Positions 1 to 64,000 of a stretch of DNA of 64,000 nucleotides are shown here, in pieces. The translations under genes were made by a program, and so were the position numbers. The stretch comes from an uncultured virus (IMG/VR IMGVR_UViG_3300049846_002026). Lineage: Duplodnaviria > Heunggongvirae > Uroviricota > Caudoviricetes. The first letter of the stretch is position 1; each line of letters opens with the position of its first letter. Below the pieces are notes generated by a model. That model was not told the origin of the DNA, did not search any database, and was given only the letters and a program-made list of their open reading frames with translations. The DNA lies in IMG/VR virus record IMGVR_UViG_3300049846_002026; one strand, given 5' to 3'.

Positions 1-518
1 GCCCACGATCCCGTAAAGAGGGCAGCACTGCTGATTGTGCCGCGCATTGCCGTGCTCATGCTAGACAAGCCGCGCAAAATGATGCTGTCGGCAGCAGTGA
101 ATGTCACGAAATCGAACACCACTGAGACCATTTCGCCTAGCGTTACCGTGCGATTGGTGCTCAGCGCCACACGGTTCCAGGCAGTTGCTGTGGGGCCGGT
201 GCCTGCCGCGGACACAAACGACTGGTCCACCACACCGTCTGGTTGCAACGGCGGGCCAGCGGTCGTCGACACATTTTGCAGACTCACCCGGTACTGACTG
301 GAGCCGCCAAATGACGCCACTGCACCCGCATTGAAATGCACGTGGCTGACGTCCTTGGACGTGTCACTCCGATCGGGCCACCACACTTGCCCCGAAACCG
401 CACCTTGCTCGGTGTTAGCGTCAAGCGTGAACATGGTGACCAGGCCAACCGTCGTGTTCAAGGTCCCTGTGGTTGCAGGCCACAGCATGGATGCGCCTGT
501 GAGTCGTTGTAGTGCCAT
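1..518 (-). CDS. Tail/virion structural protein, truncated by window edge; paralog of 38453..39604
   Basis: Hand-translated ORF absent from the track: ATG at 518, MALQRLTGASMLWPATTGTLNTTVGLVTMFTLDANTEQ..., open to position 1; beta-rich; downstream of tape measure gene. Confidence 0.75.
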   Translation of the reverse strand, partial: MALQRLTGASMLWPATTGTLNTTVGLVTMFTLDANTEQGAVSGQVWWPDRSDTSKDVSHVHFNAGAVASFGGSSQYRVSLQNVSTTAGPPLQPDGVVDQSFVSAAGTGPTATAWNRVALSTNRTVTLGEMVSVVFDFVTFTAADSIILRGLSSMSTAMRGTISSAALFTGSW

Positions 519-614
519 GAGATCCCCTGTTATGTGTGCGCTCCGCACCAATCAGTGCGCGAGATCGCTGCCGCTGTCCAGTACCACGGCGCTTGGCGAT
601 GTTGATTAGTGGTA

Positions 615-1493
615 TTACGGACCTTCTCCTGGTGTGTACTCGCCACACCAGTCCGTATCACTGACCGCAAAGCAGCCTTGGTGACTGTGCAGCAAAAGAT
701 CGGCCCAATCAGTGCCACCCTGCCCGTTGTTACCGCAGTACCAACGCCCAACGCCGGTATTAAACAAGGCCTCGCTACCCGCGTTAAACCCACCACCGTA
801 CGCCGACAGGCTCTGCGTATCGTTGGAGTTGCGCAGATCATCATCGTCATAGAGCAACGTACCGGCCGCGTTGTAGACTCGGCCGCTCATGGTAAACCCG
901 GTCGTGCTTGTGCGTGTGATTCGAACTTCGAATCGATACGTCACATTTCTAGTCAGCACTGGGAAGTACCAAGAGGCGTTTGGAAATGAAGCACCCATGC
1001 CGCTGGCCGTGAACAAAAACGGTTGCCATTCCGTAGACGACAAGGTGGCTCCCACAAAGGAAGTGGTCGTGAAACAGCCCAGTCCCCACACTTCGGAGTT
1101 ATCAGTCTCGATCGGATGCGTCTGGTTATCGCTTAGCCCTGGGCTCATGGCAAACCGGAACTTAAACCGCCAGTAGCGACTGGATCCGATCCCCATCGTA
1201 GGAAATGGCGTCGTAGGGGAGTAGGTCACTCCCCACCCGCTAGTGGCCGTACGCAATCGCATTTCAAGACAGTTCGTGGAGCCAAAGTCAAGGCCAGTTG
1301 CCGACACAATCGTTTTACCCTGGCCGTACGCGGCGCGCTCCCAGTTGGAGTTACCTGCTGGCCCGTCGGCGAGCGCGTCCAGCGACGTCCCCGTCGCGTA
1401 GTCAAACGCCGACGCCCAGATGAGACTACTCCCACCGCCCGAGGGCGGCGCTACAAAAAGGCGCTGTACTGGAGCTGGGTAGTTTGTGAGCAT
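615..1493 (-). CDS. Putative tail/receptor-binding protein (beta-rich, lectin/lyase-like composition)
   Basis: 292 aa, rich in W/G/T/S; position in the tail module. Confidence 0.55.
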   Translation of the reverse strand: MLTNYPAPVQRLFVAPPSGGGSSLIWASAFDYATGTSLDALADGPAGNSNWERAAYGQGKTIVSATGLDFGSTNCLEMRLRTATSGWGVTYSPTTPFPTMGIGSSRYWRFKFRFAMSPGLSDNQTHPIETDNSEVWGLGCFTTTSFVGATLSSTEWQPFLFTASGMGASFPNASWYFPVLTRNVTYRFEVRITRTSTTGFTMSGRVYNAAGTLLYDDDDLRNSNDTQSLSAYGGGFNAGSEALFNTGVGRWYCGNNGQGGTDWADLLLHSHQGCFAVSDTDWCGEYTPGEGP

Positions 1494-1501
1494 GGGTGCC
1501 G

Positions 1502-2335
1502 TTATCCGAGATCGAAAGCTGTAGACGCAAAGGCTGTCGAGCTAAACGCCGTCGCACTGAACGCTGCGGAACCCGGAACAGCTGCCCCCGTCAACGTGTT
1601 GGTGTCGAGGGTGTGGACCGCAGAGGTATCGTCAACCACGAACACCAAGCGACTGCTGCTGTACCGCACCGCGCCACCTTCACTACGAATCTCGCGCGTC
1701 ACCTCGACCACTCGCGCACGAAACCAGACCGGCTGTTGCCAGGTCAGCAGAATGTCGCTGTTGTTCAGCGTGTCCGACGAGAAGCTGTCTTCGAGTGTAA
1801 GACTTGTGTTGGACGCGGCTGTCACACGCCGCCGTTCATACGCAGCCGAGCTTCCACCAGTGGCTGGAAGAATCTCCAGCCAACTGTTGCCTAGCGCGCT
1901 GGTGTGCACCACTCCCGACAGATCTGGGATCGACACAGTGGTGCCGCTGATCGCCGCATTCGTGAACAAGATCGAACGCCGCAGCTGCATACCGTCTGCC
2001 GTGCCATCGTACACGTAGATGTACGGACTCTGCCCCAGCGTTTGCCGGTCTCGTGCACGCAGGCTACGCAGCATGTGATACTGGCGTTCGTACGGAAGCA
2101 CTTCACTCCCGTAGTTGCTCCAGGTCCAGGTGTGGCGGCGTCCATCGTGTGTCGATCGCTGCACCACGACCCGTCCGTCTGCAGTTTCCTGGATGTTGCC
2201 AATGTCCTGCCAGGGGTATTCAACGGTTGTCGGATACGGATAGAGTTGCGTTTCCACCGAGGACTTGGAGCCCGCGGTGGTCGCCGGCGCCACCCAATAG
2301 CCACTTTTCAGTGCCTCAGTTAGTCCAGCCGGCAT
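1502..2335 (-). CDS. Putative distal tail / tail-tip protein
   Basis: First gene after tape measure; AGGAGG RBS; ends in repeated (S/A)xAF pentapeptides. Confidence 0.55.
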   Translation of the reverse strand: MPAGLTEALKSGYWVAPATTAGSKSSVETQLYPYPTTVEYPWQDIGNIQETADGRVVVQRSTHDGRRHTWTWSNYGSEVLPYERQYHMLRSLRARDRQTLGQSPYIYVYDGTADGMQLRRSILFTNAAISGTTVSIPDLSGVVHTSALGNSWLEILPATGGSSAAYERRRVTAASNTSLTLEDSFSSDTLNNSDILLTWQQPVWFRARVVEVTREIRSEGGAVRYSSSRLVFVVDDTSAVHTLDTNTLTGAAVPGSAAFSATAFSSTAFASTAFDLG

Positions 2336-2379
2336 GCCCGCCTCCTAGTTCAAACACCCCTGGCAGTTGCGCTGCGCAA

Positions 2380-2415
2380 CTACAGTATGTCGTTGTGTAT
2401 GTGTAACAATCGTAA
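2380..2415 (-). promoter_or_regulatory. Candidate phage late promoter TTACG-N18-CGACATACTG
   Basis: One of six copies of a bipartite motif; intergenic between tape measure and the next tail gene. Confidence 0.7.
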
Positions 2416-2425
2416 GCGATTACGC

Positions 2426-5400
2426 TTACATCTCCCGCACATCGAAGCTTCCACCACGCATACCAAGCTCCTTGCGCAGCGACTTCGCCACGGCATCTGC
2501 CAAAGCGTCAGGACTCTGCCGTGCTGTCCCATACACATTGATCGTAATGCCGCCGCCCGCTGCCACCCCACCCGGCCGATACGTCGGAACCGAGAAGTTG
2601 GCCGGCACATTCAACAGACGGGAGTCAAGGCGCAGGAGCTGCGTCTGGACCTCCATGACCTCCAGCTGTGTCGCGGTGTTCCGTTCGATCTTCTCCAGCG
2701 CTGCCATGGCCGGATCCTGCTTCGGCGTGCTCTTGCCGAACAGGCCGCCCACCAGGCCGCCCAGGAGGCCGCCTACCATGCCCCCGACCGGGCCCCAACT
2801 GGAACCGATGCCCATGCCGATGCTCGCACCTTCCGACGCGTAGCTCTCCTTGCCGCGGCCCTGAATCTGTCCGCCGAGCCAGGCACCGCCGTAGCTGCCA
2901 GCCATCTGCATGGCCGAGCCCAGCAGCTGCTGCTTCACACCCGCCCACTTCTGCGAGCTGGTGCCGAAGCCCAGGGGATTGAAGCCCGTGGTGCCAGTGA
3001 AGCTGGCGTTGGCCACATTGTTGATGTGGAACGGACTGGTCGGGTCGTTGCTCATCAGAAGCGACTGCCACGCTACGCCACCGCCCACATCTCCGATCGT
3101 CAGTCCGGTGTTCCCCATACCAGGAATCATCAACGGTGTTCTGTTCATCCGAGCCGCCTCGTTCTGCTCAAACGAATAGCGCAGGGTTTCCGTGCCCTGC
3201 ATGAAGCCGGTGATGATGGCTTCCTGCGTCAGATATGCGCCGTTCATGAACTCTGTACGCATACGATCACCAAACACACTCGCCGGCCCCACAAGGGAGT
3301 CAACGAAACGCTCAACCGCCACGTTCTGGAACGTGGCAGCTACGCCTTCCACCAGCTGCTTGCCCGGCTGGGCAGTCAGCGTACGGTAGTCCGCCAGCAC
3401 GGCCTTCAGGTTGCCGCCAAGTGCGTCGGTGAGTCCTTGCGCCTGACGGTTACGCTCTGTCGCCCGGCGGCCGTTCTCCGCGGCTACAATCCGCCGCTCC
3501 TCAAACGACAATGACGCTAGCTGAGAGTCGCGCTGTGTGATGATACCAGCCCCCTCACGGCCTACCGCAAAGCGCAGCGAGTCTCCGGTCAGGCCTTGGC
3601 GGGCCAGCCGTTCTTGCAGCCCTTCTAGTGCAATGTCTGCCGTCTGACGAATATCCTGCGCACGAAGCGCCACGGCGCTGAGCCGCGCGGCAGCCGACTC
3701 ATCCGGACGACGACGCGCATCATAGATCTGTTGGGCGATCTCGATCTGCTGCGTGCGCAGTCCGATATCGCCGCTAGCGCGAATAGTAGCCAGCTGTGTA
3801 CGCCGCTGAATGTCCGTGATATCCATGTCCCGCTTGAATACATCTGCGGCCTCTTCGCCGAACCGTGCGGCTGCCATGGCGATCTGTTGTGGGATAGTCT
3901 TACCCGTAGTCAACAGCTCGGTCCAAAACTTGTTGATGGCGGCCACTTGTTCAGCAGTAGACCCCTTGCCAGATAGCGCCTTCTCCATCAGATCGCGAAG
4001 ACCTGGGATGATACCACCGAACTCCTTCTCCAGGGCGGGGCTTACTTCTAGTGCCTTTTGCACATCGCCAAAGAACTGCGTGAACTGATATTGGTTAGCA
4101 ACCAGCGCGGCCCGCATCCGTCCTAGATTCTCGGAGTCTGGTGCCAGCTCACCGTCGCGCCCCACTCCAGAGCGCTCTGCCCGCGTTAGTGTTTCGTCGA
4201 GCGATGCGCCAATAGCGATCCCTTCGAACTGCGCACGAATCTCCTTGGGGGAGGCAAACCGCTCGGCTACTGCTACACGCAGCAGATCGTTGAGCAACGG
4301 CCCGCGCACTTGCGTTTCTAGCCGCGACAGATCTGTTACTAGGTTCTGGGTTGCAGCAGCCCGTGCTGTGAGGGGGTCATACTGCAAGCCGTAGCCCATC
4401 AACATCTGACTCGACGAGATCTCACTCTGCCGCTCGATGTAGCGCAGGTACGGTTGGAGGAACTGCGACCGCATGCGGAAGCTACCGCTGCCCAGTTCGG
4501 CCAGATCGGCCCGTGAGGACTCGCGATTACGCTGGTCCAGCAAACTGCGCGTTACACGGCCCAGTTCTTCCGCGGTCAAATCCGCGCCCTTGGCCGCCTT
4601 TGCCATAGCCTGCGCCAAGGCTTGCGCTTCCTTACCGATTCCGTTCAGCTCCGTGGCTGCAGCCTTGCCAGAATCGGCCAGTTCTGCGTTACCGTTCTGC
4701 CCGGGAAGTGTGATACCGGCTGTTTCCAGCGCAATACGCGCCATGTCGCGCACCAGCGCATCACGGTTGCCCAGCTGCTCGGCGGCGCCGCGAAGGCTTG
4801 GATCCCGTGCGAGAATGTCTTCTGTACGAAGCTGTGTGAACGCACCGAGACGATCGTACATGCCAGCGCCGACCGGCAAAGCACCCAGGCGCTCTTCGGC
4901 CATACGCAACCGCAACGATTCGAACCGCTCCACGTCACGCTGTGACGCGCCATACGCACTGGCTAGCGCACTGGCTACCGCCGTGCCAAAGCCGACTGTG
5001 CGATTCTGGCCGCGCTCTTCCACAAGCTGTTGCAGCGTCGTTGTCTGCCCGTTGATCTGCACCTGCCGGCGTCCGAAGGACGTGGCCCAGTTGGCAGAGC
5101 CCACCTGGAACAAATCATCAAGGGTACCGCTATACTGCTTGTTACGCCGATTCGCCAACCGCTGCTGAAGTTCATTGCTCGGCACAAGGGCATCGTACCA
5201 CCGCTTGACGCCCTTGTCGGTCAGCTCCGACGTCAGACGGCCGACGTCGAACGCTTCTGTCGAGTACTTGGAGAACGCGTCAGCAGCCGAACGGCTGTAC
5301 GCGTCGGTTTCGATACGTGCTCCGGCCATGACCAGACGCAGCGACTCGAACGCAGTATTGATCTGCTCGGTTTCTGTGCCAAGGTTCTCAAACGACGGAA

Positions 5401-8400
5401 TCGCATCTTGGAACACATCCAGAACCTGCTTGTTCACGAAGTCAGTGGCCGTCGTATTCACGTACCGGTTCGGATCAGACGAAGGCAGCAAGAACCGCTC
5501 ATAGGTTCCTTTACCGTACTTGTCGTCGAAGGTGTCACGAATACGGGCCAAGGCCTGCCTACTGAGGCTTTCGAGCTGTTCTGGGGAGGTACCCACGCGG
5601 CTAGACAGTTCGCTGATGCGGGTGGTGTACTCGTCCCGCTCCCGCGACGTGTCCTGTGCCCGCGTGCGCCACGACGACAAGCCCATGAACTCACTCTCGT
5701 TTGCCACATTCCAGGCATTGCGCATGCTCTGCAGTGCAGCAAACCCAACGAGGCCTGTTGCACCAAGGCCCAGGGCGCGGCTGCCCGCTCCGAAGAAGCG
5801 GCTGAGCATATCAGCACCCGGCGCGAGCGCACCAGCAGCATTGGGCACCAGCGCAGCTGCCGCTCGACCAGCCAGGTTGCGCGAACCCAGACCGACCAGA
5901 GCAGCAAGACCGGCCGTAAGCACGGCACCACCAGAGCCGCCCGCCCCTTCTGCCATGCTGCTCAGAAGCTTGGCCAGTTGGTTCAGACCGAATGTTACGC
6001 CCTTGATCGCACCGCTGGTATCCAGAGTGTTGCGGACCAAGGCGAAGAATGCCGTTTGCACCTGTGCCGCCCGTCCGGCCACAGAGTCGAGGGCCATCTC
6101 TGTACGGCGCTGTGTTTCGCCGAAGGCTTCCGACGACTCAGCAGAGATCTCCTTCACGCGATCGAAGTTTTCTAGCAGCGGCGCGATCACACCCGCCTGC
6201 CGCGCACCTGCGAAAGTCGTGAGCAGCTCCAGAGCCCGGACACTGTCCTGGTCCTTTCCGCTCGTACGCAACCGGTTGTACTCATTGGCCACGTCGCTGA
6301 AGATGTCCTGCAGCGGACGCAGCTGCTTCGGATCCGCGCCGCCCAGCTTGATGCCAAACCGATCCTGGAGGGCGTTCGCCGACTCTGGCTGCGCCAGTCG
6401 GCTGATCACGAAGCGCAGCGCGGTGGCCGCCTGGTTACCGCTGACACGAGTGCTCTCGATGATCTGCGTAGAGGCACCCATGACGGTGCCGAAGGCGTCC
6501 ACTCCGCCCAGCGACTCCGGCTGGAACTGTCGTGCCACCGCACCAGCACGCTGAATGCCCTGCGCTAGGTCCTGTGAGGTCACGGCGTAACGCGCTTCGA
6601 TGCGGCTGACACGATCGAGAATGTCCATCGGCTGCGTGTTTCCGCCGCTGATGGTACGAGCTGCAATCAGGAACTCAGATGCCTGGGAAGCATCAAACCC
6701 GGCACCCTGCTGTGCTGCCAGCGAGGCCCGTGTGAGGGTTTCGATTTCTGACGGATCGGCGCCGATCTGTGCGTAGATGCGCGCAGCCGACAGCGCCTCA
6801 GTCAAAGGAACGCCGTAATCGAGAGCCGACCGTGTGACCGAGCGGCCGATCTGATCGCGCTGTGCCGCTGAGCCCGTCTCCAGCACACCCTGAATCTTGC
6901 GCAGCTCTAGGTCGAACTGCACAACCTGTCGTGTCGTGGCGCGAAGCGCGTTGGCAAACGAATACACCACGCCACCAGCCATCGTGTACTCCGACAGCTG
7001 CATGACCTTACGAGCCAGGCCCTCGCCAAAGCCACTCCAGCCAGGTGGGCGCTGATTGCTACCAGTGACACGCTTGTCCAAGGATGCATCAAACGTCTTA
7101 CCCGCCGCTTCCGCCGCCTGGCGAACGTTGCGGATGACCTCTTCCATCTGCTTGAAGTCCTTGATCGGGACGCCCAGGTGCTTGCTCATGTCCTCCAGCA
7201 CTTGCTTTTCGACCTTGCCCAGGGTGGTCATGTCGGTCTTCAGCAGTGCGATGCTCTTGGCCAGGGCGTCAACCGCCTTGTTGGCTTGACCCGGCGTCTT
7301 TGCATTGAAGAGATTCGCCAACGCCCCCTGCGCGGCTTCGAGCTCCTTCTTGGCCGCCTCTTGGGTGACATCTGTTCCGCTGTTGCGAAACTTCTGGCTG
7401 GCTGCGCTAGCGAGCTCTAGTGCCTTTTGCGCCTCTGCGAGCTTTTCTTGTGCGTCGGCAGTACGCGCAGTAATGCCCAGACGGCCAGTTCCGCCCTCCT
7501 TGGAGCTACGCGCTTCAGCCTCTGCCAACTGCGCGCGTTCCAGTTCAGACTGCCGCTGCTGTACTCGTGCAAACGCTTCGTTCTCCTTCAAAATCGCCTT
7601 ATCAAACGACGTAGGCCCCGCAGTAGCTGCTACCTGAGCCTGCTTTACGCGCTCTTGTAGTGCTTTTGCCGCAGCGTACTTGGCTTCGTCTTCCGTCAAC
7701 GCGCCTTGCATCACACTACGCTGGCGCAGAAGCGCCTCCGCCATAGCCTCGCCGCGGCCTGCAGTAAGATACTGCTTGCCGAGTCCGACCATGCCGACCG
7801 CGCTCGTGTCACCGGTTGCGGCCAGTACCTGCGCCGCCTGCAACCGTGCAATCATGCGGTTCTGCAGACTGGTGTCGAAGGTGCGCGCCTGGCGCATCCG
7901 CTCTTCTGGATCCGCTGTATTTTCCGCCACCAGCATCGCCGAACTGGCACTACCGGTGGTGGTACGAATGCGGTTACGCAGCTTACGCAGATCCCCCAAC
8001 AACTCCTGTGGATTCTCCGCGTAGAACGCCGAGTCACGGTTGGTGGAGAGTCCTACATCCGGGAAGCCAGAACGGCTTTCGCGTGCCATGCGCTGCAGCT
8101 GGGCACGGACATCACGAGACTCGCGAACGTCGTAACGAGCGTTCGCGCGATCGATCTCTCCACGAGTCTTGGCATCTTGGCGCTCTGCTTCAGTGCGCAC
8201 CCGAGCGTCCGCCAACAAGTTGGCCTTGGTGACCTGGGCACGCTGATCGATCGGCAGTGAGGATAGGGCTGCCGACGCTGCTGTAGCTCCGGCGCCAAGC
8301 ACAGCCTTGCCTTCGGCCCAGTTCATGATTTGAACTGGAACAACACCACCGCCGCCAGACGGCATGCTTGCCAAGAAGTTGGCCGGACCGCCTGGTCCGC

Positions 8401-11400
8401 CACCGAAGCCACCACCACCTAGCGGGGCACCGAATAGGGTACGCATCGCCTGGAGGCTTGCTGCCGTTACCTGCGGATCGCCAGTTTGCGAGTTACCGCG
8501 ACGCGCTGGATCACCGTACCGCACGTCGATCGGTAGAACACTGCCGCCGGCCACGTCAAAGCCAGCACCGCGCAGCAGTTCACCGTACACACCAACCTGA
8601 CTCGTCCACGAAGACAAGCTCTTGCCTAGACGATTTCCGGTCCAAGCGTTACCAGCCAGGCTAGACTTTGCGTCGATGACCTGCACACGGCCGTTAGGAT
8701 CGATAGCAAACACGTCCGCCGTTCCGGTGACGCCGTACTTCTCGCCCTCCTTGGCACCGCGGGTAAGCCGTAGATCAGACTGTGACGCAAAGAGCGCGTA
8801 CCCTTGCTCTTCGAGTGACTGCTTCCAGCGGCCGGCATCAGACACATACGCCTGAAACGCCTGCTCGTCCTTGAAGGTGGTGCGACCGTGCATCCGCGGA
8901 TCGGTCGACTTCAGCAGGTACTCGTCCCACTTCTTGACCTTACCGGTCACCACATCGCGCAAAACTTCGTCCACCCCCGTGCCAACCACGGTGGCAGACG
9001 TGTCCTCCATCGGCTTGCGATTCCGTGGATCAGCAATATCCGTTTCGCCCTTCGCGTACGCCGTCGCGCGCAGGGTCTTCTCGCCAGTCACCTTGTTGAT
9101 GTAGTGCGAGCCATCAGGCGCCAGCTCCAGGGCGGAGTTAGCTACCGCCATCGCCTCCATGCGCCGAATCGTAGCAGCCTGCGCCGGGGTTAGACCGCGG
9201 TTAGGGCCGCTGAACGCCGTCATCTGCACGTCCGCGGGCATAATGCCAGCCAGCATCGCGGCCTCCGCACCGCCACTGTCGACCATGCGTGCTTCAGCCG
9301 CAGTCAGCAGCAGCTGCCGACCACCTACATTACGGCCCAGGCGGGCGAGCTTCTCGTCGTTGGGCCCGAGGAATGCTCCGCCCTGTTCTAGCTCCTTGGA
9401 CGCTTCGCTGATCTGGCGCTCAAGGGTGTCCAGGGTGGACCGGTACGCCATCGGGTCCATCTGCGAGGCGCGACGTGACGGCTTGAGCTCGCCACTGTTA
9501 ATCGCCCGCACATAGTCCATCACAATGCGCGGATCGGTTTGGGTCGGATCCAGGCGTGCGTCTGGTGCGGCCGAGGCGGAGCCAAGGCCGAAGGCTACTT
9601 CATCTGGGAGCTCACCTTGCACCAGCTGCTGTCGCAGTAGCATGCGCGACTGCATCCAGGCTTCCATCGCGTTGCGCCGCGCGGCCGACTGTGCCAGAAA
9701 CTGCAGATTGCCCGGGCTCTGCATGCCAGGTGTGTTGAGCGGGCTCAGGAACAAGCGGCTCTCGTAGTCTTCGCGGCTTCCTGGTTCAGTGAAGTTCCGC
9801 TGTCCGTTGTCCAGCTCTGAGCGGGTCAGCAAATCCAAGTTACGGGCGCCACGAAGCTCGCGGTACGCTGCCACAAACGGTCCGCGGCCGGTCGTATCAT
9901 TCGCAAAGAATGGAGCGAGATCCGGATCCTTCAGCATCTGTTGTACGAGCGGGTGGTCGGTGCCCTGCAAGGAGCGACCAGCCCGGAACAAGCGCGCCAG
10001 CACAGTGCCCAGGGCGGGCGGAATGACCGTGCCCTCAGACTCTGCAGCGATGGCTAGCTGCCGATTAGGTGAGTCTGGGCCTGGGAAGTATGAACGCCGC
10101 AGCTGATCTTCGATCTGCTTTGCACGTGCCTCAGGATCTGTCTTTGGCTTTTCGATCTCCAGGTTCGTGCTATTCTTGAAGCTTTGCCACCGGGCCAGCT
10201 GCTCCTTGAACTGCAGTTCCATCGCCGTTTCGGCGAAAGTCGGGGCGGCTTCGTTGGCGAAGATCACGTCCCGATACTTGCTCACCAGATTCTGGAACAT
10301 CTGCGCAGGATTGGTGCGCAGCGTCCGACGCGGCAAAAACTGATTGCCCGTCCGATATACCGCACCGATAGTGTCGTTGCGTACAAAGCCGCTGTCATCC
10401 TCGGCATTCACCGCTTCGGCAGCCATCGCCATGAGGCTGCTACGATTCGCCATGCGGGCTTCTGCACGCGCCGCATGCGCCGGGCTAATCGCCCGCGCGA
10501 CCGCAGCCGCACGAGCCGCCCCAGCGTCTGAGAGGGGTTCTCCGCGGAAGTCGTTCGCGTCGATATCCGGCGTAACGTTACGGCCACCTCCCGCCGGAGG
10601 TGCCGCACGCAATCCTTCCAGAACGGCACGAGCAATCGTACGCCCCATCTCAGCCCAGGCTTCCTTGTCGGTTCCCTTGGTCGAAGGAGACGTACCCAGG
10701 GGGACACCGCTAAACCCGGACGTGTTGTGCCGCAGCCGAGTGTTCGCATCCAGGAGGTGCTTGACCATGTTCTCGATCTGGTCACCAAATGCCTGGAACC
10801 GCTGCTCGTACCGCCGCTTCGACGACTCATTCTCGATCTGGGTAGCGCCTAGCGTGCTGCCCTCACGCTGCATGAGCTGCTTGAGCATGTCACGCACTGT
10901 GCTGGCGGTCGTCTTGTCCGCCGATGCCTTGACGGCCTCCTCCACGAACTTCTTGAGGGTGTTGATTTCCGTATGCGGGTTCCGACGTTCCGCCGCCTGC
11001 GCGCCCGTCAGTGCGGTGCGCAGACCTTGCAACGCCTCTTGGATCTTGACTTCTGAACGACCCGCACGATCGGAAGCAGGCACACGACGGCTTTCCTCAG
11101 CCGATGGCGCACCACCTGGAGCCAAGGCGCGCAACACCTTGAGGATCTCCTGACCCGTCTTCTCGGTCATGCCGCCGGCTTCAGCCGTACCGGTAGCCAT
11201 GTCCTGGAAGTTCTTGTACGTCGACGTCTTGCCGCCGATCTTCATGTTCGCCAGCTCTTGCAGTTTGGCGCGCAGGTCCTTCTTCAGGTCTGCGAGCACA
11301 TCGTCGCTGACCTTGATCTTGAACTCGCCGCCTTCCTTCAGCAACTGCTGCAGCGCCAAGAGCTCGTTGCGTACTTCAACGAGCTGCTTGGTGCCTTCTG

Positions 11401-11437
11401 CTGTAAGGGTTACTGCATAGCGTAGGCTATTGTCCAT
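2426..11437 (-). CDS. Tail tape measure protein with large N-terminal extension containing a PD-(D/E)XK nuclease domain
   Basis: 3003 aa, Ala/Leu/Gln-rich helical; TP901-type TMP core around aa 1470-1800 (DLAQGIQRAG, SGNQAATALRFVISRL, FAGARQAG); Gly-rich hydrophobic C-terminus; nuclease motifs GTADV...VIDAKS...QVGVY around aa 900-950. Confidence 0.9.
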   Translation of the reverse strand: MDNSLRYAVTLTAEGTKQLVEVRNELLALQQLLKEGGEFKIKVSDDVLADLKKDLRAKLQELANMKIGGKTSTYKNFQDMATGTAEAGGMTEKTGQEILKVLRALAPGGAPSAEESRRVPASDRAGRSEVKIQEALQGLRTALTGAQAAERRNPHTEINTLKKFVEEAVKASADKTTASTVRDMLKQLMQREGSTLGATQIENESSKRRYEQRFQAFGDQIENMVKHLLDANTRLRHNTSGFSGVPLGTSPSTKGTDKEAWAEMGRTIARAVLEGLRAAPPAGGGRNVTPDIDANDFRGEPLSDAGAARAAAVARAISPAHAARAEARMANRSSLMAMAAEAVNAEDDSGFVRNDTIGAVYRTGNQFLPRRTLRTNPAQMFQNLVSKYRDVIFANEAAPTFAETAMELQFKEQLARWQSFKNSTNLEIEKPKTDPEARAKQIEDQLRRSYFPGPDSPNRQLAIAAESEGTVIPPALGTVLARLFRAGRSLQGTDHPLVQQMLKDPDLAPFFANDTTGRGPFVAAYRELRGARNLDLLTRSELDNGQRNFTEPGSREDYESRLFLSPLNTPGMQSPGNLQFLAQSAARRNAMEAWMQSRMLLRQQLVQGELPDEVAFGLGSASAAPDARLDPTQTDPRIVMDYVRAINSGELKPSRRASQMDPMAYRSTLDTLERQISEASKELEQGGAFLGPNDEKLARLGRNVGGRQLLLTAAEARMVDSGGAEAAMLAGIMPADVQMTAFSGPNRGLTPAQAATIRRMEAMAVANSALELAPDGSHYINKVTGEKTLRATAYAKGETDIADPRNRKPMEDTSATVVGTGVDEVLRDVVTGKVKKWDEYLLKSTDPRMHGRTTFKDEQAFQAYVSDAGRWKQSLEEQGYALFASQSDLRLTRGAKEGEKYGVTGTADVFAIDPNGRVQVIDAKSSLAGNAWTGNRLGKSLSSWTSQVGVYGELLRGAGFDVAGGSVLPIDVRYGDPARRGNSQTGDPQVTAASLQAMRTLFGAPLGGGGFGGGPGGPANFLASMPSGGGGVVPVQIMNWAEGKAVLGAGATAASAALSSLPIDQRAQVTKANLLADARVRTEAERQDAKTRGEIDRANARYDVRESRDVRAQLQRMARESRSGFPDVGLSTNRDSAFYAENPQELLGDLRKLRNRIRTTTGSASSAMLVAENTADPEERMRQARTFDTSLQNRMIARLQAAQVLAATGDTSAVGMVGLGKQYLTAGRGEAMAEALLRQRSVMQGALTEDEAKYAAAKALQERVKQAQVAATAGPTSFDKAILKENEAFARVQQRQSELERAQLAEAEARSSKEGGTGRLGITARTADAQEKLAEAQKALELASAASQKFRNSGTDVTQEAAKKELEAAQGALANLFNAKTPGQANKAVDALAKSIALLKTDMTTLGKVEKQVLEDMSKHLGVPIKDFKQMEEVIRNVRQAAEAAGKTFDASLDKRVTGSNQRPPGWSGFGEGLARKVMQLSEYTMAGGVVYSFANALRATTRQVVQFDLELRKIQGVLETGSAAQRDQIGRSVTRSALDYGVPLTEALSAARIYAQIGADPSEIETLTRASLAAQQGAGFDASQASEFLIAARTISGGNTQPMDILDRVSRIEARYAVTSQDLAQGIQRAGAVARQFQPESLGGVDAFGTVMGASTQIIESTRVSGNQAATALRFVISRLAQPESANALQDRFGIKLGGADPKQLRPLQDIFSDVANEYNRLRTSGKDQDSVRALELLTTFAGARQAGVIAPLLENFDRVKEISAESSEAFGETQRRTEMALDSVAGRAAQVQTAFFALVRNTLDTSGAIKGVTFGLNQLAKLLSSMAEGAGGSGGAVLTAGLAALVGLGSRNLAGRAAAALVPNAAGALAPGADMLSRFFGAGSRALGLGATGLVGFAALQSMRNAWNVANESEFMGLSSWRTRAQDTSRERDEYTTRISELSSRVGTSPEQLESLSRQALARIRDTFDDKYGKGTYERFLLPSSDPNRYVNTTATDFVNKQVLDVFQDAIPSFENLGTETEQINTAFESLRLVMAGARIETDAYSRSAADAFSKYSTEAFDVGRLTSELTDKGVKRWYDALVPSNELQQRLANRRNKQYSGTLDDLFQVGSANWATSFGRRQVQINGQTTTLQQLVEERGQNRTVGFGTAVASALASAYGASQRDVERFESLRLRMAEERLGALPVGAGMYDRLGAFTQLRTEDILARDPSLRGAAEQLGNRDALVRDMARIALETAGITLPGQNGNAELADSGKAAATELNGIGKEAQALAQAMAKAAKGADLTAEELGRVTRSLLDQRNRESSRADLAELGSGSFRMRSQFLQPYLRYIERQSEISSSQMLMGYGLQYDPLTARAAATQNLVTDLSRLETQVRGPLLNDLLRVAVAERFASPKEIRAQFEGIAIGASLDETLTRAERSGVGRDGELAPDSENLGRMRAALVANQYQFTQFFGDVQKALEVSPALEKEFGGIIPGLRDLMEKALSGKGSTAEQVAAINKFWTELLTTGKTIPQQIAMAAARFGEEAADVFKRDMDITDIQRRTQLATIRASGDIGLRTQQIEIAQQIYDARRRPDESAAARLSAVALRAQDIRQTADIALEGLQERLARQGLTGDSLRFAVGREGAGIITQRDSQLASLSFEERRIVAAENGRRATERNRQAQGLTDALGGNLKAVLADYRTLTAQPGKQLVEGVAATFQNVAVERFVDSLVGPASVFGDRMRTEFMNGAYLTQEAIITGFMQGTETLRYSFEQNEAARMNRTPLMIPGMGNTGLTIGDVGGGVAWQSLLMSNDPTSPFHINNVANASFTGTTGFNPLGFGTSSQKWAGVKQQLLGSAMQMAGSYGGAWLGGQIQGRGKESYASEGASIGMGIGSSWGPVGGMVGGLLGGLVGGLFGKSTPKQDPAMAALEKIERNTATQLEVMEVQTQLLRLDSRLLNVPANFSVPTYRPGGVAAGGGITINVYGTARQSPDALADAVAKSLRKELGMRGGSFDVREM

Positions 11438-11449
11438 TTGATCGCGGGG

Positions 11450-12295
11450 TTAGTCGTTGTACCGCGGCGCCAACTCGTCCAGCGCCTTCTCGATGTTTTC
11501 GCGCAAGGCCTTGTAGTTGGCCATACCGAGTTCGTTACCTTTGCCGAATAGCAGCTCCATCGGCTCGGAGCCCATGACCTCTAGCGCTGCCTTACCATCG
11601 CTTGCTCCGCCGTACCGCCACGGCATCTTGGGGCCGATCTTGGAGCTCACACCGGTACCGAACTCCAGATGACGCCAGAGGATGTTGTACTGCGACTTGG
11701 TAGGCGTCCCCATGAGCCGTAGCGTAGCCGATGGGGTTTTGATGGCATCAAGGCGTTGAATCGAACCCAGGCCAGCGGTGGTACCGTCCGCAGTCTTGCT
11801 GACATTCAACAGCCCTGGCTCTGCCAGTTGGGTCAGCACCTGCTGCGCGCGGGAACGCATCAATGCACTGGTCACACTCAACGCCCGGTGACTGTGCGCC
11901 ATGGCACTATGCTTCGAGCGCTTTTCGATCTCGTCGTGGATGTCAACACGCAAGCGCCCAATGCGATCCCGGGCTTTGGTGATCTTCTTCTCATTATCGC
12001 TCAGAATCGCTTCGTCCAGAGCGTAGTAGGCCAGCTTCAGGCGCCCCACTTGCTTGTTAATGGCAGCGGCTTCACGCACCCGCTCATCACCAGTGTTGGA
12101 CCGTGTCGTCAGTTGTAGCGCGTGCTGCAGCCGATCGAGGAAGCGATTCCGCAGACTACGCATTACGCCGAGCACCATCGCCCGGCGTACAATCTGCGTG
12201 GCTACTGGCCCGCCTGGATCCAGCCCGTACAAGAACTGGATCAGGGGAGTGAGGTTCGAGCCAGCGAACTTCCATCGGATCTTGATTGTGCGCAT
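11450..12295 (-). CDS. Putative neck/tail completion protein (HK97 gp10-like)
   Basis: WRHLEFGTG motif resembles the Y/H-x-EFGTG signature; basic; tail module. Confidence 0.55.
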   Translation of the reverse strand: MRTIKIRWKFAGSNLTPLIQFLYGLDPGGPVATQIVRRAMVLGVMRSLRNRFLDRLQHALQLTTRSNTGDERVREAAAINKQVGRLKLAYYALDEAILSDNEKKITKARDRIGRLRVDIHDEIEKRSKHSAMAHSHRALSVTSALMRSRAQQVLTQLAEPGLLNVSKTADGTTAGLGSIQRLDAIKTPSATLRLMGTPTKSQYNILWRHLEFGTGVSSKIGPKMPWRYGGASDGKAALEVMGSEPMELLFGKGNELGMANYKALRENIEKALDELAPRYND

Positions 12296-12693
12296 CAGCT
12301 GGGCATGGCGAAGGTGGGGATATTGGCTTGCGACGCACCGCTTTGCCGCATTTGCTTGCCGAACACCTTGGCCGCCTCACGGGTCTTTTCCGCCACGTAC
12401 TGGGTCCACCAAGTGTCCAGGGCGTTGTCGTCTTCCATGAGCTTGTCGTCCGGCCGTTCGTGCGGTAGCATCTCTGCCAGCTGCGCGTAGAACCGCGCAA
12501 AGCCCAGCAGGGCTAGTTGCGCATCGTCTAGGCTGTAACCATCAGCGATCCCGAAGAGGTCGCAGGCGTTGCCGGTGCAACACTTGAGTCGTCCTTGGAA
12601 CTCGGCGGAACGGGCGATTCGGCGGAGGCTTCGGATGCCGAAGTTGGTGACGAGGTCTCGGTCTTCGCGCCCTGTCCCGCCGGCAGAAAACCC
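12295..12693 (-). CDS. Tail assembly chaperone, -1 frameshift extension (T part of a G-T fusion, about 442 aa total)
   Basis: Open in the -1 frame from slippery heptamer G GGT TTT at 12693-12687; no convincing independent start; stop overlaps next ATG. Confidence 0.75.
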   Translation of the reverse strand, partial: GFSAGGTGREDRDLVTNFGIRSLRRIARSAEFQGRLKCCTGNACDLFGIADGYSLDDAQLALLGFARFYAQLAEMLPHERPDDKLMEDDNALDTWWTQYVAEKTREAAKVFGKQMRQSGASQANIPTFAMPS

Positions 12694-13622
12694 ACGGCAC
12701 TCAAGTACTCCCGAGCTTCGTCTGGAATGTTGTTGTGGAAGAAGAAGTTCTCGACCTGGAACCACTGGGCGACTTCGTCCGGCAGATTCTCCATCTGCTC
12801 ATACTTCTCCATCAACGGGCCCTGCGGGGTGCCGTCAGGCGTCGTGCGCTCGGTCGTGAAGTACACCCGGGCGAGCTCTTCTGCTACCTCGCGCCGCTGT
12901 TCGGCCGAGTCCGCGAAGATGCGCGCAAACCGTGACTGAAGTTCGAAGAGGGCCAGGCGGTCCTTCTTGAGCGTGACCAGGTCGTTGATCTTGTCGCGAC
13001 TCTTCTCGATCTCGTCCAGCTTCGCGATCAGTTCCGCGCTGCCGCTGAGCACCTGGATCTTCTGGTAGTCCAGGTCGGGGCTGTACTTGGGCCGGCGCTG
13101 TTCCAGCGCGAAGGCTTCATCGTACTCGGCCTGCCGGTCCTCGTTGTAGTCGAGCCACCGATCGAACAGCTTGAACAGCAGCTCTTGATCCTGCGGCGGA
13201 ACCAACTCAACCGCCTGTGCGCGGAACTCGGAGGTCTGCGTGAGCAGCTTCATGATCACTTCGTCGCTGCCGTCCGAGAAGTACAGGGCGCCCATCCGCT
13301 TGTTCACGGACGCCTGCAGCGTGGCCATCTTGGCCTCGTGCTCGGGTGTCCATTCACCGCGCTCCAAAGCCAGCTTCTTGAGCTGCTCGGTGCTCAGCAC
13401 GTCAGGGTTGCGCAGATCCTTGTGATACTGCCGCTGGACCAGCTCGGCGATCTTGCGCCGACGGGCAGGGTTCAAACGCGTAAAGCGGACCCAGCTCAGG
13501 GCCGGCCCGCCTTCTTCCTGCAAGCGCGCCTGGAGATGTGCGGGAAGTTCCTTCAGGCGGTAGCCCTTGTGAACCTCGTCCTCTACGATCGCATCCAGGC
13601 GCTTCTCAGTTTCGTTTTCCAT
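12528..13622 (-). CDS. Tail assembly chaperone (G-like)
   Basis: Acidic helical 364 aa directly after the tail tube gene; low-complexity S/T/P tail after the slippery site. Confidence 0.75.
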   Translation of the reverse strand: MENETEKRLDAIVEDEVHKGYRLKELPAHLQARLQEEGGPALSWVRFTRLNPARRRKIAELVQRQYHKDLRNPDVLSTEQLKKLALERGEWTPEHEAKMATLQASVNKRMGALYFSDGSDEVIMKLLTQTSEFRAQAVELVPPQDQELLFKLFDRWLDYNEDRQAEYDEAFALEQRRPKYSPDLDYQKIQVLSGSAELIAKLDEIEKSRDKINDLVTLKKDRLALFELQSRFARIFADSAEQRREVAEELARVYFTTERTTPDGTPQGPLMEKYEQMENLPDEVAQWFQVENFFFHNNIPDEAREYLSAVGFLPAGQGAKTETSSPTSASEASAESPVPPSSKDDSSVAPATPATSSGSLMVTA

Positions 13623-13654
13623 GGGCTCTCCCCCGTAAATACGTGTGTACTCCC

Positions 13655-13691
13655 CTACTGTAGGTCGAAATCAGCCTCTAGAAAACGCGAA
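13655..13691 (-). promoter_or_regulatory. Candidate phage late promoter TTCGCG-N18-CGACCTACAG
   Basis: Motif copy upstream of the chaperone gene, overlapping the terminator tail. Confidence 0.65.
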
Positions 13692-13719
13692 AGGCCCGGC
13701 CGAAGCCGAGCCTTTGGCG
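13682..13719 (-). terminator. Intrinsic terminator after major tail gene
   Basis: AAAGGCTCGGC-TTCG-GCCGGGCCTTT hairpin (C-UUCG-G loop) followed by CGCGTTTT. Confidence 0.75.
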
Positions 13720-13741
13720 CCTTGTCGGGCTAGCCCCGGCC

Positions 13742-15082
13742 TTACGCCAGGTCGTAACCCTTCAGTGTCATGGCCGTTCCGCGGAACGTCCAGCTGATCT
13801 CGCCGCGACCACCGACGTTGACCCGGCTTCCCATGCCGTCCGGGCGCATGTCGTTGAACTCCAGCTGCTGGATCTTCGTGCCGTCCTTGGTGAAGTACTG
13901 CAGGACGACGGCGAACTCCTTCTTCAGATACTGCGGTGTGAACTCGTAGGCGTTGTTGACCCAGTCCGCCGGAGTAGCACCCGTGAAGCTCTTGGTCATG
14001 ATCGCCTTCCAGTCCGCCCAGTCCGTCTCCGTGACCGAGGCATTCACGCTCATGCTGAGCGGGAAGGTCGGAGCCCGGTGGTAGACCGAGGTGCCCTGAA
14101 TGTTGAGGGCGATCTGCCGCAGGGTCTCCATGCGCAGGTCGATCGTGTAGTCGACCGACTGTACGCGGAGCCACTGTGATGCGGCGTTCGGGGTCAGCAT
14201 ACCGTCGCCGTCCACCGTGCCGTCTGGTGCGATGTACACATTGGCCTGGAAGCCGCGGACACCATAGACTGCTGTGCCGTTGGTCTCAGAGCCGACCGTG
14301 TGCGGGGCGTGGGTTGTAGCCCAGGTCGCAGACGGTGTGGTGCGGAAGAGCAGTGCCATGCACACGCCGCCGACCGGAACCGTGGCACCCGTCAGGGTGA
14401 TGGTCGTGGTGCTCAGGGTGGCGTAGACCGGGTCGGTGTTGATCGACCGGATCGGACGGCTGTCTACCGTCACGTAAGCCAGAGTGTGCGTGGTGGCCGA
14501 GACGCCGGCCGTGCCTGAGATCGTCATCGTGTTGGTGCCCGTCCGGATAGCCGGCACCGCAACCACATCGTGGTATGGGCTCGGGAAGCCTACGACGTAC
14601 TGACCAGCGAAGTTGACCGTGTCCATGGCCATGCCGTTCGCGTCCACGCGACCCGTGAAGGTCGTTGGGTAGCAGCAGGCAAGGTACGTGGACCGGTTGA
14701 AGGTCGACTGATCGGTCTTCTGGTGCTCGATCAGGTCGAACTTCAGGTTGGCGAGGTCATCCTGTGTGTACTGGTAATCATTCACACCAGTGACCACACC
14801 GCTGACCGGGCCGGTCGTTGCGTACTCGAAGCCGTTGAAGTTGGCGCCCGAAAAAGCAACCTTCATACGGGCGATGATGCCCGCCAGGTTACCTGAGGAC
14901 ACAACTTCGAACGAGCCCGATGTCTCCAGCTCCATGAGCGTGTCGAGACGAGTCGTACGGCCGAGCTCCTGCACGTCTTGCGCATTGAAGTTCGGCGCCC
15001 AGTTCAAGTTCTGTACTAGCCCCAGAACCGGGTAGTTGTTGATACGGATTGTCTTGTCCGTACCCAAGATCTGCACTGTCAT
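13742..15082 (-). CDS. Major tail (tube) protein
   Basis: 446 aa, beta-rich, strong codon bias, AAGGAGG RBS, followed by terminator then chaperone and tape measure genes. Confidence 0.75.
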   Translation of the reverse strand: MTVQILGTDKTIRINNYPVLGLVQNLNWAPNFNAQDVQELGRTTRLDTLMELETSGSFEVVSSGNLAGIIARMKVAFSGANFNGFEYATTGPVSGVVTGVNDYQYTQDDLANLKFDLIEHQKTDQSTFNRSTYLACCYPTTFTGRVDANGMAMDTVNFAGQYVVGFPSPYHDVVAVPAIRTGTNTMTISGTAGVSATTHTLAYVTVDSRPIRSINTDPVYATLSTTTITLTGATVPVGGVCMALLFRTTPSATWATTHAPHTVGSETNGTAVYGVRGFQANVYIAPDGTVDGDGMLTPNAASQWLRVQSVDYTIDLRMETLRQIALNIQGTSVYHRAPTFPLSMSVNASVTETDWADWKAIMTKSFTGATPADWVNNAYEFTPQYLKKEFAVVLQYFTKDGTKIQQLEFNDMRPDGMGSRVNVGGRGEISWTFRGTAMTLKGYDLA

Positions 15083-15105
15083 GAGATTCCTCCTTCGTTA
15101 CTCGA

Positions 15106-15735
15106 TTAGGCTTCGTACCGCAGATTCGCTGAAAGTGCGATCTCGTACACTTGGGCCTCTTGCTTCAGCGGAACGACCGCCGAAGTCACTGCGCAATCAT
15201 GCACTTCAAGGTCCAGCAGAACCGCCAGGGAGCCGTCGTCATGATTACGCATTGGCACGTAGGTGAGATCGTCGAACCACCCACGAAGCCGTTCGGTCAG
15301 GTAGAGGCTTTCCCGTAGATCTCGTCCGTATCCTACGATCGAGAGCACTGCCCACCGCTCTCTTACCTTGGAGCCTAGCCCCTGCAACGAGCCGCTGGGC
15401 GCATGCTCCACTTGAATGGCCATTGAGGGCACTGGAAGTGATTCTGGCCCTACAACTTCCCCTTCTACAGTAGGTCGAACTGCTACTCCCGGAACCGCAA
15501 CGTCAGGGTCGATCAGGCTGATGATGCCGCGTGAGGCCGCGTATTCCGCTGCCACATCCGGATCCGCCAGAATGGAGGTCTGCAGCTCCGACCAGGACGT
15601 GTACAAGCCGTCCGCGGTCTGCAGAGCGTCCAGGGAGCGCCAGTAGATCAGGTACCCGTCAGTGATCAGCAAGCCGGCCAGGTGGGTCGCCAGGCTGTTA
15701 CTGAGGTTTGTGATGCTGTACTGTGCTAGCGCCAT
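15106..15735 (-). CDS. Putative tail terminator/completion protein
   Basis: Position just before the tail tube gene; size and alpha/beta pattern. Confidence 0.55.
   Translation of the reverse strand: MALAQYSITNLSNSLATHLAGLLITDGYLIYWRSLDALQTADGLYTSWSELQTSILADPDVAAEYAASRGIISLIDPDVAVPGVAVRPTVEGEVVGPESLPVPSMAIQVEHAPSGSLQGLGSKVRERWAVLSIVGYGRDLRESLYLTERLRGWFDDLTYVPMRNHDDGSLAVLLDLEVHDCAVTSAVVPLKQEAQVYEIALSANLRYEA
15465..15500 (-). promoter_or_regulatory. Candidate phage late promoter TTGCG-N18-CGACCTACTG (intragenic)
   Basis: Near-consensus motif copy about 380 nt upstream of the major tail gene. Confidence 0.55.
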
Positions 15736-15910
15736 ATCGGATGCACTCCTTACTCAGGTTCCAGAGCTTGCGAATGACCCGATTGCGCACTTCGTTAAAC
15801 GTGGCAGGATCACTGGCCACGGCTGGGGGCATTGCCGCCAGCTCTTCCATCGTGCTCATGATGAGCTTGATGGTGGCTTTGACCTCGCTTTCTAGCGCCT
15901 GTTGATCCAC
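15698..15910 (-). CDS. Hypothetical protein
   Basis: 70 aa ORF in the operon, GGGGGTG upstream. Confidence 0.6.
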   Translation of the reverse strand: MDQQALESEVKATIKLIMSTMEELAAMPPAVASDPATFNEVRNRVIRKLWNLSKECIRYGASTVQHHKPQ

Positions 15911-15928
15911 GAGACACCCCCTAGGTCG

Positions 15929-16411
15929 TTATTCCCCGGACCCCAACATGACCTGGTACGTTGCGGCTTCCGTCATGCTGTTGCCCATCTTTGACCAGGC
16001 GAGGATCTTGAACCGTTGGCCGTTCACGCTAACGTGGCTGGCACCGACAAACACGGAGCGTCCGTCCGTCCGCTCTGCGTCAGTCCGTCGCACCCGAGCC
16101 AAGGCAGTCGCGTCGTGCGACCAGCCAGCGCTATTCGGGTCTAGGCGGGCCTTGCGGGCTTCGCCCATGGTAGTAACTGACAAGAAGAGACAGGGCATAG
16201 TCACTGGCTCTTCCACAGGTTCGTAGTCGAAGTCCGCGTCAACGGGCTTCTGCGGATTCGGGGCTGCGATCAGGGGGCTGACTGGCAAGGCCACCGGTGA
16301 GACTCCAGCTGGTCCCACCCGCTTCTTCGGGTAGTGGACGGTCAGCTCATGCTCACTGTTGGCGATCCGATTCAGCACCGCTGCAGCGACCCGGGCGGTG
16401 TTCGGCGGCAT
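15929..16411 (-). CDS. Putative head closure/stopper protein
   Basis: Synteny; C-terminal VNGQRFKI beta motif; start coupled to upstream stop. Confidence 0.5.
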   Translation of the reverse strand: MPPNTARVAAAVLNRIANSEHELTVHYPKKRVGPAGVSPVALPVSPLIAAPNPQKPVDADFDYEPVEEPVTMPCLFLSVTTMGEARKARLDPNSAGWSHDATALARVRRTDAERTDGRSVFVGASHVSVNGQRFKILAWSKMGNSMTEAATYQVMLGSGE

Positions 16412-16851
16412 TACTGGATTCTCCGCAGGGTGTCCGGGCTCTGGTAGGTGATGAGGAGTTCGTTGTACGCCTCCTCCAGCTTGTCCAGCATGCCCTTGTA
16501 CGCCTTCTCTGCCGAGATAGAGCTCTCTGACTCTAGGCCAGAGGTCCAGCTGACGCCCAGCTCTCCGCGATCAACTCGCTGGCGATACGTGGCAGATAGC
16601 ACCTCATGTGCTACGCCATACGCCAAGATCAACATCTGCGGATCCGTTGCGTTCAGGATCCCGTACGTGTTCAAGTCTGCCTTCGAGCTTTCGATCGTAA
16701 CCGTATCGAAGTCACCGACAGCCCGAGCTACCAGCTCAATGCGGATATCCTCCGCAGTGTCCAGCAGCTCGGTGTCCTGTCGGCGCAACGCGGCAAGGTC
16801 AACATCCGCCAGCTTTCGGCGAAGCAGCTTCAACCAGCGTTCAGTTGTCAT
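16411..16851 (-). CDS. Putative head-tail adaptor
   Basis: 146 aa helical protein two genes after capsid; AGGAGG RBS. Confidence 0.55.
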   Translation of the reverse strand: MTTERWLKLLRRKLADVDLAALRRQDTELLDTAEDIRIELVARAVGDFDTVTIESSKADLNTYGILNATDPQMLILAYGVAHEVLSATYRQRVDRGELGVSWTSGLESESSISAEKAYKGMLDKLEEAYNELLITYQSPDTLRRIQ

Positions 16852-16871
16852 GCTCGCCTCCTACCTGGTGG

Positions 16872-17600
16872 TTAGCGTACGCGGTTGCGTACGGACTCGC
16901 CGATCTCGTCAGCGCGGGCGGCTGACACAGGGTTCAGCTCGTCCAGGCGATTGCTCGCCAGCTCTTCCACCAGCCGGAACAACGCAGGCAGATCACTGAT
17001 GGACTTCGCTGCCCGATCCTTGTCGCCCTTATACCGCTCTTCGCCGATCGCGACGACTTCCTGGTCCACTGCGTAGAGCAAACGCCGCAGGGAAGGCTCT
17101 GATGTCATCGCCTTGATGGCTGCCCGAAGCTCCGGCTCTGGCTTGCTGAGAATCCAATCCCGAGGATTGATCACCAGATTCAGTGCGGCTTCTGCCGGCA
17201 TGTCCTCCGGCCGATCCGCCGGCGCGCGGTTATCGGCTGATCCCAGGACGGAATCGTCCCGTACGATGAGCCCCTTCGCGACCTGCGAGCTTGTCCGGAG
17301 CTTCTGCCAGTACGCGTAGCTGACTACGGCCCGCGTCTTGGGATCCGGATTGCCGGGTACTTCAGGTGTCAGGGCGTACTCGATCGGGGTTCCGCTCGTG
17401 CGGTCGATGAACCCAACAGTGTAGTTGCTGACGTTGCGCACGCCCACAACAAGTTGGCCGCTCATTCCCAGTGGTACCCTCTGCACCGCTCCCAGCTGCT
17501 GCGACAGGGACGCCTGCTGCTGCGACATCGCATTGATCGTGTTCAGAGCTGCGGCCAGTTGGGCCTCCAGATCTGATACCTGCTTCGACTTCTTCGGCAT
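16872..17600 (-). CDS. Hypothetical head-module protein
   Basis: 242 aa, N-terminal coiled coil, strong RBS, follows major capsid gene. Confidence 0.65.
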   Translation of the reverse strand: MPKKSKQVSDLEAQLAAALNTINAMSQQQASLSQQLGAVQRVPLGMSGQLVVGVRNVSNYTVGFIDRTSGTPIEYALTPEVPGNPDPKTRAVVSYAYWQKLRTSSQVAKGLIVRDDSVLGSADNRAPADRPEDMPAEAALNLVINPRDWILSKPEPELRAAIKAMTSEPSLRRLLYAVDQEVVAIGEERYKGDKDRAAKSISDLPALFRLVEELASNRLDELNPVSAARADEIGESVRNRVR

Positions 17601-17641
17601 GTTGTCCTCCCCTATGTGTGGTTACTCCCCTAGTCCTACAC

Positions 17642-17674
17642 GCAAAGGGACTGGCGCAATACCAGTCCCTTTGC
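17642..17674 (-). terminator. Hairpin/terminator after major capsid gene
   Basis: Perfect 13-bp stem GCAAAGGGACTGG...CCAGTCCCTTTGC just past the stop codon. Confidence 0.7.
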
Positions 17675-17697
17675 GCTTCTTACTGTGCTACGAGGTC

Positions 17698-18666
17698 TTA
17701 CGCAACCTCGATGATCCGGTACGCGTATGGGTTCCAGACCAGCAGACCCTCTTCCATCCGGAGACCGGTCGAGAACGACGCGGCGCGGGTGTCAGTGACT
17801 GCGTAGTTGAGGAAGCTCATGTCCACTTCGGCCATGACTGCGCCCTTGGCGCCGCCAGCGATGTACACGCGATCGTTGCGGATCACGTGACGTCCGGCCT
17901 TGCGGCTGAACTTGTCGACCAGGGTCACGATCGGTGAACCCTGATAGACACCGGTCACGCCACGGAGCTCGAACTCGCGGATACCTTCATCCGACCAGCC
18001 CGTGAAGCCGCGGATTGCCGGGTACAGCGCGCCGTGACGAGCGAAGACCGTCGGTGACTCACCGTCGTCCTTCAGGCCGTCGAGGGCCAGCTGCAGGTTG
18101 CCAGCGGTCAGACCAGAGTACCGGAGCGTTGCGCCCGCGATGCCAGAGTGGTCCGCTGTTGCCGCCGGGATGCCAGCGTCGATGCCGTCAAGCACGAACT
18201 GGATGCGGTGGCGAAGGATGCCCTCAGCGATCGCGTTGATCGCGTCCGCGGCGGTCATCGCACCCGAGGCGATCTCTTCGAGCGCGAGCTCGGCAGCGAT
18301 CTCCTTGGACTGCGTGAACATCGGGTACTCGATCTTCGTGAGGCGCTGCGACAGCGGCTTGCTGCCGTAGGCACGGTTGGTGACCTTCATGTCACCGCGG
18401 AGTTCCTGGAACAGGATCCGGTCGCCGATGCCGTACTGACGACGATCGACCATGAAGGGGGTCGGATCGGTCACATTGACCGTGTCCGAAATGAGCTGCA
18501 CCATGAGCGCAGCGATGTCGATCCGGTTGGCGTGTAGGAAGTCGTACCCCTTCGGGTCGACCATGCCGCGCTTGTCGGCGCCTACGGCCTCCTTGATCAT
18601 CTTGCTGAACTCGTTCTTGTGGGCCGTTAGCTCGTCAACGGTCCGATTAGCGATCTTGAACTGCAT
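17698..18666 (-). CDS. Major capsid protein
   Basis: 322 aa, strong codon bias, GAGGAGG RBS, order protease/scaffold - decoration - capsid, downstream hairpin. Confidence 0.8.
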   Translation of the reverse strand: MQFKIANRTVDELTAHKNEFSKMIKEAVGADKRGMVDPKGYDFLHANRIDIAALMVQLISDTVNVTDPTPFMVDRRQYGIGDRILFQELRGDMKVTNRAYGSKPLSQRLTKIEYPMFTQSKEIAAELALEEIASGAMTAADAINAIAEGILRHRIQFVLDGIDAGIPAATADHSGIAGATLRYSGLTAGNLQLALDGLKDDGESPTVFARHGALYPAIRGFTGWSDEGIREFELRGVTGVYQGSPIVTLVDKFSRKAGRHVIRNDRVYIAGGAKGAVMAEVDMSFLNYAVTDTRAASFSTGLRMEEGLLVWNPYAYRIIEVA

Positions 18667-18693
18667 GTGATGCCTCCTCTCGGTCCCGTAGGG

Positions 18694-19182
18694 TTAGACG
18701 ATCTGGATACGAACGCGGCTGCCGATGATGTCGAACACACGTCCGACAACCGGCGATGTGATGGCGCCTGACACGCCGCTAGCGGCGCAGAACAGACCGT
18801 TCTTCACGCCGAGCGCGGCACCCGCAGCCGGCAGCGTGCCACCAGCATTCGGGTCGAGTGAATCGTGGAGTAGGGACACATCATACTCCAGGATGCCACC
18901 GCGATCCACCTGCACGATCAGGTCCCCAGACACTGGGGCATTCACACGATCGCCGAACGATGCAGGGGCCGTCGACGAGGTTACTGCGAGGGGGTCTGCG
19001 TTGACCTTGTAGGCCACGCCGTAGTTACCCGGGACCAGCAGGGCGGCATCGCCGTCTGCTACCTGGAAAGCTACGCGATTTCCGCCCGAGTTGGCGATGC
19101 GGATTACAGCGCCCAGAGCGATGTTCGCTCCGGCCTGTACCGTCCACCGCTGGGCGTCAAGGAAGTTGGCAATGTGCAGCAT
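18694..19182 (-). CDS. Capsid decoration/cement protein
   Basis: 162 aa Gly/Ala/Val-rich between scaffold and capsid; C-terminal PVVGRVF pattern. Confidence 0.65.
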   Translation of the reverse strand: MLHIANFLDAQRWTVQAGANIALGAVIRIANSGGNRVAFQVADGDAALLVPGNYGVAYKVNADPLAVTSSTAPASFGDRVNAPVSGDLIVQVDRGGILEYDVSLLHDSLDPNAGGTLPAAGAALGVKNGLFCAASGVSGAITSPVVGRVFDIIGSRVRIQIV

Positions 19183-19206
19183 GGGGTTCCTCCCGGTTGC
19201 TTGTGG

Positions 19207-20493
19207 TTACTTCTTGAGGAGCGACTTGAGATGAGCCTCGGCTGACTCGCTCCAGCCACCGGGCAGGTTACCTTCCGTACGAGAGAGCTTCAGGTAGCTC
19301 AGTCGTGGCTCGCCGACCACGAGCATGACGTCCTTGCGGAACTCGTCCCACTCGGTTTCAGCTGCCGTCGACCACTTGGCCTCGAAACGGCCGCGCTCCT
19401 CTTCCGAACGCTTCTCAAACGCTGCCCGGTACGACTCTGGGAGCGAAGCGAACCGCTTCTTGAAGGTCTCTGCCTGGGCTGTCTTGGTCTTCTCAGCCTC
19501 GATCGTTGCGAGCTGCGCTGTTGCGGCGTCGAGCTCCGACTTCATGGCTGCTGCGGCGGTCTGCATCGCGTCGAACTCGGCCTTGAGTGCGTCCATCTTG
19601 ACCGACGCATCGTCGGCACGGGAGGTCTCAGCCGCAACCTTTGCGGTCAATCCCTCGACAGTGCCCTTCAGGGACGCAACTTCGGCGTCCACTGCCGCCT
19701 TCTCGGCCACTGCGCTGGCCAGCTTCTCCGCTAGAGCGGTCTTCTCCGCCTCTAGGGCGCTGATCTGCGCCTCGTACTGTTCCTTGGTCTTGTCCATGTT
19801 TCGTGCCTCCTGGTTGCTGGCCACTCGACGGGCCGCTGTTTTGCCTGAGGTGCTGTCGTCGAGCGGCATAGTCACCGTCCCGATTGCGTCCGGGTCGGCG
19901 CCCGGAACATTGAGTGCAGACAGCGTCATGAAGATCGGCTCGATCGCCATCTCATACCGTCCGCCGGCATCTTCTCCATACTCAACCCGAGGGGTCAATG
20001 CCGCCATTGAGAAGGGCACGTAGCCCTTCGCTTCCTGCATGGCCAACATCTCCTTCGTCTGCTCTGGGAATGCCCACGCCCACACAACGCCCTTCACGAA
20101 GATACCGAAGGCACCCGCGCCGTTCTTGGCTGCTGGGTCTACCTTCGCTTCCGCCGAGTACCAGACTCCGATAGCCTTCGGAACTTGCGGCTCCCATTCG
20201 TATTGCGGGAGCACTGCGCTGTGGTTCCAGTCCATCGGGAGCAGGTTCGGCATGGTGATGCGCTTGGCGGCCGGCTCTAGATCGATCGCACGAAACACAA
20301 GACCGTTGTCGTTCTTGCCTTCGTGAACCATCCACGCTTCAACGAGAAGCTTTGTCGGTTCGCCATCTGTGATCTGCGGCATCCACGCAGCTACGCGTGT
20401 GATGATCGACGGATCGTGCGCCTCCGCGGGAGTCATCGGTCGGACCGTTGCTCGCGCCGTGAGGAGACGCAATGCCTTCTTGGGCTCTGTCAT
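19207..20493 (-). CDS. Prohead protease-scaffold fusion
   Basis: N-terminal NDNG...MDWNH...IG...FSM...PGAD motifs of HK97-type prohead proteases; C-terminal Ala/Glu/Lys coiled coil; start moved to ATG 20493 (AAGGAGG RBS). Confidence 0.8.
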   Translation of the reverse strand: MTEPKKALRLLTARATVRPMTPAEAHDPSIITRVAAWMPQITDGEPTKLLVEAWMVHEGKNDNGLVFRAIDLEPAAKRITMPNLLPMDWNHSAVLPQYEWEPQVPKAIGVWYSAEAKVDPAAKNGAGAFGIFVKGVVWAWAFPEQTKEMLAMQEAKGYVPFSMAALTPRVEYGEDAGGRYEMAIEPIFMTLSALNVPGADPDAIGTVTMPLDDSTSGKTAARRVASNQEARNMDKTKEQYEAQISALEAEKTALAEKLASAVAEKAAVDAEVASLKGTVEGLTAKVAAETSRADDASVKMDALKAEFDAMQTAAAAMKSELDAATAQLATIEAEKTKTAQAETFKKRFASLPESYRAAFEKRSEEERGRFEAKWSTAAETEWDEFRKDVMLVVGEPRLSYLKLSRTEGNLPGGWSESAEAHLKSLLKK

Positions 20494-20528
20494 ACTTGCG
20501 CCTCCTTTTGCGTACTCTACGCCTTTCG

Positions 20529-20563
20529 ACAAATAAGTCGCGGCCGAACCCCTGAAAACGCAA
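20529..20563 (-). promoter_or_regulatory. Candidate phage late promoter TTGCG-N18-CGACTTATTT
   Basis: Variant motif copy in the intergenic gap ahead of the head operon. Confidence 0.6.
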
Positions 20564-20567
20564 AGAC

Positions 20568-21932
20568 TTAGAGAAGGTCCGGAAGTTGTGGCCGAACCAC
20601 TGCCTTACGGGCAGCCTTCAGCTCTGCGGGAGTAAGGCCTGTGGCGGGAGGCTGCGCGAGGACCGCGTCCACCCGATCTACGAACATCTGCCCGACCTGT
20701 GCCCAGGTGGGGAGCTCCCGTGCCCGCTTCTGACAGGCGTCCGCCAGCCCCTGCGTAACCTGTTGATTCTGCGCGAGATACAGAAGCCGCTTTCCGGCCT
20801 GCAGCGGGTCTACACAGGCATGCGCCGTATTGATGTACTTCGGCTCGAACCGGTAGTTTTCGAGGGGCAGCAGCATTCCATGCCCCTCCCAGATCTCCTT
20901 GGTCGCGGACCAATCTGGTACCAGCTGAGCCACGCCGCAAAGCGCGCTTTCGACCGAGGTCAGGCCCCAGCCCTCGCCACCACCGGTGTTGATGTGCACA
21001 TCGGCCAGGCTGTAAAGCGACTGCAGCTGCTCGTGGTCAAGCTCCGGGAGCACCCAGTGAATGCACATGACCTTGTCCTGGACTCCGTACAGCCGAGACA
21101 ACTGGGCCAGGTCCCACCCGTAGGCGTCCCCGTTGGAGCAGTGCAGCAACAGCATCGAATCCGGGTGGTGCTGTGCCATCCACGCAAACGCCCGAATCGT
21201 GATGTCCTGCCGCTTCCGGAACTGGTTGGTATTCACGCTCTGCACGACAAACGTAGACTCCGGCACTCCCCACATCTTCCGCGCCAGGTTCTTGGGGACC
21301 GGCGTAAAGGCATCGGGGTCAATACCATGAGGAATGGGAGCAAACGCTTCGGGATTCTGGAGGGCTGCGACCCGATCCATCCGCACCCGGAGTTCCTGGC
21401 CCTCCTGCGGAATCCGCAGATTCAGGATGGTGTCGTCCATGCCGGCCAGTGGACCGTCCAACCACAGGTTGATCGCATCCTGCAGCCCAGCGGCGGTTTC
21501 ACGAGCTCCAAACGCGGTGTAGGGAATGGCATCGTCCAGTGCCGCCACCGTCACCGCATAGTTGCTCTTCATGTTGGGCGAATCGACCGGATAGTACCCC
21601 ATCGTTTTGATGCCGGTGTGTTCCGGGAAATGCCGCATGATCTTGGTCTGGTTCCAGAGGTCTTCCACGAACAGAATGACGTCTGGCTTGTCCTCTTCGA
21701 TCCAGTCCGGCAGGAACTTGCTTCCGTGCGGATCACCGCCGGTTGTGGGTCCGGCCTGCTTGACCTCGTACTGATACGGCGGCACCGTGCCTGGCTTATC
21801 TGGGTTGAACCCCACCCCGCGCACGATCACTGTGTACCGTCCTGTAGCATGCAGCGCATCTCCGATAGCCCGCACCACCCGCTCAAACCCCGTCGGCCGC
21901 TGTGCGTCGCCGACAATCATAACCCTTTGCAT
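20568..21932 (-). CDS. Glycosyltransferase, GT-B/GT4-like
   Basis: TGFERV, IPHGID, NTNQFRKRQD and GEGWGLTSVESALCG (E-x7-E) motifs. Confidence 0.9.
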   Translation of the reverse strand: MQRVMIVGDAQRPTGFERVVRAIGDALHATGRYTVIVRGVGFNPDKPGTVPPYQYEVKQAGPTTGGDPHGSKFLPDWIEEDKPDVILFVEDLWNQTKIMRHFPEHTGIKTMGYYPVDSPNMKSNYAVTVAALDDAIPYTAFGARETAAGLQDAINLWLDGPLAGMDDTILNLRIPQEGQELRVRMDRVAALQNPEAFAPIPHGIDPDAFTPVPKNLARKMWGVPESTFVVQSVNTNQFRKRQDITIRAFAWMAQHHPDSMLLLHCSNGDAYGWDLAQLSRLYGVQDKVMCIHWVLPELDHEQLQSLYSLADVHINTGGGEGWGLTSVESALCGVAQLVPDWSATKEIWEGHGMLLPLENYRFEPKYINTAHACVDPLQAGKRLLYLAQNQQVTQGLADACQKRARELPTWAQVGQMFVDRVDAVLAQPPATGLTPAELKAARKAVVRPQLPDLL

Positions 21933-21946
21933 GCGCCCTCGTTGTG

Positions 21947-23314
21947 TTAGTCGCGATCCAGGAAGTCGGGGCTAGCCACCAGCGTCCCGATCAGACCGCC
22001 CTTGGAGTGATACAGGAATGATTCCATCGCCCGCAGACTGCCGAGGAAGCCATGCTCGGCATGCCAGTCGTCCGGCGGACAGAGCGCCGGTGCGGTGCGC
22101 ACCAGCACACCATCGACGTTCTGTACCTTCTCTTCCATCATGTGGAAGTGGCCGGTGTGGAACTCGCGGTAGTTGGTGAGTCCCCAGAGCTCCTTGCGCT
22201 CAATGGCCATCAAGCCTGGCAGCTTCTTCTTGGCCTTGTCACCGTGCGTGTAGCCAAACAGATTCGTGCCCCAGATGGAGTACTTGCGAGACGTGTACTC
22301 GCCGTTGATCTTGACCCGCTTGTGATCCCGGTAATGCGCCTGCAGAATCCGCTGGGTAGCCCAGGTCAACGTGACGTCATGATTGCCAGGAACCATGATG
22401 ACCTCGGTCGGCACCGTCTCGGCGCTACGATCGATAACGGCCAGCAGGGCGTCCGTGCCGTGCTCGATCATGTGCTGCAGCCGTGAATCCCGATCCAGCA
22501 TAGTACCCGCGGTGGTCGTACCGTTGATCGTGTCGAAGTGCCAGTAGTCGCCCAGTAGCACGATCGTACGCTTGCCAAGCTCCCGGCCCATGTCCTCCGC
22601 TTCGTCCATCAGAATAGACGAGCAGTTCCGCACGGCCGCCACTGAGGTGGTAACGTCCCAGTTCGACTGGCCGGTGCTCTTGGCCCAGGCGTACTTGGCG
22701 ATGTGCGGATCAGCAATCACCACCGTCTGCATGACGTTGGCGTTCCGCGACGTAGCCAGTGGCTTGAGATGGCTCGTCTTGCCGATATTGACCTTGTTGA
22801 CCATCTGTTCGATCAGGTCGGCAAACGATCCACTAACCTTCGGCTTCAGCTTCACGTAGACCCGGAAGTACTCAGTCACCTCGATGACTCCGGTATCCAG
22901 ATTCCGGCTCGGCTGTTCGTTCTTGGTAACCTCGTATTCGGCTACCTGGTACTTGCTCATGTCCACTTCGGTGTGCGCGAGCAGATCATCGACTGTCCGG
23001 ATCTTCGGACTACGTGACCGCAAGACCGTGTCGTCCCCGCGCTGGGTGACCGTAACCTCTTCGGCTGTGTCCGTAACGCTCGCGGACCGTTCTGACTCCG
23101 GCACATTCCTCTCCTGAAACCGTGAAATAGCCCTGTCCCACTCCTTCCGGTACCGCCGCTTCACGCCCGCCACCTGGCCGACCGTCAGGCCGAGGTTCTT
23201 GGCAATCCGCTGAAGCCGGGGACCGATTGCAGCGACCTGATCCAGCACCCGTCCGAGTTGCAGTTCGTCGTACTTCACGCCAAACCGCATATCGCCGTCG
23301 TTATGCTGTGCCAT
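21947..23314 (-). CDS. Calcineurin-like metallophosphoesterase with N-terminal HTH-like segment
   Basis: DPH, GD..H.D, GNHD, THGD and HTGHFH motifs. Confidence 0.85.
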   Translation of the reverse strand: MAQHNDGDMRFGVKYDELQLGRVLDQVAAIGPRLQRIAKNLGLTVGQVAGVKRRYRKEWDRAISRFQERNVPESERSASVTDTAEEVTVTQRGDDTVLRSRSPKIRTVDDLLAHTEVDMSKYQVAEYEVTKNEQPSRNLDTGVIEVTEYFRVYVKLKPKVSGSFADLIEQMVNKVNIGKTSHLKPLATSRNANVMQTVVIADPHIAKYAWAKSTGQSNWDVTTSVAAVRNCSSILMDEAEDMGRELGKRTIVLLGDYWHFDTINGTTTAGTMLDRDSRLQHMIEHGTDALLAVIDRSAETVPTEVIMVPGNHDVTLTWATQRILQAHYRDHKRVKINGEYTSRKYSIWGTNLFGYTHGDKAKKKLPGLMAIERKELWGLTNYREFHTGHFHMMEEKVQNVDGVLVRTAPALCPPDDWHAEHGFLGSLRAMESFLYHSKGGLIGTLVASPDFLDRD

Positions 23315-25058
23315 CCGTAGCTCCCTTGTCCGGGTTTTGCTCTGCCGGTGTGCGGCCCTCGCCGCCTACCTTGCCTGGGCCCTGCCCGCGAACGCCCCCT
23401 TCTGCCTGGCCCTGAAGGCCTTGCGGCGGCATGAACGCTTCTTCCCAGGTCGTTGTGTTCGGGTCCAGCTCTCGCTCCTTGCACCGCAGCAGGAACTCTG
23501 CATCTGGGTCCCGGTCCTGCGCCGCGATCATCGCCCGGATCGACACCAGGCCCATCGCGTAGTCGGCACGGTTCTGCACCCGTGTCTGCATCGAGTCTGT
23601 CAGCAGCGACTTGTCGTACTCCCACACGAGCTCGATGTCATCGAACCCGTTCTCGACTGCCACGCGCTCGCCCATCTGGGTTAGCACCGCAGCGAATCCA
23701 TTCGCCAGCTCCTGCATCTGTGCCGTCGCGCCGATGACTGACGCCCAGCCTGCGCTGGAGCCCTCGCCGGTGCTGCCGAATAGAAGTGCATCTGGTAGGC
23801 CGAGCGCCGCCTTGACCTTGTGATCGCCGATCTTGAAGCGCTCTTCTAGATCCAGCAACGACGACTGGGCGCCAACGTCAACGACATCGACGTCATCACC
23901 CTGCCAGATGATCAACATACTGGGTCCAACCTCTTCGAAGAAGGACTGCATCAGCGCAGTACGCGCCGCCGCCACATCCGGCTTGGAGTAGTTGGACTTC
24001 GGGTCTGACGAACCGACCTTGACAATCGTCAGACGGTTGATCACATTCTCCATGCTGACCAGGTCGGCCGCGGTCACCGATCGCGAATAGCGAATGCCGA
24101 GCTTGGCTGGTTCGATCAGCGACTCACCATACGGTGATGTCGCAAAGCTGCGATACTTGACATGCATCAACAGCGCCGGCTCCAGAAGCACCTTCGTGTT
24201 CTTGGTCAGCGCAGCCCGCAGCTTCGGGTCAACCAGCTTCTTGATCATCTTGGTGACTTCGGGATTCTGTGGGTCACCGACCGTGATCAGCTCACGTAGC
24301 TTCGAGTCTGGCGTCCAATACCACAGCTCGCCCAGTCCGGACAGCTGTACGTGCACTGGCTCCAGTTGTGTCATGCTGAGAGTTTGGATCGTGATCGGGA
24401 GGCTGAACGAACCTTCGCCCGGCACTTCGACCATCGACCACTGCTGTCGGCCCATCCAGTCGCCTTCGACCAGGGCCTGCCGTACGCCCGTGTGAATCAC
24501 ACTACGAAGCCCGCGTTCCGTGGTGACGACACCGTATTCCGGAGACGCGTTGATGTGATCGGTCATGTAGTCCAGCACCGCCTGCAGCTGATCCATGGCC
24601 TTGCGCGCCTTGCCCTTCTTGGCCTTGCGCACCTTGAATCCGCCACCGACACCGATCAAGGCCGCGATCTTGTTGACCGCGTTGTTGATCAGGCCCTCGG
24701 TCTCGTAGATCTTGCGATACTGGTTGATCTGCTGGGTACGCGCTCCGGTTGCTGTGGGCGTGAAATCACTGATCAGGTCGAGCGCATCTTGCGTCCGACC
24801 GGGGTCACGCGCCAGTGCCGCCATGGCGACGATTTCTTTGCGACCGTCCGGGCCGTCCTTCAGCTGCATGCGCAGTTCACGATTGCCGCTGACGTAGCGT
24901 CCTGTGTTGATCAGCGCTGTGCGCACGATTTCGTGCGTCTCGGCTGGGAACAGGTCATCAAGCATCATACGGCCCTGCTGCTGAATGCGCAAGACCTCTT
25001 CAGTGATTTGATCTGGGTGATCCCGCTTCAGGATCTCGATTGCGTTGGGTCCTGTCAT
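23301..25058 (-). CDS. Portal protein
   Basis: 585 aa after terminase; INNAVNKIA, HVKY...PYGESLIEP, ALGLPDALL motifs. Confidence 0.8.
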   Translation of the reverse strand: MTGPNAIEILKRDHPDQITEEVLRIQQQGRMMLDDLFPAETHEIVRTALINTGRYVSGNRELRMQLKDGPDGRKEIVAMAALARDPGRTQDALDLISDFTPTATGARTQQINQYRKIYETEGLINNAVNKIAALIGVGGGFKVRKAKKGKARKAMDQLQAVLDYMTDHINASPEYGVVTTERGLRSVIHTGVRQALVEGDWMGRQQWSMVEVPGEGSFSLPITIQTLSMTQLEPVHVQLSGLGELWYWTPDSKLRELITVGDPQNPEVTKMIKKLVDPKLRAALTKNTKVLLEPALLMHVKYRSFATSPYGESLIEPAKLGIRYSRSVTAADLVSMENVINRLTIVKVGSSDPKSNYSKPDVAAARTALMQSFFEEVGPSMLIIWQGDDVDVVDVGAQSSLLDLEERFKIGDHKVKAALGLPDALLFGSTGEGSSAGWASVIGATAQMQELANGFAAVLTQMGERVAVENGFDDIELVWEYDKSLLTDSMQTRVQNRADYAMGLVSIRAMIAAQDRDPDAEFLLRCKERELDPNTTTWEEAFMPPQGLQGQAEGGVRGQGPGKVGGEGRTPAEQNPDKGATDGTA

Positions 25059-25067
25059 GGGTTCTCC

Positions 25068-25283
25068 TTATACGCCAAGACGAAACGGCGTGGCCTTAGC
25101 CGCAGTCCGAATGCGATTGGCAATACGAACTGGGCACTTCTCGTCGCACTCCTCCTGCCCGCACTCCTGGCAGAGAGCCGCCGTGGCTACCTGCTTCGGG
25201 CAATCCGCGGACTCACAGCAACCTGCGGCCGCCCCGCATGCCGGACATGTCTGCTCGACCGCCGACGAGTCTGAATCTGCCAT
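25068..25283 (-). CDS. Small Cys-rich (Zn-binding) protein
   Basis: CPAC, CCESADC, CQEC, CDEKC; GGAGG RBS; overlaps terminase 3' end. Confidence 0.6.
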   Translation of the reverse strand: MADSDSSAVEQTCPACGAAAGCCESADCPKQVATAALCQECGQEECDEKCPVRIANRIRTAAKATPFRLGV

Positions 25284-27363
25284 TGCTACGCCCTCCTACA
25301 CGAGTGATTGCCCCGCCCATTGGGGGCGGAGTGTCATCCAGCAGCCGCTGACGCAAGATATGTGCCCGCAACTGCTTCGCGGCATAGATGAACGCAGCCC
25401 AAAGGTCTTTCTTCTTGGCCGTGTCCTCGGTGTTGCCTTCCACGTAGAAGTGCCGGTAGTTCTTCGTGGGCTTTTGCTGAAGGACGCGAAGCTGGTGAGC
25501 CAGCATGCGCACTCCGTTGAATCCGATGTCCAGCTTGGCGTCGTAAGGGCGTTGTGACTCGTCCAAGTACTTCGCCAAATATAGCATACCTTGGGTCATA
25601 AGACCAGAGGTGTACTCCACCAACTTGTCGTTTAGTTGGTCCGTCGGCATGATGGCGTCCAGCATCGGGACCGCATTTGGATCGCGGCTGAACCCCTGGA
25701 CCCGTTCGTCTCCGTCCAGGGGGTCGTAGATGCGGAACTCGCCAGGAAGCAGATGCTCCTTGTTGATGTGCACCAGCTCGTCACGCACACCTGTACCGCC
25801 TCCCCGCATGTCCAGGCCGATCGCTCGGCACAGATTCCAGGTGTCGTCCTGAAGTGCATCGTAATGATACACCAGGTTGTACCGCTGCGCAAGCTCCCGG
25901 ATCTTGTTTGCCACATCCGCGTGACTGGTGTGCCGGTGCTGTTCCGCCCAGATCACGTTGGACCACTGCGTCTTGCCGAGGGACTGAAGTGGATCGAACT
26001 CGCCTTGCGCGCACGGACCGATCCGGATAACCACAAAGGCCGAGAAGTCTCGACTGCCTGGGGCATAGTCCACTCCCAGTACGCACGGGTCCGTGCAGCT
26101 CCACATGACCGTAGGGGAGTAATCTTCTTGGGTATCCGCGTACTTCTTCTGCCATTCCGGGGTGGTCTCGTTGAACGGCAGCAGGGATCGGTTGCCCTTG
26201 CACTCTGCGCGGTCAACTACATGATGCGGATACACGTCACCAGAGGACGTATCCACCACGTTGCGCTGTTCCGCCAACCAGGGGCCTTCTGCCGTGACCC
26301 CTTCTAGCAGGCGGTTCTCAACGTTACGGTTGATCGGGTAGACCGACAGAATGTGACAGGCTTCGCCTTCCATCCGCAGCCGTCCATTCGTGCCCATGAC
26401 CGTGAACGGCACCCCACGCGGGTCCCGCTTGAACGTGCGGGAGCGGTCTGGCCACTTGACGCGGAAGCCGCGCCCATCGCGGGTTTCCTGGTCCCGGCGA
26501 ATCAGCAAATCGGTGTAGTCAAACGACACGTACACGTTCTCTAGAAGTCCCTTACGCTCCATGCGACGAAACGTTTCCACATCGCCGGAGGTGCGTGCCT
26601 TCCACGCCGCGTAGTCGCGACCCATGGAATCATAGGCCGATTGCGCCAGCTTGTAGAACGGCCGCCACCCATAGTCTACCGTGGTCGTGTAGTAGATGTT
26701 GTTGGCCGCGGCGTTTTCACCGCCCGTCTTGAAGTCGCCCAGCACGTTCAGGAAGCTTTCCGATACCGTACTCATGAGGTCTTCGTCCATGAAGTTTACC
26801 TCGTCCAAGTACAGATCACTACCACGATTACCACGGATCTTGTCCGGGTCGTTCGTCGGCAACGTAGTCATGGTGGACGCAGACGTCGTCGCAACCTTCC
26901 AGTAGTTGGCCAGGCGGGTCACGATCTTGTCTGCCGTGATGCTGCGCTCGAAGAACCGCAGCCCCGGCGTCTGGTCAATCCAGTTGCCACGGACCCAGGC
27001 CTCTAGATCGTTGTAGAGCAACTGGCCACCACGAAAGCCCGTGTGTGACAGCGTCACCGCCTTGCGCTTCGGGAACAGAATGGACTTGTAGGTCGCGTAC
27101 ACTACATCCACCAAGGCCGACTTGGAGGTACCACGCGAGCACACATAGACCGTGCTCGGCGCACCCAGGTGGGCGGCATACAGCATGATCCGCTGGTGAA
27201 CCGGCAGGAACACCCCTGTCAGTACATTCGTGCACACATCCGGCCACTGCCGAAACTTGATGATCGACCGATAGATCCGATCACCTTCAAGCTTCTGTTC
27301 CGCCGTCTGCGGAGTCGCCAGAATCTCCTTCAGCGGCCTCGTCCATGTCGGAATCGCCAGCAT
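25213..27363 (-). CDS. terL: Terminase large subunit
   Basis: HQR, SRGTSKS (Walker A variant), IRGNRG..LYLDE (Walker B), TTT coupling motif, LGVDYA..D nuclease motif and KKDLW. Confidence 0.88.
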   Translation of the reverse strand: MLAIPTWTRPLKEILATPQTAEQKLEGDRIYRSIIKFRQWPDVCTNVLTGVFLPVHQRIMLYAAHLGAPSTVYVCSRGTSKSALVDVVYATYKSILFPKRKAVTLSHTGFRGGQLLYNDLEAWVRGNWIDQTPGLRFFERSITADKIVTRLANYWKVATTSASTMTTLPTNDPDKIRGNRGSDLYLDEVNFMDEDLMSTVSESFLNVLGDFKTGGENAAANNIYYTTTVDYGWRPFYKLAQSAYDSMGRDYAAWKARTSGDVETFRRMERKGLLENVYVSFDYTDLLIRRDQETRDGRGFRVKWPDRSRTFKRDPRGVPFTVMGTNGRLRMEGEACHILSVYPINRNVENRLLEGVTAEGPWLAEQRNVVDTSSGDVYPHHVVDRAECKGNRSLLPFNETTPEWQKKYADTQEDYSPTVMWSCTDPCVLGVDYAPGSRDFSAFVVIRIGPCAQGEFDPLQSLGKTQWSNVIWAEQHRHTSHADVANKIRELAQRYNLVYHYDALQDDTWNLCRAIGLDMRGGGTGVRDELVHINKEHLLPGEFRIYDPLDGDERVQGFSRDPNAVPMLDAIMPTDQLNDKLVEYTSGLMTQGMLYLAKYLDESQRPYDAKLDIGFNGVRMLAHQLRVLQQKPTKNYRHFYVEGNTEDTAKKKDLWAAFIYAAKQLRAHILRQRLLDDTPPPMGGAITRVGGRSNGRFRLVGGRADMSGMRGGRRLL

Positions 27364-28390
27364 CTGCCTCCTCCCCAGTCGCCACCACTACAGGCAATCC
27401 ACGCCGTGGCTTTACCGTAGTCTGTGGCACAATGTGCCCGTGTTCAGTAAGATATGTCTCGATGTCCTCGATGTTCAGGCCGGCGAAGTTACGCTGACCA
27501 CAGCCGCTGCATGCGCAGGTACGGCACCGGGTCAAGCCAAACAAGCCGACCTCATCCAGCTGGTATCCGCCCATGTTGCCCCGCGGACTACGCTGATGGT
27601 ACATTTGGTACATCATGATGAGCTCTTCGGCAAACCACCGCTCCCGCACTTCGTACGGAACCGCTTCATCCAGCTTGCGAGCGGCTTCGCCAACGCTGCC
27701 CCCCTCCTTCTCACGCTGCTGCTTCGCCACCTGGTCCGGGTGGATGTTCAGCGCTTTCTCCAGCGCCAGGATCTGCTTGGAGATCTCTGACAGCTGTTCC
27801 TCGATCGCCGTGACGGACTGCTCCTTCAACTGCCGGAAGCGCAACCGGTCCATGAGCAGGGTGAGATCGAGCAGCATGTCCAGCTTCGCTTGTGCGGCGA
27901 CAGAGGAGAGCTGCGGGAAGTCGTCCAGGAATCCCTGACGCAGCTTGTCCCGGCGCAGGAGTTCTGCGTCCGAGAACATGCTCAAGGGGTTCTCCCCGTA
28001 CTTCGGCTCGTCTGGGTTCTTGGGCTTGCTCGGGTAAGTCGGATTGTCCGTCATGATCCGACGCAGCTCCTTCGCCCGGGCGTTCTGCTTCACCCGCGCT
28101 GTCTTTACGCCCGGCGAAGCCGCCACCCGCCGCGGCTCCATTGTCTCCGGGTCGAAACGAGTCGCCATGCGCACCCGGACCTCGAATGACGCCTTGGCCA
28201 TCTTGCTCCACGGCGTCTTGCCGTCCTTGAGCTGGACTCCACGCAAGCAGCATTCGAGGGCATGGCGCGCCTCGCGCTCATGGTCCACGTTGGGGCGGTA
28301 CTCCTTGAACCAGGTGATCACGCCCGCCAGGATGGCGTCGTATCGTTCCTGGGTCACGTCCTTGCCTACCTCGTACTGGATAACCTGCAT
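27287..28390 (-). CDS. Putative terminase small subunit with Zn-ribbon
   Basis: Immediately upstream of terL; helical core ending LEKALNIHPDQ; CRTC/CSGC motif. Confidence 0.5.
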   Translation of the reverse strand: MQVIQYEVGKDVTQERYDAILAGVITWFKEYRPNVDHEREARHALECCLRGVQLKDGKTPWSKMAKASFEVRVRMATRFDPETMEPRRVAASPGVKTARVKQNARAKELRRIMTDNPTYPSKPKNPDEPKYGENPLSMFSDAELLRRDKLRQGFLDDFPQLSSVAAQAKLDMLLDLTLLMDRLRFRQLKEQSVTAIEEQLSEISKQILALEKALNIHPDQVAKQQREKEGGSVGEAARKLDEAVPYEVRERWFAEELIMMYQMYHQRSPRGNMGGYQLDEVGLFGLTRCRTCACSGCGQRNFAGLNIEDIETYLTEHGHIVPQTTVKPRRGLPVVVATGEEADAGDSDMDEAAEGDSGDSADGGTEA

Positions 28391-28400
28391 GTTGGTCCCC

Positions 28401-28787
28401 TTACCTCAAGTCGTCCCAGCTCTTGTGTTCGCTCTCTTCGAGGCGAATGCGATTGCGGATGATCCGCTTATTGTGCGTCAGCATGAAGTTCCCGTCCATG
28501 TCCTTGGCCAGCTGGCGCCCACTTTGCAGATGGGTGTCCAGGGATTCGTGCAGGACGATCTTGCTTCGGCGTAGGAAGTCGACGATGCGAAACTTGACCG
28601 CCTGCCGCACAAAGGCACTCTCGTTGGACCGCACGGTGGCGATGTCGCACCGAAAGAGCGCCAGCAGTCCTTCCTGGAGGAGATCCTCGAAAAGGTCGTT
28701 ATCCGTCTTGGCGTACTTGCGCGCGATGTTGCGGATGTCTTCCAGGTACCGCGGGTAATACACCTCGTTGAACTCCTTTTCGGTCAT
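28401..28787 (-). CDS. Stand-alone sigma70 region-2 protein (half of a split sigma factor)
   Basis: IRNIARKY...EDLLQEGLLAL...AFVRQAVKFRIVDFLRR; own GGAGG RBS; no region 4 before stop. Confidence 0.85.
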   Translation of the reverse strand: MTEKEFNEVYYPRYLEDIRNIARKYAKTDNDLFEDLLQEGLLALFRCDIATVRSNESAFVRQAVKFRIVDFLRRSKIVLHESLDTHLQSGRQLAKDMDGNFMLTHNKRIIRNRIRLEESEHKSWDDLR

Positions 28788-28793
28788 ATTTCC

Positions 28794-28828
28794 CTCCAGT
28801 ATGTCGATTTTTGGCCTGAAATCCGTAA
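28794..28828 (-). promoter_or_regulatory. Candidate phage late promoter TTACG-N17-CGACATACTG between the sigma halves
   Basis: Motif copy; overlapped by inverted repeat GGCCTGA-N11-TCAGGCC. Confidence 0.65.
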
Positions 28829-28850
28829 TATCAGGCCTAGTTTGGCGATT

Positions 28851-29135
28851 CTAGCCGGAAAGAACGGCTCGCATCTGCAGCAATGCCTTCTTCCGGATGT
28901 ACCGGACCGTGGCCTCGGAGACCGGCCGGTCCCTGAACTTCGTTCCCACGAACACGCCGATCTCTACGTCGGTCGGGGGCCACTGGACTACCTTCCATGG
29001 CCAGTTGGTGGGCTCTATCAGGCCGAAGGACAGCTCGATCACTAGGCGAGGCTCTGGGGCCAGGAGGGACAGCGCCTGGGTCAAAGAGAGCTTGTCCAGG
29101 ATCTCGTCCCGGATATCTAGGAATGCTTCCATCAC
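28851..29135 (-). CDS. Stand-alone sigma70 region-4 protein (other half of split sigma factor)
   Basis: LTQALSLLAPEPRLVIELSFGL...TDVEIG...VSEATVRYIRKKALLQMR matches the region 4.1/4.2 pattern; GGAGGTG RBS. Confidence 0.8.
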   Translation of the reverse strand: MMEAFLDIRDEILDKLSLTQALSLLAPEPRLVIELSFGLIEPTNWPWKVVQWPPTDVEIGVFVGTKFRDRPVSEATVRYIRKKALLQMRAVLSG

Positions 29136-29698
29136 GGTTCCACCTCCCGCTCGTTCCGTTCTCGGCGAATGTGCCAGGCCCAGCCTAGTGCGATGGCGTC
29201 GGCGTCATCGTCCTGACTGACTGCCTTTTTGACATCGTTAGCCTTGAACTTCAGGTTAAGCCCAAACTCCTCGTTGACCATGAGCAGCACGATTCGCTTG
29301 TTAGCGTCGTGGGTCTTCTTCTTGCCGGTCTTCGGTTTTGGGGCGTTGATGGCTTTCTTGACGGCATGGGCCACGATCGCGTTCGCTTCTGGCACCTCGG
29401 CCCCCATGTACTCGAAGTGCGCCATCTCGATAGCTGCCACGTACCGGGTTAGTACCCCGAAGGCGTAGCTGGTTCGGCCCTGAAACGGCACCTCGTACAC
29501 AATCTCGGTCGGCTCCCAGTTCTTGAACATCTCTAGTAGCCATAGGCGGAAGTTCACTAGCCGTTCAGCGTGACCTTCGCCCACCTGCTGGAAATGCCCG
29601 TAGGCTAGAAGCTTGCCGTCGTCAAAGACGGCCCATCCGCAGGCCTTCGAGCTAGAGTCTAGGGCCAATACGCGCACCCCGTTGACCGCGGCCGGCAT
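29132..29698 (-). CDS. ruvC: RuvC-like Holliday junction resolvase
   Basis: VLALDSS...GWAV, IVYE, VKKAI, DDDADAIALG; start at ATG 29698 after GGAGGAGG. Confidence 0.85.
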   Translation of the reverse strand: MPAAVNGVRVLALDSSSKACGWAVFDDGKLLAYGHFQQVGEGHAERLVNFRLWLLEMFKNWEPTEIVYEVPFQGRTSYAFGVLTRYVAAIEMAHFEYMGAEVPEANAIVAHAVKKAINAPKPKTGKKKTHDANKRIVLLMVNEEFGLNLKFKANDVKKAVSQDDDADAIALGWAWHIRRERNEREVEP

Positions 29699-29787
29699 AG
29701 CCTCCTCCGAACCGCCGTGCTTCCCATGTGGAAAACGCCGGACAGTCCGAGGTCGCTCGGTCCGCCGGCGTCCATTTTGTTTCGGGC

Positions 29788-30252
29788 CTACAGGAGAATG
29801 AGACGATCCCCCGGAAGAGCTGCCTCGGCTTGCTGGCATAGTACCTCCATGCGACGTTTCTGGGTTTCCAGCACGCTCTCAGCCTGGGTCCGATCGCCTG
29901 GAGACACTCCGCCCAGGGTCAGTTCGGCCTCCAGCTCTGTCTTGAGCGCGATGTACTCAGTCCTACGCTCCTGGATCTGGTTGAGACGCCCCCGCACTTC
30001 CTGCATACGGAATAGTCCCTCCTCCAGGTCCTTTGCGCCAGTCCGCTGGAAGAACAGGCGCTCGCATGCGTTCATGCGCCGCTTGAGATCGTCTTCCACG
30101 GTCTTCAGTTGCTGCAGCTCATCCGCCTGCGGACCATCTTCGCCGAGGCTGAGCGCCGCCTGCACCTGTGCCACCTTCCGCCGCGTCTGGTCAAACATCT
30201 CCCAAGCGGCTTCCATCTCTTGCAGCTTGAACGCTACGTGCTGATACTTCAC
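29788..30252 (-). CDS. Coiled-coil hypothetical protein
   Basis: GTG start overlapping HNH stop, AGAGGA RBS. Confidence 0.65.
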   Translation of the reverse strand: MKYQHVAFKLQEMEAAWEMFDQTRRKVAQVQAALSLGEDGPQADELQQLKTVEDDLKRRMNACERLFFQRTGAKDLEEGLFRMQEVRGRLNQIQERRTEYIALKTELEAELTLGGVSPGDRTQAESVLETQKRRMEVLCQQAEAALPGDRLILL

Positions 30253-30614
30253 CGTGAGGTCCTCTTCTTGAAGTTTGCTGGAAAGGCGGCCCAGTGCCCG
30301 GGCCAAACCTCCATCACTACCACGTCCTTCCGGCCCGCGTGTACGTCCTCGTGACATTTGAAGCACAGGGTTACAAGGTTTTCTGGGACATGCGCGCCCC
30401 CACCAGATCTAAACGACCACCAGTGATGCAGCTGTAGCCGGTTGTCTCCGCCAGTACTGCAGAGCTGACATCGGTACTCGTCTCGCTCTAGGACCTCATC
30501 CCGAACGCGATCTGGGATGTTGTGCCTCGACTCCCATTCCTGGTGGTCTTTAAGACCCGTTGTCGTGAAGGGGTCGTACCTTTGTCTTGAACTGCTTTGG
30601 GGGTGGATTGTCAT
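30249..30614 (-). CDS. HNH endonuclease (Zn-binding type); start uncertain
   Basis: VLERDEYRCQLC...LQLHH...GG....ENLVTLCFKCHEDVH. Confidence 0.9.
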   Translation of the reverse strand: MTIHPQSSSRQRYDPFTTTGLKDHQEWESRHNIPDRVRDEVLERDEYRCQLCSTGGDNRLQLHHWWSFRSGGGAHVPENLVTLCFKCHEDVHAGRKDVVVMEVWPGHWAAFPANFKKRTSR

Positions 30615-30717
30615 CCCAGTTCTCGTCCTCGACATAGGTTTGGCACCCACGACAGAAGAACAGGCCGTCCGTTCCGGCAACGGCCTTGCATTCTGCGTCG
30701 CAATACGGACAGGTCAT
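30550..30717 (-). CDS. 55-aa Zn-ribbon protein (not in ORF track)
   Basis: MTCPYCDAECKAVAGTDGLFFCRGCQTY...; ATGA overlap with upstream stop. Confidence 0.65.
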   Translation of the reverse strand: MTCPYCDAECKAVAGTDGLFFCRGCQTYVEDENWDDNPPPKQFKTKVRPLHDNGS

Positions 30718-31253
30718 GCGCGTACGGCGTAGTCGTGCTTCCGCTCGTCCTTGTAGAAGGACAGCGCAGTCTTGATGTTGTCGCTCAGCCGCTCGGCGGT
30801 CTTCAGCCAGAGGTGGCCGCGCTCAATACGGCTGTCCAACCGTACCTCGTCCTGGGCCAGCTGCGCCAGCTCAGTCAGCATCGCCAAGTACTGCGGCAGT
30901 GTGCCAGCCGCTGTAGCGCGGCGTTCAATCGCCGCGGCAACCAGCTTGGTGCTCTTGGTTTCGCCCGTAGCCGGCGGCTCCTTAACCAGGAGATCGCGCT
31001 CGAAGGCTTCGATGTCGCGCTCCAGCTGCTTGCGCCGAGTGCGCACCGTCATGAGGTCTTTCATGTCCTTGGACACGTGCGAAGTGATCTCCAAGGTCGC
31101 ATTTGCCACCTTGATCAGATCGTTGGTTGCCGACACCGGGTTCCAGTAGTCGACCGGATTCTCTTCCGGTTCGCGCGCATGGTCGTAGTGCGGGTTCGTG
31201 CGAATCCGCAGCTCGTCGGCGAAGTTACGTTCGGTAGCAGCCTTTCCGGACAC
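30714..31253 (-). CDS. Helical hypothetical protein (possibly UvsY-like recombination mediator)
   Basis: 179 aa coiled coil in the replication/recombination block; function inferred weakly. Confidence 0.5.
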   Translation of the reverse strand: MSGKAATERNFADELRIRTNPHYDHAREPEENPVDYWNPVSATNDLIKVANATLEITSHVSKDMKDLMTVRTRRKQLERDIEAFERDLLVKEPPATGETKSTKLVAAAIERRATAAGTLPQYLAMLTELAQLAQDEVRLDSRIERGHLWLKTAERLSDNIKTALSFYKDERKHDYAVRA

Positions 31254-31275
31254 TTTGACTCCTAGCTAAGTGCTT

Positions 31276-31554
31276 TTAATCTAACACCTTGTACGTGATT
31301 CCGCAAGCCTGACAAGTCAGTTCTGGGCGGATTTTGGAAACACTGTCGACTGGGGGCACAACGTAGGTCACATCGTGACTGAGGCAGTGCAAGCAGACAC
31401 TGGCATTCGCGTAAACCCGGATCAACTGGTCCACGCTGACGCTCTTGTCGCTCCACCAGCGAACGAGGAACTGTTGCCAGCCCCCGTCTACTCGTTGCCA
31501 CGCGTATGCCGTTTTGACAACTACGCAGCTCTTTTTGCGCTTGTGTGTCTTCAT
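31276..31554 (-). CDS. Zn-ribbon protein
   Basis: CLHC...CQAC; ATGA overlap with polymerase stop. Confidence 0.65.
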   Translation of the reverse strand: MKTHKRKKSCVVVKTAYAWQRVDGGWQQFLVRWWSDKSVSVDQLIRVYANASVCLHCLSHDVTYVVPPVDSVSKIRPELTCQACGITYKVLD

Positions 31555-33833
31555 TTCAGGGCCTTGGTCCAATATGGGACAACTCCTGTCGAACTTTCCG
31601 GGAACTCCGCGACCACTGGGACGTCTGGGCAGTACGCCCGACCCGCCCGCTCCATGCACTCTTTCAGCAGATCCGCCACGTCCTGGGCGATGTCGTTGCG
31701 TGCCTCACACAGGATTTCGTCGTGGATGATGTTCCCAATCCACGTCAGATCCTGCCAGCCACGCGCATCGACCTCACGCTGCCACAGGCATGCGGCTGCC
31801 TTGATCATGGAAGCCGAACCGCCCTGAATGGGCGCATTGGCCGCTTCGGTGTAGGTGTTGTTCGCGTCCGGCCGGAAGGTGCGAATGCGGCCGCAAGGGG
31901 CCCGCACGAATGTCACATGGTCCTGCAGGTAGTCGTCCCAAAACCGGAAGGCTTCCTTGTTCTCTGGGTCTGCCCCGTTAGAGCAGCGGTCCTGGAACGC
32001 CTTCACCTTCTCGTGGACCTCGAAAAAGCGACGATGCATCTCAGCCGCGTAGTCCATCGTCGGCGGTACCGCCTCACCCTTGAAGATGGCGTCCGCCAGG
32101 CCCAGGGTCAGCTGGTCCCGGAGCTTCGGGATGCCAGACCGATAGGCCATGGCCAGCACGATCGCCTTGAACACCTGTCGCTCCAGGTTGCCCTCCGGCG
32201 TCTTCTTATCCGGCCGGTGGCCCACCATGGCCTCGGCCACGGCCACGTACAGATCGTCCTTGTTCCGGTAGGTGCTCAGATAAGTCGGATCCTGGGACAC
32301 CTGTGCAAGCAACCGCGGCTCCTGCTGAGAGTAGTCCGCAATCACGAAGCTGTAGCCGGGGCCCGGCACAAAGCACTTACGGTACCGCGGGTCCGAAGGA
32401 ATGTTCTGGAGGTTCGGCTGAGTCGACGTACGACCGGTCGTGGTGATCGCCTGATGCACACTAGTGTGAATCCGCTTGGTCTCCCGACGGACGTTCTTGT
32501 TCAGCCATTCGATCCCGAACGCCGTCACCTGCTGATCGTACTTCGAGTAATCCATCAGCAGGGTAACCAGGTTCCGCGGTAGTTGGCCACGGGCGGACCG
32601 GATCGTCAGCGCCTTCTTGTCCGCCTCGACAAGCAAGCAGTAGCGATCCTCGGGCAGCACAGAGTCCGGGGCGTCTTCCGCCTCGACCTCAATCCCCTTG
32701 GACTTCTTGTAGCCGGCCCACTCCTTGCCCCAGGCCTTCTTCGCCTTTTTGACCGCAGGCCAGGTCAGGAGCAACTCATACGGCCACTTGATGCTCTTGC
32801 AGTACGCATTGATGGCCCATTTGACCTGCACTGAGCTGGAGTAGTTGAGCGGCTTGTTCTTGACCGGGTAGATCGGACGCGCCTTGCTGCGATCGGTGTC
32901 GAACAGATCGTGCTGATACGTCAGATCCCGCAACAGATCGTCCAGTGCCCGTTCGGTCTCTGCCCGCTTCTGCACGGCTTCCTGCCAGAGCGCCCTCCAA
33001 GCCCCCGCATCCAGCCGAATGCCCTTGTGCTCCATCTCATGGATGATGGGCAGCGTTTCCATCTCCAGCTTGATGATCTCCCGCAGGCCGCGCTCGGCAA
33101 TGATCGGCTTTTGGGCAGCCGCGATCAGAAAGGGGTACACCACATCCAGCGAGGCGTATGCCAGCTGGACCGGCGTGTGCTTGCCCGCGGGGGTGCTGTA
33201 GAACGAGGTCCGAACATCGGTCTCCTTCTTGATCACCACCTGGTAGTACCGCAGCATGAGGGCCTTCATGGACGTCAGCCGGTAGGCCGCACGACTGGCG
33301 CCGTCATCCGCCTCGTTCTTCTTGCCGTCGTCCAACACACCCGCCCGAAGCACGAGCTCGGCAAGCTGGCAGTCTGCCACCCCACGAAGCCGCACGTTGA
33401 GCATGCGCAGGAACCGGTACTCGAATCCGAGGTTCTGACCCAGCTTGACGACCTTCTTGTTCTCGCAGAGGTCCCAGAGCCACTTCAGTTCCTGAAACGT
33501 GAAACAGCGAATGTCGAGCACCCACACATCCACACCAGAGGGATGGTCCAACACACCCAGCTGCACCGTGGCGATCTTGTCAAGCCACGGGCTAAGGCCG
33601 GAAGTTTCAAGGTCGAGCGCAACCACCTTAGCGGTCTTCAGCCATTCCTGAATCTCCCAGAGCCCGGCCTTGGTCGTGCAGTAGCCGATGGTCACATGCC
33701 GAATCACTCCCTTCGCCACCTCTACTGGCGTACGGTAGAGCGGCGACAGTGTATCCGTCTTTTCGCGAACTGTTTCGAAACTGAGCGTATCAGTTTCTGG
33801 CAGTTCAAGCGTCAGCACATTCTTAGAAGCCAC
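31551..33833 (-). CDS. polA: Family A DNA polymerase with 3'-5' exonuclease
   Basis: DLETS, GQNLGFE, YASLD exo motifs; TTGRTS..PNLQNIP, DYSQQEPR, RQVFKAIVLAMAY, NAPIQG, IHDE. Confidence 0.95.
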   Translation of the reverse strand: MASKNVLTLELPETDTLSFETVREKTDTLSPLYRTPVEVAKGVIRHVTIGYCTTKAGLWEIQEWLKTAKVVALDLETSGLSPWLDKIATVQLGVLDHPSGVDVWVLDIRCFTFQELKWLWDLCENKKVVKLGQNLGFEYRFLRMLNVRLRGVADCQLAELVLRAGVLDDGKKNEADDGASRAAYRLTSMKALMLRYYQVVIKKETDVRTSFYSTPAGKHTPVQLAYASLDVVYPFLIAAAQKPIIAERGLREIIKLEMETLPIIHEMEHKGIRLDAGAWRALWQEAVQKRAETERALDDLLRDLTYQHDLFDTDRSKARPIYPVKNKPLNYSSSVQVKWAINAYCKSIKWPYELLLTWPAVKKAKKAWGKEWAGYKKSKGIEVEAEDAPDSVLPEDRYCLLVEADKKALTIRSARGQLPRNLVTLLMDYSKYDQQVTAFGIEWLNKNVRRETKRIHTSVHQAITTTGRTSTQPNLQNIPSDPRYRKCFVPGPGYSFVIADYSQQEPRLLAQVSQDPTYLSTYRNKDDLYVAVAEAMVGHRPDKKTPEGNLERQVFKAIVLAMAYRSGIPKLRDQLTLGLADAIFKGEAVPPTMDYAAEMHRRFFEVHEKVKAFQDRCSNGADPENKEAFRFWDDYLQDHVTFVRAPCGRIRTFRPDANNTYTEAANAPIQGGSASMIKAAACLWQREVDARGWQDLTWIGNIIHDEILCEARNDIAQDVADLLKECMERAGRAYCPDVPVVAEFPESSTGVVPYWTKALK

Positions 33834-35844
33834 TTTCTACGTCCTCAAACAAACCGGTTTCTTGCGGCGCTTCCGTTCCAATGGACGGCAGCCCCTCGAA
33901 CAAGCAGATGTCTTGTTGCATCAGCAGGTCTACGTTGAATCCCACTTCGCCTTCGCGCTGCTTCACGCCTGTCAGCTTGCGCTTTGCGATCCGTCCAGGC
34001 ACACGCTCTCCGGTCAGAATAAGCGCCGTGTCTGCGTCGATTTCCACGCGACCGCTGTTCTTGAACCAGCTGATCTTGGGACTATCGTCGCCTTCTGCGT
34101 CACGCTTGACCTGGCTGAGAGCCATCACCGCATGATTCAATACCTTGTTCAGCTGCTTGAACCGGATCGACGCAAGGCTCACCTGCAAGTACTCACTCAG
34201 GCCCTTCTCGATCGCCTGCAGACTGCCGTACTGCAGGTAGTCGTAGATGATGAGCATGGGCTTGCCGTAGTGAATCCCTTCAGTGAGCACAACCTGCTCG
34301 ATCAGGGCCAGCATCTGGTCCTGGTCGCTCACGGTGTAGTTCATGTAGATCGGCAGCTTCTTCAGCTCGTCTGCCGCCGCCTTCAGGGCCGCATGTTCCT
34401 TCTTGCTGAGCGGTACGACCTTCTTGTTCAGCACACGTTCTCCGCGAATCGCCCGTGAGTCAATACGACTCATGCGCGCCAGAAAGCGCGTTTCCAGTGC
34501 CATCTGCCCGGTTTCCGCACTGAAGAACATGACGGGTACCCCCTGCTCCGCGACCCGCACCGCAATGTCGATCGCAAACGCCGTCTTGCCGATACTCGGC
34601 ATGGCGCCAATCACGATGAAGTCGCCCGCCCGGATGCGGGTAAACTGATCAAGCTCTTCGATGCCGTACGGGACTCCCGGCTCTTCTTCACCGCGCATAC
34701 GCCGCTCGGCCTGATCAACGCTCGTGCTGTAGTCTGAGCGCTCCAGGACTTCTTCCGAGTCACCGACCAGGTCGGCCAAGCTGAGCTGGGACTTGTGGTA
34801 TGGTGCCTTCATCGGGCAGCCATCACACGCGAACTCCGTGAAGTGCTCGTGGATGTACGCACAGCCCACTGGCGGATGCCGCAGGGCCTGGTCGTACTTT
34901 GCATCCGTCTCCTCTGGCGAGTAGCCAGGGTAGTCACGACTCAGCATGTGCGCGGCTTCCCGCCCCTGCTCGAAACAGGTCAACTGTTGCAGTGCCGCGT
35001 ACCACTGTGGCTCGGGCAAGGTACGCCGATTCTTGAACGCGTGGTGCATGAACCGACAACCGTACGGTGAGATGAGCTTCAACACACCACGCAACGGCTG
35101 ATCGGGCCGTCCAGCGGTGTTCGTTTCACCTTCAGCCACGGCTTCCCACATAGGCAACGCCCGTGACGACTTAGGCCGCTCCGCAGGGGCGCGTTCCGCC
35201 AGTTCCTCGATGACCTCTGCACTGTTGTAGCGCAGATTCGCCATGAACGAGTCCAGGGGAATGGACTCGCCGCTCTCCGGGTCGACAAACACCCCACAGT
35301 CGCCGCCCACGCCCTCGCCCAGGTCGAATGGGCCGCGTCCGAGCATGCCGTAGTAGGGCAGCGCCAGCAGATTGCCGTGCGGCTTGGTAGGCGTGACCGC
35401 CACCTGCACCGGATAGAGCCGATCAAGGCTTTCCACCTTCGGCACCAGCGGCTTCAGGGCCTTGCGCACGATCTCGGCCGACATGGGCCGGTCCAGGAAC
35501 CCCCAGACATGGTAGCCCCCGCCAGACCGCGAGCGTTCGAGGTACACCTGAAGGCCGGCCTTCTCGAAGATCTCCAGCTGTGTGACCGCTTCAGCCAGCA
35601 CCGCTTCTGGGGAATCCCCTTCATCGAAATCAAGACTGAACCAGTTAACCGTCGATTCCTCTGAGAGCTGGTACTGCCCAACCAACATCCGGCCTGCGAA
35701 GTGAGCCGCTACCACCTCAGCGGTAAGCGGCTCCTTGACCAGAAAGTACCGAACCTTGCCTGATGCAAGGTCCCGGTACCCCTTCGCGTAGACGTCAGTG
35801 CGACCTGCAAACACTTCCAAGAACTGCTGTTCCTGCACTGCCAT
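33823..35844 (-). CDS. AEP primase - PriL-like Cys domain - DnaB-type helicase fusion
   Basis: FAGRTDVY, LDFD, ERSRSGGGYHVW; C..M.H...QWY...PVGC...CDGCP; GAMPSIGKT, FFSAET, IYDYLQ, LSQVKR, SGRVEIDAD, KQREG. Confidence 0.9.
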   Translation of the reverse strand: MAVQEQQFLEVFAGRTDVYAKGYRDLASGKVRYFLVKEPLTAEVVAAHFAGRMLVGQYQLSEESTVNWFSLDFDEGDSPEAVLAEAVTQLEIFEKAGLQVYLERSRSGGGYHVWGFLDRPMSAEIVRKALKPLVPKVESLDRLYPVQVAVTPTKPHGNLLALPYYGMLGRGPFDLGEGVGGDCGVFVDPESGESIPLDSFMANLRYNSAEVIEELAERAPAERPKSSRALPMWEAVAEGETNTAGRPDQPLRGVLKLISPYGCRFMHHAFKNRRTLPEPQWYAALQQLTCFEQGREAAHMLSRDYPGYSPEETDAKYDQALRHPPVGCAYIHEHFTEFACDGCPMKAPYHKSQLSLADLVGDSEEVLERSDYSTSVDQAERRMRGEEEPGVPYGIEELDQFTRIRAGDFIVIGAMPSIGKTAFAIDIAVRVAEQGVPVMFFSAETGQMALETRFLARMSRIDSRAIRGERVLNKKVVPLSKKEHAALKAAADELKKLPIYMNYTVSDQDQMLALIEQVVLTEGIHYGKPMLIIYDYLQYGSLQAIEKGLSEYLQVSLASIRFKQLNKVLNHAVMALSQVKRDAEGDDSPKISWFKNSGRVEIDADTALILTGERVPGRIAKRKLTGVKQREGEVGFNVDLLMQQDICLFEGLPSIGTEAPQETGLFEDVESGF

Positions 35845-35870
35845 TCCGTGCCCCGGAGGGTGATTGGTGG

Positions 35871-36278
35871 TTACTTGGACTTGCCGATGTAGAACAGTGG
35901 CTCCAGCAGCCCCATGACCTCTGGAGTCAACTCCAGACTGTCGGGGAAATCAGAGAGCTTCAGCTCGACATTCTCGACGTCGAACGTCTCAGCGAGCAGG
36001 GATTCGAGGTCCTTGTTGGCCTCGGCCACTGACTCTTCAGGAATGGTATACGATTCCTGCCCGTTGTCAAGAGCCGTGACGATCGGATTGCCCTCTTCGT
36101 CCTTCTGCGCCCAGCGCTTGCGCAGCTCTTCGACCTGGCTGTCCAAGGCCTTGCTGAACGGCTCCAGCGTCGTGCGCACGACCACCATCTTCCATGCCAG
36201 CTTGGTAGGCATCTTCTGCGTCCGGAGTGCTCCCAGCGCTGCCGATACCCCGAGTAGATCCTTGTTGCTCATCTTCAT
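35871..36278 (-). CDS. Conserved phage protein (DUF1617-like)
   Basis: KMPTKLAWK...ELRKRWAQKDEEGNP pattern; strong RBS. Confidence 0.55.
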   Translation of the reverse strand: MKMSNKDLLGVSAALGALRTQKMPTKLAWKMVVVRTTLEPFSKALDSQVEELRKRWAQKDEEGNPIVTALDNGQESYTIPEESVAEANKDLESLLAETFDVENVELKLSDFPDSLELTPEVMGLLEPLFYIGKSK

Positions 36279-36323
36279 CCGGTGTGTCCTCCCTTTAGGT
36301 TCCCGCGCGGCCCATCCGCGCTA

Positions 36324-36352
36324 AATATAGCCTGCTCCTGCCTTTCCCGCAA
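36324..36352 (-). promoter_or_regulatory. Host sigma70-type promoter for the primase/polymerase operon
   Basis: TTGCGG-N17-TATATT in the intergenic gap. Confidence 0.65.
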
Positions 36353-36358
36353 CCCGGC

Positions 36359-38449
36359 CTAGAAGAACAAGAAGAAGGCCTCAGGTGGCGAGTTGAACAC
36401 CAGGACCGGTCCGACATAGGCGTCCTGGCCGGTCAGTTCAACCGTTCCGCTTTCGCCCGCGAGCTCCCGTCCATATAGAGTAGCCGCCGACTGCCCAGTC
36501 AGCGCTACGGCGCCGCTGTCGCCTACTACGCGTCGACCGGCCAGGAGCCCCACGTCCTGCGGAACCAGCGCAAACGGGCCTGGATCGGCCCCTACCCGGG
36601 CTCCACGCAAGGTTTGTGCCGCGGTGCCTGTAACAACCGTGCTGCCGGGGTCGGCTGCCACCCGTGCGGTGCGGCGCAGCCCGCTGTCCAGGCCGGTCAG
36701 AACCAGAATGGCCGCGTCAGCCTGTACCTTACGTCCATGCAGCGTTTCCGCCTGGATGCCCGTCAGGGCAAAGAGCGTGCTGTCAGCAGCCACACGTCGA
36801 CCGTAGCGCGTGCCCGCTGCTGTACCCGTGACTGCGGTGGTGCCGGTCTCGGCTACAAGCCGGTGGGTCTTACGAAGCGCCGCCTGCTGACCGGTCAGTG
36901 CAATCGTGCCAGACTCGGCGTTGACCGACGGGTCAGAGCTAAGCGTGGCATCCTGACCGGTGATGATGATCGAACCGGCTTCCGCCGTGACCCGATACGT
37001 CCGTGGGGTAGAAACATCCTGACCGGTCAGTACAACCGTACCGGCTTCCGCCGTTACCCGACGCGTAGCCCGAACCGTAGCGTCCTGGCCAGTGAGCAGG
37101 ACCGCACCCGCGTCTGCCGCAACTTCTGCGCCCTTTTCGAGGTTGGCCTGCTGCCCCGACAGCGCCATTGCCACACCATCGGCCGCCATGATGCGGTTGA
37201 ACTCCAGGCCGGCCTGTTGTCCGCTAAGCACAACCGCTCCGCCTTCCGCGTTAAGCGTCGCCTCGGTGCTGAGGATCGCTTCACTGCCTGTGATGACCAC
37301 AGCGCCAGCGTCGGCGCCCATGATCCGGTTGAACTCCAGGTTGGCCTGCTGCCCGGTCAATGCAACCGCACCAGCATCTGCTGCTACCTCAAAGCCCTTC
37401 TCCAGCGAAGCATCCGTACCTGTAGCAGCCAGCACGCCAGACTCCGCCACCATGCGCCGATCGTAGGCCGTGTTGGCCGCTGCCCCGGTAAGAGCAACCG
37501 TACCGGTCTCCGCCGTTACCGTGTAGCCGTAGGCCAAGTTGGCGTCGGTGCCGGTAAGCGCAACGGTGCCGGTCTCCGCGACGATCTTGCGGTTGCGCTC
37601 AAGTGCAGCATCCTGCCCAGTCAACACGATGGTTGCTGGGTCAGCGGCTACCTCAAAGCCCTTTTCTAGGCCAGCATCCTGGCCGGTCAGAGTGATGGCT
37701 GCGGCTTCAGCTGCTACTTCACGGCCGGCCTCTAGCGAAGCGTCGGTACCGGTAATAGCTACGCTGCCGGCTTCCGCGGTAATCGTGAACGCGCCAGTCG
37801 CGGTACTCTTGACCGCTGCCGCGATGATCTGCCACGGCGAAGCTGTGCTAAGCGTCGGGTTGAAGCTTACCGAGGACGCCGATCCGTTCTTTTCAATGAT
37901 CGCAATGTGATGATTTCCCGACGACGTGTGCAACACCAGCGTCTCACCACCGACTGTATCGACAGTGATGTCCGCTGTGCCGTACCAAGACACGAAAGCG
38001 ACCAGTTGGTCCAGGGTGGCAATGTCTGTGATCGTAGCACCGGGCGTCGTGCTAGTGCCCGTTGCATCGACCGTTGAACGGATCGGAGCCGTGCCAGGAA
38101 CGGCGTCGTAGCTTACAGCCGCAATCGCCTTGATCAGGCCTTGTGTGGTGGTAGCCTCCAGCACCTGCTCCGCAGCACTCGGACTGGACCGATGCAGCAA
38201 AGCAAGGTGGTAGTCGTTACCGCTGTCGATGATCGTCTCATCACTGCTCATGGCGTTAACGCCAAGCGTTGCCGTTACCGTCGGCGCGATATCAGTGCCC
38301 GTGACAAAAACCGCGGCCAGGGTAATGTCCGCGGTTGCTCCAGGTGTGTGATTGATCGACTGCGTATCCCCAGCCGCCGCACCGGCTCCTGGCGCGCTGC
38401 GACTACTGTACTTCGGCTGAGCAGGATAGCCGCGGCCTAGACGTGCCAT
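36359..38449 (-). CDS. Fibre-like virion protein with 22-aa tandem repeats
   Basis: N-terminal beta domain then about 20 copies of xA(D/E)xGxxxLTGxxAxL. Confidence 0.7.
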   Translation of the reverse strand: MARLGRGYPAQPKYSSRSAPGAGAAAGDTQSINHTPGATADITLAAVFVTGTDIAPTVTATLGVNAMSSDETIIDSGNDYHLALLHRSSPSAAEQVLEATTTQGLIKAIAAVSYDAVPGTAPIRSTVDATGTSTTPGATITDIATLDQLVAFVSWYGTADITVDTVGGETLVLHTSSGNHHIAIIEKNGSASSVSFNPTLSTASPWQIIAAAVKSTATGAFTITAEAGSVAITGTDASLEAGREVAAEAAAITLTGQDAGLEKGFEVAADPATIVLTGQDAALERNRKIVAETGTVALTGTDANLAYGYTVTAETGTVALTGAAANTAYDRRMVAESGVLAATGTDASLEKGFEVAADAGAVALTGQQANLEFNRIMGADAGAVVITGSEAILSTEATLNAEGGAVVLSGQQAGLEFNRIMAADGVAMALSGQQANLEKGAEVAADAGAVLLTGQDATVRATRRVTAEAGTVVLTGQDVSTPRTYRVTAEAGSIIITGQDATLSSDPSVNAESGTIALTGQQAALRKTHRLVAETGTTAVTGTAAGTRYGRRVAADSTLFALTGIQAETLHGRKVQADAAILVLTGLDSGLRRTARVAADPGSTVVTGTAAQTLRGARVGADPGPFALVPQDVGLLAGRRVVGDSGAVALTGQSAATLYGRELAGESGTVELTGQDAYVGPVLVFNSPPEAFFLFF

Positions 38450-38452
38450 GTG

Positions 38453-39604
38453 TTAGAACCTCGATGAAGCGGTAACAAGATTTGAGAATCCGCGTCCTTC
38501 GATTGCTTCATTGCCGAACACGCGCATGTGCACAAGGCAGCGCGCTCGGTCCGCATGGCTTTCCCAGCCGCCAGAATCGGTTTGAGAAGCATAGCTCACG
38601 TCATCTTCGAGCAGTTCGTTGACTCCGTCGTAGCCGAAGAACGAGCGGCGTTCGGCAGTACTGGCGAAGGACACAACTTGCACGCGCCAGCTGTTAGCAC
38701 CTTCCAACGGACGTAGCGTGATGCGAATGTTCTCCCCCGCATTCACACGAACCGGCGCACTGAGTCGATACTCATACAACGAAATAGCTGCAAGCGTACC
38801 GAGGCGGTTAGCCAGAACCACGTGTGCCGTTTCCAGCAACGTGTTATCCTTGTAGATGCCCAGTTCAGCAGTGGCTCCTGCGTTCGTTGACCGCACCGGA
38901 ATCTGAATCATCGTGATGTCGTAGCTCTTCTTGGGTACCCACAAACTACCGCGCTGATCGCTGCCAAGCCCAGGTCCGCCCGTGGTGGTGTTGAGATTGA
39001 AATCGCCACCCGTGTAGTCTCCTTGGAGAAACGCGTAAGGGGCTCCGAGGTAAATGTACGTGCCGTCGTTGCAGCTGAGGCGAACATTTGGCAAGCCACC
39101 TCGGTTAGCCCAGGCCGGGGCTCCGATATAGCTGGAAATCTGCGGGTACGTGACTCCAACGATACCCCAGTGGCGTGTGACCACGCTCGGCGCGGTACCG
39201 AATGCTGAGAAGTCCACAACAACCGCCAGCTCGTCGCCGATGTTCACTGTTCGAGAGGTGTCGAGTGTGAACGTGGTGTAGGTCGTCACCGAGACTGCCG
39301 TGATGTCCTGAGTACCGGACTGGTCAATGGTGCCGTCGTCGCGCACAGGGCTGCCCGTGCTCGTGTCCACGTCACGCAAGGACACGCGTACGGTGGTGGT
39401 ACCTGTGCCGTTGGCTTTGCTGTTAAACATCAGGTCAACAGCGGTGATGGTCTTAGAACCAGACTTCCAATGCGGGGCACCTACGCGTCCAATGTACGCC
39501 TCGCGCTCGGCGCTGGCGTCTAGCGTGTTGCCGGTGGCGTTAACGGCACCCTGCACGGAAAGCCCGTAAGGCATGGTGTCTACAATAAGCTTCTGTCCAC
39601 GCAT
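38453..39604 (-). CDS. Virion structural protein, paralog of 1..518
   Basis: Shares TLDA..E, RVSL..V.T..G.P...DG.(I/V)DQS, L.T.RTV..G...VV.DF blocks. Confidence 0.7.
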   Translation of the reverse strand: MRGQKLIVDTMPYGLSVQGAVNATGNTLDASAEREAYIGRVGAPHWKSGSKTITAVDLMFNSKANGTGTTTVRVSLRDVDTSTGSPVRDDGTIDQSGTQDITAVSVTTYTTFTLDTSRTVNIGDELAVVVDFSAFGTAPSVVTRHWGIVGVTYPQISSYIGAPAWANRGGLPNVRLSCNDGTYIYLGAPYAFLQGDYTGGDFNLNTTTGGPGLGSDQRGSLWVPKKSYDITMIQIPVRSTNAGATAELGIYKDNTLLETAHVVLANRLGTLAAISLYEYRLSAPVRVNAGENIRITLRPLEGANSWRVQVVSFASTAERRSFFGYDGVNELLEDDVSYASQTDSGGWESHADRARCLVHMRVFGNEAIEGRGFSNLVTASSRF

Positions 39605-39607
39605 AGC

Positions 39608-39844
39608 TTACACCTCTGGTTCGTCAATGATGAACGAGGCCATTGCCTTCTTGATCTTGGCCGCGTTCCAGCCGCCAGGGATCGGCATGTTAGTGTTCAT
39701 GTACGATAGGAGTCGTGCAAACGGGCTAGACCCAGCAATCGGCGTCGTAAACCAGGTACGCAAATGGTCCTGCGCCTGACCTTCCAGCACGTGCCGGCAT
39801 CCTGCATGCCCGTCAAAGTCATCGAGTGTCAGACGATTTGCCAT
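39608..39844 (-). CDS. Hypothetical protein
   Basis: 78 aa, tightly packed in operon. Confidence 0.6.
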   Translation of the reverse strand: MANRLTLDDFDGHAGCRHVLEGQAQDHLRTWFTTPIAGSSPFARLLSYMNTNMPIPGGWNAAKIKKAMASFIIDEPEV

Positions 39845-39846
39845 GA

Positions 39847-40284
39847 CTATTCCCTCCAGCCGAAACCGGCGATCGCATTGACCGCAGCAGGAGCATTTGC
39901 CTTGATGGCCAGGATGCCGGACTTCTGCACCACGATCTCGTCACCCAACGGGAACATCACGTGCTTGCCACCCTGTGGGTGGATGTTGAACCGGTACAGC
40001 ACATCACCGTCGGTGCCTTCCCCTGTCGCGGTGTGCTTCGCGGTGGCCAGTGCGTCGGTCGTTTCGACCTTGTCGCGTGGCGTTAGTGTGCTTCCAGTGA
40101 TTGTGGCCGTTTTGCGCAGGATCTCGACCACGACCGGCTGGCCGGTGCCGTTTACGCCGTCAAACTCGACCCACCACTCGGTCACGGCCAGTGTCTTACT
40201 CGATGGCGCGGTGATTTCGATGAGGGTCAGGGCCGTAGCGGCCGAAAGGGCGATTTCCGCCGTAACTGCTGTGTGCGTAGACAT
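39847..40284 (-). CDS. Small beta-rich virion protein
   Basis: 145 aa, Thr/Ala-rich, AAGGAG RBS. Confidence 0.6.
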   Translation of the reverse strand: MSTHTAVTAEIALSAATALTLIEITAPSSKTLAVTEWWVEFDGVNGTGQPVVVEILRKTATITGSTLTPRDKVETTDALATAKHTATGEGTDGDVLYRFNIHPQGGKHVMFPLGDEIVVQKSGILAIKANAPAAVNAIAGFGWRE

Positions 40285-40293
40285 TGATTCTCC

Positions 40294-41103
40294 TTAGGCG
40301 TTCAGGCGGTCTTGAACCGCATTGGTGAGCTGAGGTACGGTGACAGTGACGCTGCCACCGGCGGCGATGACCGTGTCGACCTGGGCTTCTGTGAAGTGGT
40401 ACCGGTGCCGACGATACACACCGAGTCGCTGGGTGATGTCGCTGCGGAATCGATCGCGCACGTCGGTCCGCTCAATCCGCACAACCGCAATGCCGTTCAC
40501 ATTACTCAGTACCGTGGCTCCGACTACAGTAGCTTGGCTTGCCATCGCTGCCGCAGCGGCCACCGGATCTGCCAAGTATCGCTGGTCCGCGCTGTAGTTG
40601 ACCTCGATGTCGTGTGTGCCGTTGGCCTGATTATAGGCCAGTTCGGTGAACACGATGGGGTTAATGTTGGTGCGCCAGAAGCCTTCGCTGGTTGCCGCGT
40701 TGTAGATGGCGATGTCAAACGTCACACCGCCGTTGGCGGCGCTCACAAACGAGGCATTCCATTGGTTCAGGAACACTTGAATCTGGTTCTGGGTCAAGCC
40801 GGCAAGCCCGCTAGTACCTGCAGTCAGGTTGGTCGCCCGAATACGGAACCCGTCGATGCTCAGGTTGGAGTTGAGCACCTCAAAGTCGATGTTGTAGACC
40901 CATGGCTGAACACGATCTTCGACCAGCGTGTGGTCGAGCCCTGGACATAGCACGCGCACGAATGTAGGCAGGCCCTCGCCCGCGCCCCAAACGTGTCCGT
41001 CAGGCTTGACCACAATGATGTCGCCCTTCTTGTGCAGGCCTTTGCGATCCTGCTCCGGATCTGGATGCGTGCGGTTGACCGCGAGTACGAGTAGTTCAGC
41101 CAT
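40294..41103 (-). CDS. Putative virion/tail-associated protein
   Basis: 269 aa, KKGDIIVVKPDGHVWG N-terminal motif, AAGGGAG RBS. Confidence 0.6.
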   Translation of the reverse strand: MAELLVLAVNRTHPDPEQDRKGLHKKGDIIVVKPDGHVWGAGEGLPTFVRVLCPGLDHTLVEDRVQPWVYNIDFEVLNSNLSIDGFRIRATNLTAGTSGLAGLTQNQIQVFLNQWNASFVSAANGGVTFDIAIYNAATSEGFWRTNINPIVFTELAYNQANGTHDIEVNYSADQRYLADPVAAAAAMASQATVVGATVLSNVNGIAVVRIERTDVRDRFRSDITQRLGVYRRHRYHFTEAQVDTVIAAGGSVTVTVPQLTNAVQDRLNA

Positions 41104-41112
41104 GGTGCTCCC

Positions 41113-41961
41113 TTAGCTCCACGCTTGCGCGCTAAAGCCTGTTCTGATTGGTCGATTATCCCACGCCTCAAAGTCTAGCGTGGCGTCAGTTCCACCTACG
41201 GTCACTGCTACGGTTTCTGCTGCCACTTCTCGGCCGGCTAGAACCGCAGCGCTCAAGCCAAACACACTCAGTCCGCCAGCTTCCGCGGGCATGACTACGG
41301 TGTGTCGCAGAGTGGCGTCCTGGCCCGTCAGCGTTACGCTAGTGGCGTCTGCTGCAACCTCAAAGCCACGTTCTAGAGACGCATCCTGGCCCGTGAGCAC
41401 CACTGCACCTGCGTCAGCGGCTACTTCAAAGCCCTTTTCAAGCGAAGCGTCTTGGCCCGCCAGGATAATCGATGCTGGGTCCGCTGCCACCAGATGGGTA
41501 TTCCGCAGCCCCGCATCTTGGCCTGTGAGTGCCACACTGCCTGCGTCGGCAGCAACCTCAAAGCCCTTCTCCAGGGAGGCATCGGTGCCTGTAAGTGCAA
41601 CTGCCCCGGTGTCCGCCGCAACTTCACGACCAAACTCCAGGTTAGCGTCAGTGCCGGTAAGTACGAGGGCCGCGGGGTCCGCCACAACCTTCGCTGTTTT
41701 GCGCAAACCGGCGTCACTACCGGTAAGCGCAACGCTTGTGGTATCCGCAGCGACTTCGAAGCCCTTCTCTAGACTGGCGTCCGTCCCTGTCAACAAGTAG
41801 GTCGCGGCGTCCGCAGCGACTTCGAAGCCCTTCTCCAGGTTCGCGTCGAGCCCGGTAACGGCCATAGCCCCAGCTGCGGCCCCTCCCGGCAGGGAGTAGG
41901 CCGCGGGGCCAGCCTGTTGCTGAGCCGCCTGCTGACTAAAGCCGTAGAAGTCCCACGTCAT
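41113..41961 (-). CDS. Fibre-like protein made almost wholly of 22-aa repeats
   Basis: About 11 copies of EVAADxxxxxLTGxDAxLEKGF; 66-bp nucleotide period. Confidence 0.7.
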   Translation of the reverse strand: MTWDFYGFSQQAAQQQAGPAAYSLPGGAAAGAMAVTGLDANLEKGFEVAADAATYLLTGTDASLEKGFEVAADTTSVALTGSDAGLRKTAKVVADPAALVLTGTDANLEFGREVAADTGAVALTGTDASLEKGFEVAADAGSVALTGQDAGLRNTHLVAADPASIILAGQDASLEKGFEVAADAGAVVLTGQDASLERGFEVAADATSVTLTGQDATLRHTVVMPAEAGGLSVFGLSAAVLAGREVAAETVAVTVGGTDATLDFEAWDNRPIRTGFSAQAWS

Positions 41962-41963
41962 GC

Positions 41964-42317
41964 TTAGGCGATCTTACGGATGGAGTACGCGATAGAGCGA
42001 TCCGCACCTGCAGTGCGAATGATGGTCATGTCCCAACCGTGCATGAGCTGCAGCGGCGGAAACACCGCCACCGCACCGTCTGTGCCTTGTGCATCGCTGA
42101 ACACATAGAGCTGACACACACGCTTGGTACTAGAACTTTGCACCTTCTCGTAGAAACGCACTTCGAACATGTCGCCCTGCGCAAGGTTGTTCAGTTCCAG
42201 GAACAGCTGGTATACGCCGTCGTCAGTCACGCTCTGGAGCGTACTGGTACCGCTCACAAAGCTGAGCTCGGTCGTGCTTGCGGTGAATGAGCCGACGTAG
42301 GCTTCACTTAGTGCCAT
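41964..42317 (-). CDS. Small beta-sandwich virion protein
   Basis: 117 aa, GAGGA RBS, structural block. Confidence 0.6.
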   Translation of the reverse strand: MALSEAYVGSFTASTTELSFVSGTSTLQSVTDDGVYQLFLELNNLAQGDMFEVRFYEKVQSSSTKRVCQLYVFSDAQGTDGAVAVFPPLQLMHGWDMTIIRTAGADRSIAYSIRKIA

Positions 42318-42329
42318 GAAGAGTTCCTC

Positions 42330-43151
42330 TTAGTAGAAGCAGTAGAACGCCACGTCATGCGCAATGGCCGTGCCGCTCGCTTCTGCACGAATCTGCAGCT
42401 GCGTGCCGCTTGGCAACCAGCGATAGAAGGGCTCGTTCGGGAAAGGACCAATGACCTGCTCCGTGGTATTGCTCACCGTGTACCACTCCGCAATCGTGGT
42501 GGAGCTGATACGTAGTTCCCAGTGATACGCGATGTTGGTCATGGTCGTGTTGGCCAGCGAACCTTGTACCTGAAGCATCACCGCGCCGTAGTTTCGGCTG
42601 AGTGTGCTGCCAATGCTGGCATCGGTCGATTCGGCACCGGTGTTGCCTGGCGTGTGACTGGTACCACCGGAACTTGCTGCGCTGGTGCCGTAAGCGTCAC
42701 AGCGGTTGAACAGGTAGTCAGGCCGCGGCCCGCACCCGTACACGAACGTAAACATCACGTCGACCGTGTCGCTGGCAATCAGGGCTTGGCAACGAGCCGC
42801 CACTCGCGTGCCTTTGGCGATGAACAAGGGAATGAACACGGACTGCGGTCCCGTGCTCTGCGCGGCACGCCAGCCCGCCAAGAACTCCGGCAGGATCACC
42901 GTTTCTGTCGCGCTACCAACCGCCACATCGATCATGAGATCGGTGCGGGTCGCCGAGCTGGTCGTACCCGCAAATGTCATCCAGAAGCCATGGACATCAA
43001 AGGCCGTGCTGGCAACGATTTGCGTGTAGGTGCCCTTCGCGTGTGGAGTAGCGTTGGCAGTGAGTCGGGTAGCGAAGTTCGTCGTGTTCGGTGTTGCCAC
43101 GAGATTGCTCGCCCACCCGCCGCAACTGCCACGTCGTGGAGTTACGAGCAT
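42330..43151 (-). CDS. Virion protein with two related beta domains
   Basis: Internal similarity PLFIAKGTRVAARCQA / YRWLPSGTQLQIRAEA. Confidence 0.6.
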   Translation of the reverse strand: MLVTPRRGSCGGWASNLVATPNTTNFATRLTANATPHAKGTYTQIVASTAFDVHGFWMTFAGTTSSATRTDLMIDVAVGSATETVILPEFLAGWRAAQSTGPQSVFIPLFIAKGTRVAARCQALIASDTVDVMFTFVYGCGPRPDYLFNRCDAYGTSAASSGGTSHTPGNTGAESTDASIGSTLSRNYGAVMLQVQGSLANTTMTNIAYHWELRISSTTIAEWYTVSNTTEQVIGPFPNEPFYRWLPSGTQLQIRAEASGTAIAHDVAFYCFY

Positions 43152-43169
43152 GTAAAGGCTCCTTAAACG

Positions 43170-43204
43170 CCAACGGCCAGGCCCCTGCTGGAGCTGGCCG
43201 TTGG
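43170..43204 (-). terminator. Hairpin after 43224..43640
   Basis: 11-bp stem CCAACGGCCAG/CTGGCCGTTGG followed on the minus strand by CGTTT. Confidence 0.55.
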
Positions 43205-43223
43205 TGTAAGCTGAGGGTGGGGC

Positions 43224-43640
43224 TTACGCGACGGTGAGTACCGAGGCGCCGAAGTCCGTGGTGAACGTTTCGCCGTTCGCCAGCGAAATGCTCGAACCGT
43301 AGTCCCACCAGCCGATCAGCGGATCCGCCGGCGAGGTTGGGGTGTCGTTGTACAGCACCACGTACCGGAACGGTCCTACTGCGCCGGTTGCGGTCCACAC
43401 AACGTCTACACCGGTCAGTGTGCCGGTGCCGCCGGTCTCGGTGTAGCCGTTCTGGATGTCTTCTCCGTTGGCGACGTAGCCGTTGCCCGCAGAGATCTCG
43501 GCTAGATCAGCCTTAACCGCCATCGTGGCCGCGTTCGGGGCGGTGTTGCTCAGGTACACACGCAGTGTACCAGTGTTCAAGTTGTGAACACCGAGCCCCA
43601 GGTCCTCGGCGAACTGCTGGAACTTGTTGAAAGTAGCCAT
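43224..43640 (-). CDS. Conserved virion/tail-fibre structural protein
   Basis: EISAGNGY, GPFRYVVLYNDT, DPLIGWWDYG motifs typical of phage structural blocks. Confidence 0.7.
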   Translation of the reverse strand: MATFNKFQQFAEDLGLGVHNLNTGTLRVYLSNTAPNAATMAVKADLAEISAGNGYVANGEDIQNGYTETGGTGTLTGVDVVWTATGAVGPFRYVVLYNDTPTSPADPLIGWWDYGSSISLANGETFTTDFGASVLTVA

Positions 43641-43715
43641 GTGTGCACTCCTGTGCTAGTTGGTGTTGCAGTTACCCGACGGTCAACGTAACCACGGGTG
43701 ATTGTACTTCCGCGG

Positions 43716-44144
43716 CTAGAAGCCCCGCGCTACGGCCATGACGTCGAACGAAAGGGCGGCGTCATTGTAGATGAATCCCACCCGGTCGGTCCGGTTCGGG
43801 TCAGTGCTTAGCGAGATCATTGGCAGACTGTTCGAATACCGCACGTTGGCTGGCCAGTTGACTGGGTAGCCTCCACCAGCGTCGTGCGTGAGTTCGAGAA
43901 TCACCCGGCGTCCATCGGTCACCGCGGCGAACGACGTAAACGTCGTTGCGCCTTGCAGCACGACTCGGATCAGGTCAAAGTTGCCCCAATCGATCGTCAT
44001 GCTCGGCGCCCAAGTTGCCGTACCAATCCGAAGGCTAGAGCTGCCTCCAGGTCCCTGCGTTCCTACGCTCACGATGCGGACCACCCCTTCCTCAACCGTT
44101 ACCCGGTTGACTGCCGTCTGGTCGGTTACCACGATACTAGTCAT
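43716..44144 (-). CDS. Tail-fibre-associated protein
   Basis: GTQGPGG linker then LELTHDAGG...WPANV domain. Confidence 0.6.
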   Translation of the reverse strand: MTSIVVTDQTAVNRVTVEEGVVRIVSVGTQGPGGSSSLRIGTATWAPSMTIDWGNFDLIRVVLQGATTFTSFAAVTDGRRVILELTHDAGGGYPVNWPANVRYSNSLPMISLSTDPNRTDRVGFIYNDAALSFDVMAVARGF

Positions 44145-44488
44145 CGTGTCACCTCACGGCTGAGGGTGAACTTCCCCTCCAGGATCCGCGTTACTACGCC
44201 TCCAGGACTCACGAGCTCGATGTCGTACACTCCGCTGTCGGCAATCCCAGCCGTTAGCGTCGCAGTCAACGCCAGATCCAGCTTCCCTTCAGCCGGCGTC
44301 AGCACGATACGGCCGTTGGCCGTTGTGAGTTCGATGAGCGTGGTGGTAGACTTGAGGGTCTTGCGCACGTGCATCCGCGCCGTGTACCCGGTGAGATCGA
44401 TCGGGCTCTCATTCTCGTCTAGCCATTGCAACGTCCGTGCGAACGTCGCTCCCTGCTCGCATGTGATGTCGTAACGGCCAGCGGCCAT
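44141..44488 (-). CDS. Baseplate/fibre-anchoring protein (BppU-N-like)
   Basis: EQGATF, PIDLTGYTARM.VR, VYDIEL, RILEG.F.LS.EVTR signature. Confidence 0.75.
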   Translation of the reverse strand: MAAGRYDITCEQGATFARTLQWLDENESPIDLTGYTARMHVRKTLKSTTTLIELTTANGRIVLTPAEGKLDLALTATLTAGIADSGVYDIELVSPGGVVTRILEGKFTLSREVTR

Positions 44489-44497
44489 GGTGAGCTC

Positions 44498-44821
<324 letters not shown>

Positions 44822-44822
44822 G

Positions 44823-45365
44823 TTACACCCCCGACAGTTTCAGAAGTCGTTCCAGCTCTGCTACAAGATTCGCTCGCTTCAGCCAGTCGTTGCCCCATGG
44901 ATCGGGCTTGCGTCCGAACTGACCGGCCTTTGGATGGTCTGGGCCATAGACCGCGACGTCCGCGTGGCCCAACACCCGCCAGAGATCCTTCGTGCCCCAC
45001 TTCATGCTCAGGAACACCTCGTGCCCAACGGCCACGGCCATGTTCACGGCTGCTTGCGTCGGTGCCACCGGCGGTCCACCAGCAAGGGCGATGTTGATCG
45101 TCACGTGGTTGGCCAGGGCCAGGCTTTCCGGGAAGCCCGGTGGCGTTTTGGCGTGACCAACTGACCAGGCGGCGGTTGTCTTCCACTCGTCGAACGGGAT
45201 CAGGTCGCGCCGCTCGCCCGTGGGGCTGATGATGGTGTGGTAGCTGACGTCACTCTCGTCACGTAGGCACCAATCCACCGCGCTCTTGAACGTCCCGCCA
45301 GTCCAGTGGTACACTACCGCGACGATCGGCTTACGTCGGATCGATCGGTTCGGTGTGTAGTTCAT
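44823..45365 (-). CDS. Endolysin, N-acetylmuramoyl-L-alanine amidase (amidase_2)
   Basis: VVYHWT, SYHTII, VLGHAD, KPDP Zn-ligand motifs. Confidence 0.85.
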   Translation of the reverse strand: MNYTPNRSIRRKPIVAVVYHWTGGTFKSAVDWCLRDESDVSYHTIISPTGERRDLIPFDEWKTTAAWSVGHAKTPPGFPESLALANHVTINIALAGGPPVAPTQAAVNMAVAVGHEVFLSMKWGTKDLWRVLGHADVAVYGPDHPKAGQFGRKPDPWGNDWLKRANLVAELERLLKLSGV

Positions 45366-45751
45366 AGCTTACGCGTGTCGCGCTCGTCTTCATCCGGAAC
45401 CCGACCCGGCTCCTTGTCCAGGGGCATCAGCTTGCCGACACTGTTGGCCAGTTCGGACGGCACCTTGCTTGTGCCGGCGATGCGCATCTTGTCGAGCGGT
45501 AGGCTGCTCAGGAACACGAGGCCTAGGATGCCGGCGAGGAACGTGAGCACCGCCACGATCACCTGAAGGCCCGGGGTCCACTTCTCAGAACTGAACATCC
45601 AAGTTAGGAACACCGCGTACGCGAACGCCAAGAACCCGGTCAGGCGACTGAGATCAAGCTCAAGTCCCCAGTACGGGCTCTCGTCCGTCGGGGGATGCAC
45701 GATGAAGATCAGGTTGTATAGGGCCGGATAAGGGCTCTTGTTAGTCGACAT
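45362..45751 (-). CDS. Putative holin
   Basis: Two hydrophobic segments, charged C-terminus, coupled to amidase start. Confidence 0.65.
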   Translation of the reverse strand: MSTNKSPYPALYNLIFIVHPPTDESPYWGLELDLSRLTGFLAFAYAVFLTWMFSSEKWTPGLQVIVAVLTFLAGILGLVFLSSLPLDKMRIAGTSKVPSELANSVGKLMPLDKEPGRVPDEDERDTRKL

Positions 45752-46250
45752 TGCGCAGCTCTCCACCGTTGATCAGGGCCCACCAGCGCACGCTGATCGT
45801 TGGGCTCCACCAAGCGTCCATGAACGCCTCCTTGGGGAGGCTTCGCACCATCACACGGCCAAGGGCACCAGGATCGAAGTAGTACACCCGGTCATCCCGG
45901 ACGTCCACCACCACCCACACGTGCGGAGCCATCTCGGTCGTGTTGAATACTTCCACGATCGGCCATCGTCCAGACCGTACCGCAGAGGTCAACCGGCGAA
46001 TGCTGCCGGTCTTGAACGTCCGAAGAGTCCAGGGGGCGGCCGTGTTGAACGCCTTGCTGGCGCCACGGACCGCCCGGCGGATTTCAGCCGTGCCGCTGCC
46101 GTACTGCAGGATCGGCGCATGGGGGCGTGTGGCGAGTGCCACCAACGCCGATTCCGAGATGCGTAGACCGAACTGTTTGTGCAGTACGGTTCGGACCGCG
46201 GCCATGGCGCAGGTCGAGTCCCGTTCCTGAGCGTGAAGGAATCTACGCAT
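45741..46250 (-). CDS. C39-like cysteine peptidase
   Basis: QERDSTCAMAAVRTVL, GTA.I, HVWVV, YYFDP (Q-C-H-D). Confidence 0.8.
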   Translation of the reverse strand: MRRFLHAQERDSTCAMAAVRTVLHKQFGLRISESALVALATRPHAPILQYGSGTAEIRRAVRGASKAFNTAAPWTLRTFKTGSIRRLTSAVRSGRWPIVEVFNTTEMAPHVWVVVDVRDDRVYYFDPGALGRVMVRSLPKEAFMDAWWSPTISVRWWALINGGELRNVD

Positions 46251-46255
46251 TCTTC

Positions 46256-46292
46256 TTCCAGTAGGTCGAAGGTTATGGCGTCAGACCGCTAA
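46256..46292 (-). promoter_or_regulatory. Candidate phage late promoter TTAGCG-N18-CGACCTACTG
   Basis: Motif copy directly ahead of the lysis/fibre block. Confidence 0.65.
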
Positions 46293-46584
46293 TCTTCTGT
46301 GCCACCTGCACTTCGAGCTCGCCCAGGTTCGCTTGATTAAGCGCCCAGGCGAGCTCTTCGCTGTCCAACAGCACCCGCTGCAGCTCCTCCGCCAGGTCCG
46401 TTTCCCCACGAATATGGGGCGCCACTTCCAGCATGTGGCGATACCGGCGCAGATCAACCTCGTCGATGCCCTCCACGTCCTCGTAGATCCCTAGCAGAAC
46501 CTCGACGATCGGAGGCGTAAGTTCTTCAGGCCATTGAACTTCTACGAGTTCGCATCCCTCATGGGCTAGTACCTGTACCAGCAT
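46273..46584 (-). CDS. Acidic hypothetical protein
   Basis: 103 aa from MLVQVLAHE. Confidence 0.6.
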   Translation of the reverse strand: MLVQVLAHEGCELVEVQWPEELTPPIVEVLLGIYEDVEGIDEVDLRRYRHMLEVAPHIRGETDLAEELQRVLLDSEELAWALNQANLGELEVQVAQKISGLTP

Positions 46585-47206
46585 TGTGCACCCCCACGTA
46601 AAGGCGGTAACCGGAACTGCGCTCAAGCATACGTCGTGTCAACTGGGCCCCCACCGAACTGGTCAGGGCCTTTTGCACGCCGTCCAGGTTTCCGCCCGGG
46701 AGGGTGATGTTCCCGGTCCACATCGTCGGGCGCCTGGCGTCGAACCGGCTCATGGCAATCTCTGCCATGACGTCGAACTGCCAGGAGCCCAGGCGGACCA
46801 TCGCGAAGTCGTCGATCACCAAGAAGGGGACGTTGATCCACTCCTGGATCTGCTCACTGGTCCGCTCGGCGTACCGCGCCCGTTCCAACCGGGTCAGGTC
46901 CACCGGAATCGTGCACCATCCGGTCTTCACCAGGGCCTTGGTGCGGATCTGGTTGCTCAGGATGGCTGCTGAAACGCTTTTAAACGCCCCAGGAGGGCCG
47001 ATCAGGAGGGGAGCCATACCCTGGGCACCCTCCGACCAGAACTTCGCGCCATAAGCCGAAATAACGCGCTTAAGGCCCTTCGTGGGGAGCATGTCGAACG
47101 TTACGCCGTCGAACTGGTACGGAACCGGGCTTGGGCCAACGAGGTCGATATGGGGCTCGGCCGCCTGGCGAAGCCAGTTCGGGGCCGGAGTAGTGGCAGC
47201 AAGCAC
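46559..47206 (-). CDS. DnaC/IstB-like AAA+ helicase loader
   Basis: LLIGPPGAFKS, FLVIDDF, SRFD..RPTMWTGN, TRRMLE; downstream of initiator. Confidence 0.8.
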   Translation of the reverse strand: MLAATTPAPNWLRQAAEPHIDLVGPSPVPYQFDGVTFDMLPTKGLKRVISAYGAKFWSEGAQGMAPLLIGPPGAFKSVSAAILSNQIRTKALVKTGWCTIPVDLTRLERARYAERTSEQIQEWINVPFLVIDDFAMVRLGSWQFDVMAEIAMSRFDARRPTMWTGNITLPGGNLDGVQKALTSSVGAQLTRRMLERSSGYRLYVGVHNAGTGTSP

Positions 47207-47209
47207 AGG

Positions 47210-47686
47210 TTAGCTCAGCGGAAGGTTTTCGGGATTCCACGCGAGCCGCTGCTCCAGCCCCAAACCTGAACGCACCTTGATTTCGAGGTGGCGAATGGCC
47301 GGCGTCGGGCTATGCGGGTTCTCAACGGCGTGGTCAAACACATCGGCGAGCAAGCCCGCCTGTTCCTGGGTCAAGCTACTCTCACGTGCCCGGTCGAGCA
47401 AGGTGCCGATCGTGCTGATCGCCCGTTGCACCTGGACCCCGGTGAGATCGGGCACCAAGCCGTTGTGCATGATGCCCTTGCTCACCAGCGCCTCCGCCAG
47501 CATGAGGTCCTCATCGAGCCCGGTTTCCTCCGCTTCTTCGAGCAGCACCGTCATGGCCTTCCGGTGCAGCCGTGCACTGTGGGTCGCGGTCACCTCGTAC
47601 AGCACCTCGCGCAAGAACCGGCGTTCTTGCGGACTCGGAGCAGCCGCGATGGCGCGCTGCAGGGCGTCGAGGTGCTCTGGGGTCAT
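47210..47686 (-). CDS. Hypothetical protein
   Basis: Start MTPEHL after GGAG, overlapping upstream stop. Confidence 0.65.
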   Translation of the reverse strand: MTPEHLDALQRAIAAAPSPQERRFLREVLYEVTATHSARLHRKAMTVLLEEAEETGLDEDLMLAEALVSKGIMHNGLVPDLTGVQVQRAISTIGTLLDRARESSLTQEQAGLLADVFDHAVENPHSPTPAIRHLEIKVRSGLGLEQRLAWNPENLPLS

Positions 47687-47913
47687 ACGATCTCCAGAAT
47701 GCGACGAAGGTGGGCGCTCTTGGCCGGCTTGCACTCCCCGCTTGGACTCAGGAGCCAAGCGGTCCATTCGCCGGGGGTGCGGCACAGCAGCAGAAAGCCG
47801 CCAGCCGGAAGGGGGAGGGTGGCCAGGTCCTGCCGGCCATTGCTTTGCTCGCTCTCGCAGCGTGACCAGAGGGACTCGAAGTACTCCTCGGCCAGGTGCA
47901 TGTTTTCGCCCAT
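47683..47913 (-). CDS. Hypothetical protein
   Basis: 76 aa, fills gap in operon. Confidence 0.55.
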   Translation of the reverse strand: MGENMHLAEEYFESLWSRCESEQSNGRQDLATLPLPAGGFLLLCRTPGEWTAWLLSPSGECKPAKSAHLRRILEIV

Positions 47914-47918
47914 GGGTG

Positions 47919-48977
47919 TTAGAACTCGAAGAAGTCGGGGGACTGCGGCCGCTGCGCGAACCGATCGGCAGTGGCGGGGACATTGGCCGGGAAGAACCGC
48001 TCGATCTTGCCGGGGTTATTGCCGAACACGTAGTGCGGATCCGGCCGCTCGCGCCACCAGGGGTCGGTGCTGATCGCGGGGAAGGCACTGCGCAACTGCT
48101 CAGGCGTGTAACCCGCCTCGTTGATCGCCCCGCGCCAAGCCGCGTACCGCCAGTTGGTCAGCGTGAGCTGGACTCCGAAGGCGTCGCACCAGTCGGCGTG
48201 AAGGGCGGCGATCGTGGCGTACTGCTCGTCCGCCAGCACCTCCTCCTTCGTCGCCTGCCGAAACCCGGCAGACCCCGCTGGCCGGCTCCGCTTCTTCCGC
48301 GAAGGCTTCACCAGGGGCTGGGTACCCGAGGCCTTTGCCGGCAACTTGTCCAGTTGGCCGATGGGTGCCCCGAGTTCTACATTCGAGTTCTGCACACCTG
48401 TCTTTGTAGTTTCGTTGTTACTACGTAGTACTGCAGTTTGGACTACGTTGTTAAACTGCTGTTGGACTACGTTGTTACTACGTAGTATATACAAAGCAAG
48501 TTCCGTGCCAGACTTGCAAAGTGTTACGTAGCTTGCACTTACGCCGTCTGAGCTCAAGTTCCACTTCAGGGCACTCCGAGGCACCTGAACCACCGGGGAA
48601 CCACCCCCAGATTCGTAACTCGCGGCGTCCGAACCCCCCGAAGATTCGTAACTCGCATTCTCATCCGCAGCGTTAAGGTTGAGAATGGGAAGTGTGAGTT
48701 CGTACCCCAACTGCCGGCCAGTGGTGCGGGTTACCCTGACCAAACCGGCCTCTTCCAGCCGGCGTGTGACCGTACCCAAGTACGTCGTACCGATGCCCAC
48801 ACTTTCGGCGAGCGCGGCTACCCCGCGGTACGGGATCCCGTCAGCCCAGTCCCAGCACAGCCGGGCGAACAGCAGGGCGCCCAGGGGGTCCCGCGCCAAC
48901 AGCCGATCGGCAACCCCCCGCTCGAACCCCTCGATGATGGGGTCCGGCAGCTCGTAGCGCTTAGCGAACGCCGACAC
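47919..48977 (-). CDS. Replication initiator (wHTH, lambda O/replisome organiser architecture)
   Basis: N-terminal wHTH (LAESVGIG...RRLEEAGLV), repeat-coding central linker, C-terminal DPWW..PDPHYVF domain; loader downstream. Confidence 0.8.
   Translation of the reverse strand: MSAFAKRYELPDPIIEGFERGVADRLLARDPLGALLFARLCWDWADGIPYRGVAALAESVGIGTTYLGTVTRRLEEAGLVRVTRTTGRQLGYELTLPILNLNAADENASYESSGGSDAASYESGGGSPVVQVPRSALKWNLSSDGVSASYVTLCKSGTELALYILRSNNVVQQQFNNVVQTAVLRSNNETTKTGVQNSNVELGAPIGQLDKLPAKASGTQPLVKPSRKKRSRPAGSAGFRQATKEEVLADEQYATIAALHADWCDAFGVQLTLTNWRYAAWRGAINEAGYTPEQLRSAFPAISTDPWWRERPDPHYVFGNNPGKIERFFPANVPATADRFAQRPQSPDFFEF
48405..48660. repeat. Putative replication origin repeats within initiator gene
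   Basis: AGATTCGTAACTCGC x2 (48609, 48642); CGTTGTTACTACGTAGTA x2 (48413, 48470); TTGGACTACGTTGTTA x2 (48438, 48462); locally AT-rich. Confidence 0.75.
48495..48510 (-). promoter_or_regulatory. Sigma54 -24/-12 consensus TGGCACGGAACTTGCT
   Basis: Exact match to TGGCACG-N4-TTGC(A/T). Confidence 0.6.
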
Positions 48978-49518
48978 GGAGGAAGCCCTCCAGGGCGAGT
49001 TCCAGGTAGCGTTCGAACCCGCGCTCTTCGTGCAGATCCAGCACGATGCTCCGGTAGAGGTCCTTGCTCTTGCCGATGCGCACGATGCTGCGCTCCGCCT
49101 CGAACTTCATGCTGATGATCGTCGTCGCTCCGTCGAACTGGTGGAAGAGCTCGGTCATCCACGCGTCCCCGGTCTTGCCGCGGAGGCTCGTGGGGACTTC
49201 ATGGCCGCTGACCCGCACTTCACGGATCGCCGCCAAGAGCTTCATGACGTCCTGAAGCCCGAGCTTGGCCCGTACCAGCGTGGGTTCGCCCCAGCCGAAG
49301 CTGGCGTTGCCGTCGCTGAAGCCCGTCTGGGCCGCCAACTCCAAGAACAACCCACCATTCCCCTTCATGTTCGGGCGCGAAAACCCGTCCTTCTCCTCCC
49401 AGGTCGGCTCCAGCCGCAACTGCAGCCGAAGGGCCGAACCCGTGCTCTTTTTGGTCGGCTTGTAGACCAGATAGGGCTGTGGGGTCCAGGCCGTGCCCAA
49501 AAGCTGCTGCAGACTCAT
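48961..49518 (-). CDS. Whirly-like ssDNA-binding protein (putative)
   Basis: YKP....GSAL, GLFLELAAQ, FGW, KLG..D, ELFH pattern resembling the Whirly fold; first gene of the replication operon; GAGGTGG RBS. Confidence 0.5.
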   Translation of the reverse strand: MSLQQLLGTAWTPQPYLVYKPTKKSTGSALRLQLRLEPTWEEKDGFSRPNMKGNGGLFLELAAQTGFSDGNASFGWGEPTLVRAKLGLQDVMKLLAAIREVRVSGHEVPTSLRGKTGDAWMTELFHQFDGATTIISMKFEAERSIVRIGKSKDLYRSIVLDLHEERGFERYLELALEGFLRVGVR

Positions 49519-49570
49519 GCAAACCACCTCGATTGGGGCCCCAAAGGGCCGGTTCCGGCTAGAATCCCGT

Positions 49571-49639
49571 GATTCCAGCTGCAACGGAGTGTAATGGGTG
49601 TGATTCCAAAGCGCAAGGGGGCGATTCCAAGCGATTCCA
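49571..49639 (-). promoter_or_regulatory. Sigma70-type leftward promoter overlapped by four GATTCCA repeats
   Basis: TTGCGC(49616-11)-N17-TACACT(49593-88); GATTCCA at 49571, 49602, 49623, 49633. Confidence 0.65.
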
Positions 49640-49647
49640 ACGCGTTG

Positions 49648-49674
49648 CTAAGTGATTTGATAGCAATAACTTAG
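49648..49674. promoter_or_regulatory. Imperfect palindrome CTAAGT-N15-ACTTAG, candidate IHF-family site
   Basis: Contains TAGCAA-TAAC-TTA, one mismatch to WATCAAnnnnTTR; related copy at 58457. Confidence 0.45.
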
Positions 49675-49836
49675 GGGTGTATGGGGTGCAAAATGGGGCC
49701 CGTTTTCGGAGGGAGTTACCTATCTACGGGGACATCATCCACGCATTTCCGTTCGGATGCCCCCCTCTCAGCGTTCTCCCCACAGATGCGGGTGGACGCT
49801 TACCTCAAGGTCCAGAAACCTGGACAAGGAGCCACC

Positions 49837-50034
49837 ATGCAGACCACCCTGAAGCGCTGCTCCACCTGCACGACCGATGCGGACACGATCCGCAAGGAGG
49901 AAGCATTCCAGCAGCTCATCCTCACCTGGGGGCTGAGCCAGAGCAAGGTCGAGACGCTGACCGAGCAGTCGCGTCTCAAGATCAAGCGCGTCCTCGCGCG
50001 CATCGTGCACTGCTCTGACATCAACTGCCACTAA
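49837..50034 (+). CDS. Hypothetical early protein
   Basis: AAGGAG RBS, first rightward gene. Confidence 0.65.
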   Translation: MQTTLKRCSTCTTDADTIRKEEAFQQLILTWGLSQSKVETLTEQSRLKIKRVLARIVHCSDINCH

Positions 50035-50036
50035 CC

Positions 50037-50192
50037 ATGCGCCCTTCACTGTGGTTCCTGCTGGGCCTAGCACTCGACGTGCTGGGGCTGGACCTGTACA
50101 TCTTCCACGGGGATGTGCAGTCGCTGTACATGTTGTGTCCCACCGTCATCCTCTCCCTGGGGATGGCGCTCATCACGGCCAACCGGAGGTAA
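50037..50192 (+). CDS. 51-aa membrane protein (not in track)
   Basis: MRPSLWFLLGLALDVLG..., two hydrophobic stretches. Confidence 0.55.
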   Translation: MRPSLWFLLGLALDVLGLDLYIFHGDVQSLYMLCPTVILSLGMALITANRR

Positions 50193-50196
50193 CACC

Positions 50197-50403
50197 ATGT
50201 TCGCTCTCGTTCTGCTGGGCCTCATCCTCGTCGTCCTCTTCGCCACGCTCGACCACATGGCGCGGAAGGCGGAACGCGCTGCCACCACGTTGGAGCAGCG
50301 TGTGCAGTCCACGCAGCCCTACGTCAATCTCCTCGTCCTCACCACTGGTGCGATCATGGTGTGGATGTGGCTCATCTTCCACGCACTCTTCGGAGGGAAG
50401 TAA
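50197..50403 (+). CDS. Small two-TM membrane protein
   Basis: GGAGGT RBS. Confidence 0.65.
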   Translation: MFALVLLGLILVVLFATLDHMARKAERAATTLEQRVQSTQPYVNLLVLTTGAIMVWMWLIFHALFGGK

Positions 50404-50404
50404 C

Positions 50405-50692
50405 ATGACGGCGCATGCGCTCGTCCAGCGGGAGAGCAACTCGGACTTCCCCGAACCCGAGCTGCTGATGTGCACACGCTGTGGCAAGGTCGTGGACGTC
50501 GATGCTGACCTGCCTGCTACTGCGGCAGAGGCGTTGGCGGACTACGGCCCCTGCACAGGGGAGCAGATGATCCTGAAGCTCAACGATGTGGGCGACTGCC
50601 CGTCCTGCCATGGAGTAGCCACCATGGAGGAACTCTTCCATCTTGGGGAGTGCATGCAATGCTTCCTTCGGGGAGTGGGAGCGATCGAATGA
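50405..50692 (+). CDS. Cys-rich Zn-binding protein
   Basis: CTRC, CPSC, CMQC. Confidence 0.65.
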   Translation: MTAHALVQRESNSDFPEPELLMCTRCGKVVDVDADLPATAAEALADYGPCTGEQMILKLNDVGDCPSCHGVATMEELFHLGECMQCFLRGVGAIE

Positions 50693-50826
50693 CCCAGCAG
50701 CAGCAGCAGTACCTCACGAGCGAGCTTGAAGCGCTCACCCAGTGGCTACAACAGCCACTCAACCCCCAACTCAAGGAGATCGTCGAGCAGAAACTCGCGA
50801 AGGTCAAGAAGGCGCTGCAGAAGTAG
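50689..50826 (+). CDS. 45-aa helical protein (not in track)
   Basis: MTQQQQQYLTSELEAL..., ATGA overlap. Confidence 0.55.
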   Translation: MTQQQQQYLTSELEALTQWLQQPLNPQLKEIVEQKLAKVKKALQK

Positions 50827-50862
50827 CACTGCAGGACCGGCTCAGGCAATCCCGCCTGGGCC
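50824..50862 (+). repeat. 39-nt hairpin repeat, copy 1
   Basis: 35/39 identical to 51206..51244. Confidence 0.85.
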
Positions 50863-50884
50863 GTACTCTTTGGAGGATGTCCAG

Positions 50885-51208
50885 ATGATGAGCACTTGCA
50901 TTGTGTGTCACGCACCAACCGACATGTCCTTGAGCGATGTCGTCAGCGCCGAAGTGCGCAACGCGAACAAGTACATCCCACTCGTGGGCTCCTGTGGGGA
51001 CAGGGAGTGCATCAAGGCAGCACTCCGCAAGCTCGACATGCGCGACCCCATCACCACGGGTACGAAGGTACTCGTCACTGGGGGTCTGCACAAGGGCCTC
51101 AAGGGCACGCTCTACAGCGTGAACACGCTGGGTGTGACCTTCGTGCGCCCTGACCCTGCAGATGGCACGCTGAAGGCGGTCAAGACCACGGACGTGGTGC
51201 GCCGCTAG
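50885..51208 (+). CDS. Zn-finger plus KOW-like protein
   Basis: CIVC...CGDREC and GTKVLVTGGLHKGLKGTL. Confidence 0.6.
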   Translation: MMSTCIVCHAPTDMSLSDVVSAEVRNANKYIPLVGSCGDRECIKAALRKLDMRDPITTGTKVLVTGGLHKGLKGTLYSVNTLGVTFVRPDPADGTLKAVKTTDVVRR

Positions 51209-51244
51209 CACAGCAGTACTGGCCCAGGCAATCCCGCCTGGGCC
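51206..51244 (+). repeat. 39-nt hairpin repeat, copy 2
   Basis: GGCCCAGGC-AATCCC-GCCTGGGCC stem-loop. Confidence 0.85.
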
Positions 51245-51272
51245 AGCCCTTTACGTGAAAGGAGATCGAACA

Positions 51273-51506
51273 ATGACGTACGGTTTCATGCTGGTTGGGG
51301 TTGGCTTGGTGGCCCTGCTGCTGACCGTCGAGCAGCTCGCACGGTTCATCATGCGAGACTACACCAAGAGCGTGTACACTGGCACCAAGGGCCAGATCCG
51401 CACGCAGAGCAGGCGCAGCATGGTGGTGTTCGTGCTGAATCTCCTGATCATGGGAGCGCTGGTGTGGTGGTCGCTGCAGTTCCTCACCTTCACCGGAGTG
51501 ATCTAA
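51273..51506 (+). CDS. Two-TM membrane protein
   Basis: AAGGAG RBS. Confidence 0.65.
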   Translation: MTYGFMLVGVGLVALLLTVEQLARFIMRDYTKSVYTGTKGQIRTQSRRSMVVFVLNLLIMGALVWWSLQFLTFTGVI

Positions 51507-51508
51507 CC

Positions 51509-51838
51509 ATGCTGTACACTGACGAGTTCACCCCGAAGAGCCTGCTCCTCCACCTGGACACGGTGGCCAGGTTCGTGGAACTGGAGCTGGTGACGCCTGA
51601 GATCCCCATGCACGAACAGTGGGAGGCGATCAAGGCAGGGTTCGACATGCTCGAACTCATCACCCTGCAGTCGAACGTGAAGGCGCTGCTGGCTGCGCTG
51701 TTCAAGCACGAGAAGTACTTCAATGCCAGGTTCGGTTCCGAGGCGTTCAACTGGGTCGTCACGGACCTGGTGCGGGCCCAGCATCTCATCGAAGAGACGC
51801 TGGAAGTGACCAACCACTTCTCCATGGGGCTGCCATGA
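51509..51838 (+). CDS. Hypothetical protein
   Basis: Packed ORF, good codon bias. Confidence 0.65.
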   Translation: MLYTDEFTPKSLLLHLDTVARFVELELVTPEIPMHEQWEAIKAGFDMLELITLQSNVKALLAALFKHEKYFNARFGSEAFNWVVTDLVRAQHLIEETLEVTNHFSMGLP

Positions 51839-52020
51839 CCACGCACGAGTGGGAACGAGCGACACCTGAACAGAAGGACGAACAGCTGTGGCCGCTGTTC
51901 GCGCGGTTGGCTTGGCCGGAGCTGGAGCAGTTCCGGTGCTTCAGCCTCATGCTAACTCCGGCATGGGGTCCTCAGAGTGTGCAGGACATCGTCCTGCGCC
52001 GTACCTACACGGTGGAGTAG
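51835..52020 (+). CDS. Hypothetical protein
   Basis: ATGA overlap. Confidence 0.55.
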   Translation: MTTHEWERATPEQKDEQLWPLFARLAWPELEQFRCFSLMLTPAWGPQSVQDIVLRRTYTVE

Positions 52021-52099
52021 TCCATGAGCCAGAGCGAGCTGGACCTCATCCTCGAAGCACAACGCTTCGCGGCCCCCGAAGTCAACCAGGAGGAAGACG

Positions 52100-52342
52100 A
52101 TGTTCACGCGTAACGTCTACACCCGAGCCCTGACCCTGGGCAAGTTCCGGCTGCTGATCACGCTCATCGTGTACAGCTATCCGGCCAGGTTCCAGTTCAA
52201 GCTCAGACCGTATGGCCAGCTGTGGGGCATCATGCTCTGCTACGGCAAGCTGACCTACGAGCTCCAGCTGGTCAGCAAGAACCATCCGGTCCCGCCGCCC
52301 CTGCAGGAGCAGGTCGCGGAGTTCACCCTCAACGCGTGGTAA
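52100..52342 (+). CDS. Hypothetical protein
   Basis: AGGAGG RBS. Confidence 0.6.
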   Translation: MFTRNVYTRALTLGKFRLLITLIVYSYPARFQFKLRPYGQLWGIMLCYGKLTYELQLVSKNHPVPPPLQEQVAEFTLNAW

Positions 52343-52351
52343 GGAGGCAGC

Positions 52352-52552
52352 ATGCACGTGTACGGCTTGAAGGTCGGTGTGAGGATCCCGTCCACCGCTC
52401 TCGCTCGCAAGGGCGATGGTCTCGGCTGCCGGAAGCATGTGTACTGCCGGCACAACCTCAAGCACTACAAGAAGACCGAGCACTGGCGCACGACGGCTTG
52501 GAAGTGCAAGCGTCGGGCCTGTCGCCAGCACCACCCGAGGAACGTCGCATGA
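52352..52552 (+). CDS. Small basic His/Cys-rich protein
   Basis: AAGGAGG RBS. Confidence 0.6.
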   Translation: MHVYGLKVGVRIPSTALARKGDGLGCRKHVYCRHNLKHYKKTEHWRTTAWKCKRRACRQHHPRNVA

Positions 52553-52671
52553 ACTGGGTGCGTGGGGTGGTTGACCTCGTGTGGTTGGCCCTCGTTGCCG
52601 CATCCATTGCGGCCATAGTGCACGGGGATGGCGATTCGCGCTGGAACTAAGCAGGTCGGCAGGTTGCTGTA

Positions 52672-52703
52672 CCCCTGGTGCAACAGTGCACCAGGGGCCT
52701 TTT
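52672..52703 (+). terminator. Intrinsic terminator
   Basis: CCCCTGGTGCA-ACAG-TGCACCAGGGG then CCTTTT. Confidence 0.7.
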
Positions 52704-52722
52704 CGAATGAGGGTTCATCGGT

Positions 52723-54189
52723 ATGACGATGGAGAACTTCACCAAGAACATCACGGCTGAGTACATCCTGGAGGCAGAGCCCTTCCGGATGATCCTTCGG
52801 CCGGCTGATCCGAAGAAGTACGTCGATATCGACGACGATCTTCGGGTGCGGCGTCTTCCGCGGTTGACTCCGCTGGAGATTGATTACGCACGGCCCCTGA
52901 GCTGGATCAGCGCAGGGCATCACAAGAGCGGCCGGGAGCGGCATCTGCCCGCGCTCAATCACACGGTGCATCAGTACCTCATCGCCCAGGAGGGGAAGGT
53001 GCCGACTGCGTGGTGTGGGCCGGATGACAGCCGCAGACTCTGTGAGCTGCTGGGTCCAGGGTTCCCGAAGCGGTGGAAGGTGGCCATGCGCTACGCGTTC
53101 GAACAGCCCATGCACGAGATGCTGGGTAGCCGCGTGGTGCGCAACACCTGCCTCCACTGGCCCCGTGGTGTGATGGACTATGACTCGCTCATGTTCCTGG
53201 TCAAGCATCGCACCAAGCTGCAGCAGATCGTGCAGGACGGCTACGGGCACTTCATCCCACTGATCCAGCAGTACTGGGTCTGGGCACTGGCCGAAGACCA
53301 GCCACTCCAAGCGATCCGCGCCACCCTGGGCAAGGGCGTGTGGAAGACGCTCTGTGCCCAGCGGCCTTCTCGTGTGGTGCAGTTGGCGCGAGTGGCCCAA
53401 CAGGGGTGGCACCCGAACGCCTACGTCCACTACCGCGCACGCCAGGACACCCAGGCGCAGGCCCAGTGGATCAGAGACATCCTGGCACCGGCGCTGCACC
53501 TGCCGACCACCCTGCTGCTGAACAAGAACATCTCGGCACTCCGGGCGGCGGAGGTGGGCTACCTGGCCAATCTCGCCAGGCGCAAGCCATGGCCGTACGC
53601 CGCGGATGGCGTGAAGTACATCCGCACCGCCCAGCTGTGGGAATACCTGCACCGTGAGCTTGGTGCTGCGGTGGGTATGGACTGGAGCCCGCGGCGCGTG
53701 GAGGAAGAGCATCGGGTGCTGGTGGAACGGCGCCACGCAGAGCATATGCGCCGGATGCTGGAGCGCAAGGCTCTGGTCGGCAAGCCGTTCAACCCGCCCA
53801 GCTGGGTGCCACTGGGACTCACGCATCGCGACAGTCGGCTCACGGCACGGCTGCTGACCAGCGCGGAGGCCTATGTCGAGCAGGGCCAGAACCAAGGCCA
53901 CTGCGTTGGCAGCTACGCGGAAGGTGGTGCGATGAACAAGTACTTCGTGTACTCGATCGAAGAAGCAGACACCCCAGAGGACAACAGGCTGGGTGCGATC
54001 TGCAGCACGGTGATGTACAACGAGAACGGCGGCATGGTCCAACACTACGGCAAGTACAACGCCATCGTGACGGACCCTGCTGTGATCGCGCTGTTCAACG
54101 AGCTCAGCACAATGATGAAGAAGCAGGCACCCCAGCGCGAGCTGGCCACCGCCGGATGGAATCCGGCAGATGACGACGAAGCATTCTAA
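52723..54189 (+). CDS. PcfJ-like domain protein
   Basis: LTSAEAYVEQGQNQGHCVGSY and QHYGKYN motifs. Confidence 0.75.
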   Translation: MTMENFTKNITAEYILEAEPFRMILRPADPKKYVDIDDDLRVRRLPRLTPLEIDYARPLSWISAGHHKSGRERHLPALNHTVHQYLIAQEGKVPTAWCGPDDSRRLCELLGPGFPKRWKVAMRYAFEQPMHEMLGSRVVRNTCLHWPRGVMDYDSLMFLVKHRTKLQQIVQDGYGHFIPLIQQYWVWALAEDQPLQAIRATLGKGVWKTLCAQRPSRVVQLARVAQQGWHPNAYVHYRARQDTQAQAQWIRDILAPALHLPTTLLLNKNISALRAAEVGYLANLARRKPWPYAADGVKYIRTAQLWEYLHRELGAAVGMDWSPRRVEEEHRVLVERRHAEHMRRMLERKALVGKPFNPPSWVPLGLTHRDSRLTARLLTSAEAYVEQGQNQGHCVGSYAEGGAMNKYFVYSIEEADTPEDNRLGAICSTVMYNENGGMVQHYGKYNAIVTDPAVIALFNELSTMMKKQAPQRELATAGWNPADDDEAF

Positions 54190-54197
54190 CCTGGAGG

Positions 54198-54482
54198 ATG
54201 ACCACTATGAAGATCCCGATCCAGCAGTACAACCGCACGGTGCTCTTGGCTGAGCAGGTGCGGGTAGGTCTCGTTGGGCCGACCCAGCGAGTGAAGGCTC
54301 TCCCGCCTGAGCGCAAGGCCAAGCTGGAGCAGCACTTCCAGGAACTCCTCATGAGCGAGGACTTCCGCATCAACGACGAGGGCTTGGCCAAGCTCCGTCG
54401 CACCCAGGGTGAGCTCAAGCTCAACTACCTGCGCGCAGTCACCCTGCTGCGCGAAACCATCCACCTGGAGGATGCACGCTGA
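54198..54482 (+). CDS. Hypothetical protein
   Basis: GGAGG RBS, coupled to next gene. Confidence 0.65.
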   Translation: MTTMKIPIQQYNRTVLLAEQVRVGLVGPTQRVKALPPERKAKLEQHFQELLMSEDFRINDEGLAKLRRTQGELKLNYLRAVTLLRETIHLEDAR

Positions 54483-55606
54483 TGTATCCCACCACGCACC
54501 TGGAGGCTGACAGCCTCCGCAAAAAGCAGGGGTTCGCCGAACCCTTTGTGCGGCCGCCGATGACGGTCGCTGAACCTTCCACCATGGAGGTGCCTGTGAA
54601 GGTGAAGGAGAAGGCCCTGGACCTGCTGCGCGACTGGATCGTGCGCAGCTACGACGGAGACCAGCCGGATCTGGTCATCGGGTGCTCCGACCCGGAAGAG
54701 CGGGAGGAGTTCGAGCAGCGGGTGCGGCACGACATGGCCCGCGAGCTCCAGCGACTGCGCCGGCCGGTCAAGCGCATCGTCACTCGGGAAGACGGCATCG
54801 ACGTGAGCTACATGACGTCGGCTGGGGTGCTGGAACTCAGGCGCCTGATCAACCACAGCGCATGCCGTCGCACGATGCTGTGCCTGAAGTGCTGCCGCAA
54901 GGCAGACGAGGAGCGGAAGGACCGGCCGCTGGCCTGCCGGTGTCCCTCCAAGCTCCAGCGGTGGGTGTGGAAGCTGCTCCGCCAGGTCGAGCGGGTGCCC
55001 AAGACCCACCCCTGGACGATCGTGTACATGGTGCTGATCCTCCGCGATGTGGTGCAGCACTGGCACGACAACCGGCTGGGATTGGAGGATCCCAAGGCCA
55101 AGCGTGCCAAGACCGCGATGGATCGCGACACGGAGACCATCGAGGAGTACGACGACGAGGACAACATCATCGGACGCCACCAGGTTGAGCCCAACGATGG
55201 GACCAGCCGCCTGGCGATCGACCTCCGTGGCTGGGACCGTCCCAGCAGCCTCGGGCGCAGGACCCAGCGCCTGGCCTTCTGCCCTGAGTGCATGCACCGC
55301 GACGACCCGTGGTTCCTGGTCGCTCGCACGCTGCCTCACGGGAAGGCGACCTGCACCAAGCTGATCGATGGCACGGTGTGTGGCACGACGGAAGTGCCGC
55401 CTCCGCCCAGGTCTGGCAAGGTGCCTACCTACATCGTGCGCCGGACGCATCGGGTGCACGGGGAGATGATGACGATCGAGCACAAGTTCGTGCGGGTGCG
55501 TGGGCGCTGGTACTGGGACCGTACCAACGAGCGGACGCACTGCATGCTCAACAACCAGCTGGAACGGAAGTGGCTGGCCACCCTGAAGCGCCACCGCAGC
55601 GCCTAA
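54482..55606 (+). CDS. Basic Cys-rich hypothetical protein
   Basis: 374 aa, CLKCC, CRC, CPEC clusters. Confidence 0.7.
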   Translation: MYPTTHLEADSLRKKQGFAEPFVRPPMTVAEPSTMEVPVKVKEKALDLLRDWIVRSYDGDQPDLVIGCSDPEEREEFEQRVRHDMARELQRLRRPVKRIVTREDGIDVSYMTSAGVLELRRLINHSACRRTMLCLKCCRKADEERKDRPLACRCPSKLQRWVWKLLRQVERVPKTHPWTIVYMVLILRDVVQHWHDNRLGLEDPKAKRAKTAMDRDTETIEEYDDEDNIIGRHQVEPNDGTSRLAIDLRGWDRPSSLGRRTQRLAFCPECMHRDDPWFLVARTLPHGKATCTKLIDGTVCGTTEVPPPPRSGKVPTYIVRRTHRVHGEMMTIEHKFVRVRGRWYWDRTNERTHCMLNNQLERKWLATLKRHRSA

Positions 55607-55622
55607 CCCAAGGAGGGTACCA

Positions 55623-55967
55623 ATGAACGTGCGGATCATCACCCCAGAGGAGTACCAGGCGCTCCTCAACACCGCCACGGTGTACCGTGACCCGGTGAAG
55701 CGAGCCAAGCTCGCAGCCAAGCCGATCGAGGTGCTGCAGAAGTACCTCGCCACCCTCGACGCCTACGAGAAGCAGGGCGACGAGGTGCTCGTGTTCGACC
55801 TCACGCCGGAAGCCAAGGCTCAGATCATCGAGCGGCTGCGGCCTGAGGATCGGGCCAACCCGGAGGCCATCCAGCGGTTCGCTGGCAGCTGGTACTTCGC
55901 TGCCATGCGCGATCTCAAGGTGGCCATCTACAGTGAGGTCTGTGCCAAGCAGCCCGTCCTGTTCTAG
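55623..55967 (+). CDS. Hypothetical protein
   Basis: AAGGAGG RBS. Confidence 0.7.
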   Translation: MNVRIITPEEYQALLNTATVYRDPVKRAKLAAKPIEVLQKYLATLDAYEKQGDEVLVFDLTPEAKAQIIERLRPEDRANPEAIQRFAGSWYFAAMRDLKVAIYSEVCAKQPVLF

Positions 55968-56124
55968 GCTGATCATGCCAGGCCCAGTGTCCAGTGGCCA
56001 GCACCAGATCCACCATCAGGCCCAGTAGGCCAGCAGCCCAGTGTCCACTCGCCACCATCAGGCCCCGAACCAGCACAGTTCGAGCGCTATTCGAGGTTAG
56101 GTGCGGCGGGATGGATGCAAGGCC

Positions 56125-56177
56125 CCGCTGTAGTGAAGTGCGGCGCCGTAGGGCGCCGCCGCACTTCACTACAGCGG
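56125..56177. repeat. 21-bp perfect inverted repeat
   Basis: CCGCTGTAGTGAAGTGCGGCG-N11-CGCCGCACTTCACTACAGCGG, intergenic. Confidence 0.9.
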
Positions 56178-56211
56178 CGCCTCACCCCATACCTGGTGAA
56201 GGAGGAAGCCG

Positions 56212-56376
56212 ATGCTGAGCAACATGCGTCCCGAGGCCCTGGAGAAGCTCCTGGCCTCACCCACTCTCCACCATGTCGCGCTCAACGAGCAGGTCCGGCG
56301 CGACGCAGCCCAGGCCCAGGCCCAGGCCCATCCGCCCCAGGATGCGCCCAAGGCTCAGGAGGAGCAGGTCCAGTGA
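56212..56376 (+). CDS. 54-aa hypothetical protein (not in track)
   Basis: AAGGAGG RBS; MLSNMRPEALEKLL... Confidence 0.6.
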   Translation: MLSNMRPEALEKLLASPTLHHVALNEQVRRDAAQAQAQAHPPQDAPKAQEEQVQ

Positions 56377-56558
56377 ACCACTACCCCCAGTGGGTCCGTG
56401 CCCTCCTGCTCGCGGGCATGCCCATGGAGCTCGTGCAGCTCCAGAGCAAGCATTCCCGGCAACGGCAGGTGATCCCGCCCGGCAAGCGCAAGCAGGTGCT
56501 CCAGGCCCGCCACAAGCGTGGGCGCAAGGTCACGGTGTACGAGTTCGGTTCGCGGTAG
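56373..56558 (+). CDS. Small basic protein
   Basis: GTGA overlap, AGGAG upstream. Confidence 0.55.
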   Translation: MNHYPQWVRALLLAGMPMELVQLQSKHSRQRQVIPPGKRKQVLQARHKRGRKVTVYEFGSR

Positions 56559-56584
56559 CAGGTTGGCGCGTAATGCATCGCCCA

Positions 56585-56629
56585 GCGGCAACCGCCGCCG
56601 CCCGATGGGCGAGCGGCGGCGGTTGCCGC
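56585..56629. repeat. 17-bp perfect inverted repeat
   Basis: GCGGCAACCGCCGCCGC-N11-GCGGCGGCGGTTGCCGC. Confidence 0.9.
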
Positions 56630-56741
56630 CGGACGAAGCAGTACTTGGCAGGGGAGGGAAGAGCCCTCCAACTGGAGCCGATGCGAGTTGCGGGATGCAG
56701 CACGGCTCCCACTCATGAATCCCGTATTCAAGGAGAGTTGT

Positions 56742-57296
56742 ATGTCCGAACAGAAGACGCAGGTCCAGCTCGTCGAGCCCTCCCAGGAGCTCATGACCGC
56801 CATGCTCTCGGCCACCCGAGACACGCCGGTCGACCAGCTGCCCCTCGTGCCGCGCGGCACGAAGATCCCCGACGGTGCCCGCTTCCGCACCGAGCAGGGG
56901 CTCCGGGCCTACAAGGTCCCGGCCGACGACTTCCGCATGGCCGCGGCGTTCGCCCAGGCCGGCGGGGTGGACGGGCTCAGGCAGTACAACCGCGCCCAGC
57001 GTGCCAACGCGCTGGAGTGGGCCAACCGGTGCCTCGCCGACAAGGGCACCGACGGGAAGATCTACCTCATCTTCCCGGTCAGTGCGGCCAAGCAGGCGGC
57101 CGCGCTCGGCATGTACACCCGTGGGCTCTGGGCGGTCAAGAAGGCGCTGACCGCGGCGACCACGGCGGACTTCCGGAACGCCTTCAGCGGCAAGGCGGCG
57201 GCCCCCAAGGCGCCGGCGGCCGACCCCCTCAGCGAGATCGAGGGCGGTGAGGGCGCGCCCGCGACGGACGGCGACGGCGACGTCACCGGCGTCTAA
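56742..57296 (+). CDS. Hypothetical protein with strong codon bias and acidic tail
   Basis: AAGGAG RBS; almost all third positions G/C; flanked by hairpins. Confidence 0.75.
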   Translation: MSEQKTQVQLVEPSQELMTAMLSATRDTPVDQLPLVPRGTKIPDGARFRTEQGLRAYKVPADDFRMAAAFAQAGGVDGLRQYNRAQRANALEWANRCLADKGTDGKIYLIFPVSAAKQAAALGMYTRGLWAVKKALTAATTADFRNAFSGKAAAPKAPAADPLSEIEGGEGAPATDGDGDVTGV

Positions 57297-57378
57297 GCAC
57301 CCTTCCTGAGCGAGCGGGGCGTTGGGCCACATCACGGGCCTGGCGCCCCGCTTCGCTTGGGGCCTCCTACGGACCAGG

Positions 57379-57693
57379 GTGTACGCGGTCCACTTCGTGG
57401 TACCGGACCAGATGGAGGAGGAGCACCACTTCAACTCCCTGGCTGGTGCTGCGCAGGCATATCAGAAGCTGTGCGACAGGCGCGAGCATGGCCTGATCGT
57501 GCTGTGGCGTTTTGACCAAGACACCGGCGAGTGGCTCTTCGAGCGCGGCCGCTGTCACTTCTTCACGGGAAAGCCTGGGTTCTACGAACTCCAGGAAGCG
57601 CCAGGGATCGCTCCGCCGATCCACCCACAGGCCCTCGAAGAACTCATCGAGACCAAGTTCGACGGCGGCCACCACTTCGGGCCTGACCAGTAG
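57379..57693 (+). CDS. Hypothetical protein
   Basis: GTG start after hairpin. Confidence 0.55.
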   Translation: MYAVHFVVPDQMEEEHHFNSLAGAAQAYQKLCDRREHGLIVLWRFDQDTGEWLFERGRCHFFTGKPGFYELQEAPGIAPPIHPQALEELIETKFDGGHHFGPDQ

Positions 57694-57737
57694 GTCGCCT
57701 GGTCATTCACTCCTGAACATTTTCCCCTGAGAACCCA

Positions 57738-58109
57738 ATGCCGAAAGCCAAGTTCGAGGAGCCGGCCACCCTGAATCGGCTCAACATCGGAAGTCTGGAG
57801 GGCAGCCTGTGGGACATCGCCCAGCTCCTGTACAACCGTAACCTCTTGAGCCACAGCAGCTTGCTGCAGCTCAAGAGCCTGGTCAACCCCGTGCCTGCCA
57901 TCACCCTCCAGCAGGATGACGGTGCGCCGCTGGCGATTCGCTGTGCCTGGGATCCGTTCTGCGTGCCCCAGAAGGGCGCGGGCCACTGGTTCAGCCGGCG
58001 TCCGGACGTGTTGAATCCGGGCCCCTGGACCCCGATCGACCTGAACCCGGACATCAAGCAGCTCCAGGCCATCAGCGTCTACATGCGGCAGCTCGCGGAA
58101 CAGCTGTGA
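57738..58109 (+). CDS. Hypothetical protein
   Basis: 123 aa ORF. Confidence 0.6.
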   Translation: MPKAKFEEPATLNRLNIGSLEGSLWDIAQLLYNRNLLSHSSLLQLKSLVNPVPAITLQQDDGAPLAIRCAWDPFCVPQKGAGHWFSRRPDVLNPGPWTPIDLNPDIKQLQAISVYMRQLAEQL

Positions 58110-58167
58110 TCCACTTCCTGAAAGCACTCTGGTTCGCCTGGCGCCATTTGGCCCGGTGGGAGGAACC

Positions 58168-58347
58168 ATGCCTGAAGGACTGAGCCAGGTTCAGCAAGAC
58201 CAGGTACAGTCGCTCTTCGAGCACACACTCCAGGAGCTGCTGCGCATCACCAAGCGAACCACGCTCCCTGCCGTCGCTGCCCAGAAGCTCTGGGACGAGC
58301 TCTTCCAAGCCGCCCAGGTGGCGCACGGGCTGGGAACCAAGGGCTGA
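58168..58347 (+). CDS. Hypothetical protein
   Basis: GGAGG RBS. Confidence 0.6.
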   Translation: MPEGLSQVQQDQVQSLFEHTLQELLRITKRTTLPAVAAQKLWDELFQAAQVAHGLGTKG

Positions 58348-58490
58348 TTTCGGGCCCGGCCGATTGCAAATGTGTGTCGGTTTGACACGGAGGGCTGATT
58401 GTTGCTTGTAAGTGCAGCAAATCACCCAAAGTGATATCACTCCGCTATCAACGAGCCTAACATGTTGCAGCTCACGGACTTAGCGCAAAG

Positions 58491-58506
58491 TGTTCCACGT
58501 GGAACA
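58491..58506. promoter_or_regulatory. parS: parS centromere site TGTTCCACGTGGAACA
   Basis: Perfect 16-bp palindrome matching the chromosomal ParB/Spo0J consensus, in a long intergenic region. Confidence 0.85.
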
Positions 58507-58638
58507 TTCGCTAGGTGCCTCCTCTATCTCTCCTCTCTGCTTTCTCTTCTGCTACCTATGCTTCTACTCCTCCTTCTGGTAGTTTAGTAGGGGGGTTTAG
58601 GGGCCAGGGTGGCGTCACTTACACCCGGGTTACTACCC

Positions 58639-58971
58639 ATGCATGACAACATCCTGATCGTGAAGTGGCTGACTGTGGTGGTCATCATGCTCATCGCAAG
58701 CTCCATCGCCTGGACCGAGGAGTTCAGAGACCTGCGGCGTGCGATCGCCAAGATCCTCACCCCCGTGTCCAAGCCCACCAAGGAAGCTGCCGCGGTGCAG
58801 GCTGCTCTGGATGCTCGCGCCACCCGGCACAACTCGTACGTGGTTGAGTACCTGGGCTACGGGTTCACCCACCGGGAGTCCATCGCCATGGCGGACACCC
58901 GGATCCAACGCGAAGCACAGGAAGCCCTGAAGGACGCCGAAACTGCCGGGAACATGTGGTGGCCTACCTGA
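58639..58971 (+). CDS. Membrane-anchored hypothetical protein
   Basis: N-terminal TM segment. Confidence 0.6.
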   Translation: MHDNILIVKWLTVVVIMLIASSIAWTEEFRDLRRAIAKILTPVSKPTKEAAAVQAALDARATRHNSYVVEYLGYGFTHRESIAMADTRIQREAQEALKDAETAGNMWWPT

Positions 58972-59162
58972 ATGGGCTATTCTGCGCCCGATGCGGGTCC
59001 CGAGTGCCCGAAGACGACCAGGAGCTCACGTTCGAGCACCACTGCATCAGCGAGATCGTCGTCGAGAATGGTCGGCTGGTGTGCGGGGTGTGTAAGGCCA
59101 TCCCCATCTACGCCGAACAGAGCGTGGGTGTCAAGCTGTTCATCGGCATGGAGAAGCCATGA
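58956..59162 (+). CDS. Zn-ribbon protein; start uncertain
   Basis: CARC...CGVC; stop overlaps next ATG. Confidence 0.55.
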   Translation: MVAYLNGLFCARCGSRVPEDDQELTFEHHCISEIVVENGRLVCGVCKAIPIYAEQSVGVKLFIGMEKP

Positions 59163-59410
59163 AGCGCTACCTCTTGTTCGCTGGTTACCAGTACTACCCT
59201 GATGGTGGGTGGGAAGACTTCAAGGGTGGCTTCGACACCCTGCAGGAATGCTCTGACGCCTACGTGCTCTGGTACTCCACGGGCGGTGGCTCTCCGCATG
59301 GCCGCTGGGCTCAGATAGTAGATCTCCAGAAGTTGGGAGGTCCAGGGATCGTACTAACACAGAACGGTTCCGCCACAATCTCCTGGGAGCGGGTAGGTGT
59401 GTCCAAATGA
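59159..59410 (+). CDS. Conserved phage hypothetical protein
   Basis: YLLFAG..YYP.GGW.DF.G.FD motif. Confidence 0.7.
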   Translation: MKRYLLFAGYQYYPDGGWEDFKGGFDTLQECSDAYVLWYSTGGGSPHGRWAQIVDLQKLGGPGIVLTQNGSATISWERVGVSK

Positions 59411-59685
59411 CACAGCCTATCCGTAGGGTGGTCGCCGCGGCCATCAACCACAACGACAGTGGGGTCTTCGTCTCGCTCCCCGCACCTGCTCGTCACCATG
59501 ACATCATCGCCCACCTGGCCCAGGCTGGACACCCCAAACCAATCCGTGGTACCCAGGGCTTCATGCTGGATGACGGCACGTTCGTGACGCGTAAGGCTGC
59601 CTTGTACATTGCGGAAGAGGCGGGCCAGTTGATCCGTGAACCCATCGCCCGTGGGCATGGCCTATTCAGTGAGGACGTATGGTAA
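59407..59685 (+). CDS. Conserved phage hypothetical protein
   Basis: ARHHDII, QGF...G.FV.R..A..IA..AGQ, LFSEDVW. Confidence 0.75.
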   Translation: MTQPIRRVVAAAINHNDSGVFVSLPAPARHHDIIAHLAQAGHPKPIRGTQGFMLDDGTFVTRKAALYIAEEAGQLIREPIARGHGLFSEDVW

Positions 59686-59942
59686 GCGAGTTTCACCGAA
59701 ACCTGGCTCCCGGTGATCGGTGCGTGGTATTCGACTCTCGCCTGTTCGTCGATGACAAAACAACGCCGCTGAGCGTTACGTTGAGACCTGCTACGGTTCT
59801 TCGCCGATACTCCGCGCAGCGCATTGATTTCGATCGTGGCGGCTACTTGAACGAGTGGGTGGATTTGGTCGATGTGGCTTTCGACCATTCCAGCGTGGTC
59901 AGCCGAGGTCACTTCACCACTGGAGTACGGCCATGTCCTTGA
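59679..59942 (+). CDS. Hypothetical protein
   Basis: GAGGA RBS, overlap coupling. Confidence 0.6.
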   Translation: MVSEFHRNLAPGDRCVVFDSRLFVDDKTTPLSVTLRPATVLRRYSAQRIDFDRGGYLNEWVDLVDVAFDHSSVVSRGHFTTGVRPCP

Positions 59943-60115
59943 GGTACAAGAAGGTTCCTTTCCTGAGCGTAAAGGACTTGCAGGTGTTGCAGGACCGCAA
60001 CAGCAAGCACCCTGAGCTTCGGGATCCATCCGAGGTGTTCTGCATCCAATGTGAACGTTACACCATTCACCATGTATGCGAGTGCACCAACTACCACCGA
60101 CTGGTACATGCATGA
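59933..60115 (+). CDS. Small Zn-binding protein
   Basis: CIQC...CEC; GGAG RBS. Confidence 0.55.
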   Translation: MSLRYKKVPFLSVKDLQVLQDRNSKHPELRDPSEVFCIQCERYTIHHVCECTNYHRLVHA

Positions 60116-60507
60116 ACCAGCCCATGGTCGTACAGATCGAGCGAAGCGGGTCATTCCAGGTAGGTGTGCGTGGGTCTGATGCACGGCAGTGCGGTCGACG
60201 TGGGATACGTCAGATCGCCTACACTGTGCGGATCACGGGGGACGACCAGCACCTGAACGCAGATGGCTTCATCATCGACAACAACGCGATCGAAGACTAC
60301 TTCGTACGTAAGTACATGAATGTGCTTGACTTGGAGTCCTGTGAACGGATTGCGTCCACGGCCTGCAAGGACTTCCGCGCCATGTTCGGCAAGGGGGTGC
60401 TGAAGAACGTTCGGGTCAGCGCCATCGAAGTGCGGATCGCAGGTATTCTGCACACTGGCACACCCCCCGTGGCTGGCATCACCGCCAAGTGGCAACGCCG
60501 TGGCTAG
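60112..60507 (+). CDS. Divergent T-fold (QueD/PTPS-like) protein
   Basis: YTVRITG...LNADGFIID...SCERIA...VSAIEV pattern; lacks HGH motif. Confidence 0.45.
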   Translation: MNQPMVVQIERSGSFQVGVRGSDARQCGRRGIRQIAYTVRITGDDQHLNADGFIIDNNAIEDYFVRKYMNVLDLESCERIASTACKDFRAMFGKGVLKNVRVSAIEVRIAGILHTGTPPVAGITAKWQRRG

Positions 60508-60700
60508 CCTTCGCATCCGCCTCGAAGACTGCGAGTTTCAGCGCGTCAGCAGTGTGAGCCACCAGCCGATCAGCCTCGCCATCATCCACAAACCCACTCA
60601 CAAGCGTGTGAGCTGCCTCGTCCAGCCGACCGAATCGCTGCACAAGGCGCAACGCAAGTTGCTGATGGAGCTCAACATGCAGGTATTTCCCAATGACTGA
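60500..60700 (+). CDS. Hypothetical protein
   Basis: Overlapping packed ORF. Confidence 0.5.
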   Translation: MASLRIRLEDCEFQRVSSVSHQPISLAIIHKPTHKRVSCLVQPTESLHKAQRKLLMELNMQVFPND

Positions 60701-61019
60701 GCAAGCTGCGACCACGCTCCAGCTCGTGGACGTCGTGGGCATGACGGTCTGCTTCACGATCATCCTGACCGGCGTCATCGTGACTTTGGTACTGTGCAGC
60801 AGTCGTATCATGGACACACTGCGCATGCATTTCGGTACGCCAATCCAGAAGGCGACAGCGCGTCGGAACAGGGAGATCGATAACCGTGCAGCGCGTATCA
60901 TGCTGGAGCGCTGCATCCCGTACGAGTACAACCACTATGACGGGCGGGACGGGGCCAAGGCAATCGCCATTCGCGAGCTACAGCGCGAATACGAGGCTGT
61001 GGAGCGCCTGCTGAAATGA
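60693..61019 (+). CDS. Membrane-anchored hypothetical protein
   Basis: One TM segment. Confidence 0.6.
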   Translation: MTEQAATTLQLVDVVGMTVCFTIILTGVIVTLVLCSSRIMDTLRMHFGTPIQKATARRNREIDNRAARIMLERCIPYEYNHYDGRDGAKAIAIRELQREYEAVERLLK

Positions 61020-61276
61020 CCGTCAAGCCCTGGCAGGAACTGCGTGCCCGCTCGAAGGTCCGGCGGCAGCAAATCAAGGAAGACACGTGGGCCAAGCTCA
61101 ATGCCTACGCTGACATCGAAGTACTCGAAGCGTTCAACAATGGCGAGCACCTTCGTGTTCGCAACCTCAACGGACTGGTCTGTGACTTCTGGCCCAGCAC
61201 GGGTCGCTGGCGTACGAGCCCCAGCGAACCCCTGCGGAACGGAGGCTACGAGGCCATCAGGATCGCAACCCCATGA
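61016..61276 (+). CDS. Hypothetical protein
   Basis: NNGEHL...DFWPSTGRW motif; ATGA overlaps. Confidence 0.65.
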   Translation: MTVKPWQELRARSKVRRQQIKEDTWAKLNAYADIEVLEAFNNGEHLRVRNLNGLVCDFWPSTGRWRTSPSEPLRNGGYEAIRIATP

Positions 61277-61605
61277 CGAAGTTCGATCTTGCCTGGGCCA
61301 TCGACCGGATGCGCAAGCGTACCGCTCGATTGATGCCCAACGCACCGCTGTGCGGCTCGGACGGAAAGCCACTGGACGTAGGCAGTGCCAATGATCCGGT
61401 CACCAAGGGCGATCTGGATCTCATCCTGGAACATGCCGAGCGGTTGATCATGCCGACGTCCCGTGTGCAAAGCACCCCGGAGAAGCTGAAGCTGGAAGTC
61501 GTCCAGCTATCGGATGGCGCCAACGGCCTGGGACTGTTCGTGGTCATCGACAAGGAAGTTGCCAGGCAGATCTTCAGCCTGGGGACCAGCTATGGCAACG
61601 GCTAA
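61273..61605 (+). CDS. Hypothetical protein
   Basis: ATGA overlap. Confidence 0.6.
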   Translation: MTKFDLAWAIDRMRKRTARLMPNAPLCGSDGKPLDVGSANDPVTKGDLDLILEHAERLIMPTSRVQSTPEKLKLEVVQLSDGANGLGLFVVIDKEVARQIFSLGTSYGNG

Positions 61606-61831
61606 GCAGCCTGAGGACACCATGCTCCTGGGACTCGGAGTCCTGTGTGGTGTCGCCATGACTATTACGCTCATCGGATGGATCGCTGCCGTCCAACGCA
61701 AGGCGGAGCTCAAGGCACAGGAGCGCGTGGTGTGTGAACTGCACGCAGGCTACCAGGAAACGGAAGCCGACACCGTGGCCCTCATCAAGTCCATGCCCAA
61801 CTGCGCCGTGGTGTTCTATGAGCAACGCTAG
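61592..61831 (+). CDS. Membrane-anchored hypothetical protein
   Basis: One TM segment. Confidence 0.55.
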   Translation: MATAKQPEDTMLLGLGVLCGVAMTITLIGWIAAVQRKAELKAQERVVCELHAGYQETEADTVALIKSMPNCAVVFYEQR

Positions 61832-62198
61832 CGAAGAGCTCAAGAAGGCCATCGCGGATGCGGAGAAGTACCTGCTGACTTGCGATTACGTCGGCAAGAT
61901 CGAGAAGGCAGCAGTGTTGCATCGCCTGATCCAGGCAGTACGCAACCATGCTACCGAGCAAGCTCGTCAGCCGCGTACTTGCATTGCAGAGCGTGTGGCA
62001 GCTGTGCAACGTCTGGAGTGCCCGCATGTGCCCACCCTGGACATGCTGTACACGGAGCAGTTGGACGAGCTGGACCGGCTCGAACTGGTGATGGCGCTGG
62101 AAACCGAGTTTCGTGTGGAGATTCCGGACGACATCGCAGCTGCCTGGACGTGCGGCAATGACGCCGCCACGTACATCAACACCATCCTTCCGCCCTGA
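61818..62198 (+). CDS. Acyl carrier protein-like domain lacking the phosphopantetheine Ser, with N-terminal extension
   Basis: LDELDRLELVMALETEFRVEIPDD..A...T..DA..YI aligns to ACP DSLDxVELVMALEEEF..EIPDE. Confidence 0.8.
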   Translation: MSNASEELKKAIADAEKYLLTCDYVGKIEKAAVLHRLIQAVRNHATEQARQPRTCIAERVAAVQRLECPHVPTLDMLYTEQLDELDRLELVMALETEFRVEIPDDIAAAWTCGNDAATYINTILPP

Positions 62199-62205
62199 GG
62201 GGCCC

Positions 62206-62778
62206 ATGGCTGACTTCGTACAGTTCCTCATCAATATGTTCGTGATCTGGGTGTTCATCAGCACCGCCGCGCGCCAGGTCATGGAAGTGCGCATGTTCAC
62301 CGAAGTGACCAAGACCCCGATCGATCGTGGGTATGTCTGGTTCCTGCGTTTGACCTGTGCGTTCGCCTGCATCGGCATGCTCGCCATGATCCATTCGTTC
62401 CGACACGAACGGTACGAACAGGTGTTCAATTTCGGATTCAGTGCGCTCCCCATGTTGTTCATCACCGCGGGCAATGCGCATCGGATCCACCAACTGAAGA
62501 CCATGACCGCGCTGTTCGACTATCTGGAAGTCCCCATCCAGGTATACGGCGCCCTGGCCTGGTTCAATGAGTTCGGCACGCGGCAAGGCAAGGTCTGGCT
62601 CGAACGTGCGGACACCGACCACAACAATCAACCGCTCAAGGAACCGCAGTGGTTCTGTGGTGGGCCAGGGTTCGCCGGCAACCACACGAGTGGGGGCAAC
62701 GCACTGAGCGCCATCCTGGCTGCGAAGACCATCGACGACATGCTGAACCAACCTCCCAAGGCCCCGGAGGCCTCATGA
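62206..62778 (+). CDS. Multi-TM membrane protein
   Basis: Three hydrophobic segments; GAGGGG RBS. Confidence 0.65.
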   Translation: MADFVQFLINMFVIWVFISTAARQVMEVRMFTEVTKTPIDRGYVWFLRLTCAFACIGMLAMIHSFRHERYEQVFNFGFSALPMLFITAGNAHRIHQLKTMTALFDYLEVPIQVYGALAWFNEFGTRQGKVWLERADTDHNNQPLKEPQWFCGGPGFAGNHTSGGNALSAILAAKTIDDMLNQPPKAPEAS

Positions 62779-63125
62779 GCACCGCCATGGCAATCTACCT
62801 GATCCTGGGTGTACTGACGAGCTACCTGCTCGAACGGTACATGCCGGAGCTCTTCCAGCCACGGATGGTCAAGAGGCCGTTCCACACGGGACAGGTCGTT
62901 GGAGTCATCCTGCTCTGGTGGATGGTCGCCATGCTGGTTGGTACGCTCTGGGTGATCCAGCGGGTGCTGCGGCGTACGGACGAACCACCCCCTGTGGCCA
63001 AGGCGCCGAAGCTCGAAGCAGTGGCCAAGGCGCACATGCAGATCGTGCCCACGTATGATCCCATCCGACATCCGCATCGAGACGCACAGCCGATGCGTAT
63101 GACCGGCGATCACACAGGTCCTTGA
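62775..63125 (+). CDS. Two-TM membrane protein
   Basis: GGAGG RBS, ATGA overlap. Confidence 0.65.
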   Translation: MSTAMAIYLILGVLTSYLLERYMPELFQPRMVKRPFHTGQVVGVILLWWMVAMLVGTLWVIQRVLRRTDEPPPVAKAPKLEAVAKAHMQIVPTYDPIRHPHRDAQPMRMTGDHTGP

Positions 63126-64000
63126 TGCTCACCATCCACAATGTGCGACTGGGGCATGCCAATAACTCCAGCTCTTCGCATTCTATCCTGTTGCTGCCCC
63201 CTGGGCAGATCGCAGCAGACCTGCTACAGGATGATCTGCCCGAAGAGTATGGGTTCGGCTGGAGCGAGTTCATCGTTGCCAGTCCCAAAGGCAAGATGTT
63301 CTATCTTGTCGGCATGTTCTACTACAAGCTGGTCAAGGCAGTTGGCGCAAAGTACGCCTACTTGATCTTGAACAGCCTGTTCAATCTGGAAGAACATGGC
63401 GTGACCGAGAAGATGTTCTTGAACGAGGACAAGTTCAGTCCCTACGTGGATCATCAGTCGGCCATCACCATCCCCAGCGAGTTCAAGAATCCGGAAATGC
63501 CGAACCTGGACTTCATCGCAGAACTACACGCCTGGCTGCAACATGAGCGCGTGTATATCCAGGGCGGCAACGACAATGAAGACAAGCCAGAGCCACCGTT
63601 GTCAGGTACGGAGCTGTTGCATCCACTACGGGACTACGCCGGCTTTGGCGAAGTCGTGGCACGTAAAGACCCGCAGGGGTTCTGGACGGTGTACAACAAG
63701 CGCACTGGTGCCAAGCTGCGGTTCAGCTTCGGTGCACCACAGTCGGACGCTACCAAGTCCAGCGTGCCTGAACTGATCGACCTGAAGATCACGAACAAGT
63801 GCCCATTCGGTTGTGCCTATTGCTACCAGGAATCCACGTCAACTGGTGCAACAGCAGCCGAGGGCAAGCCGTTCCTCGTGCATCAGATCTTGACCCAACT
63901 CGCACAGATGGAAGTGTTCGAGGTCGCCATCGGTGGGGGTGAGCCCACCTTGGATGCGCAGTTTCCTAACATCCTCGAAACGCTGAGTGAAAAGGGTGTG
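63125..64000 (+). CDS. Radical SAM protein with N-terminal NSSS-motif domain, truncated by window edge (not in track)
   Basis: Hand translation: RLGHANNSSSSHS...FGW...YVDHQS...GGNDN, then in frame DLKITNKCPFGCAYC and EVAIGGGEPT. Confidence 0.85.
   Translation, partial: MLTIHNVRLGHANNSSSSHSILLLPPGQIAADLLQDDLPEEYGFGWSEFIVASPKGKMFYLVGMFYYKLVKAVGAKYAYLILNSLFNLEEHGVTEKMFLNEDKFSPYVDHQSAITIPSEFKNPEMPNLDFIAELHAWLQHERVYIQGGNDNEDKPEPPLSGTELLHPLRDYAGFGEVVARKDPQGFWTVYNKRTGAKLRFSFGAPQSDATKSSVPELIDLKITNKCPFGCAYCYQESTSTGATAAEGKPFLVHQILTQLAQMEVFEVAIGGGEPTLDAQFPNILETLSEKGV

Follow-up and report, generated by a model that had tools for sequence, protein, structure and literature searches.

A two-domain phage protein with the fold of acyl carrier proteins and glutamate at the phosphopantetheine-attachment site

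A close known counterpart of the protein analyzed here is the acyl carrier protein (ACP) of E. coli, AcpP (PDB 1L0I/1L0H; PF00550), with Ser36 of its D-S-L motif at the phosphopantetheine-attachment site. Mitochondrial complex I and the NFS1-ISD11 complex also contain ACP as a structural component, and the known structural ACP subunits bind through the acyl-phosphopantetheine arm. The mitochondrial ACP of Plasmodium has Phe at the Ser site and is reported to bind the Isd11-Nfs1 complex. A harmful unloaded ACP has a precedent in the growth inhibition by apo-ACP that Keating, Carey and Cronan reportedly observed in 1995.

Two kinds of phage proteins are also relevant. A conserved family of Ackermannviridae proteins labelled 'acyl carrier protein' (phiMAM1 MAM_092, Maynard_88, Menlow_107) has D-E-L in place of D-S-L, and the g156 protein of Yersinia phage fHe-Yen9-03 (138 aa) combines a helical N-terminal extension with an ACP domain. 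No papers describing Ser-less phage ACPs were found in full-text literature searches. In a 2026 preprint (10.64898/2026.03.01.708874) a contact between a phage ACP and the host FabZ is predicted. According to another study (mBio 2026, PMC13343975) the interaction of E. coli ACP with IscS requires D35, D38 and Ser36, and the S36T variant loses binding.

The protein P0001 is encoded within 64,000 nucleotides of an uncultured virus (IMG/VR record IMGVR_UViG_3300049846_002026); this whole analyzed stretch is referred to as the window. The P0001 ORF (61818..62198, + strand) begins with ATG and encodes 126 aa followed by a stop codon. The ATG is situated 14 nt within the upstream ORF (61592..61831, +), encoding a protein of 79 aa with one hydrophobic segment and no family match, and the gap between the P0001 stop codon and the start of the next gene is 8 nt. 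The products of the two downstream ORFs (62206..63125, +), of 190 aa and 116 aa, contain hydrophobic segments and likewise have no family match. An in-frame GTG at position 61734 would extend P0001 by 28 Pro/Ser/Thr-rich residues, but since its use would mean a 98 nt overlap with the upstream gene, ATG at 61818 is the likelier start. The GC content by codon position (0.65/0.40/0.72) is similar to that of the adjoining genes and therefore fits a real coding frame. No promoter-like sites and no + strand terminator-like sites were found between 58 and 64 kb, which, together with the overlapping or tight gene spacing, agrees with transcription of these small genes as a single long unit.

The ACP homology postulated in the earlier note was borne out by sequence and by structure comparisons. 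The phmmer search against all PDB chains returned 134 distinct sequences at E<=10 (best E 8.1e-6); the best 60 of these 134 were all acyl carrier proteins, and ACP subunits from structures of complex I and of NFS1-ISD11 complexes were among the matches. Residues 79-121 of P0001 were aligned to residues 30-74 of E. coli AcpP with E 1.5e-5 and with helix II ungapped, and PHROG 5934 'acyl carrier protein' matched P0001 with E 6.5e-9. The AF2 model based on a 25-row alignment (pLDDT 87.7, pTM 0.60) comprised two long helices followed by four ACP helices. When this model was compared with the PDB using Foldseek, the top matches were ACPs only (TM by target 0.74-0.82, rmsd ~2 Å), with 39-42 % identity to E. 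coli AcpP, and the Atlas structure search gave TM of 0.77-0.83 to ACP clusters. The resemblance to ACP helix II, noticed previously for the C-terminal half of the protein, was thus upheld and at the same time widened, since the whole four-helix ACP fold is present in residues 54-124. The domain as delimited by homology and the AF2 model spans residues 54-126 (61977..62195, +) with helices at 56-67, 84-98, 104-109 and 113-123. A prediction of a two-copy P0001 complex (score 0.14, mark 0.42) spoke neither for nor against a homodimer.

The four-helix fold of AcpP, its acidic helix II and its EF-x-x-EIPD-D loop all recur in P0001. The ACP domain of P0001 has a pI of 4.05 and a net charge of -10.5, and both its size and its pI are similar to those of the bacterial type II AcpP. 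In the phmmer alignment the acidic residues D83, D86, E89, E95 and E97 of helix II correspond to D35, D38, E41, E47 and E49 of AcpP. According to the alignments most of the pocket-lining positions are also retained. The position of AcpP Ile62, a residue which we take to line the acyl pocket, is occupied by Trp110, and we infer that this side chain would fill the pocket of P0001. Compared with AcpP, P0001 has in addition Glu84 in place of Ser36, a 53-aa hairpin in front of the ACP domain, and no report by the Pfam PP-binding model PF00550, even at E<=10, for either the whole protein or residues 54-126 alone. Other Glu-bearing (DEL-type) look-alikes, unlike P0001, pass this Pfam model.

Glu84 is encoded by GAG (62067..62069, +), and the alignments place it at the position of the phosphopantetheine-attachment Ser, so that D-S-L is changed into D-E-L. 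The region of residues 82-105 reads LDELDRLELVMALETEFRVEIPDD and contains the motif DELDRLEL. The replacement of Ser by Glu claimed in the earlier note was confirmed by phmmer, in which E84 was aligned on AcpP Ser36, and direct reading of the sequence also bore out that GAG is at least two base changes away from every Ser codon (TCN, AGY). In the 25-sequence alignment the attachment-Ser column contained 20 Ser, three Glu and two Ala residues. With Glu at this site, P0001 should not undergo phosphopantetheinylation at the canonical position and should not carry acyl groups, as far as its sequence tells.

In the AF2 model helix II begins with E84. Glu and Asp are good residues for a helix N-terminus (helix capping), therefore the choice of Glu need not be a matter of phosphate mimicry. 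Glu84 may imitate the charge of Ser-phosphate or may be a plain keeper of the helix cap, and the data do not discriminate between these two roles.

It would be conceivable that P0001 still acts as a carrier, with the modification placed on a different residue or made by an atypical transferase. Nothing beyond the intact fold speaks for such a carrier, the start of helix II has no Ser nearby (YTEQLDELDRLEL) and the window did not yield any PPTase family, so it is considered hardly credible. More broadly, PPTase, Fab enzyme and acyltransferase families were absent from the ORFs of the 64-kb window of the 135,610-bp contig (27 on the + strand, and 45 in the PHROGs or 42 in the Pfam search on the - strand), and a local profile search, with P0001 itself included in the profile, revealed no second ACP-like ORF in the window. 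A carrier role would therefore have no visible enzymatic partner there. P0001 differs from AcpP also in being encoded by a phage, in a window where no gene for fatty-acid synthesis was detected.

The helical domain of about 50 aa, supposed earlier to be fused in front of the ACP part, was found in the AF2 model as a two-helix hairpin of residues 3-49 (H3-21, H24-49) within the N-terminal domain of residues 1-53 (61818..61976, +). It is mildly basic, with a pI of 8.9. No relatives of the hairpin were detectable in the HMMER and Pfam searches, the latter of which gave only a sub-threshold hit to E1_4HB (0.028-0.057). The HMMER matches of the hairpin to P0003 (523 aa, six stretches) and P0013 (2561 aa) were judged spurious, as these are repetitive proteins with scattered sub-threshold Pfam hits. 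The hairpin also showed no sequence similarity to the extension of g156 from Yersinia phage fHe-Yen9-03, and the extended ACPs of this type, unlike P0001, keep D-S-L. The Ackermannviridae proteins (90-113 aa) are longer than AcpP as well, but their extra length is located inside or before helix I and forms no separate hairpin.

No orthologue of P0001 was found in any collection searched. The tblastn search of INPHARED (GenBank phages) with P0001 gave no match at E<=1e-3, and the word search of 5.8 billion clusters returned only P0001 itself and one ordinary ACP. This word search located P0001 on two contigs, the longer being the one of 135,610 bp. Among 1.84 billion representatives HMMER detected 62 proteins at E<=1e-3, comprising P0001 and 61 others, mostly of the ACP type, and only P0001 itself scored below 1e-10. 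IMG/VR contained no orthologue either. The 43 loci from JGI metagenomes, caught through the VMALETEF word, were all of the ordinary AcpP type with the attachment Ser (41 DSL, one VSL and one ESL).

The best-scoring ACP domains gave a mixed answer as to whether the relatives of P0001 keep Ser, which the earlier note, if all close homologues did so and the allele showed relaxed selection, had regarded as grounds for abandoning its idea. P0005, 47 % identical to P0001 over 68 aa, retains Ser, whereas P0006, 49 % identical over 53 aa, and its 69 % homologue P0065 both bear Glu. Among proteins with Glu, the metagenomic P0006 and P0065 (79 and 109 aa) come closest to the P0001 ACP domain and have in common with it W-T-C after helix III, but they lack the N-terminal hairpin. 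The only viral relative found for P0065 (L097) has DSL.

The search for phage ACP homologues with a residue other than Ser at the attachment site, proposed in the earlier note, was productive, as DEL was found in several phage lineages. It occurs in four Ackermannviridae genera, represented by Serratia phage phiMAM1, Salmonella phage Maynard, Klebsiella phage Menlow and Erwinia phage Bue1; these genes were reached via weak tblastn matches, after which the motif was read. The motif of phiMAM1, DELDRIEL, is close to DELDRLEL of P0001, although the identity of the two proteins is only 31 % over 78 aa. The Ackermannviridae look-alikes form a conserved family, in contrast to the singleton P0001. 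In Erwinia phage vB_EamM-Bue1 (MG973030.1) the D-E-L look-alike ORF (L103 197-559) lies in a stretch without a GenBank-annotated gene. With a DEL-specific DNA pattern, two genomes of Serratia Ackermannviridae were detected, as well as a gene for 92 aa on a viral contig of 199 kb with high GC (L100). The IMG/VR scan, biased to the EFxIEIPD motif, returned 52 loci, and DEL was present at three of the 50 with a readable motif (L007, L016 and L019). The Ser motif D-S-L was read in Erythrobacter phage R6L and Yersinia phage fHe-Yen9-03.

In the set of 121 unique ACP-like domains, the attachment-Ser column contained 104 Ser, 11 Glu, three Ala and one each of Asp, Pro and Thr; five of the 121 rows had been collected on account of their Glu, and without them Glu accounts for six of the 12 non-Ser residues among 116 domains. 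The tree of these 121 domains, built on 77 columns, left 69 of 118 inner branches unresolved and resolved neither way the specific kinship between P0001 and the Ackermannviridae proteins. The P0001 ACP domain was placed on a long branch of 2.12 changes per column. In the AU test a single Glu clade was not rejected (p 0.586), a result which does not show one clade either.

The collected sequences also included ACP domains in other arrangements. P0004 (335 aa) and P0011 (300 aa) contain three tandem ACP domains after a signal- or lipoprotein-like N-terminus; repeats 1 and 2 have Ser, whereas the residue of repeat 3 is Glu (P0004) or Asp (P0011). Three IMG/VR loci (L002 4732-6435, L006 4294-6816 and L027 5587-6945) encode Ser-type ACP domains inside phage proteins of 567, 840 and 452 aa, respectively, and these fused ACP architectures share a further conserved region with a G-L-H motif. 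On a 148-kb IMG/VR contig (L045 5673-6135) two tandem ACP-like genes directly follow a Metallophos and SMC_N (SbcCD-like) pair, the second of them with G-S-L-D in place of D-S-L-D. On T4-like IMG/VR contigs (L042, L052 and relatives) a gene for an ACP of 71-81 aa, with DSLN for DSLD, is situated between the genes of a neck protein and the gp15 tail-sheath stabiliser.

The genes adjoining phage ACP genes were compared for the two types of motif. At L007 the DEL gene is flanked by a Toprim primase-like ORF on one side and SNF2/DnaB helicases on the other, with a gp32-like gene nearby; at L019 it lies between genes for a VapE-like primase-helicase and a PD-(D/E)XK nuclease, and at L016 an MT-A70 methylase is close by. 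For 23 phage ACP genes of the Ser type, 91 neighbours were examined; they included RecT, exonucleases, SbcCD-like proteins, RusA, DnaJ/ClpB, RtcB and T4 neck/tail genes, and none of these 91 ORFs belonged to the Fab, PKS or PPTase families at E<=1e-5. This shows that, as a rule, genes for phage ACPs do not form part of lipid pathways. The replication neighbourhood of L007 and L019 was rejected as a clue to the function of the Glu type, since Ser-type phage ACPs adjoin similar genes. The same comparison bears on the view of P0001 as a general acidic mimic, in which the ACP fold would be a mere scaffold and the target would lie outside ACP biology, e.g. a nucleic-acid-binding or defence protein. 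The pI of the ACP domain, the location of P0001 in a block of small phage genes without family, and the presence of two of the three DEL-type IMG/VR genes (L007, L019) inside replication/recombination modules are in line with a mimic of this kind. However, Ser-type phage ACPs occur likewise beside RecT, exonucleases, SbcCD-like genes and RusA, and P0001 itself lies outside the replication module of the window (29-49 kb), and we regard such a role as quite improbable.

A similar balance had to be drawn for the assumption that P0001 is a decaying or neutral relic, i.e. a former phage ACP gene which has lost its Ser and drifts without function. Its singleton status, its long branch and its failure with the Pfam PP-binding model would all be expected of a relic, and Ser-type phage ACP genes, which are common, have a role that is itself not clear, with no Fab, PKS or PPTase gene among their 91 neighbours. 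On the other hand the frame is intact and the codon-position GC resembles that of the neighbouring genes, the AF2 model is confident for both domains, the acidic residues of helix II and most pocket positions are kept, and the Ser-to-Glu change is maintained elsewhere, in the four Ackermannviridae genera and in P0006 and P0065. Decay of the gene is therefore an improbable explanation, if a little less so than a general acidic mimic.

The phage origin assumed in the earlier note was confirmed by the gene set of the window, which is that of a novel tailed phage and includes genes for a portal, a DNA polymerase, a primase-helicase, a RuvC-like resolvase, an exonuclease, an amidase and a tape-measure-like protein. 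The last of these is a 3003-aa ORF (window 2426-11437, -), whose residues 1242-1874 match tape-measure PHROGs with E 1e-30; its unusual length implies a very long tail. The DNA polymerase (window 31551-33833, -) has its best GenBank phage match in Pseudanabaena phage PA-SR01 (137 kb), and as the identity is only 26 %, the phage is far from anything cultured. Megablast of the 52-64 kb region against INPHARED gave no match. A 128-aa protein encoded between the structural and the replication genes (window 28401-28787, -) matches sigma-70 region 2 with E 5e-7 and is possibly a phage sigma factor.

The 27 ORFs of the + strand block to which P0001 belongs (49.7-64 kb) are nearly all without a family. 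One of the two assigned genes of the block encodes a 488-aa protein with a PcfJ-like domain (window 52723-54189, +; E 1.5e-9). The other encodes a radical SAM protein (window 63122-64000, +; cut by the window end) and is located ~0.9 kb downstream of P0001. The cluster motif CPFGCAYCY of this protein is found around residue 226, and the preceding ~200 residues have no family match.

This neighbourhood raises the question whether P0001 serves a phage-encoded complex as an adaptor or a structural component, in which the ACP fold would be used as a small acidic binding module with no competition with host ACP. The radical SAM enzyme or the small membrane proteins next to P0001 would be the candidate partners. 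Such an arrangement is suggested by the tight co-directional block, with its start overlap upstream, 8 nt gap downstream and no promoter-like or + strand terminator-like sites found at 58-64 kb, by the family-less N-terminal region of the radical SAM protein, by the complex I and NFS1-ISD11 ACP subunits among the PDB matches, and by the extra N-terminal hairpin, which could be a dedicated interface. The neighbourhood by itself is nevertheless weak evidence, the small membrane-protein neighbours have no family match, and no radical SAM or similar membrane-protein neighbours were present at the other DEL-type loci examined. P0001 also lacks the acyl-phosphopantetheine arm through which the known structural ACP subunits bind. 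Overall, an adaptor of this type is unlikely, though it should be taken more seriously than a relic.

The explanation that we prefer, still at somewhat less than even confidence, is that P0001 is a non-carrier pseudo-ACP which acts through protein binding, most likely as a non-loadable competitor at the sites where host proteins dock ACP. It is supported by the ACP fold and homology combined with Glu in the Ser column and the kept acidity of helix II, and by the recurrence of the acidic replacement in several phage lineages. The lack of orthologues, the long branch and the unreported Pfam PP-binding domain were counted against it. According to this proposal P0001 would be made from the long polycistronic block of small phage genes and would act purely through protein binding, occupying the ACP-docking site of at least one host ACP client and, being always unloaded, competing there with host ACP. 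The carboxylate of Glu84 would either take the place of the Ser-phosphate or serve to cap the helix, and the basic hairpin could be a second contact surface. The decoy suggested in the earlier note, titrating ACP partners or ACP-dependent toxins, would likewise be a plausible role.

The proposed pseudo-ACP resembles the Ser-less ACP of Plasmodium in that the ACP fold is kept for binding after loss of the cofactor site, but the latter protein is eukaryotic and organellar and has a hydrophobic replacement, in contrast to the acidic one in P0001. Binding need not extend to every partner: the loss of ACP-IscS binding in the S36T variant (PMC13343975) speaks against a general decoy, since it means that some clients need the modified Ser, so a Ser-less mimic may not bind them.

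As a singleton, P0001 is a poor experimental entry point. The label 'acyl carrier protein', given as a matter of routine to the gene of the well-studied Ackermannviridae, is misleading. P0001 is a new two-domain form of a recurrent and apparently unpublished theme of Ser-less phage ACPs, and the same acidic replacement in several unrelated-looking phages suggests a real, unrecognised function. A bolder generalization, which we consider unlikely but worth stating, is that the Glu-for-Ser ACP look-alikes constitute a widespread class of proteins for host takeover by phages that has not been described before. With a carboxylate replacing Ser-phosphate on the ACP docking helix, they would jam or rewire host ACP client hubs (e.g. 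lipid synthesis or other ACP-binding regulators), and P0001 would be the two-domain version, in which the basic hairpin directs the mimic to a particular target. ACP is among the most connected proteins of the bacterial cell, and a copy of its docking face that can never be loaded would offer a simple means of interfering with lipid synthesis or other ACP-dependent processes.
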